64,000 nt of DNA, taken from a virus. Its lineage: Duplodnaviria; Caudoviricetes. This document shows positions 1 to 64,000 of this stretch, in pieces. Both the position numbers and the translations under genes were made by a program. The DNA lies in the IMG/VR virus record IMGVR_UViG_3300025450_001231; one strand, given 5' to 3'. The notes beneath the pieces were generated by a model. That model was not told where the DNA came from. It was given only the letters and a program-made list of their open reading frames with translations, and ran no database searches. Within the stretch, counting starts at the first letter, position 1; the number at the start of each line of letters is the position of its first letter.

Positions 1-249
1 AAATGTACCTTTGTTACTGGTGTATTGTTCGATGGGTAGTATCTTGGCTCCTTTAATTTCCCCGCCAAGTTCTTCTCGTATTTCTCTTTGAAGTCCGTCA
101 AGTATAGATTCTCCCGATTCTATTTTTCCGCCCACTATTCCCCACGTGTCAGGGAATCTCCCACCATTTCTTAATAGGAATAGATATCTGTTGGTGCTTG
201 TTGAATATATAAGTGCACCACAACTTTGTTTTAGATTATTAGTTGCCAT
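1..249 (-). CDS. Nudix hydrolase (runs off window start; absent from ORF track)
   Basis: Manual translation MATNNLKQSCGALIY...WGIVGGKIESGESILDGLQREIREELG contains a complete Nudix box; start overlaps the end of the upstream gene. Confidence 0.85.
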   Translation of the reverse strand, partial: MATNNLKQSCGALIYSTSTNRYLFLLRNGGRFPDTWGIVGGKIESGESILDGLQREIREELGGEIKGAKILPIEQYTSNKGTF

Positions 250-1841
250 TGTCCTGCTGGGTAATACCCTTCATAACTCTTGGTCCATTGTGCACCGTCC
301 CATTTATACTGTACACTGGTAGTTAAGTTAGTAACATAGTTTACTGCAGAAGTGGCTCTACTGTCAAATGCTACTTGCCAGTGTTGCCCATTAAATTGTA
401 TAATATCGTTAGCAACTGCATATAATGGTGTATTATCTCTGCCCATCCAATTGTATTGTGGTTGTGCACCTGGAGTAGTTATATAATCGTTGACCAACAA
501 ATAGCGTGTGCCGTCGGCTAGGTCTTGAAGATCTTTATTTGGTCTGCTGTTCTGCGGATCGATTATAGCATTGACAGGAACTAATGTATTTGCTGGTATA
601 GTATCTATATCCGGAGTCCACATTAGTACAGTATCGTCAACAGGATTATATGCTACAGTACCGATTACTTCGTTACGATCCGGAAGTGTAAATCTAATTT
701 GGCTACCACCATTGACCAAGTTACCGTAGATATTGACAACAGTTCTCCAAGGTAAGTTCGTTCCAATTTTATGTGTAACAGCATTAAATGTAATCAAGTC
801 ACCGTCAAATCCTGTAACAATATTACTGGTTGTAACAGTTGTACCGTTGATGCTCACCACTACACTATTATTGCTTACAGTTGCAACAGGTGTTGCACCG
901 TCGGTTACAGCTAGTGTACCGACTATCATTCCAGGTTCTATACCGTCTGTGTTATCAACTACAACAGTTGTGCCATTTCTGACAGACGAAGTCAATTGTT
1001 TAATAACTTGTTGTGCAGTAGGATCGATTACCGGATCGTGTTCTTGCACTAATTTTACAGTATTGTCTATTAATATTACTCCGTACTGTAATGGTGTAAT
1101 ATATTGTCGACTCATCAAATTGGCATCACTATAAATGGCTTCGTCTATGTTGCCGTCTGAGTCAAAAATACTGGCAATAATTTTTTGAACAACTCCCAAT
1201 TTCTTAACCAGCGCAGGTGCACTTAGGAATATTGGTAATTCAAAAGTTAGTGTAGCAACGTCAATGGGATTTTCAGTACCAATTGGCACAGTTCTTGAAC
1301 TCCAGGTAGTATCAGTCAGTGTTATGTAAGTAATACTGGTCCAATCAACATAGTTGTCTGTGCTTTGAATTTCCATAGACGGATTAAACAAGGTTGAAAT
1401 TTGCTCAATCAGTTGTAATTTTTGTTCAGTATTACTGGTCCAAATATCTACCTTGAGAGTTAATCGATAAGGCACAGGCATTAGTCTTTCGACAGTTAAT
1501 AAATCGCCTTGGGTAGTACTAAAATCCCCAGTGCTAGGATCAAAGAATCTTTCACGTAAATTTAGTTTACCTACATACGTTGGATTCTGCACTCTTTCCC
1601 TGTCGTATTTTAGTTCACTAATATAAACAGCCATAGCAGGAACACTATTCAAATAGTTTTCACTGTTTTGTTTTAGAATAGCCATACCTTGACGACTGCT
1701 ATCGCCATAAATCACAGGGACTCTTTGAAGTGCAATACTGTTGTTTCGGTCAAATCCGAATTCAACTTGAAAGTTACTGAGTATACGAATAAACTGAGTA
1801 AGGTATCTTCGGATTTGCCCTGAATAGAAAAATTGTTGCAT
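231..1841 (-). CDS. Tail sheath terminator/tail completion protein (T4 gp15-like) with C-terminal extension
   Basis: N-terminus FFYSGQIRRY...QRVPVIYG and PVPYRLTLKVDIWT...EQISTLFNP resemble gp15-family motifs; neck gene context. Confidence 0.7.
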   Translation of the reverse strand: MQQFFYSGQIRRYLTQFIRILSNFQVEFGFDRNNSIALQRVPVIYGDSSRQGMAILKQNSENYLNSVPAMAVYISELKYDRERVQNPTYVGKLNLRERFFDPSTGDFSTTQGDLLTVERLMPVPYRLTLKVDIWTSNTEQKLQLIEQISTLFNPSMEIQSTDNYVDWTSITYITLTDTTWSSRTVPIGTENPIDVATLTFELPIFLSAPALVKKLGVVQKIIASIFDSDGNIDEAIYSDANLMSRQYITPLQYGVILIDNTVKLVQEHDPVIDPTAQQVIKQLTSSVRNGTTVVVDNTDGIEPGMIVGTLAVTDGATPVATVSNNSVVVSINGTTVTTSNIVTGFDGDLITFNAVTHKIGTNLPWRTVVNIYGNLVNGGSQIRFTLPDRNEVIGTVAYNPVDDTVLMWTPDIDTIPANTLVPVNAIIDPQNSRPNKDLQDLADGTRYLLVNDYITTPGAQPQYNWMGRDNTPLYAVANDIIQFNGQHWQVAFDSRATSAVNYVTNLTTSVQYKWDGAQWTKSYEGYYPAGQWQLII

Positions 1842-1849
1842 AGTGTTGT

Positions 1850-3322
1850 TTAGTTATCTGCACGTGGTGTTAGTGCTTGGTTGAGATTTTGTCTTGTTGG
1901 CAAAGTCTGACCTTCTTTATTTGTATATGTACTGGTATCATTGATAAATGTACTGGTTAAAGTCTTATTATCTGCACCCGGTGTTAAATTGGCTCTGACT
2001 ACATCTTGCACAACAACCCATCTAGCGCCGTCCCATCGAAATAATCTATTAGGTAAAAAATCTACTCTTAATATATAGTCGCCAATTTGTGGCAAAGGTG
2101 GAAATTGGGTGTTACTGATAATAGCCAAATCCTCGGGACTAAATTTAGTGTACTGCCCAATGCTGGTATTTGCTGCTGGAAAACTAGGATCAGTTGGGAA
2201 ACTAGTACTAACATTAGCAACAAATCCATTTGGTGGTTGGCTATCGGTGGTCAAATACCCTGGTGTGTTTTGAGCAGGTCTATAGGGTAAAGTATTAACG
2301 TAATCGACATTACTGTCTACATATAAATTAGTAAAATCAACAGTTTGTCCAGTGGGATCTCCGGGACTACCATCCGGTAAAGTTGGTTCCACATAAAGTG
2401 TATCAGTATTGTATCCACTTAACGGAACATCAATTTGTGCTTGAGCTAGTACTGCATCGTTAATTTCATTGAGCTTGTTATAGTTAGACAGTATTTGCCC
2501 AATCGGGGTATTTGCTGCATCGCCTGCAGTAACATTGTTCAAAATATCTTTGTATTCTTGTGCATCCACTAGCGGTGTCATTTTGACTCTGACTAAATGC
2601 GGCCACCAAGTAGCACTGAATCCTTCGGCGGCAAATGTTACATCTTGAATAACATAGTAACGTTTTAGTACTGCTGGAATAGCTGCATCCAACGGGTAGT
2701 AATCCTTTTTATGCAACAATTCTAATACATCTCCTGACATTAGTTTTCTGCCAACAGTAGTAACAACATCGTTTAGATGGAAAGTCATCATAACAGTATC
2801 TGCACTTAAAAAGATTCCAAATTGTTGCAAGTCAAAGTCATTATCATTTACTGTGTAAATTCCTCTGAGACTGTATATGCTAGTATCGTATTTTCTATCA
2901 CGATTTTCAACAAACAGTAAATCTTGTATATTAGTTGCAGATTGATTTTGATAAGCAGGTTTTTCTGGATTGTTCCAATATATGCTAACTGGACTATTAC
3001 TGCTAATAGTAGATGTAATTGGATTATTAATGGTTACTGTGTTTGCACCAAAATTAACATTTGTAACAACAGTGCCACTTGCAATTCCAATTCCGCTAAC
3101 AGTTTGCCCGACAGCCATTGCACTGACATTACCAAAAGGTAATACATTTGAATTGGCAGTTACAGTTGCAGTAGTATTGTATGCCTGTACTTGACTAGTA
3201 GGGCCAAGATATTTGTGCAAGTACACACCGGTACCGCCAATAGTAAACTCTTCGGAGATTCTACGATCGAAAAATTTGTAATCATTGCTGTGGTTTTCTC
3301 GCCACAAAGATAGTCTTGGCAT
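1850..3322 (-). CDS. Neck/head-closure protein (T4 gp14-like)
   Basis: IQDLLFVENRDRKYD...FDLQQFGIFLSAD...LMSGDVLEL pattern; adjacent to gp15-like gene. Confidence 0.55.
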   Translation of the reverse strand: MPRLSLWRENHSNDYKFFDRRISEEFTIGGTGVYLHKYLGPTSQVQAYNTTATVTANSNVLPFGNVSAMAVGQTVSGIGIASGTVVTNVNFGANTVTINNPITSTISSNSPVSIYWNNPEKPAYQNQSATNIQDLLFVENRDRKYDTSIYSLRGIYTVNDNDFDLQQFGIFLSADTVMMTFHLNDVVTTVGRKLMSGDVLELLHKKDYYPLDAAIPAVLKRYYVIQDVTFAAEGFSATWWPHLVRVKMTPLVDAQEYKDILNNVTAGDAANTPIGQILSNYNKLNEINDAVLAQAQIDVPLSGYNTDTLYVEPTLPDGSPGDPTGQTVDFTNLYVDSNVDYVNTLPYRPAQNTPGYLTTDSQPPNGFVANVSTSFPTDPSFPAANTSIGQYTKFSPEDLAIISNTQFPPLPQIGDYILRVDFLPNRLFRWDGARWVVVQDVVRANLTPGADNKTLTSTFINDTSTYTNKEGQTLPTRQNLNQALTPRADN

Positions 3323-3356
3323 TATTTGTCCCGTTTATAGTGTATTTATTGCAACA

Positions 3357-3385
3357 TTGACATTAAATTTCAATTACCGTATAAT
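3357..3385 (+). promoter_or_regulatory. Sigma70-type early promoter
   Basis: TTGACA(3357)-17 nt-TATAAT(3380); ATG 3392 at the predicted +1. Confidence 0.8.
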
Positions 3386-3391
3386 TGTGGG

Positions 3392-3652
3392 ATGACACAA
3401 ATTATAGACTACGAGCCAAAATTTAGTGAAATGTTAGCCTGTATCAGTGCGGTTAACGATATGCGGGCCCGTAGTCAACTGTATAAAATGTATACAAACT
3501 GTCGTAAAATCCACACAGAAATGAGCCAAGAATTGGTAGAGTGCAGACGTAGGAAAAAGTTAACACAAAAGTATACAGAATTAGAAACTAACTTAAACCT
3601 AAGTATTAGTGAATTTGAACAGTGGACAACCTTTGCGAATTTGATTTATTGA
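3392..3652 (+). CDS. Hypothetical protein (86 aa)
   Basis: ORF directly behind a consensus promoter. Confidence 0.6.
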   Translation: MTQIIDYEPKFSEMLACISAVNDMRARSQLYKMYTNCRKIHTEMSQELVECRRRKKLTQKYTELETNLNLSISEFEQWTTFANLIY

Positions 3653-3677
3653 CATTAATACTGATCTGCAGTATAAT
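3649..3677 (+). promoter_or_regulatory. Sigma70-type early promoter
   Basis: TTGACA(3649)-17 nt-TATAAT(3672). Confidence 0.8.
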
Positions 3678-3707
3678 GTATTTTTACAACACAAAACGTA
3701 GGCTACT

Positions 3708-4136
3708 ATGGAAATTACAGTAAAATGTCGAGGACAGGGCAGAGCCGAGTTAGTTAAAGCCTGCGCAGGTTTTATTGCAAAAGAACTAAGAATCAGCAAC
3801 AGCACTTGGAAACTGCAAATCCAGCTCAAACGTTTCCCCAAAGAAGAAGGCATTCGTGGTAGCGTAATCGATGCTGGACCTAAACAGTTAGTGATGTTTT
3901 TAGAGTCGTCTATGGAGTTTGAACGTTTTACAGAAGTGTTGAGTCACGAAATGGTACACGTTAAGCAATTTGTGCGTGGCCAGTATAAACAAGAAATCAA
4001 ACGTGGTCTTCCAGTACATTACTGGATGGGCAAGCAGGTAAAGGCTAAGTATTACGACCAACCTTGGGAACAAGATGCTTGGAGTCGTGAGCGAATTTTA
4101 TCAAACAAATTATTTGCTGTTATTAATCAGGAGTAA
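3708..4136 (+). CDS. Putative HExxH zinc metallopeptidase
   Basis: LSHEMVHVKQF motif with downstream PWEQDA (PWExEA-like). Confidence 0.65.
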   Translation: MEITVKCRGQGRAELVKACAGFIAKELRISNSTWKLQIQLKRFPKEEGIRGSVIDAGPKQLVMFLESSMEFERFTEVLSHEMVHVKQFVRGQYKQEIKRGLPVHYWMGKQVKAKYYDQPWEQDAWSRERILSNKLFAVINQE

Positions 4137-4139
4137 ACA

Positions 4140-5315
4140 ATGGCGACAGTAGCAGGAATTAAAATCAAAACCAAAGTGGCTAAGCCACGTGGCGGCCAGT
4201 TTATGGATGAAAAGTACACAGGTGGGGAGCCAACTTGGGATACAGAAGCAGCAGAAAAGTTTGATAACGAAACTTTTGATCATTATCTGCGCAAGAGTTT
4301 CTATTACTACAATTATTACTATACTCAAAAAGACTGTAAAAAATACATTGTAGAATGGATGCAAGCACAACCTAGTACATTTTCCAAACAAGAAGTAAGT
4401 GCGTTTATTCGCAGTAGTGACCGTAATATGTCAATGACAGCCTGTAGCCTCATTATGGCACATCGTGCAGGTATGCCATTCCGTGGACGTCACATTGAGT
4501 TTATTACAGAAGCTATTAACAAATCTATCGGTTTAGCCGAACCTGAAGATACTGTGGTTGAGACTGCTGAGGAAAAACCTAAAGCATACGTGCCCACTAT
4601 CCAGGATCGCCTTAATGAAAAAACTGCTGAAATTATCGGCGAGTTAGAAGGTCATTATGACGAAGCCACAAAAGCAACAAAGACTACATTTAAGCCCTAC
4701 GAGTATCTTGTGTCAAACAATGTAGTACAAAGTCAATTAAGCAAATATGAATTGGTTTATACCAAACGCAAACTAGAGCTTGAATCGGCATTGGCCAAGC
4801 AAGACGAAGACCTTAAAGAAGGGTATCGTCATTATAAAGCCGCAGACTTCAAACGTTTGATTGCTTGGATTGATGATCTTTTGGTAGCGATTGATCAATA
4901 TAGAAGTGTGAAAAAAGCAGTTAAAAAAGCTCGTGTGAAAAAAGCACCTTCGAAAGAGAAATTGATCAGCAAGTTAAAGTACAGTAAAGAGTTCAAAGAA
5001 CTTAAAATTGTCAGTATTAATCCTGCCGATATTATTGGTGCTACAGAATTATGGGTTTACAATACCAAATATCGTAAATTGGGTAGATATACTGCAGATG
5101 CATACAAGACGTTGACCATTAAAGGCACAACTATTGAAAACTTTGATTCTACCAAGAGTGTGCAAAAGACCTTGCGTAAGCCTGCAGAGCAATTAAAAGA
5201 ATTTGCTAAAGCAGGTAAGGTACAGTTGCGTAAGTTTTTAGATGATATTCGTGCAACAGATACGCAACTAACAGGGCGTATTAGTACAGACATAGTACTG
5301 CTAAAAGCGGCATAA
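4140..5315 (+). CDS. Hypothetical phage protein (391 aa)
   Basis: Long ORF, Lys-rich C-terminal domain; function not recognised. Confidence 0.6.
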   Translation: MATVAGIKIKTKVAKPRGGQFMDEKYTGGEPTWDTEAAEKFDNETFDHYLRKSFYYYNYYYTQKDCKKYIVEWMQAQPSTFSKQEVSAFIRSSDRNMSMTACSLIMAHRAGMPFRGRHIEFITEAINKSIGLAEPEDTVVETAEEKPKAYVPTIQDRLNEKTAEIIGELEGHYDEATKATKTTFKPYEYLVSNNVVQSQLSKYELVYTKRKLELESALAKQDEDLKEGYRHYKAADFKRLIAWIDDLLVAIDQYRSVKKAVKKARVKKAPSKEKLISKLKYSKEFKELKIVSINPADIIGATELWVYNTKYRKLGRYTADAYKTLTIKGTTIENFDSTKSVQKTLRKPAEQLKEFAKAGKVQLRKFLDDIRATDTQLTGRISTDIVLLKAA

Positions 5316-5357
5316 TATAGTTTCCTATTAGCTAAATATGGTTAGTAGGACACAATT

Positions 5358-6512
5358 ATGCCAGTACAAATGACCCCAGGTCTGCAAAACGACCTAAGCC
5401 TTCAAACCCAGAATCTTGGTGGTCCTGGGCCAATTGACATCAATAGTGCAATTGATGCCGCCGGTAATATCCAAACACTAAATCAACTTCGTAATCAAAT
5501 GACTGATTACATTAGATTGCGTTTGGGCGACGGTATTGTTGATGTTGAATTAGACAAAGAACACTTTGAGCTTGCTATTAAGCAGTCACTTACTAAATAT
5601 CGACAATTGGCCAGTAATGCACAAGAAGAAAGTTATGCGTTTTTGGACCTTTTGCCTGAAACACAGGAATACATACTGCCCAATAATATTATGGATGTGC
5701 GTACTATCTTCCGTCGTGGTATTGGAAGTGTGACAGGTACAACTGCAAGTCAATTTGAACCATTTGCCAGCGGTTATTTGAATACTTATATGTTGGTTGC
5801 AGGTCGAGTTGGGGGATTAACCAATTACGAAATGTTTACACAATATCAAAAATTAGCTATGACTATGTTTGGCGGTTATATGAATTATACATTTAATCGT
5901 GTTACTAAGAAACTTACTGTGGTTAGAAAGATCCCCCAGTACGGTCATACATTTTTACCTATTCAAAGTATTGTGGCCAGTAGTCAAAATGTTGGTGCCA
6001 CTATTACTATTACATTTAATGTGCCTTGGCCTTTACAAGCAGGCAACAGTATCTACATTATTAACCCTACAGTAGCAGGGTGGGCTGGCCAATACATTGT
6101 GCAAACAGTTGGGGCAGGCGGTAATGTTATTACAGTTACTGCACAACAACCTTTAGGTAGTTTAGAACTAACTGACTATGCAATGAGCCAAACTCAAATT
6201 TGGAGTCCAGAATTGGATAGCGTAGACAATACCGAAAGTGTGCTATTATGGGTCTATAATTACAAACCAGATAGCGTGTTGTTAAGTGACCAGTTTGTTT
6301 ATCCTTGGTTGCAAGAATATGCACTCGCATTTTGTAAAACTATTTTAGGACAAGCTCGTGGCAAGTTTGCTCAAATTGCAGGACCACAAGGTGGTACACA
6401 ACTAAATGGTGCTGCTCTTATGGCAGAAGGCCAAGCCGAAATGGAAAAGCTCGAATTAGATATAAGAAACTATGTAGATGGCTCACAACCGTTGACTTGG
6501 GTTACTGGTTAA
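5358..6512 (+). CDS. Neck/head-tail adaptor protein (T4 gp13-like)
   Basis: YIRLRLGDGIVDVELD...WLQEYALAFCKTILGQARGKF...GGTQLNG pattern; preceded by late motif CTAAATA. Confidence 0.75.
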   Translation: MPVQMTPGLQNDLSLQTQNLGGPGPIDINSAIDAAGNIQTLNQLRNQMTDYIRLRLGDGIVDVELDKEHFELAIKQSLTKYRQLASNAQEESYAFLDLLPETQEYILPNNIMDVRTIFRRGIGSVTGTTASQFEPFASGYLNTYMLVAGRVGGLTNYEMFTQYQKLAMTMFGGYMNYTFNRVTKKLTVVRKIPQYGHTFLPIQSIVASSQNVGATITITFNVPWPLQAGNSIYIINPTVAGWAGQYIVQTVGAGGNVITVTAQQPLGSLELTDYAMSQTQIWSPELDSVDNTESVLLWVYNYKPDSVLLSDQFVYPWLQEYALAFCKTILGQARGKFAQIAGPQGGTQLNGAALMAEGQAEMEKLELDIRNYVDGSQPLTWVTG

Positions 6513-6543
6513 TGTTATACTAGCAACTCACGCAGGAGTTGTT

Positions 6544-7155
6544 ATGATCATAGGATTTTGTGGATTAATTGGCAGTGGTAAAGATACTGCTGCAGACTAT
6601 CTTGTTAACTTTCACGAGTTTCGTAGGGACAGTTTTGCAAGCAGTCTTAAAGATGCAGTTAGCGCAGTATTTGGTTGGGACCGAGAACTATTAGAAGGCC
6701 GTACTAAAACTGCAAGGGCTTGGCGAGAAGAAATAGATCCATGGTGGAGCCAACGCTTGAATATGCCACATCTTACTCCCCGTTGGATACTACAATATTG
6801 GGGCACAGAAGTCTGCAGACAAGGATTCCACGATGATATGTGGATTGCCAGCTTAGAAAACAAACTTAGAAATACCAACGACAGCACAGTTATCACTGAC
6901 TGTAGATTTCCTAACGAAATAGCTGCCATAAGAGCACAAGGTGGTAGAATTGTGTGGATACAACGCGGTATAATTCCCCATTGGTACGATATTGCATCAA
7001 AAGCAAACAAAGGAGATACCAAAGCTGCTGAATGGCTCAAAGCAAATAATATACACGCTAGTGAAACATCATGGGCTGGTACTGATTTTGATGTTGTCGT
7101 AGACAATAACGGCACTATAGACGACTTATACTCGCAACTTAAAAATCTGGTTTAA
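6544..7155 (+). CDS. Deoxynucleoside monophosphate kinase (T4 gp1-like)
   Basis: GLIGSGKDT P-loop, TPRWILQYWGTE, VITDCRFPNE. Confidence 0.9.
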   Translation: MIIGFCGLIGSGKDTAADYLVNFHEFRRDSFASSLKDAVSAVFGWDRELLEGRTKTARAWREEIDPWWSQRLNMPHLTPRWILQYWGTEVCRQGFHDDMWIASLENKLRNTNDSTVITDCRFPNEIAAIRAQGGRIVWIQRGIIPHWYDIASKANKGDTKAAEWLKANNIHASETSWAGTDFDVVVDNNGTIDDLYSQLKNLV

Positions 7156-7489
7156 CTTCAGCTTCTTGCCAAGGTAGCTTACTAAGGCCGATTTCTACTC
7201 TGCAATTCAAGCAAATACTTTTTAAGTTAAATTGGCTATTGTTGCGTAAGTTGCCGTCTACATGGAATACTGTCATTTGTTTGTCAGGATATTTGGCCTT
7301 CCAACCGCAATGATCGCAAACTGTGCGTTTCCTGTACCCAGCCTTAAACCACGCGGGGGGTATAGGCTTTAATTTGTTGCCTTTTCGACTACAACTGCTA
7401 CATAGTCTTCGATAGTGGTGTTTACCGTCTTTAACGTAGTTAACGGCCGACGGATTTTGTTTACAACTCTGACAAACGGGTCTAATCAT
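7139..7489 (-). CDS. Small Zn-binding HNH-like protein
   Basis: CxxC pairs, VFHVDGNLRNN...LKSICLNC (HNH-like core). Confidence 0.6.
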   Translation of the reverse strand: MIRPVCQSCKQNPSAVNYVKDGKHHYRRLCSSCSRKGNKLKPIPPAWFKAGYRKRTVCDHCGWKAKYPDKQMTVFHVDGNLRNNSQFNLKSICLNCRVEIGLSKLPWQEAEVKPDF

Positions 7490-7614
7490 ACTAATATTTA
7501 ATCAAACCTTTGGCAAAGGCACCTAAGCCACAGTTATTTCTCCAAATACGATAAATATCTTTATAAAGAATTTAAGGTTAATTTCTTATTTTTACACGTT
7601 AAAGGAAAAACACT

Positions 7615-10600
7615 ATGGCAACGCTAGTAAGTCCAGGCGTATCAGTTACAGTAACAGATGAAAGCAATTACAGTCCTAATAGTTTAGGGACTGTTGCTTA
7701 TATTTTATTGGCAACTGCACAAAACAAAACAGCTCCAGGCGGCACTTCAATTGCGGCCGGGACACTAAGTCAGAATGCAGACAAAGTATATACCATTACT
7801 AGTCAAAGAGATTTAGTTACCACATTTGGTAACCCATTCTTTGCAACTACTAATAGTGGTGCTGCTATTAATGCTGACGAGCAAAATGAATACGGCTTGA
7901 TGGCTGCATATAGTTTGTTGGGAGTATCGAATACAGTATATGTACAACGTGCTAATGTAGACTTAGGCGGATTAACAGGTACGACTATTCGTCCTGTAGA
8001 TAATCCAGCAACTGGTACTTACTGGTTAGATACATCTACTACCAATTGGGGAATTTATCAGTGGGACGCATTTACTCAGTCATTCACTGAACAATCTCCG
8101 ATTGTAATCACCAATCCTTCATTACTAGTAAGTAATACAACACCTAATGTAACACTTGGTGGAATTGGTAGTTATGCTGTCAATGCTTATCAAAGTAATA
8201 ATGTTCTTTACTATAAAGGATTGAGCAATACTTGGAATATAGTTGGGTCAACACAATGGCAATACGATATTCCTACAATAACAGGTTCGGTATTGAATCC
8301 TGTCATTCCTAGCGGCGGCGGAACAATAGATGTTAACGGTACAAACATTACATTTACTTCTGGTGAAAATTTAGCCAGTATTATTGCAACAATCAACGGT
8401 GCTGGTCCAGATAGTAATAATGTTGTTGCTACTACCAATAGTGTTAATCAGCTGATTCTAACTGGCTCTGCTTTAAGCAGCGGACAACAAATAACAATTA
8501 CAGGAGATACTAATGTAATGCAAGCATTAGGACTCCACTCAGGTACTTTTACTGTTCCCCAAGTTCAAATAGCACCGTACTACAATATTCCACAGTGGCA
8601 AGGTCCAGTGGGCGGCGGAGAAAGTCCCCCAACTGGTAGTGTTTGGCAAAAAACCACTACATTAGGCGGAGGTTTATCACCAGTTGTTAACAAATACAAT
8701 GCTACTAATGTAGCTTGGGAAACACAAAAAGTAACCGAATATCCAGATGTACTTACTGCTACATTCTCGTTGGATCCTACTGCAGGTGGTTTGAACATTA
8801 CGCAAAATTCTATTTTTGCACAGTACAATGTAAAACAAGACAATATTACACCTAGCGTTTATTTCTGGGTTCGTAATGCAAGTGGTCCAACAATTGGAAC
8901 AGGAACTACAACAACTCCTACATACAACAACGGACAGTTTAACATAACCGTTAGACCTACTGTTAATTCTCCATCCACTACTACATATACTGTAACAGTA
9001 TCTCAGCCAAGCGCATTTGGATTTATTAGCGCAGTTAGTGCTGCAGGAATTCCTAATGTTAGTGCAAAACTAGCAACTTCTGGAGCAATGACATTGGTTC
9101 ATGCTACAGGTGGCGACATAATCATATATGAAAATGATGGCTACAATGTATTAGGCGGAGTTGGATTAACTGCTGGCACACATAATAATATTACAGTGGA
9201 TCCGTCCGGCAGTGGTAATTCAATTATTAGTAATTGGGTTCCATTGGCATATATCCCAAGCAGCACACAACCTTATATTGATCCAGCAGATGGTACATAC
9301 TGGTATTATGATAGTCCTGCACACGTAGATATCATGATTAATGATGGAACCAATTGGAAAGGTTATAGAACTTTGGCCGCTGATATCAGAGGCTATAATT
9401 TACAACAAACCAATGTTAACGGTCCTATTGTTAGCTCAAGTGCTCCTACTGCACAAGACAACGGTAATTCATTGGTATACGGCGATTTGTGGTTAGACAC
9501 AAGCGACTTGGAAAACTATCCAAGTATATACAGATGGCAAAGTGTCAATGCAGCTAACCAATGGGTTAAGATTGATCTTACAGATGAAACAAGTCAAAAT
9601 GGTATCATATTTGCAGATGCTCGTTGGTCAGTAAATGGCACAACAGATCCTTCAACTGATGCAATGCCTAGTGTTGCTTCGTTAGCACTAAGCAATTATT
9701 TAGATTTGGATGCACCTGATCCTACCATTCACCCACGCGGTATGTTGTTGTTTAACACACGAGCCAGTGGATACAATGTAAAACAATTTAGATTTAACTA
9801 TTTCAATGGTACTTCATTCCCTGACCAATCATTACCTGCACAGAAAAATGCGTGGGTAAGCGTTAGCGGATATGATGCAGGAAATTCACCAAACTTTGGC
9901 CGTAAAGCACAACGTGGTGTTGTTGTTGCTGCATTGAAATCAGCAATCGACAGTAGCACAGTATTGCGTGAAGAACAACACGCATTTAACTTAATTGCTT
10001 GCCCAGGATATCCTGAGTTAATTCCTAATATGGTTACACTCAACGATGACCGTGGAGACACAGCCTTTATCGTAGGCGATACACCAATGCGTTTGCCTGC
10101 TACTGGTACTGCAATTCAAGCCTGGGCGCAAAATTCAAATAATGCACCTACTACAGGCGAGGATGGCTTAACAATTACTAACCCATATGTTGGAATTTAT
10201 TATCCATCTGCACAAACAAATGATTTAAGCGGTAATGCAATTGTTGTACCTCCAAGTCACGTGGCATTAAGAGTTATTAGTTTAAGTGATAATATGAGTT
10301 ATCAATGGTTTGCACCAGCTGGATCTCGTAGAGGTTTAATTGATAATGCAAGTAGCATTGGATATGTTGACGCTGATTCAGGCGCATATTATCCAGTGGG
10401 TATTACTCAAGGATTAAGAGATGTTATGTATACTAACTCAATTAATCCATACACTAACTTACCAGGAACTGGTTTATTGGTATACGGACAGAAAACATTA
10501 AGCCCAACTCCAAGTGCATTGGATCGTATTAATGTAGCAAGACTTGTTAACTATCTAAGAAGACAGTTATCAATTATTACTCGTCCATACTTGTTTGAAC

Positions 10601-10872
10601 CAAACGACAGTATTACACGCAGTGGCGTTAAAGCAGTTGTAAGTTCTATGCTAAACGATTTGATTAGCAAGCGCGGTATCACTGATTATTTGGTTGTATG
10701 TGATAGTACAAACAATACTCCAGACCGTGTTGACAGAAATGAACTATGGATTGATGTAGCGATTGAACCAACTAAAGCAGTTGAGTTTATCTACATACCG
10801 ATTAGATTGATGGCTTCAGGAGCTATTACATCGGGACTAGCGGCCGCAGAAATAGCAGGAAAAGGGGCATAA
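7615..10872 (+). CDS. gp18: Contractile tail sheath protein (gp18-like, 1085 aa with insertions)
   Basis: MATLVSPGVSVTVTDES start; WFAPAGSRRG, LDRINVARL, FEPND, IDVAIEPTKAVEFIYIP. Confidence 0.95.
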   Translation: MATLVSPGVSVTVTDESNYSPNSLGTVAYILLATAQNKTAPGGTSIAAGTLSQNADKVYTITSQRDLVTTFGNPFFATTNSGAAINADEQNEYGLMAAYSLLGVSNTVYVQRANVDLGGLTGTTIRPVDNPATGTYWLDTSTTNWGIYQWDAFTQSFTEQSPIVITNPSLLVSNTTPNVTLGGIGSYAVNAYQSNNVLYYKGLSNTWNIVGSTQWQYDIPTITGSVLNPVIPSGGGTIDVNGTNITFTSGENLASIIATINGAGPDSNNVVATTNSVNQLILTGSALSSGQQITITGDTNVMQALGLHSGTFTVPQVQIAPYYNIPQWQGPVGGGESPPTGSVWQKTTTLGGGLSPVVNKYNATNVAWETQKVTEYPDVLTATFSLDPTAGGLNITQNSIFAQYNVKQDNITPSVYFWVRNASGPTIGTGTTTTPTYNNGQFNITVRPTVNSPSTTTYTVTVSQPSAFGFISAVSAAGIPNVSAKLATSGAMTLVHATGGDIIIYENDGYNVLGGVGLTAGTHNNITVDPSGSGNSIISNWVPLAYIPSSTQPYIDPADGTYWYYDSPAHVDIMINDGTNWKGYRTLAADIRGYNLQQTNVNGPIVSSSAPTAQDNGNSLVYGDLWLDTSDLENYPSIYRWQSVNAANQWVKIDLTDETSQNGIIFADARWSVNGTTDPSTDAMPSVASLALSNYLDLDAPDPTIHPRGMLLFNTRASGYNVKQFRFNYFNGTSFPDQSLPAQKNAWVSVSGYDAGNSPNFGRKAQRGVVVAALKSAIDSSTVLREEQHAFNLIACPGYPELIPNMVTLNDDRGDTAFIVGDTPMRLPATGTAIQAWAQNSNNAPTTGEDGLTITNPYVGIYYPSAQTNDLSGNAIVVPPSHVALRVISLSDNMSYQWFAPAGSRRGLIDNASSIGYVDADSGAYYPVGITQGLRDVMYTNSINPYTNLPGTGLLVYGQKTLSPTPSALDRINVARLVNYLRRQLSIITRPYLFEPNDSITRSGVKAVVSSMLNDLISKRGITDYLVVCDSTNNTPDRVDRNELWIDVAIEPTKAVEFIYIPIRLMASGAITSGLAAAEIAGKGA

Positions 10873-10873
10873 G

Positions 10874-11491
10874 ATGGCAGTTTCATCATTAACTAAATTT
10901 ACAGTACCATTAGGTCCTGGACAAAGTAGCACAACACAAGGTATGTTGATGCCTAAACTCAAGTTTCGCTTTAGAGCGACATTTGATAATTTTGGTGTAA
11001 GCAATCCTACAACAGAGTTGACTAAACAAATTGTAACATTTGCAAGACCAAATTTAACATTTGATCCTGTTGAAGTTCCTGTTTACAACAGCAGAATTTA
11101 TCTTGCTGGACGTCCAACTTGGGATCCTTGCCAAGTTACACTCAGAGATGATGCGGTAGGCAGTGTTACTACATTAATCGGCGAGCAATTGCAGAAGCAA
11201 TTCGATTTTATGGAGCAGGCCAGTGCTAGCGCAGGCGGTGACTATAAGTTTATTACTACATTAGATATATTAGATGGCGGTAATGGACAGTACGAACCAG
11301 TTGTACTTGAAGAGTGGCAATTATATGGTTGTTTCTTAACTAATGTTAATTACAACGATGTTGATTATGGTTCCAATGATCCAGTTACTATCACTCTGAG
11401 CATCCGTTACGACAACGCTATTCAAGTTGTTGGCGGTGGTGTTGGTACTAGTATTGGTAGAAACATTAGTTCTTCTTCAGCTACTTCCTAA
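10874..11491 (+). CDS. gp19: Tail tube protein (gp19-like)
   Basis: Follows sheath; PKLKFRFR, W..CQVTLRDD, EEWQLYGCFLTNVNYNDVDY. Confidence 0.85.
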   Translation: MAVSSLTKFTVPLGPGQSSTTQGMLMPKLKFRFRATFDNFGVSNPTTELTKQIVTFARPNLTFDPVEVPVYNSRIYLAGRPTWDPCQVTLRDDAVGSVTTLIGEQLQKQFDFMEQASASAGGDYKFITTLDILDGGNGQYEPVVLEEWQLYGCFLTNVNYNDVDYGSNDPVTITLSIRYDNAIQVVGGGVGTSIGRNISSSSATS

Positions 11492-11510
11492 GCTGATATC
11501 AACTAAAAAC

Positions 11511-11536
11511 AAAAGCCCACTCGAGTGGGCTTTTTT
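11511..11536 (+). terminator. Intrinsic terminator
   Basis: AAAAGCCCAC-TCGA-GTGGGCTTTTTT hairpin plus U-tract after tube gene. Confidence 0.9.
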
Positions 11537-11553
11537 ATTGCATAAATATATGT

Positions 11554-13419
11554 ATGTCAAGTGATCTGTCTAACCAATATCTTAAACCTATACTCAGAGG
11601 CGAAGCAACTCACCCGTATGCTCACGCCACAAAACTATTTGTAGAAGATAATTATAGGTTAGCTCCCAAGCCAGCTCATCTTTATTATGTCTATTTTGAT
11701 GTTAATCCAGGCGCACTGTCATTGGTTAGTAGTGCACCCCAACAATACATCGAAGCAGGTATGTTGGCCAAACGTGTTGAACTTCCTAAATTCAATACAA
11801 ATACAAAAACATTGAATGCGTATAATAGAAAAAATATTATACAAACACATATCACATACGATCCTATTACTATTCAATTCCACGACGATGCAGCAGATGT
11901 TGTATTAAGTTTTTGGAATGACTATTATTCTTATTATTACAGAGACAGTGATTATACTCCTGAATCTTATACTTCACCTAGCAAATATCAACCTAGAGCA
12001 AATCAAGACTGGGGATTTACTCCACGCTCTCAAAGTGTAGCACCATTCTTGAATAGTATTAAAATATACAGTATGCATAATAAAGAATTTACTGAATATA
12101 TTTTAATTAATCCTTCGATAACAGCTTGGCGCCACGGCGAGCACAACAGCAGTGAAGGCGGTGGGTTGATGGAACACTCAATGACTATCGCTTTTGAAAC
12201 TGTGCAGTATAGAGGTGGAGTAGTAGATTTAGAAAATGAACCAATTGGTTTAGGCTTGCATTATGATAATTATCTAAGTCCGATCAGCAGTGGGAATGAA
12301 CCAGTAAACACATATAGACGAGATTTTAGCAGCCCCGACAGTTACTATAATGTAAATTATGGCGCACCTCTGAATATACCGAGCCTAAGTGCAGTCAATG
12401 CTAGTATTAACAATTTGACTAATCGTTTGGTTGGTGGACTAGTAGGCGGTGTAGTAAATGGCATCAACGGTGGCAGTTTTTATCCTACTATGGGCGGAGT
12501 TCCTGGATACGGCGGAATCAGCAGTACTAATCAATTGTACGCCGGACTAGGTGTTGCAGGTCTTCCCAATCCGTATGCATTGAAAAATGTAGGCAAAAGC
12601 ATTACTGCTACTATCGAAAATGCCGCAGTAGGAACAGTTGCCGGAGCCGCAACTGCAGCAATATTCAGTGCAGCTAACACATTTGATCAAGGTGTTAATA
12701 CTTTACTAACTGGTAGCCCTGCCAATCCGGCTAGTAGTGGGATATACAATGTCAATCCAACAAATGGGTTAATTTCAATTGGGCCCGACGGTCAGCCAGT
12801 GGCCGGACAATCAATGTATCTCACTCAAGGTAGTCAAAACGGATTGCCTTACGGAGGTATACAACAAACTAGTACAAGCAGTAGTGGCCAAGTTCAAAAT
12901 GGTTTGTATATGACAAAGAATGGCTATTTACAAACACCTGGTTCAGGAATCGGCGCACAATTAACCAATACAATATCTGGTGCAGTTGGTGCAGTTGCCG
13001 GATTAGAAGCAGGTGCTTATGTTACGCAATCACTTAATTCTAGTGCATTAGGTAAAACAGTTGTAGGAAGAATTGTTAGTGGAGCAGTAGGAGTTGCAGT
13101 AACTAACAGTATCAGCAAAGCAGTGAATAACGGACTACAGTCATTGACCAATGGTGTAACTGGTTCAGTAAGTCAGGTGTGGAATTCTGCTACTGGTTCG
13201 ATTAATAATGTTAACAGCGATACTCCGCAGTCTCCGGCTCCTGTACAGGATCTCAGTACATATGGTGCAAGCTCTACTAATCCCGGAGTCAATCAAGCCA
13301 GTGTAACAAATCCAGATCAATTTGGAACTTCTAGTGTAAGCATTCAACAAGGTAGTCCGTTATCTGGCGGAGATTTATTAAATGCTGGCAGTGAATCCGC
13401 CCCTCCTTTTGATGACTAA
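11554..13419 (+). CDS. Tail-tube-like/baseplate-tube junction protein with long Gly/Ser/Thr/Asn-rich C-terminus
   Basis: KRVELPKF...YNRKNIIQTHITYDPITIQFHDD, ITAWRHGEH...MTIAFE resemble tube-fold proteins (gp19/gp48/gp54). Confidence 0.55.
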   Translation: MSSDLSNQYLKPILRGEATHPYAHATKLFVEDNYRLAPKPAHLYYVYFDVNPGALSLVSSAPQQYIEAGMLAKRVELPKFNTNTKTLNAYNRKNIIQTHITYDPITIQFHDDAADVVLSFWNDYYSYYYRDSDYTPESYTSPSKYQPRANQDWGFTPRSQSVAPFLNSIKIYSMHNKEFTEYILINPSITAWRHGEHNSSEGGGLMEHSMTIAFETVQYRGGVVDLENEPIGLGLHYDNYLSPISSGNEPVNTYRRDFSSPDSYYNVNYGAPLNIPSLSAVNASINNLTNRLVGGLVGGVVNGINGGSFYPTMGGVPGYGGISSTNQLYAGLGVAGLPNPYALKNVGKSITATIENAAVGTVAGAATAAIFSAANTFDQGVNTLLTGSPANPASSGIYNVNPTNGLISIGPDGQPVAGQSMYLTQGSQNGLPYGGIQQTSTSSSGQVQNGLYMTKNGYLQTPGSGIGAQLTNTISGAVGAVAGLEAGAYVTQSLNSSALGKTVVGRIVSGAVGVAVTNSISKAVNNGLQSLTNGVTGSVSQVWNSATGSINNVNSDTPQSPAPVQDLSTYGASSTNPGVNQASVTNPDQFGTSSVSIQQGSPLSGGDLLNAGSESAPPFDD

Positions 13420-13427
13420 TAAAAATT

Positions 13428-13817
13428 ATGAGTAATCGAGTAACCCTAGTACCTCCCAGCAATATTGTTAGTACCAGTAACGGTTCTGCAGATGCTACTA
13501 CAAAATATTTTAATAACTATTTTACACCCAATTATAGTATTAGCAGTAATGCGAATAATGCTATAGTCAGTTTTTTTGAAACAATGACAGGCAGTACAGC
13601 TAGCGCGGTATTGTTAGCGCAAGCATTGATTAATAGTGCTAATGCACAAAGAGAAAATCCATTGGTATTATTGGACAGTTTTAAGAAAATGTCTCCTAGT
13701 GAGCTTACACCGTTATTGACACTATATTTGAATTCGACAAGAGTACCCACTAGTTTATTGGGTATTAAAAATCCACAAACACCCAGTCAATTGATTGCTA
13801 GAAAAATCTTAGTATAA
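13428..13817 (+). CDS. Hypothetical structural-module protein (129 aa)
   Basis: Co-oriented ORF, translationally coupled to next gene. Confidence 0.6.
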   Translation: MSNRVTLVPPSNIVSTSNGSADATTKYFNNYFTPNYSISSNANNAIVSFFETMTGSTASAVLLAQALINSANAQRENPLVLLDSFKKMSPSELTPLLTLYLNSTRVPTSLLGIKNPQTPSQLIARKILV

Positions 13818-14245
13818 TGGCCAAGTATAGTCAAGGAAAATATCAAATACAAAACCCAGCAAAGTATATAGGCAAAAGTATGCCTACTTACCGTAGCAGT
13901 TGGGAGTTTGCTTTTATGCAGTTTTGCGACAATAACCCAGCAGTTACACAATGGGCAAGTGAAGCGATTCGCATCAATTATAAAAATCCGTTTACAAACA
14001 AAAACACAATCTATGTACCAGACTTTTTAATTGTGTATATTGATAAAAATGGCAAGCAACACGGCGAAGTTATTGAAGTAAAACCCAGTACAGAAACCAC
14101 TATGGAAGCGGCCCGTAGCGTAAGAGATAAGGCAATGGTGGCACTTAATATGTATAAATGGGAAGCTGCAAGAAAGTTTTGTGCAGCACAGGGATTGACA
14201 TTCCGTGTAGTCAACGAAAAAGACATTTTCCACGGCTCAAAATAA
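13817..14245 (+). CDS. Head completion nuclease (T4 gp4-like, TnsA-type)
   Basis: YRSSWEFAFM.FCD, YVPDFLI, EVKP PD-(D/E)xK motif. Confidence 0.85.
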   Translation: MAKYSQGKYQIQNPAKYIGKSMPTYRSSWEFAFMQFCDNNPAVTQWASEAIRINYKNPFTNKNTIYVPDFLIVYIDKNGKQHGEVIEVKPSTETTMEAARSVRDKAMVALNMYKWEAARKFCAAQGLTFRVVNEKDIFHGSK

Positions 14246-14261
14246 TAACGGTAAATACCGT

Positions 14262-14753
14262 ATGACCAAAAAACTTCAAGAACTTTTTAATCTGCCAGAA
14301 CCTGTATCCGAGAATACAACTGCTGAAACTGCCGATGCTGCACTAGAAGAACATCGTGCAATATTTGCTGAAATTGACTCAACCATAGATAAAATTGACG
14401 AAGCATTGCCTGGAGTACGGGGGTTAGATGCTAGTGATCAAGAAATGGATGAACTTGCTACTATGGCCAAAGATAAATTCAATGATCTAATGGACCTTGG
14501 TATGAATATGGAAGCTAGATTTAGCGGAACTGTGTTCCAAACAGCAGGTGTATTATTGGGACACGCTATAACTGCTAAACAAGCTAAACTAGACAAGAAA
14601 TTACGTATGGTTGATCTACAACTTAAAAAAATGAGATTAGATCATCAGATTAAACAAGATAAAGGTACCCCAGATGCTGCAATCGAGGGTCAAGGAACAG
14701 TATTAGACCGTAATAGTCTACTAGCAGAAATACTGAACAAACCCAAGCAATAA
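14262..14753 (+). CDS. Helical protein, possibly terminase small subunit
   Basis: Acidic helical/coiled-coil protein near gp4; late motif upstream; assignment tentative. Confidence 0.3.
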   Translation: MTKKLQELFNLPEPVSENTTAETADAALEEHRAIFAEIDSTIDKIDEALPGVRGLDASDQEMDELATMAKDKFNDLMDLGMNMEARFSGTVFQTAGVLLGHAITAKQAKLDKKLRMVDLQLKKMRLDHQIKQDKGTPDAAIEGQGTVLDRNSLLAEILNKPKQ

Positions 14754-14792
14754 TTTCCAAAACCTGCTAAATATCTAATAATAGGACAAATT

Positions 14793-15410
14793 ATGAAATC
14801 ATTTCTCTCATATCTTACTGAAAGTACAAGAACTTATGATTTTAGAATTAGAATAGCTTGCGAGATGTCAGATGACATTATGGGCAAGTTAAAAACAATT
14901 CTAGAAATGTATAAGTTAGAAAGCATCAGTAAACCACGCAGACTACCAATCCAAGAAACTCCTGAGTTTCCTAATATGGGACCAGTGGAAGTTAATGTTA
15001 TTGACATCGTATTAGGATATCCCACCAACGATGAAAAGATTCGTAGTTTGATTGCAGAGTGCGGATGTGTACCTGCTGCCTGTGTAAGAGTAACCCCGAC
15101 AAATAGTCCGTATGAATTGGTACGTGACGGTAAAGAAATCAGTAATCTTCACGGCAAACCTGGCGAAAGCGTGCTAATGCAAGCTGAGATGGTTGCAGAG
15201 AAAAAAGACGAAGAATTAGTCGGCGACGCTCGAATCCCCAGCATCATGAAAGAATTACAAGATACACGAAAATACAAGTATCCAGATGCTGCAGGAGGCG
15301 AGCCTGCTGATGCTAAAACCAGTAACAGTTACCCACAAGGCCAAACTAGTCCAGTTGGCACACATAAAAATTCAATCCCTTCGGACGCCAAATTGAAAGC
15401 AGGAAAATAA
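14793..15410 (+). CDS. Putative encapsidated internal protein
   Basis: N-terminus MKSFLSYLTES resembles T4 capsid-targeting sequence MKTYQEFIAE. Confidence 0.45.
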   Translation: MKSFLSYLTESTRTYDFRIRIACEMSDDIMGKLKTILEMYKLESISKPRRLPIQETPEFPNMGPVEVNVIDIVLGYPTNDEKIRSLIAECGCVPAACVRVTPTNSPYELVRDGKEISNLHGKPGESVLMQAEMVAEKKDEELVGDARIPSIMKELQDTRKYKYPDAAGGEPADAKTSNSYPQGQTSPVGTHKNSIPSDAKLKAGK

Positions 15411-15412
15411 TC

Positions 15413-17863
15413 ATGAGCAACAATAATTTATACGACATTCTAAACAACTTCAACAAAGTAGCTGTTACTGAAAACAAAAAGCCTGCGGCGACCACAGAAG
15501 CAAAACCTAAGACTAAACTTGAAGAAAGTATTCAGCAGGTTATTAGCGAAAAATATATGGGATTTAAGGCAGTTGAAAAAGCTGCTAAAGCAGGCGGAGC
15601 AGAAAATCCTGCTGCAGTTGCTGCCAGCATTGGTCGCAAAAAATACGGTAAGAAAAAATTTCAAGCCGCTGCCGCTAAAGGTAAGAAGTTAGGCGAAGGA
15701 TGGGATCCATCACAAGAAGTAAAACAGTCTGCTATACAATATATGAAAAGTACTGGAATACGCAACATAAATGATTTGGATGCAGAAGCTATTCAATATA
15801 TTGGTGATGAAAATCAAATTAATTATGCTGAGGTTTGTAAAATTCTTGGTTGTGACTTACCAAAAGAATTAGGTCCAGTTAAATCCTATGACCGTCACGG
15901 TGATATGGAAGAAGACTATGCAAGCATGGGAATCGGGATGGCCGAAGAAAATGACGAATATGATGATAGCGATATGGTCAAAAACGAATTGCATACTATA
16001 ATTCGTGCCGCAGAAGAACTTGAGCAACATATCACTGACGGAAAAGAAATACCAGCTTGGGTACAATCTAAAATTGCACAGGCCAAGGGTATGGTTGATA
16101 GTGCCAGTGAATATATGATTAGCGATCAAGAACGCAATCATGAAGAAGAGTCTGGGGAAGAAAATTTCCACCCAGAGATAGCAGAAGGCTGTCATGCTTG
16201 TGAAATGGGCGAGTGCGAAACACACGGTGTTATGTCTGCAGTAAATGAAAAAGCAGTTAGTAAAGCTCAACAAAAGTTTATGGGTATGGTACACGCTGCA
16301 CAAAAAGGCGAAAAAGCTGCTAGTCCAGAAGTTGCCAAAGTTGCAAAAGGCATGACTAAGAAAGCTGCCACAGATTATGCTAGTACAAAGCACAAAGGAT
16401 TGCCTGCACACGTAGGCGAAAATGCTTTTGATTATAAAAATACTCCTCGTCAAACATCAGACGATGATACCAAGACACATCATACTAAGAAACACATTAG
16501 TACAGGCACCGTTTATACTAAGAAGTTTGATAGTCATGGACACAGTATGGGCACCGCTGATACTGTAGACACAGTTAAAAAAGGACGTGGTCGTCCTAAG
16601 AAAAGCCAATTTGAAAATACAAGTCATAAAACTATCAACAAGATGGTCAACGGTATTTTCGAAAGCATTGACAGTTCAATGTATGTAGAAACTGCTCCAG
16701 ATCAGTTGTCATATGAGCAAAGCCATTTGAAAGATCATTTAGGCAGTCACTTGTATAAGAAATTAAATTCAGCAATGAAAACAGGCGATGGATTCCCTGA
16801 TGATTTGTATGATAATTTGTTTACATATTTCCAAGACGAAATGCCCTACGGTATAGCTAAAGCTCGTACCGGCGATCCATACGAGTGGATTGAAAATAAA
16901 TTAACTGAAATATTCCCTGAATTGCAAGAAAATCTTTTGCAAGGTATTGGTAATAAATTAGCTACAGGTGCAAAAGCAGTTGCTGGTGGAATCAACAAAG
17001 TAATTGGCCATCCTGATGACCAAGCAATGTTGAAAGATTTGGAAAAGAAAACTCATCCACAAACTCCAGCACCCGCACAAAAAGATTCGCAAGACATCGA
17101 AGAAATGATTCGTCTTGCTGGTTTAAGCGAGTCTAAAAAAGTTAAAGAAGCTGATATGGAAGAAGGCAATGCATTCGGCAAAGCAGAGCAAGATGCAGTA
17201 AAAGCTGGTAAAGATGAATTTGAAGTTGGCGGAAAAACTTACAAAGTTAAAGAAGACAAAACATCCAAGCCTGACTTTTTAGATATTGATAAAGATGGCG
17301 ATAAAGAAGAGTCATTCAAAAAAGCTGTTAAAGATAAAGAAAAAGTAAAAGAAGAATTTGCTGCTGAATGTGGTGAAATGAGCCCAATGAGTGGACAATC
17401 CGAGCAACAGGGAAAAATGAATATCAGTACTAATATGAGTACAGACGGCAATAAGAGTATTACTATTACTGCTGACGGGGATACTGCAGTCGAATTAATG
17501 CAAATGCTTAAACTAGCAGGTGTAGGCGGTGGGCAACAACCAACTGCCGAAGTTAAGCCAATTGAAGTAGTTGTTGGCTCTACTAACGGTGCAGAAGTTG
17601 CAGCAGAAGAAGAAATGGCTGAAGCTAAAGACGGCCGTTACGAAGCTAATACAACTCCTGATGTACACGTTATGGATGTACAAACGTTAACCAAAGGCGG
17701 TAACGGTGAAATTGCTGGTAAAGAAAAACAAATGACCAAACACGGTTACAAGTTTGGTGACAACCCGATGGCTATGAAAGACATTGAGGAAGGTATCGAC
17801 AAATTAGATACAATGGGCTTACGCTTAATGAAAGAATACGAAAGTATTAAAATTAAAAAATGA
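15413..17863 (+). CDS. Large modular acidic/basic protein, probable head internal or scaffold-like protein
   Basis: 816 aa; AT-hook-like GRGRPKK, EF-hand-like DIDKDGDKEE, EKAVSKAQQKFMG motif, many L/V-x-E sites. Confidence 0.5.
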   Translation: MSNNNLYDILNNFNKVAVTENKKPAATTEAKPKTKLEESIQQVISEKYMGFKAVEKAAKAGGAENPAAVAASIGRKKYGKKKFQAAAAKGKKLGEGWDPSQEVKQSAIQYMKSTGIRNINDLDAEAIQYIGDENQINYAEVCKILGCDLPKELGPVKSYDRHGDMEEDYASMGIGMAEENDEYDDSDMVKNELHTIIRAAEELEQHITDGKEIPAWVQSKIAQAKGMVDSASEYMISDQERNHEEESGEENFHPEIAEGCHACEMGECETHGVMSAVNEKAVSKAQQKFMGMVHAAQKGEKAASPEVAKVAKGMTKKAATDYASTKHKGLPAHVGENAFDYKNTPRQTSDDDTKTHHTKKHISTGTVYTKKFDSHGHSMGTADTVDTVKKGRGRPKKSQFENTSHKTINKMVNGIFESIDSSMYVETAPDQLSYEQSHLKDHLGSHLYKKLNSAMKTGDGFPDDLYDNLFTYFQDEMPYGIAKARTGDPYEWIENKLTEIFPELQENLLQGIGNKLATGAKAVAGGINKVIGHPDDQAMLKDLEKKTHPQTPAPAQKDSQDIEEMIRLAGLSESKKVKEADMEEGNAFGKAEQDAVKAGKDEFEVGGKTYKVKEDKTSKPDFLDIDKDGDKEESFKKAVKDKEKVKEEFAAECGEMSPMSGQSEQQGKMNISTNMSTDGNKSITITADGDTAVELMQMLKLAGVGGGQQPTAEVKPIEVVVGSTNGAEVAAEEEMAEAKDGRYEANTTPDVHVMDVQTLTKGGNGEIAGKEKQMTKHGYKFGDNPMAMKDIEEGIDKLDTMGLRLMKEYESIKIKK

Positions 17864-18270
17864 AAATAACCGAAATCATTAGCGAAGCTAAAGACATACC
17901 GGCCGATCCTAAAAAATTAGACGGCGCTCAAGTTGCCAGTCTTAAGGGCGCAGTTAGTATTCCTGATATTAGCAATAACAAATCAAATGGTAGTGCTTAC
18001 TTGCAATACAGATTTGGTATTGCATTAGGCGGTGCTGGAGCAGGTAGCACGCCAAGTGAGCATACTGATCCAGCTGGAGCATTTAGCGGTGATCCAGTAA
18101 TGTTGACTTATACTGATGAAGAAGGCGAAATGATTAATAACGCTGCCAAAATGGTCGGGGTTGGCCATGTAATACCATTGGGTAGTCGCAAAAGTCTAGA
18201 ACGTGACGATGTACATAAAGTTAGCCCAATGACACCACGTGGGCCTATTAAACCAAAACGCAGAAAATAA
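17860..18270 (+). CDS. Putative encapsidated protein (136 aa)
   Basis: MKITEIISEA propeptide-like N-terminus; overlaps upstream stop. Confidence 0.5.
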   Translation: MKITEIISEAKDIPADPKKLDGAQVASLKGAVSIPDISNNKSNGSAYLQYRFGIALGGAGAGSTPSEHTDPAGAFSGDPVMLTYTDEEGEMINNAAKMVGVGHVIPLGSRKSLERDDVHKVSPMTPRGPIKPKRRK

Positions 18271-18558
18271 ATGCAACAATATAAATTCCGCAGCAATGAT
18301 TTTGTACCTGAAGGTGAAACAGGTATAGACGATGCAGTATTGGATGTCAATGATCCAATCAACGAAATGCGGGTATTAGCTGGGTTGGGCAATCAACCAC
18401 AGTGGACAGAGTACAAAGGTCAACCTGGCAGTAATATCAGTGCTACTGCTACTGCCAAAGCTGAACTAATGAAAGAAAACAACATCAAGCCTGGAACACC
18501 TGAATGGTTCCAGCTTTGGTTTTCTAGACCGTACTTGACGGGCGAACCGCCGGTTTAG
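18271..18558 (+). CDS. Hypothetical protein (95 aa)
   Basis: Abuts upstream ORF; C-terminal IKPGTPEWFQLWFSRPYLTGE. Confidence 0.6.
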   Translation: MQQYKFRSNDFVPEGETGIDDAVLDVNDPINEMRVLAGLGNQPQWTEYKGQPGSNISATATAKAELMKENNIKPGTPEWFQLWFSRPYLTGEPPV

Positions 18559-19072
18559 GATCAATTCCCAAATAACGATACCAACTTTCGTGCTGAACGT
18601 GCACTGGTCTTTCTTTCCAACGATTTAACAATTGAAAATGTGATGGGTGATAGGGTTCACGCAAAGGCTTAATACGTTTGTGTCCTTTTTCGCTATTACA
18701 ACTTTTGCAGGCTGCAACAGTATTCTCCCAAGTAGTGCGTCCGCCGTCACAACGTGGAATCACGTGATCAATAGTCAGCTCTTTGTAATCAAATGTATCT
18801 GCACAGTATTGACACTGAAACATATCTCTCAAAAACAAATTGCCTCTACTAAATTTAGCAGACTTTTTGAATTTGAAATATTCTTTACTAACAACTACTG
18901 CAGGCACATTCATTGAAAAATGCTCACTGCGTATTAGCCAATCATCGTACTCTTCAAGTACAGTTACTTTATCTAAAAAATATAATTTTATACAATGTTG
19001 CCACCCGATAACACTGAGAGGTAAGACAGAAACTGGGTTCCAGTCACTGTTTAATAATAGTACGTCAGACAA
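18524..19072 (-). CDS. HNH endonuclease (McrA-like)
   Basis: RDMFQCQYC...LTIDHVIPRCDGG.TTWENTVAACKSCNSEKG. Confidence 0.9.
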   Translation of the reverse strand: MSDVLLLNSDWNPVSVLPLSVIGWQHCIKLYFLDKVTVLEEYDDWLIRSEHFSMNVPAVVVSKEYFKFKKSAKFSRGNLFLRDMFQCQYCADTFDYKELTIDHVIPRCDGGRTTWENTVAACKSCNSEKGHKRIKPLREPYHPSHFQLLNRWKERPVHVQHESWYRYLGIDPKPAVRPSSTV

Positions 19073-19095
19073 TTTGAAATCTCATTAGTTGTAGT

Positions 19096-19103
19096 TATAA
19101 ATA
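19096..19103 (+). promoter_or_regulatory. T4-type late promoter TATAAATA (representative of a recurring (A/C/G)TAAATA motif)
   Basis: Exact TATAAATA at 19096 and 41313; variants at 5332, 7551, 11542, 14251, 14767, 20712, 27316, 34775, 48544, 56706 just upstream of genes. Confidence 0.7.
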
Positions 19104-19142
19104 CACATATATGTATACCTATTATACAGTATTTAACGAACG

Positions 19143-20708
19143 ATGTCAAAGCCTACCGAAAATGCTCTTGTTAAGAAACCCAATACCCGGGAAACTTATA
19201 CTGAGCAAGAAATAAGAGAAATTGCAAAGTGTGCAGATCCAGTCACTGGACCGCATCACTTTTTGAACAATTACTTTTACATTCAGCATCCTACCAAAGG
19301 ACGAATGAAATATCAGCCTTTTGAGTATCAAGAACGATTGGTGGACACTTATCACAACTATAGATACAGTATCAATTTGATGCCACGACAAACTGGTAAA
19401 TCAACAACTGCGGCCGGTTACTTGTTATGGTATGCGATGTTTGTGCCCGACAGTACCATTTTGGTAGCTGCACACAAATACACAGGTTCACAAGAGATTA
19501 TGCAACGTATTCGTTATGCGTATGAAAGTGTACCAGATTTTATTCGTGCTGGTGTTACCAGTTACAACAAAGGTAGTATAGACTTTGACACAGGATCCCG
19601 CATAGTCAGTGCCACAACAACAGAAAATACCGGTCGTGGTATGTCTATATCCTTATTGTACTGTGATGAGTTTGCGTTCGTTCGACCTACTATTGCTAGT
19701 GAATTTTGGACTTCAATTTCGCCAACATTGGCGACTGGCGGTAAGTGTATTATTACAAGTACCCCAAACAGTGATGAAGATCAGTTTGCACAAATTTGGC
19801 GTCAGGCCAATAAACGCATAGACGAGTACGGTAACGAAACAGAATTAGGTGTTAATGGATTCAAAGCATTCCGTAGCTATTGGCAAGAGCATCCAGACCG
19901 TGATGAAACTTGGGCTGCAGAAATGTTGGCACAGTTAGGTGAAGATCGTTTCCGCCGTGAAATGAACTGCGAATTTATTATTTTCGACGAAACACTTATT
20001 AGTCCAACAGTATTGGTTGAGATGTCAGGTATAGATCCTATACAAAAACAAGGACAAGTACGTTGGTACTCTAAACCACAACCCGGAAAAACTTACTTGG
20101 TTGGATTAGATCCCAGTTTAGGCACAGGCGGCGACCCTGCTGCTATACAGATACTGGAATTGCCTAGTATGCATCAAGTTGGTGAATGGCAACACAACCG
20201 TACGCCTATACCGCAACAGGTAAAGATACTGACCGAAATAACTCGTTATATAAGTGAAGCAATTGACTCTAACAATGATGTTTACTATAGTGTAGAAAAT
20301 AACACAATCGGCGAAGCAGCATTAATTGCTATCGCCGAAGCAGGAGAAGAAAATATTCGTGGTATCTTTTTAAGCGAACCCAATCGTGCCGGGACTGGCA
20401 GACGATATCGCAAGGGATTTAATACTACTGCCAATAGTAAATTATCAGCTTGTGCTAAACTAAAGAGTCTAGTAGAAACAAAACGTCTGCGTATAGCCAG
20501 TAAAGCTTTGGTATCAGAGTTAAAGACCTTTGTAGCATCGGGTAATAGTTATAAAGCAAAAATAGGCGAAACAGACGATCTAGTAATGGCCATGATACTA
20601 GTGGTTCGTATGGCTATGTTCTTGCGTGAATTTGACGCAGATTTGGATAGTAAACTCAATGATTCAGTGGATGATGTAATTATGCCTATGCCCTTTATCA
20701 TGATGTAA
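19143..20708 (+). CDS. gp17: Terminase large subunit (gp17-like)
   Basis: PRQTGKST Walker A, LLYCDEFAF Walker B, GLDPSLGTGGD RNase H-like nuclease, DDLVMA. Confidence 0.95.
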   Translation: MSKPTENALVKKPNTRETYTEQEIREIAKCADPVTGPHHFLNNYFYIQHPTKGRMKYQPFEYQERLVDTYHNYRYSINLMPRQTGKSTTAAGYLLWYAMFVPDSTILVAAHKYTGSQEIMQRIRYAYESVPDFIRAGVTSYNKGSIDFDTGSRIVSATTTENTGRGMSISLLYCDEFAFVRPTIASEFWTSISPTLATGGKCIITSTPNSDEDQFAQIWRQANKRIDEYGNETELGVNGFKAFRSYWQEHPDRDETWAAEMLAQLGEDRFRREMNCEFIIFDETLISPTVLVEMSGIDPIQKQGQVRWYSKPQPGKTYLVGLDPSLGTGGDPAAIQILELPSMHQVGEWQHNRTPIPQQVKILTEITRYISEAIDSNNDVYYSVENNTIGEAALIAIAEAGEENIRGIFLSEPNRAGTGRRYRKGFNTTANSKLSACAKLKSLVETKRLRIASKALVSELKTFVASGNSYKAKIGETDDLVMAMILVVRMAMFLREFDADLDSKLNDSVDDVIMPMPFIMM

Positions 20709-20725
20709 TCGATAAATACTTAACT

Positions 20726-22105
20726 ATGATAGAAATTGATAAAATTGCTGAAAACTTATTTGACAAAATAAGAACTCGTTTCCCCGCTATTAGAATTGGT
20801 GACGAAAACGCTAAAAGTACTCGCGATCCTAGCAAAGCTCGTTTCTTTAACTTTGACTTTACAATAGATGGCGAATCATTCGGTAATATTACTATCAGTT
20901 TAGTTGATTCACAAAATCTTAAGATCTACTTTGACAAAGAAATAGATCAGAAAATGCCCGACGAAGTTAAAAATCAATGGTATGCTTTCTTGAAGAACAT
21001 TAGATTCTTTGCTAAATCAAATTTGTTGAGTTTTGATGTACGTGACATTGCTAAACCCAGATTAGGTATCGACGACTTAAAACACGCAAATAAAAATGCT
21101 GATGTTATTGACAAAGACGATATCGAAATTAACGAAAGCAAAATGTACGGTACAAGTCGTAGCAGTTACCAGAAAATGGAAAGTGTACGAATTATCGCTC
21201 GCCACAGTAAACAAGTGGACGAAGAACAACGAGGTGCAAGAAGCAGAAATATAAATGCCATCTACATCGAGAACCAATTGGGCGAGCGATTCAGATTGCC
21301 TGAAGGAACTACCTTACCTACTGCAAGAGTATATGCTCGTCATATTAAAAATGGCGGACAACTAAACGATGATTTTGGACAACACATTGGCAAGATCATC
21401 AAAGAAATGGCAGACTTAAAATTGTTTGTGCGTAATATGCGTGGCCGCGTATTTGAAGATGCAGAAACAAATGGTATGGTTCAGGCCGCGATAGATCATT
21501 ACGGCAGCTTACACAGTGACTTGTTTAGTTTGCGTGGCCAAAAAGGCTACGAACAATATCGTGCACTTTGGCAACCAGAATTAAACGAAGACGAAGAATT
21601 TGATTTAGATGAATTAAAGGAACGTTTTGTTAAACGTGTATTTGATGATCGTATGATGGATGCATTGCCAGTTGTTCATCGTGCTTACAATAAACAAAAG
21701 AATTTGATTGGCGAAGAATTTGAATCTTGGGCCAACGAAATGACCAGCGATATCGACGGTGACGAAGATGAAGACCCGTTTGCTAATAGCTTAGATGGTA
21801 ATGCCATTGACGATGATGATGAAAATGATGCAATCAGTGAGTTGTTGCAAAATAATCAATTTGAGTTTAGCTTTATGGACGGTACTTATTGGTTCGAAAG
21901 CGGGGAAGAATTGGAGCGTGCCAAAGATATTATGGCTGCCGAAGATCCGCACATGAAATGGCCAAGTATGGGTGTGCAAGATCCTACCAAAGGTACAGAA
22001 GCTGTTTATGGTTCCAGTACATTTGATCGCGAATCCGGATCACACGGTGTTATGGAAACCACAGATGAACTCAGCTTGTTCAAAAGTCTTGCTGGTATAA
22101 AATAA
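20726..22105 (+). CDS. Hypothetical late protein (459 aa)
   Basis: Late motif upstream; acidic C-terminus. Confidence 0.6.
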   Translation: MIEIDKIAENLFDKIRTRFPAIRIGDENAKSTRDPSKARFFNFDFTIDGESFGNITISLVDSQNLKIYFDKEIDQKMPDEVKNQWYAFLKNIRFFAKSNLLSFDVRDIAKPRLGIDDLKHANKNADVIDKDDIEINESKMYGTSRSSYQKMESVRIIARHSKQVDEEQRGARSRNINAIYIENQLGERFRLPEGTTLPTARVYARHIKNGGQLNDDFGQHIGKIIKEMADLKLFVRNMRGRVFEDAETNGMVQAAIDHYGSLHSDLFSLRGQKGYEQYRALWQPELNEDEEFDLDELKERFVKRVFDDRMMDALPVVHRAYNKQKNLIGEEFESWANEMTSDIDGDEDEDPFANSLDGNAIDDDDENDAISELLQNNQFEFSFMDGTYWFESGEELERAKDIMAAEDPHMKWPSMGVQDPTKGTEAVYGSSTFDRESGSHGVMETTDELSLFKSLAGIK

Positions 22106-22122
22106 ATTAAACTAATTCAACC

Positions 22123-22148
22123 AAAGGACAGAAATTCTGTCCTTTTTT
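22123..22148 (+). terminator. Intrinsic terminator
   Basis: AAAGGACAG-AAATT-CTGTCCTTTTTT. Confidence 0.85.
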
Positions 22149-22238
22149 GTTGACTGCATAAATAAATGTGTTATACTATTCAAATGCGTAGTATATCTAA
22201 GCAAAAACAAAGACCATCTTAAATTATAGGAGAACATT

Positions 22239-23240
22239 ATGGCAACATCTTTAGCAGAAATTCGTGCAAAATTACAAGCACAAGAGACACGTGGTAGTAA
22301 CAACCAATCAGGTGGAGACAATGGCATTTACGCCCATTGGAACATTCCCGAAAATACAACAGCTCGTATTAGATTCCTTCCAGACGCAAACGCAAGTAAC
22401 AGTTTTTTCTGGGTTGAAAGACTCATGATTAAATTGCCATTTGCTGGCATCAAAGGACAAGCGGATAGTAAACCAACTTTTGTACAAGTTCCTTGCGTTG
22501 AGATGTGGGGCGAAGCTTGCCCAATCTTGGCAGAAGTTCGTACTTGGTTTAAGGATTCTTCATTGGAAGAAATGGGTCGTAAGTATTGGAAGAAAAAATC
22601 TTATTTGTTCCAAGGCTTTGTAAGAGATAATCCTATCTCCGATGAAAAGGCTACAGACAATCCAATCCGTAGATTTGTTATCAGTCCACAAATTTTTAAC
22701 ATTGTTAAAAATGCGTTGATGGATCCAGAATTGGAAAACTTGCCAACAGACTACGAAGGCGGACTTGACTTTAACGTTAAGAAAACCAGCAAAGGCGGTT
22801 ATGCTGATTATTCAACTTCTAGTTGGGCACGTAGAGAAAGTGCATTGACTACTGATGAATTGAAAGCAGTTGAACAATTTGGTTTGTACAACTTGGCTGA
22901 TTTCTTACCCAAGAAACCCAGTGATGCTGAGCTTAAAATCATCAAAGAAATGTTTGAAGCAAGCGTTGATGGCGAAGCATATGATCCAGATCGTTGGGCC
23001 AACTATTACAAGCCAGCAGGTTTGAATAGTGCAGGTAATTCAGCTGCACCAGCAGCAACACCAGTTGCGGCACCTGCCCCAGTAGCAAAAGCTGCACCTG
23101 CTCCAGTAGCAGAGTCAGATGATGCTCCGTTTGATGCAGACGATGTAGTGGCAGAAGCAGTTGCTCCAGTAACAGCTGCCAAACCCAGTAGCCAACGTGC
23201 AGAAGACATTTTGGCAATGATCAGAAACCGTAAACAGTAA
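22239..23240 (+). CDS. gp32: Single-stranded DNA-binding protein (gp32-like)
   Basis: ARIRFLPD, CPILAEVRTWFK, KYWKKKSY, GLDFNVKKTSKGGYADYSTS; Ala/Pro-rich tail. Confidence 0.85.
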   Translation: MATSLAEIRAKLQAQETRGSNNQSGGDNGIYAHWNIPENTTARIRFLPDANASNSFFWVERLMIKLPFAGIKGQADSKPTFVQVPCVEMWGEACPILAEVRTWFKDSSLEEMGRKYWKKKSYLFQGFVRDNPISDEKATDNPIRRFVISPQIFNIVKNALMDPELENLPTDYEGGLDFNVKKTSKGGYADYSTSSWARRESALTTDELKAVEQFGLYNLADFLPKKPSDAELKIIKEMFEASVDGEAYDPDRWANYYKPAGLNSAGNSAAPAATPVAAPAPVAKAAPAPVAESDDAPFDADDVVAEAVAPVTAAKPSSQRAEDILAMIRNRKQ

Positions 23241-23306
23241 TTAGCTGTGCTTGTGTCAGGACAGGGCTCACGGTCCCTGTCCAATTTTCAATGAAAGAAC
23301 AATAAT

Positions 23307-24380
23307 ATGGCTAAGCCTTTCGACATTTCCAAATTTAGAAAAAATATCACAAAATCAATTGATGGTATTAGTATGGGATTTAATGATCCTACCGATTGGA
23401 TCAGTACCAACAACTATGCATTAAACTATCTTATCAGTGGAGACTTCCATAAAGGAATTCCAATGGGTAAGGTTACAGTTTTTGCAGGAGAATCCGGAGC
23501 AGGTAAAAGTTTTATCTGTAGCGGTAATTTAATTAAAAATGCGCAAGAACAAGGAATTTATCCTATCTTGATTGATACAGAAAACGCATTAGATGAAAAA
23601 TGGTTACACGCATTAGGCGTTGATACCAGCGAAGATAAGTTGCTTAAACTCAATATGGCAATGATTGATGATGTGGCTAAAATGATTACAGAGTTTGTTA
23701 AAGAGTATAAAACACTTCCAGAAACAGATCGTCCAAAAGTTTTGATTGTGTTGGACAGTTTAGGTATGCTATTGACTCCAACTGATGTTAACCAGTTTGA
23801 AGCAGGTGACTTAAAAGGTGATATGGGCCGTAAGCCTAAAGCACTCACTGCATTGGTTCGTAACTGTGTTAATATGTTTGGTAGTTTGAATATCGGCCTA
23901 GTAGCAACTAACCACACTTATGCAAGTCAAGATATGTTTGACCCAGATGACAAGATTTCAGGTGGTCAAGGCTTTATCTATGCCAGCAGTATCGTAGTTG
24001 CTATGCGTAAGTTAAAGCTCAAAGAGGACGAAGATGGTAACAAAGTAAGTGAAGTAAAAGGTATTCGTGCTGCTTGTAAGATTATGAAAACCCGTTATGC
24101 CAAACCTTTTGAATCAGTACAAGTTAAAATCCCTTACGAAACAGGAATGAATCCTTACTCAGGATTGGTTGATATGTTTGAGGGTAAAGGTTTATTGGCA
24201 AAAGAAGGGAATAGTCTTAAATATACACTAGTAGATGGGACAGTTATTAAACAGTTTCGCAAGGCTTGGGAACGTAATGAAGATGGTAGTTTAGATCGTG
24301 TAATGGCCGACTTTACTGCACATCCGCATCAAACACAAACTGAAGAAGCTGTACAACCTGAAGAGGAATCAGTAGAATGA
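23307..24380 (+). CDS. uvsX: RecA/UvsX recombinase
   Basis: AGESGAGKS Walker A, IDTENALD, VLDSLGML, TNHTY, SGGQGFIYASS. Confidence 0.95.
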   Translation: MAKPFDISKFRKNITKSIDGISMGFNDPTDWISTNNYALNYLISGDFHKGIPMGKVTVFAGESGAGKSFICSGNLIKNAQEQGIYPILIDTENALDEKWLHALGVDTSEDKLLKLNMAMIDDVAKMITEFVKEYKTLPETDRPKVLIVLDSLGMLLTPTDVNQFEAGDLKGDMGRKPKALTALVRNCVNMFGSLNIGLVATNHTYASQDMFDPDDKISGGQGFIYASSIVVAMRKLKLKEDEDGNKVSEVKGIRAACKIMKTRYAKPFESVQVKIPYETGMNPYSGLVDMFEGKGLLAKEGNSLKYTLVDGTVIKQFRKAWERNEDGSLDRVMADFTAHPHQTQTEEAVQPEEESVE

Positions 24381-24601
24381 CAATCGAAGTAGATGTATTA
24401 GGCGAAGTATACAGCACACTAAAGCAGTATATTCCACAAAAAGACCGTCAAGAGGCCAGTGATAATCTTATGAGTATTCTTGTTGACTTTTTAAGCGACA
24501 AGGATCTTAAAGATTTTGGTGGTACAGACTCGTATACTAAGAAAAGCTTTGAAGAATACGCCGATGGCGATGACGAAGATTACGAAGACTACGAAGAATA
24601 A
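24377..24601 (+). CDS. Hypothetical acidic protein (74 aa)
   Basis: ATGA overlap with uvsX. Confidence 0.6.
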   Translation: MTIEVDVLGEVYSTLKQYIPQKDRQEASDNLMSILVDFLSDKDLKDFGGTDSYTKKSFEEYADGDDEDYEDYEE

Positions 24602-24603
24602 CC

Positions 24604-25056
24604 ATGTGGTACAACAAAGTTGTTGCCGACTTGGGAAATATTCCCGCCTTCATTGACTATTACGAAAACGAGCTAATCGAAGCCAAATACGATTGCTCGG
24701 TTAAAGGTCACTTGGAAAAAAATATTGCAGCTTTGCCTGGTATAACTGAACAGAGATTTAATCAGCTTCAAGAAATTGAAGCTGTATTAAACTTTTTGAA
24801 TATTCAATTACGAAAGATTCGTAAGAAACACTTTCAAAAATACCTTGAAGGCTATGCCCGAGCACTTACAAGTCGCGATGCTGAAAAGTATGTAGACGGC
24901 GAAGATGAAGTCATTGACTTTGAAACTATTATCAACGAAGTAGCACTGATTAGAAACAAATGGCTGGGCTTAATGAAGGGTCTTGAAAGCAAGAACTTTA
25001 TGATAGGTCACGTTGCTCGACTCAGAACTGCAGGTATGGAAGATATTACACTATAA
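24604..25056 (+). CDS. uvsY: Recombination mediator UvsY-like
   Basis: Helical; ALTSRDAEKYVDGE...KGLESKNFMI; recombination gene context. Confidence 0.75.
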   Translation: MWYNKVVADLGNIPAFIDYYENELIEAKYDCSVKGHLEKNIAALPGITEQRFNQLQEIEAVLNFLNIQLRKIRKKHFQKYLEGYARALTSRDAEKYVDGEDEVIDFETIINEVALIRNKWLGLMKGLESKNFMIGHVARLRTAGMEDITL

Positions 25057-25064
25057 GTAATAAT

Positions 25065-25844
25065 ATGAAAATAGTATTATGCACCGGGGGGTTTGACCCA
25101 GTCCACAGTGGACATATCAAATTACTTAAAGCTTCAAAAACATTGGGCGATATGCTGATCGTAGGAATTAATTCCGATGCTTGGCTTGAGCGTAAAAAAG
25201 GTCGGGCATTTATGCCATTCCAAGAGCGAGCCTGTATAATTGATAATCTATCAATGGTTGATTATGTAATCAACTTTAGCGATGACGATAATACTGCTTG
25301 TGATGCTATTCGTAAAGTTCGTGCTGAATATCCCGACGCTGAAATTATTTTTGCAAACGGCGGAGACCGTACTAAAGAAAACATTCCTGAAATGATTTTC
25401 GACGATGTAGAATTTGTATTTGGAGTAGGTGGAGAAGACAAAGCCAACAGCAGTAGTTGGATATTACAAGAATGGAAAGCACCCAAAACAAATCGTACTT
25501 GGGGATACTATCGAGTACTGCACGAAAATGGCAAGCAAGTTAAACTTAAAGAATTAACTGTAGCTCCGGGAAAATATTTAAGTATGCAACGTCACAGTGA
25601 CCGTGCGGAACATTGGTTCGTAGCAGAAGGTACTGCCACAGTATATACTGTCAATCGCAGTACAGATACAGAACTATTGGGAGTGTTTGATACATTTGAA
25701 CACATACATATCAATCGTACTGAATGGCACCAGTTGGCCAATGAGACCAGTGCACCATTAAAGATTATCGAGATTCAATACGGTGAGAATTGTGTTGAAG
25801 AAGATATCGAACGTATATCAATGTCAGTGGCTACCGGGCATTAA
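25065..25844 (+). CDS. Cytidylyltransferase-like (HxGH) domain fused to mannose-6-phosphate isomerase type II cupin
   Basis: TGGFDPVHSGH, FANGGDR, KANSSS; then RTWGYYRVL...LSMQRHSDRAEHWFV. Confidence 0.85.
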   Translation: MKIVLCTGGFDPVHSGHIKLLKASKTLGDMLIVGINSDAWLERKKGRAFMPFQERACIIDNLSMVDYVINFSDDDNTACDAIRKVRAEYPDAEIIFANGGDRTKENIPEMIFDDVEFVFGVGGEDKANSSSWILQEWKAPKTNRTWGYYRVLHENGKQVKLKELTVAPGKYLSMQRHSDRAEHWFVAEGTATVYTVNRSTDTELLGVFDTFEHIHINRTEWHQLANETSAPLKIIEIQYGENCVEEDIERISMSVATGH

Positions 25845-26396
25845 TAAGCCAAACATTTCTTCTTGACTCTGTAGGATTAATCTATATAAGTTGCGATGCT
25901 TAAATGCATACTCTTGTCCTACGCTAGTCAATGTTGCAGGAGGCAATTTGCAACGACTTTCAGTCTCAGTACCACTGGTAAAGTTCTTAACTTCGAGACT
26001 ATGCTTTTCACATAAGTGGCGAATGGCCTTGTTCCAAGTCAAACAATGCATAAACAAATGACTGTAGCCTCTGTTACGTGCCCACACAATTGCTTCTTCC
26101 ATCAATTGATCTGCAATACCTTGTTTGCGATTGGCACCGTTAACAATAATACCAAATTCAACTTCTGTTTCGTTGACTACTGCAATATGTACTGCACCAA
26201 TCCATACTTTATTTCTTTCGGCAACTAAAAAATAGTTTTGCTCGGGATTCTTTACAAATCCTTCTACCAAGTGATCAATAAAGTAATCAGTTACAGGCAA
26301 GCCAAAGAACATTCGAATGGTTTCTTCGTCTTGTTCTTTAAGCCAATCTGCGTATAAGTAATATTCAGTTTGTGACAGGAATCTGGTTGTTATCAT
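25824..26396 (-). CDS. GNAT acetyltransferase
   Basis: EFGIIVNGANRKQGIADQLM acetyl-CoA motif A; NKAIRHLCEK. Confidence 0.85.
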   Translation of the reverse strand: MITTRFLSQTEYYLYADWLKEQDEETIRMFFGLPVTDYFIDHLVEGFVKNPEQNYFLVAERNKVWIGAVHIAVVNETEVEFGIIVNGANRKQGIADQLMEEAIVWARNRGYSHLFMHCLTWNKAIRHLCEKHSLEVKNFTSGTETESRCKLPPATLTSVGQEYAFKHRNLYRLILQSQEEMFGLLMPGSH

Positions 26397-26718
26397 AAAA
26401 ATATTTAGTTGAATCTGCAGTCTCTACAATAATACTGCCATAGTCTTTTACTATAGTTAAGTGGTTATCTTGTGCAAAATTTAGTACAAAATCAAACGCC
26501 AACGGTTCGATATCGTTGAGTTTAGTGTCTAAAATAACACATTTGATCTGATCTATTACCGTAGGCATAACATACACTGAATAACCTGGATTTTTAATGT
26601 TAGTGATCTTTTGTGCATTAGGGCGATAATGTGCTACAACCGAACACAGTCTATCACTCCAATCACTGGGCCTAAAAATTGCACCAGCAATAGTTATTCC
26701 TTTGATAAGATATTTCAT
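26365..26718 (-). CDS. DUF3579-like protein
   Basis: IKGIT.AGAIFRPSDWSDRLC...EPLAFDFVLNFAQDNHL; start at MKYLIK, coupled to upstream TGA. Confidence 0.75.
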   Translation of the reverse strand: MKYLIKGITIAGAIFRPSDWSDRLCSVVAHYRPNAQKITNIKNPGYSVYVMPTVIDQIKCVILDTKLNDIEPLAFDFVLNFAQDNHLTIVKDYGSIIVETADSTKYFYDNNQIPVTN

Positions 26719-26819
26719 GCTGATGCTATAGTATATGCTAACACTAAAATAAGACAAGTGATTGCAAATTTAACACCAAATTCTTCAATTTGACTGATTT
26801 TGTTGATTGCTTGAATCAT
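26715..26819 (-). CDS. Micro-ORF, 34 aa, C-terminal hydrophobic helix
   Basis: MIQAINKISQIEEFGVKFAITCLILVLAYTIASA; ATGA overlap with downstream gene. Confidence 0.55.
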   Translation of the reverse strand: MIQAINKISQIEEFGVKFAITCLILVLAYTIASA

Positions 26820-26822
26820 TGA

Positions 26823-26927
26823 TTACTTTCCGTTATGCAAACTACTTACCAACTGATCCGCACGAGCTTTACGAGCTTCGATAATAGATTCTAACATTGT
26901 TTTGAAAAAAGATTTAATTGTGTTCAT
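26823..26927 (-). CDS. Micro-ORF, 34 aa amphipathic
   Basis: MNTIKSFFKTMLESIIEARKARADQLVSSLHNGK; AAGGA RBS-like upstream. Confidence 0.55.
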   Translation of the reverse strand: MNTIKSFFKTMLESIIEARKARADQLVSSLHNGK

Positions 26928-26938
26928 AATATTATTCC

Positions 26939-27034
26939 TTATTTTGATAAAACAGTTAATGTTAAACCAAGTGCTAACGCTAATAGTGTATAGGTCAGAA
27001 CTTTCATGGTTGCAACAAATAATTCATCATTCAT
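26939..27034 (-). CDS. Micro-ORF, 31 aa membrane peptide
   Basis: MNDELFVATMKVLTYTLLALALGLTLTVLSK; ATGA overlap with upstream ORF. Confidence 0.5.
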   Translation of the reverse strand: MNDELFVATMKVLTYTLLALALGLTLTVLSK

Positions 27035-27180
27035 ACTAGACCGCCGTATCTTTGTTGATCATAATGACGTAACCAAAATTCAACTTCTGCAGGTGAACTT
27101 GGGTTTTTGCTGGCAATATATGCTTCCATTGCCGTTGGAGTGTTTAATAGTTTTTTAAGTTTATTGATTAAGTGTAACAT
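27031..27180 (-). CDS. Micro-ORF, 49 aa, DUF3563-like
   Basis: MLHLINKLKKLLNTPTAMEAYIASKNPSSPAEVEFWLRHYDQQRYGGLV; AAGGA RBS; EAY.AS...E.E...R pattern. Confidence 0.55.
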   Translation of the reverse strand: MLHLINKLKKLLNTPTAMEAYIASKNPSSPAEVEFWLRHYDQQRYGGLV

Positions 27181-27332
27181 TGTGTGTTTTCCTTGTTATA
27201 GTAAAAACTAATGGTTTCTACTAATAGTATTTATACTGATGTTAGTATAACACAACGATTTATGCATAGCTATTGAATATGGCTAAATCTTTGTGCTATA
27301 ATTTGTTTTTATTAACTAAATAGGATATAACC

Positions 27333-28874
27333 GTGAAAAATATGAGAATTACCGACATCATTACAGAAGATTTGGCAGTGGATGCAAGATATGCAACCAG
27401 AGCAGAGATGAATATTCTTTCCCAAAAGCTATCTGCCCAATTACCAGAGTATAGATTTAGTGTTGAAAAGAAATCTACTAGTGAAGTAATTTATATTCGT
27501 ATTTTTAACGCAGACAAGCAAGCTATCGTTGATTACTTTAGAGCACAAGGTCTTGACCAATTGCCGTTAGAGCCTGAACAAGCAGGCATTAGCGCAAAGT
27601 ATCGCAATAATATTTTAAGTTATCAAACCAGTAGTAGACACATTGAGCCTATTGCTCAAAATAAACAACACAAAGTACCACAAACAAAAACCAATGCACA
27701 AACTGTTATCTATACATTGGTTGTAGCCAGTTCTGGTAAAGAAGAAGAAACTGGTGTTGGTGTTAGCATTAAAGAATTTACTCCTACTAGTTTGGGACTA
27801 GCAGGCCGTAAGTATACAAAAGACACATTGATCCAAGCTGCTCAACAAGCAGTAGCTGAAAAAACCAAAACTCGCAAAGATCTACAACAGATTTTGTTGG
27901 GGCTGATTGATGTTGCAGCCAACGGTGGCAAAGGTACACTACCTCCAGCAGTTAATCAAAATTTAAGCGGTAGAGCACGCAATCAACTTAGCGTGGACTT
28001 TGGTGAAATACTTGCTCCTATACTGATTGCAGAAAATGATCAAGAAATTGAATTCCCTGCAGATGGAAACTTCCCATTGATTGACGTGATTGTCAACAAG
28101 GTTAATTATAGTGTCAAGAGCTTAACAGGTTCGGGTACTAGTTTTCGCAGTATCAGTGATTTAATGGATAACTTTGAAAAGACTGTTGAGAAAGATACTA
28201 AACAAGAAAAATTGTTTGCGTTATTCAAAGGCTACCATCCTAAATCAGGCGGCTCCAACAAAGACAAAATTCTTCGTGCAGCCCAATTGATTCAGGTTCC
28301 AGAACTTAAAAAACTGACATCGTCTTTGGGCAAAAAAATTAGCGGTGACATTAATTTTGAAAATCTTAAAGCCATTTTGGCAAAAGTTGTAGACCCAACT
28401 GACAAAAGTACAGATGCATACACAAAGTTTTTGAATTGGGTTTACCCCAGTATGACTGCCGGCGGTTGGGGAAAACCAGTTGGGCTACCACAAGACGGCA
28501 ATCGCTATATGGGAAACAAGACCAAGACCAAAAGCAAAGACGAAAAAGGTTCAGATGAACCAATCGAAAAAACCGCAGGCTATCCCAGTTTCCGTGCTGA
28601 TCCTCTAGAAGCTGCGGCCAACATAGTAACTTATATGTTGGGAGTTGCAACACTTAACGCAGTCACTCGTGGCCCAGATGCCGACGATTATGCTCATATG
28701 ATGACCAACGTGGTCAACCAAAGTTCAGCGTCTTTGGGAAGATTGGACATAACAGACAGCGGCGGTTTGGTTGTTTCTACCAAGCCATTCAGTGAATTGA
28801 AGTTCAAATTCCAATATCACGCACCAAGTCATTTACCAGGAAATAATTTACCTGGCTTTATGATAGTGTATTGA
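27333..28874 (+). CDS. Putative PD-(D/E)xK-like nuclease with propeptide-like N-terminus
   Basis: DFGEILAP...FPADGNFPLIDVIVNKVNYSVKS (E...D...SxK); MRITDIITE at 27342; late motif at 27316; adjacent methyltransferase. Confidence 0.45.
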   Translation: MKNMRITDIITEDLAVDARYATRAEMNILSQKLSAQLPEYRFSVEKKSTSEVIYIRIFNADKQAIVDYFRAQGLDQLPLEPEQAGISAKYRNNILSYQTSSRHIEPIAQNKQHKVPQTKTNAQTVIYTLVVASSGKEEETGVGVSIKEFTPTSLGLAGRKYTKDTLIQAAQQAVAEKTKTRKDLQQILLGLIDVAANGGKGTLPPAVNQNLSGRARNQLSVDFGEILAPILIAENDQEIEFPADGNFPLIDVIVNKVNYSVKSLTGSGTSFRSISDLMDNFEKTVEKDTKQEKLFALFKGYHPKSGGSNKDKILRAAQLIQVPELKKLTSSLGKKISGDINFENLKAILAKVVDPTDKSTDAYTKFLNWVYPSMTAGGWGKPVGLPQDGNRYMGNKTKTKSKDEKGSDEPIEKTAGYPSFRADPLEAAANIVTYMLGVATLNAVTRGPDADDYAHMMTNVVNQSSASLGRLDITDSGGLVVSTKPFSELKFKFQYHAPSHLPGNNLPGFMIVY

Positions 28875-28899
28875 CATTTAATACAATCTCTGCTATAAT
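28871..28899 (+). promoter_or_regulatory. Sigma70-type early promoter of the methyltransferase
   Basis: TTGACA(28871)-17 nt-TATAAT(28894) with extended TG; ATG at predicted +1. Confidence 0.85.
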
Positions 28900-28905
28900 A
28901 CTCAT

Positions 28906-34735: not shown

Positions 34736-35308
34736 GCATCGTTAACTCAGTTGGTATAAAAACATAGACCTATGCTAAATATATGTGGAGGTCTATACTA
34801 TGCCAAGTGGAATAAAAGGAAGCAACAGAAAATATAGTTGCCTATATTGTAATAAAGAAAACCTGTGGGGACATAGCAAAATTAATAAATTTTGTAATAA
34901 TGTGTGCCAAGGACAATACAAATGGGAAAACGAAACTATAGATAGAATCGAAAAAGGTGAGGTTCCGGGAGGATCACCTTCTCTAAAAAAATACTTAATA
35001 GAAAAGTTTGGAGAAAAGTGTTTCGAATGTGGACAAGAAAGTATTTGGAATAACAAGTCTCTGGTGCTACAATTAGATCACATAGACGGTGATAGTGATA
35101 ACAACTATCCAATGAATTTAAGATTACTTTGCCCAAACTGCCATACTCAAACAGAAAATTTTGGCAGTAAAGGTAAAGGAAGCAGATACAAGAAGATTAC
35201 AAAGCGTAATCAGTATTTGAGAGAATATAAGAGCCTGGGTGCGTAGAGAGGTGATACGTCTCCTTTACACGGAGAGCGATACTGGTTCGAGTCTCTCACG
35301 ATGCACCA
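34736..35308 (+). pseudogene. tRNA-Val(TAC) split by an HNH cassette
   Basis: 5' piece GCATCGTTAACTCAGTTGGTA (34736-56) is complementary to acceptor ACGATGC-A-CCA (ends 35308); TCTCC-TTTACAC-GGAGA arm lies after the HNH. Confidence 0.7.
34800..35246 (+). CDS. HNH homing endonuclease
   Basis: CLYC...FCNNVC Zn motif; CFECG...LQLDHIDGDSDNNYPMNLRLLCPNCHTQT; GGAGG RBS before ATG 34800. Confidence 0.9.
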   Translation: MPSGIKGSNRKYSCLYCNKENLWGHSKINKFCNNVCQGQYKWENETIDRIEKGEVPGGSPSLKKYLIEKFGEKCFECGQESIWNNKSLVLQLDHIDGDSDNNYPMNLRLLCPNCHTQTENFGSKGKGSRYKKITKRNQYLREYKSLGA

Positions 35309-35313
35309 AGTAA

Positions 35314-35387
35314 GTCTTGCTAGTGTAACGGCAGCATACCGGTCTCCAAAACCGTTGGTCGGGGTTCGAATCCCTGGCAGGACGCCA
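35314..35387 (+). tRNA. tRNA-Trp(CCA)
   Basis: Loop CTCCAAA; acceptor GTCTTGC/GCAGGAC; G73; CCA. Confidence 0.85.
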
Positions 35388-35407
35388 TAAACCTGTGTAA
35401 ATATATA

Positions 35408-36202
35408 ATGAAATTAAATGTTGTTTTACGCACTTGTGATCGTACAAGTTTACAAAGCGATCGTATCGTACCTAAAAATGAGTGTGTATGGCGATGCCTG
35501 AATTCTCTGAGTAGAAGTTTAGAAAAATCCAAAGTAGATTTTCAATTGCACATAGTAGACGATTATTCAAGTGCAGAAACAGTTGATAAAATACAAACTA
35601 TTGCTCCCAAGGGCACAACATTTGATTTACTACCCGAACGAGATCAAACTGGTCTCAATGGTAAACAAAAATCAAGATACTCAGTTAAACAGGCCTACGA
35701 TTATATTCACCGGTTGCCCGAAAATGAATTGGTCTATATAGTGGAAGATGACTACTTGCACTATCCTGACAGCATTAAACTTATGATTGCTGCTTATGAA
35801 TATTTTGTTAGTCTTGATACTAGTATGAGTATAGGAATATTCCCCCAAGATTTTAATCAGATGTACCCACATCCTGAAAATCCATTTAACCACGTATATG
35901 TAAGGCCTTGCATAGTACTTCCCGGGCCTGACCGTTACTATAGAACCACTTGGTACACACAAGAATCTTTTTTAGTCGCCAAATCATTGATTACCAAATA
36001 CCGAGATGGCTTTGATAAGCTATTGAAAATTGGCTCAGATGATGTTTCATGGGAAGGCAGTAGTTTAAGTACAGTTTGGAATAAACCTGATGTTAAAATG
36101 TTAATGCCCTTGGGCACACACACAATACATTTAGGTGCTGAAAGAGACATATCTTTCTTTGTCAAAGATTGGCAAAAACTTTGGGAGCGAAATCGAGTAT
36201 GA
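35408..36202 (+). CDS. GT-A fold glycosyltransferase (GT2-like)
   Basis: CLNSL...HIVDDYSS, VYIVEDDYLH (DxD-like). Confidence 0.7.
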   Translation: MKLNVVLRTCDRTSLQSDRIVPKNECVWRCLNSLSRSLEKSKVDFQLHIVDDYSSAETVDKIQTIAPKGTTFDLLPERDQTGLNGKQKSRYSVKQAYDYIHRLPENELVYIVEDDYLHYPDSIKLMIAAYEYFVSLDTSMSIGIFPQDFNQMYPHPENPFNHVYVRPCIVLPGPDRYYRTTWYTQESFLVAKSLITKYRDGFDKLLKIGSDDVSWEGSSLSTVWNKPDVKMLMPLGTHTIHLGAERDISFFVKDWQKLWERNRV

Positions 36203-37191
36203 ACTATTTGGTAGTCGGGGCAGGATTCAGTGGTGCCACAGTTGCTAGAATGTTAGCAGAACAAGGGCACACTATCACAGTAATAGATCAACGTCCACAC
36301 ATTGGTGGTAATGCATACGATTATGTTGACCAATACGGTCTGAGAGTACACAAATACGGTCCTCATTTGTTTCACACCAGCAATAAAAAAGTTTATGATT
36401 GGTTGAGTAGATTCACCGAGTGGGTACCTTACGAACACTATGGTAAAGCATTGTTAGCCGACGGTACTTATGTGCCTTGGCCCGCTAACCTAAATACCTT
36501 GGATCGTGTTCCTGCAGATGATTATGTCAAAACTTTTATCGAACCTTACTCTACTAAAATGTGGGGCAAGTACTATAAAGAGTTAGATCCTGAAGTGTTG
36601 AATAGGGTCAGGATTCGCGATAATCGTGACAATCGGTATTACGAAGATACTTATCAAGTGTTTCCTGCAAACGGGTACGAAGCATTGTTTACAAATATAT
36701 TTGATCATCCAAACATCACAGTGAAATTGTCTACTCCGTTTGACCGAACATTGGAAACAGCGTTTGATCATACATTTAACAGTATGGCCATCGATGAATA
36801 CTATGATTACTGTTACGGTGCATTGCCCTATCGTTCAATAAAGTTTCATCATTATAGTTTGCCTGTGCCTCATTTGTTTCCTACTACAACTGTTAATTTT
36901 ACTCACGACGGTCCTTACACCCGTGCTACAGAATGGAAACACATTTCAGCACACGGAGAAAATCCCCACTATACATCAATCACCGTAGAAGAGCCCTGTG
37001 ACCCGGCAGAAGTCAACGGAGAAAAATATTACCCAGTGCTGACTCCTGCAAATAAACTGTTGCATAAAAACTACAAAGCCATACCCAATGATCGTGTGAC
37101 TTTTATTGGTAGATGCGGTAATTATGTCTACTTGGATATGCATCAAGCAATATCTTCTGCTATGGCAATTGTTGACTATTATTCCAAATAG
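36199..37191 (+). CDS. glf: UDP-galactopyranose mutase
   Basis: VVGAGFSG, HIGGNAYD, VHKYGPHLFHT, LPYRSIKF, YYPV, GRCGNYVYLDM; start MNYL at 36199. Confidence 0.95.
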   Translation: MNYLVVGAGFSGATVARMLAEQGHTITVIDQRPHIGGNAYDYVDQYGLRVHKYGPHLFHTSNKKVYDWLSRFTEWVPYEHYGKALLADGTYVPWPANLNTLDRVPADDYVKTFIEPYSTKMWGKYYKELDPEVLNRVRIRDNRDNRYYEDTYQVFPANGYEALFTNIFDHPNITVKLSTPFDRTLETAFDHTFNSMAIDEYYDYCYGALPYRSIKFHHYSLPVPHLFPTTTVNFTHDGPYTRATEWKHISAHGENPHYTSITVEEPCDPAEVNGEKYYPVLTPANKLLHKNYKAIPNDRVTFIGRCGNYVYLDMHQAISSAMAIVDYYSK

Positions 37192-37206
37192 TGTTATAAT
37201 AACAGT

Positions 37207-37683
37207 ATGGAAAAAATACAACCAAAACTTTATGTATTAATCGGAGTACCGGCTAGCGGTAAAAGCACGTGGGTCAACGCCCAAAATTGGTCAAATGATT
37301 GTGCTATTGTCAGCACAGACTATTGGGTAGAGCGTGAAGCCAAGAGTCGAGGTGTTACTTATTCAGAAATTTTTGAAGAGTATATGCCTACTGCACTGGA
37401 GTTGATGCTTCATATGGTAGAACTTGCCTACGAAGAAGGTCGTGATATTATATGGGATCAAACCAGTACTACAGTATCCAGTCGTCTAAGAAAAATAAAG
37501 TTACTGCCCGATTACTATAAAATTGCGGTAGTGTGTAAAACCCCGCCGATGAGTGAAATAATGACCAGAGTGAACAACAGACCTGGTAAAAATATTCCAC
37601 GCGATGTGATTGTGAAAATGATTAAAAATTGGGAAGATCCTACCCTTGAAGAAGGATTTGACGAAATTTGGAATATAAACTAA
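37207..37683 (+). CDS. P-loop kinase (AAA_33/polynucleotide kinase-like)
   Basis: GVPASGKST, VSTD, IWDQT...SR. Confidence 0.75.
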   Translation: MEKIQPKLYVLIGVPASGKSTWVNAQNWSNDCAIVSTDYWVEREAKSRGVTYSEIFEEYMPTALELMLHMVELAYEEGRDIIWDQTSTTVSSRLRKIKLLPDYYKIAVVCKTPPMSEIMTRVNNRPGKNIPRDVIVKMIKNWEDPTLEEGFDEIWNIN

Positions 37684-37695
37684 AGGTGTAACATA

Positions 37696-37869
37696 ATGGC
37701 AGGCAAAGCGAAATCAGTTTACTTAACTGTAAACAAAAAAGGGTCCACAAAGACAGAGTTTACCAAAGTATTCTTTGATGCTAAAGCATACAACGAATTT
37801 GTTTCTACAGAAGAGTTTAAGGCTAAATGGCCCGTTGAAGAATATAACATAATAAAAGAAACCTATTAG
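37696..37869 (+). CDS. Hypothetical protein (57 aa)
   Basis: MAGKAKSVYLTVNKKG...YNIIKETY fills the gap; AAGG RBS. Confidence 0.65.
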   Translation: MAGKAKSVYLTVNKKGSTKTEFTKVFFDAKAYNEFVSTEEFKAKWPVEEYNIIKETY

Positions 37870-37889
37870 TAAAATCAAAGGAGGCAACT

Positions 37890-38474
37890 ATGCCTGGCGT
37901 ATTTTTAGTCAGTGACACACACTTTGGTCACGCAGGAGTCTGTAGATTTATGCGAGATGACGGTATTACAAAATTGCGTCCTTGGGATAACACCGAGGAG
38001 ATGGATGAAGCTATGGTCAAGGCTTGGAATGAACGGGTAAAGACCACTGACAAAGTCTACCATTTGGGAGATGTTGTTATCAATCGTAAGGCCTTGAACA
38101 TTATGCATCGCTTGAACGGAGACAAAGTCCTGATCCGAGGCAATCACGACATCTTCAAAGACGAAGACTATCGTGTGCATTTTCGTGAGTTACGTGCATA
38201 CCACGTGATGAATGGATTGATATTGAGTCACATTCCGGTGCATCCAGATAGTTTGGGCCGATTCGGAACCAATATTCACGGACATTTGCACAGTAACCGT
38301 GTAATGACCTCCGCCGGCACCAAAGCCAAGCCAGAAATTGATGTTAGATACCATTGTGTATGCGTAGAACAAACTCCAGACTTTGCGCCCATCTTGTTTG
38401 AAGATGTGTTAAAAAGAATCACAAACGAAGGCGGTACTATCGGATTTAAGAATGGCAACGGCCCTATAATGTAA
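37890..38474 (+). CDS. Calcineurin-like metallophosphoesterase
   Basis: SDTHFGH, HLGDV, RGNHD, LSHIP, IHGHLH motifs. Confidence 0.9.
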   Translation: MPGVFLVSDTHFGHAGVCRFMRDDGITKLRPWDNTEEMDEAMVKAWNERVKTTDKVYHLGDVVINRKALNIMHRLNGDKVLIRGNHDIFKDEDYRVHFRELRAYHVMNGLILSHIPVHPDSLGRFGTNIHGHLHSNRVMTSAGTKAKPEIDVRYHCVCVEQTPDFAPILFEDVLKRITNEGGTIGFKNGNGPIM

Positions 38475-38496
38475 ATACTACACTAATCTATAAACT

Positions 38497-40275
38497 ATGA
38501 AATACGTAACACCCCCAAAACAACCATTACAAACAAACACACAAACGCTGATTCCAACCGGTGTTAATTTAGTTGAACTAAATGCAACTGCAATGGAATT
38601 ACACAACAACCAACAATACGATGCTGCCAGAGAAAAATATCAAGCAGTACTTGCAGTTGAGCCGAATTATTTTGATGCATTGCACCTATTAGGTCTAATG
38701 GAGGCTCAGGCTGGAAATGTAGAGTTGGGTTTGGAATTGTTAGCCAAAGCAGAAACAGTTAATCCCGATGTTGCTTTCTTGTACAACAATCGTGCAGGCA
38801 TTTATAAACTAAACGGAGATCCGGCAGCTGCGTTAGAAGACTGCGATCGAGCACTAAAGCTCAACCCCAGATTTACTGAAGCACAATTGAATCGTAGTCT
38901 AATATTATTAGATTTACGCAGACTTGACGAAGCATTGGCTGCTTCCGAAAAAGCATTAAAAATGTTGAACCATCCCAGTATCCACAATACTCGCGGAGCA
39001 ATCTTGAAAGAGATGGACAAGATTAATGAAGCACAGGCCAGTTTTACTGCTGCAGTAAAGTTAGATAAAACATATCCCGATAGTTATAACAATCGTGGAG
39101 TTATCCTGATGGAAATGGGAAAAACTGAAGATGCTATCAAAGATTTTCTGACGGCATTGGAACTTAACCCATCGCATAATGCTGCCCGTGCAAATTTAGC
39201 AGGTGCATATTCAGACGCACATAAATTTGATTTAGCAATAGAAACCTACAATCAGGTATTAGAAGCAAATCCAACCGACAATCAAGTTAGAACACATAGA
39301 GCTATGTGTTTGTTAAATCTTGGAGATTTTGAAAATGGTTGGGCAGAATACGAAGCTCGTTGGTACGTGACTGAAGGTCCTATGTATAGAAGTTTACCAG
39401 AATACGAGCAACCTTTGTGGACAGGTGAACAACCATTAGAAGATCGTATACTTTTATTGTACTCAGAACAAGGACACGGCGACGGATTGCATTTTAGTAG
39501 ATATGCAAAATATGCAGTTGAAGTATTAGGTGCAAAAAAGGTGTATCTACAAGTAGACGAATCTTTAGTTGAATTGATGGAAAGTCTATCTCCTAAAATA
39601 GAAGTAATTCCATTCCAACAGTCTGCAGTTATTCAATTTGATTATCATTGCAGTCTCATGAGTATGCCTTTGGCCTGTAAAACCAGTTTAGATAATATTC
39701 CTTATCCTGACAAGTATTTGAAAGCCCCTACTAAAAAAGTAAATGCTTGGAAAAAGAAATTAGGCACTACTGATAAATTGCGTGTGGGTCTATGCTGGAA
39801 TGGTGGATACAGAGCTGAGCCACAGTTTCAAATTTCCAATAATAGACGTAACATTTCTTTTGGCAGATACAAGAGTTTTGCCGACGACAATGTTGAGTTT
39901 TACAGTTTACAAAAAGGTGAAGCTGCAGAAGCTGAATTAGCAAAAACACTTAAAGATAAAAAGTGGAAAGGTCCAAGACCTATTAATTTTGTAGATGAAT
40001 TCAAGTCTTATGCTGATACTGCGGCCTTGATTATGAACCTAGATCTAGTTATTACTGTTGACACCAGCGTAGCACATTTGGCAGCTGCAATGGGCAAAAA
40101 AGTATGGATTTTAAGTAGATTTGATGGTTGCTGGAGATGGATGTTGGAAAGATCCGACTCTCCTTGGTATGACAGTATAACACTTTATAGACAAACTGAA
40201 TTTGGCGTATGGGATGATGTGATTGAGCGAGTTGCCAAAGACCTGCACTCATTGAGTGATAATTTTTCAAAGTAA
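38497..40275 (+). CDS. TPR-repeat protein with C-terminal GT-B (GT9-like) glycosyltransferase domain
   Basis: Several TPRs; YSEQGHGDGLHFSRY, RVGLCWNGG, LDLVITVDTSVAHLAAAMGK. Confidence 0.85.
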   Translation: MKYVTPPKQPLQTNTQTLIPTGVNLVELNATAMELHNNQQYDAAREKYQAVLAVEPNYFDALHLLGLMEAQAGNVELGLELLAKAETVNPDVAFLYNNRAGIYKLNGDPAAALEDCDRALKLNPRFTEAQLNRSLILLDLRRLDEALAASEKALKMLNHPSIHNTRGAILKEMDKINEAQASFTAAVKLDKTYPDSYNNRGVILMEMGKTEDAIKDFLTALELNPSHNAARANLAGAYSDAHKFDLAIETYNQVLEANPTDNQVRTHRAMCLLNLGDFENGWAEYEARWYVTEGPMYRSLPEYEQPLWTGEQPLEDRILLLYSEQGHGDGLHFSRYAKYAVEVLGAKKVYLQVDESLVELMESLSPKIEVIPFQQSAVIQFDYHCSLMSMPLACKTSLDNIPYPDKYLKAPTKKVNAWKKKLGTTDKLRVGLCWNGGYRAEPQFQISNNRRNISFGRYKSFADDNVEFYSLQKGEAAEAELAKTLKDKKWKGPRPINFVDEFKSYADTAALIMNLDLVITVDTSVAHLAAAMGKKVWILSRFDGCWRWMLERSDSPWYDSITLYRQTEFGVWDDVIERVAKDLHSLSDNFSK

Positions 40276-40314
40276 CTTCTCTAACTTAAATATTATTTTA
40301 ACCCTTCAACTATT

Positions 40315-41286
40315 ATGTCACTCAAACAAGAAATTCTCAAATATAGCCGCCAAGAAACTATGGCACCACTATCCAGCTGGTTCGAAGCCCAATTGGACGA
40401 TCTAATTGCACAAAATGTCTATGTAGATCAAAACACGCTGGAAGATACTGGCCGCAAATTGGTTAGCGGACTAATTGCCTATGCCAAAAAATACAACATT
40501 CAAACTGCCGCTATCGGTATGAGTGGTGGTGTAGACAGTGCACTGACTGCTGCGTTATTCAAAGCCGCAGGATGGCGAGTAATAGGTATCACTATGCCTA
40601 TTCACCAAAAACAAGAAGAAACTGACCGTGGGGTTGAAGCTTGTAAAGCACTAGGCATTAGCCACAAACACGTGGATTTGACCAAATCATATGATACACT
40701 ACTAAAAAGTATCGCAGAGCACGACCCTGCTATTAACAATGCTGACCAAGCATTACGCAGAGGCAATCTAAGAGTCAGATTGCGTATGATGACCGTCTAC
40801 AACGAAGCCAGTGCTAACAAAGGTTTGGTTGCCAGTACTGATAACTTCAGCGAGTTGGCTGCTGGATTTTGGACACTACACGGCGATGTAGGTGATGTTG
40901 CTCCTATTCAAAGTCTGCTAAAAAGTTGGGAAGTTCCTAAGCTAGCAGAAATCTACGGTGTACCTGACAGCACAGTATTTGCTCGTCCCACAGACGGACT
41001 TGGTATTACTGATGGCGACGAAGATCAATTTGGATTCAGTTATCTTGAATTTGATCTAGTACTAATGAAACTGTGTCAAGCACCTAACTTGACTACACGT
41101 TTGGAAATGATCAACTACTTGAATCTGCCAGATGACGAGCACGTGGTCAAAGTAAATCGTATCTTGGATCGTATCAAGGGCAGTACATTCAAGAGAGCCA
41201 ATCCCTACAATTTAGATCATCCACTACAACCAGATCGTTATCCTGGTCTAAAAAGTGTTGACACTAACTTGTGGACCGCTATCTAA
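40315..41286 (+). CDS. nadE: NH3-dependent NAD+ synthetase
   Basis: IGMSGGVDS, GNLRVRLRM, TDNFSE...GFWTLHGD, PTDGL, DEDQFG.SY. Confidence 0.9.
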   Translation: MSLKQEILKYSRQETMAPLSSWFEAQLDDLIAQNVYVDQNTLEDTGRKLVSGLIAYAKKYNIQTAAIGMSGGVDSALTAALFKAAGWRVIGITMPIHQKQEETDRGVEACKALGISHKHVDLTKSYDTLLKSIAEHDPAINNADQALRRGNLRVRLRMMTVYNEASANKGLVASTDNFSELAAGFWTLHGDVGDVAPIQSLLKSWEVPKLAEIYGVPDSTVFARPTDGLGITDGDEDQFGFSYLEFDLVLMKLCQAPNLTTRLEMINYLNLPDDEHVVKVNRILDRIKGSTFKRANPYNLDHPLQPDRYPGLKSVDTNLWTAI

Positions 41287-41345
41287 TCAATTAGACGAAT
41301 TTGTAATCATGGTATAAATACGGGTGCTACTAACCTGTTACTGCC

Positions 41346-41783
41346 ATGATTTACACCATCAAAAATATTTCTGACCCTCTGGCCACATATCTCAAAGACG
41401 ATCCTGTGCGCCCACACATCCCCCATGACCAACGCTTCGGAGCCAATAGACAAGTATTTGCCTTGACCGACGAAGTCAACACAGTTAAGGCTGTTATTTG
41501 TGCTAGATTTTGCACAGGTATTCCCAGTACCGAACAAGAGCTACTAGCCGATAATAGCACTGACCCTGACACAGTGGTATTCTATACCATATGGAGTTAT
41601 CGACCTGGAGCCGGCCAACAGCTGATACGCGAAGGACTTCAATTGGTAAAAAAAGAGTTGCCCACTGTTAAAAGATTTGTTACACTTAGTCCTCAAACGG
41701 AATTAGCAAAACGCTTCCATTTGAAGAACGGTGCTAATGTATTCAGGATTAACACTGATACTGTTAATTACGAATATATATAG
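41346..41783 (+). CDS. Hypothetical protein, possible GNAT-like fold
   Basis: FYTIWSYRPGAGQQLI, TLSPQTELAKRFHLKNGA; late promoter at 41313. Confidence 0.55.
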   Translation: MIYTIKNISDPLATYLKDDPVRPHIPHDQRFGANRQVFALTDEVNTVKAVICARFCTGIPSTEQELLADNSTDPDTVVFYTIWSYRPGAGQQLIREGLQLVKKELPTVKRFVTLSPQTELAKRFHLKNGANVFRINTDTVNYEYI

Positions 41784-41806
41784 TATCAACTATAACTTAA
41801 CAATCA

Positions 41807-42580
41807 ATGAATTCTGTAAAAAACTATGTGGTGTGTGCTCACCGCCGAATAAAAAGTACCAAATGGATTTGGAAAGATACTAAAGACGAGGGCGATATCT
41901 ACGAACTGTATCGACAGATGTGTTTGAACAGTTTGGCCAGTGCAAGACATTTTCTCGAAGGTGATTGGGAATATGTTGTACTTGATGAAGAAATTGAACA
42001 CATCAATGACGCAATGCCATTGAATAATGATCGTGTGCACGACCTTTGGCACCGTGAACCCTGCAACATTCTATGGGTCGGACCTGACGTGCAGTTTGTT
42101 AAGCCTACAAAACTGTTTGGCGAGTTCAATGAATTCAGACTGTTTAACTGGACTGATCCCAAAGTCTGGTACGAACCTAACCAATATAATGCTCGATTCG
42201 ATAACTTGTTTAACAATGATCTACAGTATTATCCCAGCAATATGGATCCTAAGTTGTGGGAAATTGAACGTGAAATGCGTGCAGCTTGGGACACAACTGA
42301 CGGAATGGGCAGCTATAACAATCAACAGATCATCCATAATACCATGTTCTGGAGTCAGGGATTAGAGTGGGAAGATGCACATCGTCCTGACTTGTTTTAT
42401 CAAGCACAGTGGATTCCCAATTGGGCCAGCATAGCTACTCAAGACGAGTGGAACGGTTGCAAATACGAAGATGCACAAGTGATCCATTGGCACAGCAGTC
42501 GCCACGCACCCACCAAGCTAGCTTGTATGCAACAGGTTAACGAAGCGTTGGGAATCGAACCTGCCACTGAACTAAAATGA
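41807..42580 (+). CDS. Putative nucleotide-diphospho-sugar transferase
   Basis: ILWVGPDVQF (DxD-like) and C-terminal VIHWH typical of GT-A folds; sugar cluster context. Confidence 0.5.
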   Translation: MNSVKNYVVCAHRRIKSTKWIWKDTKDEGDIYELYRQMCLNSLASARHFLEGDWEYVVLDEEIEHINDAMPLNNDRVHDLWHREPCNILWVGPDVQFVKPTKLFGEFNEFRLFNWTDPKVWYEPNQYNARFDNLFNNDLQYYPSNMDPKLWEIEREMRAAWDTTDGMGSYNNQQIIHNTMFWSQGLEWEDAHRPDLFYQAQWIPNWASIATQDEWNGCKYEDAQVIHWHSSRHAPTKLACMQQVNEALGIEPATELK

Positions 42581-43371
42581 AAATAGCAGTTTTAGGTGCA
42601 AGAGGATTCTTAGGATCTTTTCTCTGTCGTTGGCTGAATAAAAAGCACATAGTCATAGAAGTCACAAGAAATATACTCGATCTCACTGACTACATTAGTG
42701 TTAGCCAATGGCTAATGACCGTACAACCTGATGCAGTTATTAATTGTGCTATCAGTGGCGGTGGTCAGGGAATAGAAGATATTAGTTATTCGGATGTCCA
42801 GCGTGATCTACAGATATTTCTTAACTTTTACAACAATACCGGTGGTTTTAAGTACATAAATATTAGTAGTGGTGCTGAGTTTGATCGTCGTACAGATATT
42901 GACAAAAAACCAGAATCTGCGATACTGCTTTCCCATCCACTGGAGTCATACGGCTTTACCAAAAACACCATTTCCCGTATGGTTCTCAACAGAGACAATT
43001 TTTATAATCTTAGATTATTTGGTTGCTTTGACCGCACAGATCCCCCATTTAGACTATTCAAAAAGTTTAAGCTACAACAAGCAATTGCTGTAACTGATAG
43101 GTACTTTGACTATATCAGTGCCAGCGATTTTGCACGAGTAGTTGATTACTATCTGCAGGATATTGTGTTGCCCAAAGATATCAATTGTGTATACGAAGAC
43201 AAATTACTGTTAAGCGAACAACTAAAACTGTTTGCAAGATATCACATAACCAACGCTGAGATTAATGTAATTGGCACTGATAATAAAAACTACACAGGCA
43301 ATGGTCAAGTGTTGGCAGATTTGGATATCCTACTAGAAGGATTAATAAAAGGAATTAAAAAATATGAGTAA
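42577..43371 (+). CDS. NAD-dependent sugar epimerase/reductase (extended SDR)
   Basis: GARGFLG, SSGAEF, YGFTK (YxxxK), LRLFGCF. Confidence 0.85.
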   Translation: MKIAVLGARGFLGSFLCRWLNKKHIVIEVTRNILDLTDYISVSQWLMTVQPDAVINCAISGGGQGIEDISYSDVQRDLQIFLNFYNNTGGFKYINISSGAEFDRRTDIDKKPESAILLSHPLESYGFTKNTISRMVLNRDNFYNLRLFGCFDRTDPPFRLFKKFKLQQAIAVTDRYFDYISASDFARVVDYYLQDIVLPKDINCVYEDKLLLSEQLKLFARYHITNAEINVIGTDNKNYTGNGQVLADLDILLEGLIKGIKKYE

Positions 43372-44308
43372 AAAAGTTGTTTATGTAACAGGTTGCTTGG
43401 GATTTATTGGAATCCACGTGACCCGGGCTTGCCTTGAACAAGGATGGTATGTAACTGGTGTGGATAAAATTACCTACGCCAGTAATACAAAATTCCTAGA
43501 TGAGTTCTTGGCAAATCCCAATTTCCAGTTTATACAAAAAGACATTAACGATTTGGATAGACTGTATGAGTGTGATTATATCATTAATACTGCCGCAGAA
43601 ACACACGTGGATAACAGTATTATGAGCAGTGATGTGTTCTTAAAAAGCAATGTAAACGGAGTGCATCACTTGTTGAAGCTGATTACCGAAAAAGCCAAAT
43701 ACAAAATGCCCACACTACTGCATTTTAGTACAGACGAAGTCTACGGTGATATCCTTGAAGGCAGTCACGTGGAAACAGATTTGTTAAAACCCAGTAATCC
43801 CTATAGTGCTACTAAAGCAGCCGCAGATATGTTGATTTTGGCTTGGGCAAGAACTTTTAACTTACCATACGTTATTGTTCGTCCTACCAACAACTATGGC
43901 ATTGGCCAGTATGTGGAAAAACTTATTCCCAAAAGTTGTAAACATTTGACCATTGGCAAACAAATTGATCTACACGATCGTGGCCTTCCTGTTCGCACTT
44001 GGTTGCACGCAGAAGATACTGCTCGTGCAGTATTAACCATTATCAACAGTGGGGTTCAAAACGAAATCTACAACATCAGTGGCAACGCTGAATTGCAAAA
44101 CATTGTGGTAGTTCAAAAGATTATCGAATACTTTAACGGTGACAAGGACTATGCCAAATATCTTTTTGATATGGTGCGTGTGGGACAGGATCAAAGATAC
44201 AGTATCGATGATACTAAACTCAAAACTTTGGGCTGGCAACCACAAGCAAAGTTTGACAAAGAGCTGAAGAAGATAGTACAATACTACAAGAACAACTTTA
44301 TTTGGTGA
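43364..44308 (+). CDS. rmlB: dTDP-glucose 4,6-dehydratase
   Basis: GCLGFIG, DKITYAS, AAETHVDNSI, STDEVYG, YSATKAAAD, NNYGIGQY.EK. Confidence 0.9.
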   Translation: MSKKVVYVTGCLGFIGIHVTRACLEQGWYVTGVDKITYASNTKFLDEFLANPNFQFIQKDINDLDRLYECDYIINTAAETHVDNSIMSSDVFLKSNVNGVHHLLKLITEKAKYKMPTLLHFSTDEVYGDILEGSHVETDLLKPSNPYSATKAAADMLILAWARTFNLPYVIVRPTNNYGIGQYVEKLIPKSCKHLTIGKQIDLHDRGLPVRTWLHAEDTARAVLTIINSGVQNEIYNISGNAELQNIVVVQKIIEYFNGDKDYAKYLFDMVRVGQDQRYSIDDTKLKTLGWQPQAKFDKELKKIVQYYKNNFIW

Positions 44309-44311
44309 TCA

Positions 44312-45631
44312 ATGGAAGAAATATTAAAACTCGTGCGTGAATATGCAGAACAAAAATCTGCAAAGAAAACTTGGACTGCTGGTAAGGATTTTGTCAACTA
44401 TGCAGGTGCTTACTATGATGCGGAAGAATATGCCGCAGGTGTAGAAAGTCTATTAGGTGGCTGGCTGGCCATGGGAGATGCTGGATTAAAATTCGAGCGT
44501 AGATTCCCCAAGCAGTTTGGTAAACAGTTGGGCATTGTTACCAACAGTGGTAGTAGCAGTAACTTGTTAATGATGAGTGCACTAACCAGCAAGCGAGGAC
44601 ATAACCTGCCCAAAGGCACAAAAGTGCTGATGCCTATTGCAGGATTTCCCACTACACTAAACCCTACACTACAAGTGGGATTTACTCCAGTGTTTGTGGA
44701 TATTGAATTGGATTCTCTGAATCTCGATCTTGATGCAGTTGAACAAGCATTGGCTGCAGATCCAGAAATTCGTGTTATTACTTTTGCCCACGTGTTGGGT
44801 AATCCTCCCAATATGGATCGATTGATGCAGTTGGTCGACAAGTATAATCTTATACTACTAGAAGATTGTTGTGATGCATTGGGCAGTACTTATGATGGCA
44901 AGCCCTTGGGTAGTTTTGGTCTAATGGCCAGTTGCAGTTTTTATCCTGCACACCATATGACCATGGGCGAAGGCGGATATGTTGCTACAGATGATGCCAA
45001 TACAGATGTAATACTTCGCAGTTTCCGTGAATGGGGCAGAGGTTGTTACTGTGTTGGACCAGATGCCAACAAACTCAAATGCGGTACTTGCGGCAAGCGT
45101 TTTAACAATTGGATTGAAACACTACCTGATGAAATATTCGACCACAAGTATGTTTACGATGAGATCGGCTATAACCTAAAACCAATCGAACTACAATGTG
45201 CTATGGGTCTAAAACAGTTGGATAAACTGCCAGAGATTCACGCACTGCGCCGTCGTAACTATCAATTGCTGTATGATATCTACAGCAAGTACGAAGAATT
45301 CTTTATTGTTCCCAAGCCCCAGGCCAAGAGTGATCCCAGCTGGTTTGCTTTCCCTATTACCATTAGGTCAAGCGAACACTTCAAACGCAGTGACATTGTG
45401 GACTATCTCGAAGAGAATCTAATTCAAACTCGTCCATACTTTGCTGGCAATATTATGCTACAACCCGCATACAGTCACTTGATGGATCCACAGTTGGCCA
45501 AGAACAACTTCCCCAATGCTACCCACGCTATGACAAATACTTATTTCCACGGTACAAGTCCGGTGATTACACCCGAACAAATTGCTTACATTGGAGAAAA
45601 AGTAGATGGTTTTATGAGTCTATTCACATGA
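44312..45631 (+). CDS. rfbH: NDP-4-keto-6-deoxyglucose 3-dehydrase (E1, RfbH/DdhC)
   Basis: NSGSSSNL, EDCCDALG, SFYPAHHMTMGEGG (His replaces Lys), Cys-rich GCYC...CGTC Fe-S segment, YFAGNI. Confidence 0.9.
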   Translation: MEEILKLVREYAEQKSAKKTWTAGKDFVNYAGAYYDAEEYAAGVESLLGGWLAMGDAGLKFERRFPKQFGKQLGIVTNSGSSSNLLMMSALTSKRGHNLPKGTKVLMPIAGFPTTLNPTLQVGFTPVFVDIELDSLNLDLDAVEQALAADPEIRVITFAHVLGNPPNMDRLMQLVDKYNLILLEDCCDALGSTYDGKPLGSFGLMASCSFYPAHHMTMGEGGYVATDDANTDVILRSFREWGRGCYCVGPDANKLKCGTCGKRFNNWIETLPDEIFDHKYVYDEIGYNLKPIELQCAMGLKQLDKLPEIHALRRRNYQLLYDIYSKYEEFFIVPKPQAKSDPSWFAFPITIRSSEHFKRSDIVDYLEENLIQTRPYFAGNIMLQPAYSHLMDPQLAKNNFPNATHAMTNTYFHGTSPVITPEQIAYIGEKVDGFMSLFT

Positions 45632-46797
45632 AAAAATTAAGTACTGCCGCAATGAACATTGATGGACAACCAATGTTCAAATATTTAGATCGTGCCCGTA
45701 AGCTAGAAGCTGAAGGTCGTTCAATGATACATATGGAGATTGGTGATCCAGATTTCTGCACACCACCAAACATCACTATGGCGGCTGTTCGAGCGTTAGC
45801 TGAAGGACGTACACACTATACCAGCAGTTGGGGCGACTTGGAGTTTAGAGAAACCATTAGAACTGCTACTTACAAAAGTAGAAAGTTTATGCCAGACTTG
45901 AATCAAGTATTGGTAGTACCCGGTGCTAACATTGGCATTTACTATGCGGTGTTTACACTTTGCGATCCCGGAGAGGAAGTATTGGTACCAGATCCTGGCT
46001 TTGCTACCTACTACAGTTCAATTAAAATGTGCGGAGTAAACGCAGTTCGTGTTCCTTTATTAGAGGAAAACGGATTTAGAATGCAGGCCACAGATGTACG
46101 TGCACGTATCACTGACAAAACACGTTTACTGATTCTAAACAGTCCCAACAATCCCACTGGTGCAGTAATGACTCGGCAGGAGTTGAAAGACATCTACGAT
46201 CTTTGTGTAGAAAAAGATATCTACTTATACAGTGATGAAATTTACAGTCGTATGATTTACGATGACTATGACTTTAGCAGTCCTGCACAGTATGATCAAT
46301 GTCGCACACACGTTATATTAAGTAATGGATTCAGCAAGGCCTTTGCTATGACTGGATGGCGATTAGGTGCACTAATCGGTCCCCCTGAAGTTATGGAACG
46401 TATGAGTCAGTTGTTACAAACCACCAGTAGTTGCGTTAGTAGTTTTATTCAAAGTGCAGGTACCGAAGCCATACGTGGTCCACAGGATGCAGTATATTCA
46501 ATGATGAAAACCTATGAGCAACGCAGGGATCTATTGGTAGAGGGCCTAAACAATGTGCCTGGATTCTCTTGCCAAAAGCCTGGCGGAGCATTTTATGTGT
46601 TTCCCAATATTACAGGCACTGGACTTACTGATGTTGAAGTATGCGAACAACTAATGGATCAAGCTGGGGTAGTTACTGTTCCAGGCAGTTGTTTTGGAGA
46701 ACACGGAGCCGGACACATTAGACTATGCTATGCTACAGACAGAAATAGCATAATGTCGGCAATTGCAAGAATTAAACAATGGGCAGAAAAATTATGA
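45628..46797 (+). CDS. Class I/II PLP-dependent aminotransferase (aspartate aminotransferase-like)
   Basis: EIGDPDF, NSPNNPTG, SDEIY, GFSKAFAMTGWRLG, PGGAFY. Confidence 0.9.
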   Translation: MKKLSTAAMNIDGQPMFKYLDRARKLEAEGRSMIHMEIGDPDFCTPPNITMAAVRALAEGRTHYTSSWGDLEFRETIRTATYKSRKFMPDLNQVLVVPGANIGIYYAVFTLCDPGEEVLVPDPGFATYYSSIKMCGVNAVRVPLLEENGFRMQATDVRARITDKTRLLILNSPNNPTGAVMTRQELKDIYDLCVEKDIYLYSDEIYSRMIYDDYDFSSPAQYDQCRTHVILSNGFSKAFAMTGWRLGALIGPPEVMERMSQLLQTTSSCVSSFIQSAGTEAIRGPQDAVYSMMKTYEQRRDLLVEGLNNVPGFSCQKPGGAFYVFPNITGTGLTDVEVCEQLMDQAGVVTVPGSCFGEHGAGHIRLCYATDRNSIMSAIARIKQWAEKL

Positions 46798-47813
46798 GAG
46801 TATGCGATTGGATTGCGGAATATCTTTATAGTCAAGGAGTAGAACGTGTACACGGCCTTATGGGCGGTGGTGCAAGCGGTCTAAACGATGGCTTTATCAA
46901 ACAAGGACAAATTGGTTATATTTGTTATCACCACGAACAGGGTGCAGGTCATGCTGCCATTGGAGAAGCAAAATACACGGGCCGTTTGTCAGTAGTCAAT
47001 CCCACAACTGGTTGTGCTGGCACCAACTGTGCTACCAGTGTACTAGATGCTTGGCAAGACAGTACACCTGTGTTGTTTCTCAGCGGTAATGTCAGACTAA
47101 ACACCTGTAGTGGTTATATCAATCAAACACAAGGTATTAACATTCGCAAGTACGGTATTCAAGAACACCACGTGGTTGATACCTACAAGTCAATGACCAA
47201 ATTCAGTTACTTTGTCACTGATGTAAAAGATGTTGCGTATGTTATGCAGTATGCGGTGTATATTGCACAGGCCGGAAGACCAGGTCCAGTTTGGGTTGAT
47301 ATTCCCGGAGACATACAAACTGCAGAAATGCCCGCACGCTACAGAGAATACACTCCACCGACATTGCCCACAGTGGCAAAAAATGCGGTAGATTATTCTG
47401 CAATTAAAACTGCCATAGCAAATAGTCAACGGCCTATTGTATTGGCAGGCTACGGCATCAGACAAGCCAATTGCGTAGATGAATTTGTTGAATTTATCGA
47501 ACAGTATCAAATGCCTTTTGTTAGTACATATGGAGCGAGAGACTATATTACAGACTCGCACTCTTTAAGTATTGGTGCAGTGGGCATCAAAGGCAGTCGT
47601 GCCGGTAACTTTGCACTAACCAATGCTGATTTGTTATTGGTGTTGGGCAGTAGTCTGGGTGGTAGTGTTATTGGCTACGATCCAAAACAGTTTAGTCCTG
47701 CAAGTTATAAAATTGTAGTGGATATTGATTCAAACGAATTAAAAAAGAATATTGTTAAAATTGATGCTGCTTACAACATCAGCTTAAAAGAATTTTTCGG
47801 AGCAATGCTATGA
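46794..47813 (+). CDS. ThDP-dependent enzyme, N-terminal (PYR + central) half
   Basis: HHEQGAGHAA, TTGCAGTN, AWQDSTP, GRPGPVWVDIP. Confidence 0.9.
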   Translation: MRVCDWIAEYLYSQGVERVHGLMGGGASGLNDGFIKQGQIGYICYHHEQGAGHAAIGEAKYTGRLSVVNPTTGCAGTNCATSVLDAWQDSTPVLFLSGNVRLNTCSGYINQTQGINIRKYGIQEHHVVDTYKSMTKFSYFVTDVKDVAYVMQYAVYIAQAGRPGPVWVDIPGDIQTAEMPARYREYTPPTLPTVAKNAVDYSAIKTAIANSQRPIVLAGYGIRQANCVDEFVEFIEQYQMPFVSTYGARDYITDSHSLSIGAVGIKGSRAGNFALTNADLLLVLGSSLGGSVIGYDPKQFSPASYKIVVDIDSNELKKNIVKIDAAYNISLKEFFGAML

Positions 47814-48544
47814 CACGTGAAGAATGGATCAATAAATGTAATGATTGGAAATCTGCTTGGCCAGTTATTCAGCCCGAATACTTTGATGATGCCGATGGTA
47901 CGGTGAATATCTACGCAGTATTAGATGCAATTAACCAACACAGCGGTGCATACCAAGTGTTAATGGGAGATGCTGGCAGTATCAGCTACGCAGGCCCAGT
48001 AGCATTGAAGGCCAAAGCAGGTCAAAGATTTGTGTTTAACCCTGCTCAAGCTGATATGGGATGGGCACTGCCTGCGGCCATTGGAGTGGCACTTGCTGGA
48101 GGCAATGTTATTAGTATCATCGGTGACGGTAGTTTTATGAGTAACTTACAGGAGCTAGCAGTTGTTCGCCAACACAACCTAAATATCAAGTTTATTATTT
48201 TGAATAACAGTGGATACTTGAGTATTAGAAACACACAAACCAAATACTTTAACGGTCGAGTGTTTGGTACTAGTAACGAAACTGGACTTTGGTTCCCTAA
48301 ATTCAAAGACATTGCAGATTCGTTTGAAATTGGTTATGCAGAAGTCAATGGTGTTGCGGGATTAGCTGACTTTGCCCAATTATTATCAGCACCAGGTCCT
48401 GCTATCATCAACTGTATTTGCAAAGCCGAACAGGAAATTTTGCCAGCACAGGCATTGAAAAATGGCAAGCAAGCTGGGTTACACGATATGACACCATTCT
48501 TGACAGACGAAGAATTATCTGCGGAAATGATAGTCAAAGTCTAA
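47810..48544 (+). CDS. ThDP-dependent enzyme, C-terminal (PP) half
   Basis: MGWALPAAIG, IGDGSFMSNLQEL...NNSGYLSIR ThDP motif; ATGA overlap with N-half. Confidence 0.9.
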   Translation: MTREEWINKCNDWKSAWPVIQPEYFDDADGTVNIYAVLDAINQHSGAYQVLMGDAGSISYAGPVALKAKAGQRFVFNPAQADMGWALPAAIGVALAGGNVISIIGDGSFMSNLQELAVVRQHNLNIKFIILNNSGYLSIRNTQTKYFNGRVFGTSNETGLWFPKFKDIADSFEIGYAEVNGVAGLADFAQLLSAPGPAIINCICKAEQEILPAQALKNGKQAGLHDMTPFLTDEELSAEMIVKV

Positions 48545-48555
48545 TAAATATCAGT

Positions 48556-48948
48556 ATGAGTGCATACTGGCAAGACTATGTAAAAGCTGCTTATGATCTT
48601 ATACTGGAAAGTGAAGGTCAAACTGCAGTTTACTTGGACAATGATGTAGAACAATATGTTGTACATCTTTTTGCAAAAAATTTCCAAAGAACTGATATCG
48701 GCGAACAACCAATTGCAATACAGATGTTGGAAGCGGTTAATGGTAAACAGTTTGATCGTTATCAAACCATAGCAGATGAATGTTTGCTAATTCACAGTTA
48801 CCCATTAAAACGCAGACGCTGGCCCACCGAAACTTACTATTTGGATATGGGCACCACTGCATACGGTATGGCCAATATTGAAATTATGGAGCATAATTTC
48901 CAAACGGCCAGTCAGGTATTACACACAGTTTTCAGCAAGATTGGTTAA
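48556..48948 (+). CDS. Hypothetical protein (130 aa)
   Basis: Start MSAYW after late motif ATAAATA(48544). Confidence 0.6.
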   Translation: MSAYWQDYVKAAYDLILESEGQTAVYLDNDVEQYVVHLFAKNFQRTDIGEQPIAIQMLEAVNGKQFDRYQTIADECLLIHSYPLKRRRWPTETYYLDMGTTAYGMANIEIMEHNFQTASQVLHTVFSKIG

Positions 48949-49016
48949 AATAACCGTTGACCTAAAATGCATAATATGCTATTATTATGTATAACTTAAC
49001 CACACAAAGGTCTACT

Positions 49017-49172
49017 ATGTTTGAATCAATTGAAATCCGTAAAGCCGCAAATGGCTTCATCTTAGTCGTCAATACCGAAGACGAAAGCAAAGAATTTGTT
49101 TACGATACCAGTCGTAAGGCAATGAGAGTACTAAAGCAATATTTAGAAGCTGATAACAAAAGCGAAGAATAA
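49017..49172 (+). CDS. Small hypothetical protein
   Basis: MFESIEIRKAANGFILVV...; AAGG RBS. Confidence 0.6.
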   Translation: MFESIEIRKAANGFILVVNTEDESKEFVYDTSRKAMRVLKQYLEADNKSEE

Positions 49173-49251
49173 CCCGCCAAATTGGCAAGGTATTGCAAAT
49201 TAATCCCAATGGTGTTATACTAATGGTTCACTACAAATAAAGGAATTAATT

Positions 49252-49344
49252 ATGGAATGTACTTTCTGCAGAAAATGGCACTTCAAGGGCATCGAAACTT
49301 GCACCGAAGCACCTAAAAAACCCGCACCGCAAAAAGCTCAGTAA
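49252..49344 (+). CDS. Micro-ORF, 30 aa, Cys/His
   Basis: MECTFCRKWHFKGIETCTEAPKKPAPQKAQ; AAGGA RBS; promoter upstream. Confidence 0.5.
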   Translation: MECTFCRKWHFKGIETCTEAPKKPAPQKAQ

Positions 49345-49423
49345 TTGTTGTAAAAAAGTAACAAGCAGTTTGCCCAAATTTGGGCATTCTGCTATAATTG
49401 TAACTTAACAACAAGGAGCTAGT

Positions 49424-49711
49424 ATGCAGTTTAACACATCACCTGTTAGTACTTTGTATGTAAAAGTTAATTTTAAGCGTAGTCCCTATAAACGGGACGT
49501 TACAGCTTTGCGTATAGTTGCCCAAACTTACTCCAATTTTGTCAGCAACAATGCGTTATTTTTAGTAGATTTGCCCCCAAAAACGGCAAGTTTATTAACA
49601 GTAGAGGCAGCAGTAGAAGCACTAAAAACTCGTGCAAACGCCTTAAATGTTAGTGTTAAAATGCCCAATAATGTATACAAAACACTTGCACGTCGTGTAG
49701 CTGTTGCATAA
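49424..49711 (+). CDS. Hypothetical early protein (95 aa)
   Basis: AAGGAG RBS; promoter TTGCCC(49370)-17-TATAAT(49393). Confidence 0.65.
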   Translation: MQFNTSPVSTLYVKVNFKRSPYKRDVTALRIVAQTYSNFVSNNALFLVDLPPKTASLLTVEAAVEALKTRANALNVSVKMPNNVYKTLARRVAVA

Positions 49712-49746
49712 AAACAACACTAAAAGCCTGCCATTTTGGTGGGTTT

Positions 49747-49775
49747 TTGACACAAATTCTGTCTTTTGCTATAAT
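49747..49775 (+). promoter_or_regulatory. Sigma70 early promoter
   Basis: TTGACA(49747)-17 nt-TATAAT(49770). Confidence 0.85.
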
Positions 49776-49807
49776 ACTTGTATAGTAATTAAAAAGGAGC
49801 TAACAAA

Positions 49808-50836
49808 ATGTCACAGTTTATTCAAATTACACAAGGCACTTATCGTAATCAGCCAGTTAACGGTATGGTGTTTGAGCTAGTAGAACAGTATAAATCAGGT
49901 GCAAATGGTGGTTTTGTTACTGTTAAAAATAACGGCACTTTCCCAGATTTTCCAGAAAAACTTCGCATTAGATGCGGCGGAATGGACAGTTACAATTTTA
50001 CAACTTCGACGGAGAATACAACAATGGTAAAAACAGTTACCGCACCAATGGCAGTAGTAGAAACAGATGAGCAAGCCATTGAGCGTATTAGAGAGCGTTT
50101 TGAAATCCTTACAGAAATGACCAAAGCTGCTACCAATGGCGACATTCGTGCTATGATTGTGTCAGGCCCCCCTGGAGTTGGTAAGAGTTTTGGCGTAGAG
50201 CAAGAAATAGAAAAGGCTTGCTTGTTCGACCAAATTGCAGGCAAGAAACTCCGCGCAGAAGTTGTAAAAGGTTCTGCAACTGCTCTTGGATTGTATAGTA
50301 CACTCTACAAGTATTCGGACAGTAATTGTGTGTTGGTGTTTGACGACTGTGACAGTATTTTGCTAGATGATGTTGCACTCAACTTGCTTAAAGGTGCGCT
50401 TGACTCAGGTAAGAAACGCAAAATCTCTTGGTTGTCAGACAGCAATTTGTTGCGTAGAGAAGGTATCCCAGATAGTTTTACATTCAGCGGTAGTGTTATC
50501 TTTATTACCAACTTGAAGTTTGACCAAATGAAATCTCAAAAGTTACGTGACCACTTGGATGCACTCCAGTCACGTTGCCACTATTTGGATTTGACATTGG
50601 ATACACAGCGTGATAAATTGTTGCGTATTCAGCAGATTGCCAAAGATGGCGTATTGTTTTCGGACTATGATTTCGAGCAAGTTACACAAGACGAGATCAT
50701 TGAGTTTATGAATGAGAACAAAGACCGTTTGCGTGAATTGAGTTTGCGTATGGCTCTTAAGATTGCAGATTTGCGCAAGAGTTTCCCTACTCGCTGGAAA
50801 GCAATGGCTACCACAACTTGTATGAAAGCTGCTTAA
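49808..50836 (+). CDS. AAA+ family ATPase
   Basis: SGPPGVGKS Walker A, LVFDDCD Walker B, IFITN sensor, ALQSR arginine finger. Confidence 0.9.
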   Translation: MSQFIQITQGTYRNQPVNGMVFELVEQYKSGANGGFVTVKNNGTFPDFPEKLRIRCGGMDSYNFTTSTENTTMVKTVTAPMAVVETDEQAIERIRERFEILTEMTKAATNGDIRAMIVSGPPGVGKSFGVEQEIEKACLFDQIAGKKLRAEVVKGSATALGLYSTLYKYSDSNCVLVFDDCDSILLDDVALNLLKGALDSGKKRKISWLSDSNLLRREGIPDSFTFSGSVIFITNLKFDQMKSQKLRDHLDALQSRCHYLDLTLDTQRDKLLRIQQIAKDGVLFSDYDFEQVTQDEIIEFMNENKDRLRELSLRMALKIADLRKSFPTRWKAMATTTCMKAA

Positions 50837-51063
50837 TGTATACTGCTAAAGATAAAGCAGTGATGAAACTTTGCGAAGGGGAAAAAGGATTCGCCATCTT
50901 AGATAGTATGGTTACTTATCCCCGTGCCAGTATAGAATTCAGTGTTGATTGTCCTGCAGAATACATACAGATGATTCGGCGAGCACATATGAAGGGTTGG
51001 TTAAAACTGGTTGCATACGTTAAGGAAGAAGAATACATATGGAATCGATTGCAAAGTGAGTAA
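50836..51063 (+). CDS. Hypothetical protein (75 aa)
   Basis: TAATG coupling to ATPase. Confidence 0.6.
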   Translation: MYTAKDKAVMKLCEGEKGFAILDSMVTYPRASIEFSVDCPAEYIQMIRRAHMKGWLKLVAYVKEEEYIWNRLQSE

Positions 51064-51122
51064 GTTGTTTTTCTGTTTCGGTTGCCTACTTTTCTCAGTT
51101 AGCTCCTCGGGCAACCTTTTAT

Positions 51123-51149
51123 AAGCTCTACTTCGGTAGAGCTTTTTTT
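51123..51149 (+). terminator. Intrinsic terminator
   Basis: AAGCTCTAC-TTCG-GTAGAGCTTTTTTT. Confidence 0.9.
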
Positions 51150-51182
51150 GACTTTGTTTTACAAGTGTGTTAGAATTAACAA

Positions 51183-52220
51183 ATGATAAAATTCAATTAC
51201 GTAGAAGATTACATAGAGTTTTTTGCTGGTGACAGAGATGCCGCCGGCACGCTCATTGGTTTGTTTGACAGTCACAAATCTCCCATTAGTCTTGCAAGAT
51301 ACGATATTGCTATTGTCAGCAGTTTAAGTTCGCAAGTGGTTCATCATAACAAAGCCTACACTGACAAACAAGCAGACTTGGCCAAAAGACTGGTTATCAA
51401 ATACACAAGACAACTGTCTAGACTGTCTCCGCCTGTTGCAGTGCCCGATGACCTACAGTTTAGAATGGGCATTAGAGTTGTTGATAGGACCAAGAGCATA
51501 ACAGAAACCGACGAATATTATGTTATGCGATTCCCCTACGATAATGATTTTATCAATACAATCAAAAAGCAAATCAAAGAAGGCCAGGGCAAAATACTGT
51601 TCGACAAAGAACTAAGAGCTTGGTGCCTTGCTAAAACTGAATACAATTTGAATTGGCTAGTGACTATAGCTCCCACGTATGAATTCGAAATAGCACCCAG
51701 TATTCTCGCACAATATGATCAATTGACCGAAGTAGAAGCCAAAGGGTATACAATTGAATTGATACAAACGGGCGATCACTACACTATTACCAACGCCGCC
51801 GATAGTCTAATAGACTATGTTAACAGTAAATTGGGGGGCTTTGGTTTAGACAATTTACTCACATTAGTAGACAACAGCTCGGTATTAGGTTATAATGTAA
51901 ACCAAGACCTACTGAATACGTTATACAGTATGTACGATCCCGATACCGTAGATTATTTAACTGAAAGAGTTGTCAGTAAAGAAACTGACAAACTTGGTTC
52001 AATAGTCAAGTATGCTAAATTGGTAAATAGATTGCCCGTTTACATATATGACAATGCTGCTGATAGAGTTGTTGTTGACGATCCTGCAGTTGTGTATTTG
52101 GCAAGAACAAGCCCCAGTGATCTACAACCTAAATTGATAGTAACACATACTGCAATGATGATAGGTTCCAAAAAACAAAGTTGGTTAGCCAACAGTGAAA
52201 AAATAATTAAACTAGAATGA
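51183..52220 (+). CDS. Hypothetical protein (345 aa)
   Basis: ORF behind TTGACT-17-TAGAAT promoter; coupled to helicase. Confidence 0.6.
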   Translation: MIKFNYVEDYIEFFAGDRDAAGTLIGLFDSHKSPISLARYDIAIVSSLSSQVVHHNKAYTDKQADLAKRLVIKYTRQLSRLSPPVAVPDDLQFRMGIRVVDRTKSITETDEYYVMRFPYDNDFINTIKKQIKEGQGKILFDKELRAWCLAKTEYNLNWLVTIAPTYEFEIAPSILAQYDQLTEVEAKGYTIELIQTGDHYTITNAADSLIDYVNSKLGGFGLDNLLTLVDNSSVLGYNVNQDLLNTLYSMYDPDTVDYLTERVVSKETDKLGSIVKYAKLVNRLPVYIYDNAADRVVVDDPAVVYLARTSPSDLQPKLIVTHTAMMIGSKKQSWLANSEKIIKLE

Positions 52221-53674
52221 ACTGTACACTAATAATCAAAGACGAAGTCAACTTGAAAATCGAGGGGCTGGATCTTACCACAAGAAAAAATCTAGTTAAC
52301 AAATTCAAATTTGAAATACCTGGTGCCAGATATACTCCTGCAGTTAGGCTGGGACGATGGGATGGCAAAGTAGCATTTTTTGCACTGGGCGGTACTAGTT
52401 ATATCAACTTACTGCCAGAAATTTTGCCTTACTTGGAAGAACAGGGCTACGATGTAGAAATTGTTGACCAACGTGAGTACAGCACTACATTCAGCTTTGA
52501 TGAAATACGCGAAGACAGTTTTAGTCATATCAAGTGGCCACCCAAACACGAACGTGCAGGTCAGCCTGTGATGTTGCGTGACTATCAAGTTGGTATTATC
52601 AACAAGTTTTTAGCCAACCCCCAATGCTTGCAAGAAGTAGCTACAGGTGCAGGTAAAACTATTATGACTGCCAGCCTGAGTGCGTGTGTTGAAAAGTATG
52701 GTCGCAGTATTGTTATTGTTCCCAACAAAAGTTTGGTAACTCAAACTGAAGCTGACTATATCAATATGGGATTAGATGTTGGAGTTTACTTTGGTGACCG
52801 CAAAGAGTTTGGCCGTACACATACTATTTGTACTTGGCAAAGTCTAAACAATCTGCTTAAAAACACACAAGCAGGAACTGCAGAAGTAACTGTTGGTGAG
52901 TTTATTGAAGGTGTAGTGTGTGTAATGGTCGATGAAGCACATATGGCCAAAGCCGACGCATTGAAGACGATTCTCACAAGTGTGTTTGCCCGAGTACCTA
53001 TTAGGTGGGGATTGACCGGCACTATTCCCAAAGAGGATTTTGAGTTTATGTCCTTGCGTTGTAGTTTAGGCGAAGTATTGGGAAGACTCAGTGCCAGTGA
53101 ACTACAGGAAGCAGGTCATTTGGCCAGTTGTCACGTTAAAGTACGTCAATTGGTAGACTATGTAGAGTACAAGGACTATCAACAAGAGCTCAAGTATCTT
53201 ACTGAAAATGACGAGCGTATAGAATACATTGCTAATTTTATTGACAACATCAAAGAGTCAGGCAATACATTAATACTAGTTGATAGAGTTGCCAGCGGAA
53301 AACTTATTGTAAACAAATTAGGCGACCGTGCAGTATTTGTAAGTGGAGCCACTAAATCAAAGAATCGAAAAGAGGAATATGATGAGATTGCAACAAGTAC
53401 TAATAAGATTTTGGTGGCGACTTATGGTGTGGCCGCTGTTGGTATTAATATCCCTAGGATTTTTAATTTGGTTCTTCTGGAGCCCGGAAAAAGCTTTGTT
53501 CGCGTTATACAATCAATTGGGCGAGGCATTAGAAAAGCGGAGGACAAAGACTTTGTCCAAATCTGGGACATCACATCGACGTGTAAGTTTGCAAAAAGGC
53601 ATCTCACTAAAAGAAAGGCTTTCTATAAAGAAGCGAACTATCCATTCGAAGTGGAAAAGATAACTTGGCATTGA
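52217..53674 (+). CDS. uvsW: SF2 helicase UvsW-like
   Basis: LRDYQ, ATGAGKT, VDEAH, GLTGT, GINIP, QSIGRGIR. Confidence 0.9.
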   Translation: MNCTLIIKDEVNLKIEGLDLTTRKNLVNKFKFEIPGARYTPAVRLGRWDGKVAFFALGGTSYINLLPEILPYLEEQGYDVEIVDQREYSTTFSFDEIREDSFSHIKWPPKHERAGQPVMLRDYQVGIINKFLANPQCLQEVATGAGKTIMTASLSACVEKYGRSIVIVPNKSLVTQTEADYINMGLDVGVYFGDRKEFGRTHTICTWQSLNNLLKNTQAGTAEVTVGEFIEGVVCVMVDEAHMAKADALKTILTSVFARVPIRWGLTGTIPKEDFEFMSLRCSLGEVLGRLSASELQEAGHLASCHVKVRQLVDYVEYKDYQQELKYLTENDERIEYIANFIDNIKESGNTLILVDRVASGKLIVNKLGDRAVFVSGATKSKNRKEEYDEIATSTNKILVATYGVAAVGINIPRIFNLVLLEPGKSFVRVIQSIGRGIRKAEDKDFVQIWDITSTCKFAKRHLTKRKAFYKEANYPFEVEKITWH

Positions 53675-53725
53675 CATTGCCAGGTCGTTAGTGTATACTA
53701 ACAACATATAACAAGGATACAGTAA

Positions 53726-64000: not shown

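Follow-up and report, generated by a model that had tools for sequence, protein, structure and literature searches.

Gene content and organization of the locus

Can a phage build a carbon-branched 3,6-dideoxy sugar? This question is raised by a 64,000-nt stretch of viral DNA, referred to here as the window, in which a preliminary description had seen five translationally coupled gene types at 42577-48544: an SDR reductase, an NDP-glucose 4,6-dehydratase, an E1 3-dehydrase, an aminotransferase, and a ThDP enzyme. Pfam and NCBIfam searches recovered all five at these positions. The run itself, however, includes one more gene at its 5' end, a GT-A glycosyltransferase (41807-42580). PHROG matches to tail sheath, TerL, tail fibre, and helicase confirmed the phage context of the window, and its carrier is an uncultured jumbo phage whose TerL is 55% identical to that of PA5oct-like phages. 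The tightly packed run at 41807-48544 and the two genes that precede it, all on the plus strand, are as follows:

40315-41286, +: NadE-like PP-loop amidoligase (TIGR00552, 138 bits; cut-off 63.65)
41346-41783, +: small GNAT/MCD-like protein (Pfam MCD C-terminal domain, 33.6 bits)
41807..42580, +: GT-A fold glycosyltransferase, 257 aa (AF2 model and Foldseek; no Pfam match)
42577..43371, +: extended SDR, RmlD-like, 264 aa (Pfam Epimerase, RmlD_sub_bind)
43364..44308, +: RmlB-type NDP-glucose 4,6-dehydratase, 314 aa (TIGR01181, PDB 2hun)
44312..45631, +: E1-type PMP/[2Fe-2S] NDP-4-keto-6-deoxyhexose 3-dehydrase, 439 aa (NF011936 RfbH, PDB 3bcx)
45628..46797, +: class I (AspAT/aromatic-AT-like) PLP aminotransferase, 389 aa (Pfam Aminotran_1_2)
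46794..47813 (or from 46779), +: YerE-like ThDP carboligase subunit 1, PYR and middle/TH3 domains (Pfam TPP_enzyme_N, TPP_enzyme_M)
47810..48544, +: YerE-like ThDP carboligase subunit 2, PP domain (Pfam TPP_enzyme_C)

Within the run, ATGA overlaps occur at 42577, 45628, 46794, and 47810, while the SDR and 4,6-dehydratase genes share an 8-nt overlap at 43364 and the 4,6-dehydratase and E1 genes are separated by a 3-nt gap at 44312. Translation of the first ThDP gene probably starts at the ATG at 46794 rather than at 46779, since homologues begin there and this start overlaps the stop codon of the aminotransferase gene as ATGA.

In total, 86 viral or metagenome loci from at least two TerL lineages contain the module; it was found in no deposited phage. 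Its core in these loci consists of E1, the split ThDP enzyme, the dehydratase, and mostly the SDR, in several gene orders. Direct observation covers which genes the module contains, their catalytic motifs and family placement, and how far they are conserved and linked. The NadE-like and GNAT/MCD-like genes, the latter resembling viral MCD/Acetyltransf_1-like clusters, appear in the same order with 60-75% identity in loci L035, L036-41, L049, L051, and L056 and in none of 80 cellular loci, making them phage-only recurrent neighbours.

The 4,6-dehydratase and the E1 3-dehydrase

The 4,6-dehydratase scored 308.6 bits with the NCBIfam model TIGR01181 versus 62 bits with the CDP-type model TIGR02622, and its top PDB matches are all dTDP-glucose 4,6-dehydratases (best 2hun, 243 bits). 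An NDP-glucose 4,6-dehydratase is indeed present, but the CDP route of Yersinia does not carry over: the phage enzyme is of the RmlB/dTDP type, whereas its cellular counterparts are of the CDP type. We conclude that the phage module did not copy the Yersinia route as such.

The E1 protein matched the RfbH model NF011936 with 454.8 bits (family cut-off 423) and PDB 3bcx with 348 bits, the His of its YPAHH motif aligning to His220. The His-for-Lys substitution and the Cys-rich Fe-S segment that had been pointed out in this protein were borne out, as C187, C245, C247, C260, and H214/H215 are invariant among 73 phage and cellular homologues. Both features are shared with the yersiniose A pathway of Yersinia pseudotuberculosis (DdhA-D with E1/E3, YerE, and YerF).

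The phage E1 is nonetheless barely above the family cut-off (455 bits versus 747 for the E1 of the bacterial cluster L099) and 4-5 residues are inserted in its Cys motif; it may thus have a different substrate. It is 38-40% identical to the Yersinia E1 and has additional conserved cysteines at 186, 208, and 257. Such divergence would fit E1 and its partners acting on another nucleotide sugar, for example a heptose or an N-acetylhexosamine derivative, to give a branched sugar with a different skeleton. We consider this highly improbable, given that the RmlB-type dehydratase, with its solved relatives all acting as dTDP-glucose 4,6-dehydratases, is a near-constant member of the module (64-80% identity in most related phage loci), and that heptose or HexNAc pathway genes were not found in the run.

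The split ThDP enzyme

The ThDP enzyme consists of two polypeptides, a PYR plus middle subunit and a PP subunit, whose genes meet in an ATGA overlap; the break falls in the linker that joins the middle domain to PP. The same split, with the overlap conserved, is seen in 80 of the 86 viral or metagenome loci, and this division of the branching enzyme into two genes is unique to the phage module. Homologues of subunit 1 make up more than 120 protein clusters with 70-79% identity, each of about 335-342 aa, and its catalytic Glu (HHEQ) is invariant; subunit 2 carries the GDGS...NN motif.

The best NCBIfam names for these genes are acetolactate synthase large subunit, and genes of this kind appear in virome surveys as ilvB auxiliary metabolic genes (PMC8226683). 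Accordingly named, the ThDP enzyme and the aminotransferase might form a branched-chain amino-acid auxiliary metabolic unit beside an ordinary unbranched 3,6-dideoxyhexose pathway. There is very little chance of this, in our judgement. Scores against AHAS models are all far under the cut-offs (TIGR00118: 190 versus 538). The best solved relative of both halves is JanthE (8rph, an entry identified in PMC12188165), with 164.7 and 114.8 bits; E. coli AHAS I gave 147.8 and 62.6 bits. Genomes with a cluster-linked ThDP enzyme also carry a separate true AHAS, the two scoring 283 or 263 bits and 126 or 111 bits, respectively. Furthermore, ilvH/N, ilvC, and ilvD were not found adjacent, the aminotransferase belongs to class I and not to the class IV IlvE type, and linkage to E1 holds in 86 phage and 46 cellular loci.

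In a maximum-likelihood tree, a YerE-like group (135 rows) was set apart from IlvB, IlvI, Gcl, and Oxc with an SH-aLRT of 99. Within it, the phage enzymes formed a single clade (support 100) nested inside a cellular subclade that contains all 11 aminotransferase-linked enzymes. Thus, the phylogeny that had been proposed as a check placed the halves with E1-linked YerE-like enzymes and JanthE, not with AHAS, and by sequence we class the phage enzyme as YerE-like and not as an acetolactate synthase.

JanthE (PDB 8rph/8rpi/8rpj), a YerE-like enzyme from Janthinobacterium, takes ketones and 2-oxoacid donors of several lengths, its physiological substrates being unknown (PMC12188165, PMC12247030). 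Its one chain of 619 aa has a CDG motif, whereas the phage enzyme is split and has the canonical GDG.

The aminotransferase and the SDR

The aminotransferase matched Pfam Aminotran_1_2 with 232.6 bits and PDB 1dju/1gd9 with 277 bits, and its residues N175, D203, Y206, K237, R245, and R365 do not vary among 40 orthologues from phages and cells. Conservation of the C-terminal Arg is, on its own, still compatible with a non-carboxylate ketone substrate. Although the gene is part of the run in the window, as first described, the pathway does not always include it: about half of the related phage loci have it, and L019, which lacks it, is still 94% identical to L013 at the nucleotide level from the ThDP genes onward. 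Its absence from the other loci implies that a dedicated donor is either not obligatory or can be supplied by the host. In 11-13 cellular loci, an aminotransferase with 44-57% identity lies directly upstream of the ThDP gene. The aminotransferase is therefore an accessory member of the module, and the aminotransferase-ThDP gene pair is conserved in bacteria and archaea.

By analogy, this enzyme most likely makes, from an amino acid, the 2-oxoacid donor used by the ThDP enzyme. A precedent for a donor-making gene beside the carboligase is ErwI/ErwJ adjoining ErwE, in the group of erwiniose, caryophyllose, and gastriose clusters that also includes MMAR_2332 and MygE (PMC9306805). There, a YerE-like enzyme uses a non-pyruvate 2-oxoacid made by the product of an adjacent gene, a model for the phage pair, but the phage neighbour is an aminotransferase, whose donor would be amino-acid-derived, and not a pyruvate aldolase. 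These clusters are also cellular and CDP-based with fused enzymes, none of which applies to the phage module.

The SDR retains an intact catalytic motif (GxxGxxG as GARGFLG and YxxxK as SYGFTK). Most phage loci, like the bacterial clusters L099, L107, and L118, have an SDR gene downstream of the ThDP gene. The phage SDR shares only 25-29% identity with its cellular counterparts at that position. We regard it as a candidate YerF-type reductase of the branch ketone.

The aminotransferase could instead act after the carboligase, converting the C1' ketone to an amine and yielding a 4-C-(1-aminoalkyl)-3,6-dideoxyhexose that the GNAT-like neighbour could acylate. Among natural products, sugars with a transaminated acetyl branch do occur (PMC12247030 names kibdelomycin), adjacency of the aminotransferase and ThDP genes fits product processing equally well, and the window has the small GNAT/MCD-like gene upstream. 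However, the GNAT-like gene is also present in the aminotransferase-less loci L036-41, L049, L051, and L056 and missing from every cellular cluster of the aminotransferase type. The enzyme is of the canonical AspAT/aromatic-AT type with the full set of alpha-amino-acid residues invariant, and in the window, L099, L107, L118, and L004 an SDR would compete for the same ketone, which thus already has a reductase. This order of events seems unlikely to us; the active-site conservation and the constant co-presence of the SDR favour donor supply over branch amination.

Putative sugar transfer, host-supplied functions, and origin

The AF2 model of the GT-A protein (alignment A3; pLDDT 81, pTM 0.84) had as top Foldseek matches glycogenin, the UGGT catalytic domain, BoGT6a, and PBCV-1 A64R (E about 4e-6, TM about 0.5). 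Some 30 phage loci have a homologue of it inside the module, at 70-83% or about 33% identity, and others have a GT34 at this position. The GT-A transferase belongs to the module and is a candidate transferase for the branched sugar. Chlorovirus PBCV-1 (with A64R) and the giant viruses with fibril sugars likewise combine sugar-nucleotide tailoring enzymes with a small GT-A. Those are eukaryotic viruses with known sugars, such as rhamnose and viosamine, and their glycan machineries are not known to include a branched-chain sugar or a ThDP step.

The absence of an E3 reductase from the window, noted previously, is not an effect of its edges. Genome-wide, three complete relatives encode no nucleotidyltransferase, no E3-type reductase, and no ferredoxin, so the host must supply the nucleotidyltransferase and E3. 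The yersiniose A pathway differs here, as neither the window nor the complete relatives have a cytidylyltransferase or E3. It shares with the phage an E1-linked ThDP carboligase of AHAS fold and an adjoining SDR, but in the phage the dehydratase is of the RmlB rather than the CDP-glucose type, the carboligase comes as two polypeptides, the operon also includes a class I aminotransferase and a GT-A, and the carrier is a jumbo phage.

Among cellular loci, 46 of 80 have the E1 gene within 10 kb of a ThDP homologue. Two uncharacterised clusters, from Methylophilaceae LSUCC0401 (L099) and a Marinamargulisbacteria MAG (L107), have the order RfbF-RfbG-RfbH-AT-ThDP-SDR, with the E1-AT-ThDP-SDR succession seen in phage and a ThDP enzyme in the subclade nearest the phage clade. 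Unlike the phage module, they are CDP-activated with their own cytidylyltransferase, have a fused ThDP enzyme, and carry GtrA and GT2 membrane-linked transfer genes where the phage has a soluble GT-A. We conclude that the phage gene set was copied from bacterial surface-sugar clusters.

Proposed pathway

In the scheme below, all substrates, the sequence of reactions, what the aminotransferase does, and the transfer to an acceptor are inferred. Host-made NDP-glucose, dTDP-glucose given the RmlB type or possibly UDP-glucose, would be converted by the dehydratase to NDP-4-keto-6-deoxyglucose, from which the PMP/[2Fe-2S] E1 would remove the C3 oxygen with electrons from a host reductase. The heteromeric YerE-like carboligase would then decarboxylate a 2-oxoacid and add the acyl unit to the C4 ketone, yielding a tertiary alcohol. 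Where present, the class I aminotransferase would provide this 2-oxoacid from an amino acid, as the aldolase beside ErwE does for its donor. The SDR would reduce the branch ketone, and the linked GT-A glycosyltransferase would transfer the sugar to an acceptor.

The E1 residues, the grouping of the ThDP enzyme, and the intact SDR motif uphold the core of the original proposal, a yersiniose-like branched sugar. On these sequence grounds, we think it likely that the phage carries a variant of the yersiniose/erwiniose/caryophyllose-type pathway and would use it to convert a sugar-nucleotide of the host to a rare 3,6-dideoxy sugar with a carbon branch.

A seven-gene sugar module in phage DNA

The window is phage DNA: there are PHROG matches to tail sheath, terminase, tail fibre, and helicase, and the encoded TerL shares 55% identity with that of PA5oct-like Pseudomonas jumbo phages and 49-51% with those of Atu_ph07 and Phosso. 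Seven + strand genes, from 41807 to 48544, have ends that overlap or abut; family profiles identified all but the first:

41807-42580, +: GT-A glycosyltransferase by predicted fold, 257 aa, without a Pfam match
42577-43371, +: extended SDR, 264 aa
43364-44308, +: NDP-glucose 4,6-dehydratase, 314 aa
44312-45631, +: E1/RfbH 3-dehydrase, 439 aa
45628-46797, +: class I aminotransferase, 389 aa
46779/46794-47813, +: ThDP enzyme, N-terminal and middle domains, 344/339 aa
47810-48544, +: ThDP enzyme, C-terminal domain, 244 aa

For the ThDP N-half, the ATG at 46794 is the likelier start because it overlaps the stop of the aminotransferase gene as ATGA and because the starts of homologues agree with it. 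The preliminary description had claimed a run of SDR, 4,6-dehydratase, E1, class I aminotransferase, and ThDP enzyme; all were recovered, overlapping or abutting, by Pfam/NCBIfam-type assignments. We infer the functions of the module from sequence, fold, phylogeny, and gene linkage.

A promoter and terminator scan did not define the ends of the operon, apart from a promoter with perfect TTGACA and TATAAT boxes, a 17-nt spacer, and an extended TG (49747-49775). It lies downstream, ~1.2 kb 3' of the module's last gene, and is followed by an AAA ATPase gene at 49808.

The ThDP enzyme is predicted to be YerE-like

As the signature of ThDP catalysis we used an activating Glu in the PYR domain together with GDG-X(24-27)-NN in the PP domain. 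Both halves of the phage enzyme retain these motifs, as an invariant E53 in HHEQ and as GDGS...NN, here GDGSFMSNLQELAVVRQHNLNIKFIILNN. For both halves the top PDB match was 8rph (164.7 and 114.8 bits), which is JanthE, a YerE-like enzyme of Janthinobacterium (PMC12188165); E. coli acetolactate synthase (AHAS) I gave 147.8 and 62.6 bits. JanthE has a CDG motif, visible in its alignment to the phage C-half, whereas the phage enzyme has GDGS. All NCBIfam AHAS models scored the halves far under cut-off, with TIGR00118 giving 190 and 77 bits against a cut-off of 538. Neither an AHAS regulatory small subunit nor ilvC/D neighbours were found beside the ThDP genes in the window. For two genomes with a cluster-linked homologue, that homologue scored 283 or 263 bits and the genome's own AHAS 126 or 111.

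In a maximum-likelihood tree of 141 sequences, built without the named YpYerE and ErwE sequences, 135 YerE-like rows were set apart from IlvB, IlvI, two further AHAS, Gcl, and Oxc with an SH-aLRT of 99. E1 and the 4,6-dehydratase share the overlapping run with the ThDP genes in the window, and both occur in most of 86 related phage loci taken from metagenomes and IMG/VR. An E1 homologue also lies within 10 kb in 46 of the best 80 cellular homologues, a set drawn from one-genome-per-species contigs. The outcome that was named at the outset as refuting a branched-sugar pathway, a grouping of the halves with anabolic AHAS, is contradicted by the tree, the bit scores, and the linkage to E1. On its sequence, the phage ThDP enzyme is YerE-like and not an AHAS, and is predicted to join an acyl unit from a 2-oxoacid to a sugar ketone.

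One cellular cluster, from a Magasanikiibacteriota MAG (L133:10001-15400), has two YerE-like ThDP genes ~1.5 kb apart along with E1 and SDR genes; the pair may mean two branch donors.

The predicted carboligase is split in most phage loci

YerE-like carboligases are usually one polypeptide of ~580-620 aa, but the phage enzyme is encoded by two ORFs, and the split point falls exactly in the linker that separates the middle domain from the PP domain. Of the 86 phage loci, 80 have the two genes joined by the same four-base ATGA overlap; in five the gene is fused (598-614 aa) and the linker is longer. Cellular homologues are fused in 76 of 79 cases, the three exceptions being ORF-extraction artefacts or a probable phage contig. 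The phage ThDP enzymes form one clade (support 100). Split phage-type genes (55% and 53% identity) that fall inside this clade were also seen on a 2,358-bp contig of a Hellea sp. MAG (L087); this contig is probably phage sequence that was assigned to the bacterial MAG in error.

The module is widespread among uncultured large phages

Contigs recorded as carrying the window's ThDP N-half reach 264,485 bp. More broadly, the N-half is found in >120 protein clusters at 70-79% identity, all of ~335-342 aa, on contigs of up to 488 kb. Across the 86 loci the conserved core consists of E1, ThDP-N, ThDP-C, an RmlB-type dehydratase, and in most cases the SDR, in several gene orders. The TerL of a complete 337-kb relative is 60-76% identical to that of the window, and the TerLs of two complete module-bearing genomes, of 203 and 222 kb, are only ~31-32% identical to it. 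The carriers belong to more than one phage lineage. None of 50,697 deposited phage records carries the pathway or has a close homologue (best match 34%), and megablast of the module region against deposited phages gave no match. A literature search for phage reports of the pathway, and for aurantose, yielded nothing usable.

The TerL of the 337-kb relative matches that of the window in two pieces ~960 bp apart (G001:C1:332605-335120; residues 4-276 and 274-520), apparently through insertion of an intervening element into the terminase gene, which has no such interruption in the window. A basal phage subclade (IMG/VR contigs L073-L084) has split ThDP genes and a far more divergent E1-like gene (36-42% identity), with no match to an RmlB-type dehydratase and no aminotransferase, and its acceptor sugar may differ.

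E1 chemistry is retained and would depend on the host

E1 scored 454.8 bits against NF011936, a small margin over the curated cut-off of 423, and aligned end to end with Yersinia E1 (3bcx; 348 bits), its 'YPAHH' falling on the His220 position with AHH opposite the wild-type AHH. C187, C245, C247, C260, and H214/H215 are invariant in 73 phage and cellular homologues, and the last Cys spacing is 4-5 residues longer in phages. The early reading of a His-for-Lys substitution and a Cys-rich Fe-S segment is thus borne out by the 3bcx alignment and the 73-sequence invariance. The invariant Cys and His residues argue that the Fe-S and PMP chemistry is retained and that an electron donor is needed.

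The dehydratase is RmlB-type, with 308.6 bits to TIGR01181 versus 62 bits to the CDP-glucose model TIGR02622, and every solved relative is a dTDP-glucose 4,6-dehydratase. Its cellular counterparts are of the CDP type, in contrast to the dTDP type beside phage E1. The pathway to yersiniose A uses the cytidylyltransferase DdhA and the CDP-glucose dehydratase DdhB, whereas complete phage relatives gave no match to PF00483 and the phage dehydratase is of the dTDP type. The SDR of the phage module, a candidate YerF-type reductase of the branch ketone, has the GxxGxxG and YxxxK motifs, and in cellular clusters an SDR follows the ThDP gene.

We searched five records of related phages, of which three are complete. 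NTP_transferase (PF00483) was absent from the three complete relatives, and one incomplete record gave a borderline match of 21.1 bits. None of the five matched E3-type families (PF00175 NAD_binding_1, PF00111) or contained a plant-type ferredoxin, so the absence of E3 first remarked on in the window extends to these relatives. The lack of a nucleotidyltransferase, E3, and ferredoxin in complete relatives implies that NDP-glucose and reducing equivalents must be taken from the host. A precedent would be the E1 homologue SpnQ, for which general reductase pairs with ferredoxin or flavodoxin suffice. An E3-like gene was nearby in only one of the 80 cellular loci (L089, whose E3-like gene was the tblastn query). 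We considered the aminotransferase as a substitute for E3 and rejected this, since E3 is missing near 79 of 80 cellular clusters, with or without an aminotransferase.

The aminotransferase may supply the branch donor

The aminotransferase is of the AspAT/aromatic-AT type (277 bits to 1dju and 1gd9). Forty sequences share 81 invariant positions, including N175, D203, Y206, K237 (SK237), R245, and R365, the last of which we take to be the alpha-carboxylate Arg from the GH(I/V)RLxYA motif of Thermus AspAT. An aminotransferase 44-57% identical to the phage protein lies directly upstream of the ThDP gene in 11-13 cellular loci, from Campylobacterota, Pseudomonadota, Patescibacteria, Verrucomicrobiota, Bacillota, and a methanogen. 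The tree included 11 cellular ThDP enzymes linked to an aminotransferase. All of them belong to a 77-row subclade (support 94) that also holds the phage clade, and the other clade, of 52 rows, has none.

There is about an even chance that the aminotransferase makes a 2-oxoacid that the ThDP enzyme uses as its donor. It has the features of a canonical amino-acid aminotransferase, an SDR able to reduce the branch ketone always accompanies it, and in erwiniose biosynthesis the non-pyruvate donor of ErwE is made by the product of a neighbouring gene (PMC9306805). Amination of the branch ketone itself has precedent in natural-product sugars (PMC12247030) but is less parsimonious, since that ketone would also be a substrate for the competing SDR.

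About half of the phage loci have the aminotransferase, a distribution that requires six or more gains or losses on the tree. In L019, a phage locus without it, the gene is missing exactly at a recombination breakpoint, where nucleotide identity to the phage locus L013 is 94% downstream and 80% upstream. With donor supply as the role of the enzyme, its repeated loss suggests that the donor can come from the host or that pyruvate serves as donor in those phages.

Neighbouring genes and transfer of the sugar

Further genes of the glyco cluster lie upstream of the module:

35408-40275: GT2-like protein, UDP-galactopyranose mutase (Glf), AAA_33 kinase, metallophosphoesterase, and 592-aa TPR protein with a GT-B (GT9-like) C-terminus
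40315-41286: NadE-type NAD+ synthetase-like protein inside the glyco cluster (TIGR00552, 138 bits, above cut-off)
41346-41783: GNAT/malonyl-CoA-decarboxylase-C-like protein, 145 aa, of a purely viral family

The phage probably builds a glycan of several sugars, galactofuranose included. A free-standing HNH endonuclease ORF (34785-35246) lies just 5' of this glycan region.

NadE-like homologues (33-72% identity) lie beside the sugar module, in any of three arrangements, in ~24 of 86 phage loci and in none of the 80 cellular loci. The GNAT-like gene travels with the NadE-like and GT-A genes in several phage loci (L035, L036-41, L049, L051, and L056). Because both genes are recurrent in phages and never found in cellular clusters, we did not count them in the pathway. 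Amidation by the NadE-like protein of a carboxylated branch, derived from 2-oxoglutarate or oxaloacetate as donor, was considered but is not supported: no cellular cluster of the aminotransferase type has either the NadE-like or the GNAT-like gene, and both are present in phage loci that have no aminotransferase.

From its sequence alone, the 257-aa protein gave no usable AF2 model (pLDDT 36), and a model from an alignment of 17 homologues reached a pLDDT of 81. Foldseek matched the latter to glycogenin, UGGT, BoGT6a, and the PBCV-1 capsid glycosyltransferase A64R (E ~4e-6), with a probability of 1.0 to glycogenin, UGGT, and A64R. The model points to a GT-A fold glycosyltransferase (GT8/GT24/GT34-like). 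G92-x-D94 and H227 are invariant across this family and its GT34 neighbours, although the DXD motif is atypical because it has just one conserved Asp. A homologue or a GT34 lies inside the module in many phage loci. None of the 80 cellular loci has a homologue, and the cellular locus L099 has GtrA and GT2 genes in place of the GT-A gene. The run contains no lipid-carrier or flippase genes, which mildly favours a soluble acceptor, such as a virion protein. DNA glycosylation through hydroxymethyl-pyrimidines appears unlikely, on the weak negative evidence that five phage relatives lack a ThyA-family gene.

Origin and significance

A possible history begins with phages taking E1, aminotransferase, ThDP, and SDR genes from a CDP-type cellular cluster. 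The dehydratase would then have been swapped for an RmlB type and the carboligase split in two, and the aminotransferase would have been lost repeatedly at a later stage. A wider reading, which we offer tentatively and think rather unlikely as a whole, is that the aminotransferase-ThDP pair represents a class of C4 branches on 3,6-dideoxyhexoses that derive from amino acids and are new to the literature, with the 2-oxoacid of a non-alanine amino acid as donor. A lineage of freshwater jumbo phages would have moved this bacterial CDP pathway to host dTDP- or UDP-glucose and made the carboligase alpha2-beta2, and a soluble GT-A enzyme would place the new sugar on virion proteins, not on lipid-linked glycans.

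To our knowledge, YerE-type branching has been described for bacterial surface glycans only. A 2025 review regards viruses as unexplored territory for it (PMC12247030). Here the predicted YerE-like pathway appears to be both common and conserved among large phages that are uncultured. Its genes are routinely catalogued as 'ilvB acetolactate synthase' auxiliary metabolic genes, which would misread phage glycobiology as amino-acid metabolism. The natural split provides what is predicted to be a ready-made two-subunit ketone-accepting carboligase, a class sought in biocatalysis for chiral tertiary alcohols. Finally, the aminotransferase-ThDP pair, common to bacteria and archaea, suggests a donor class not yet considered and testable in vitro.
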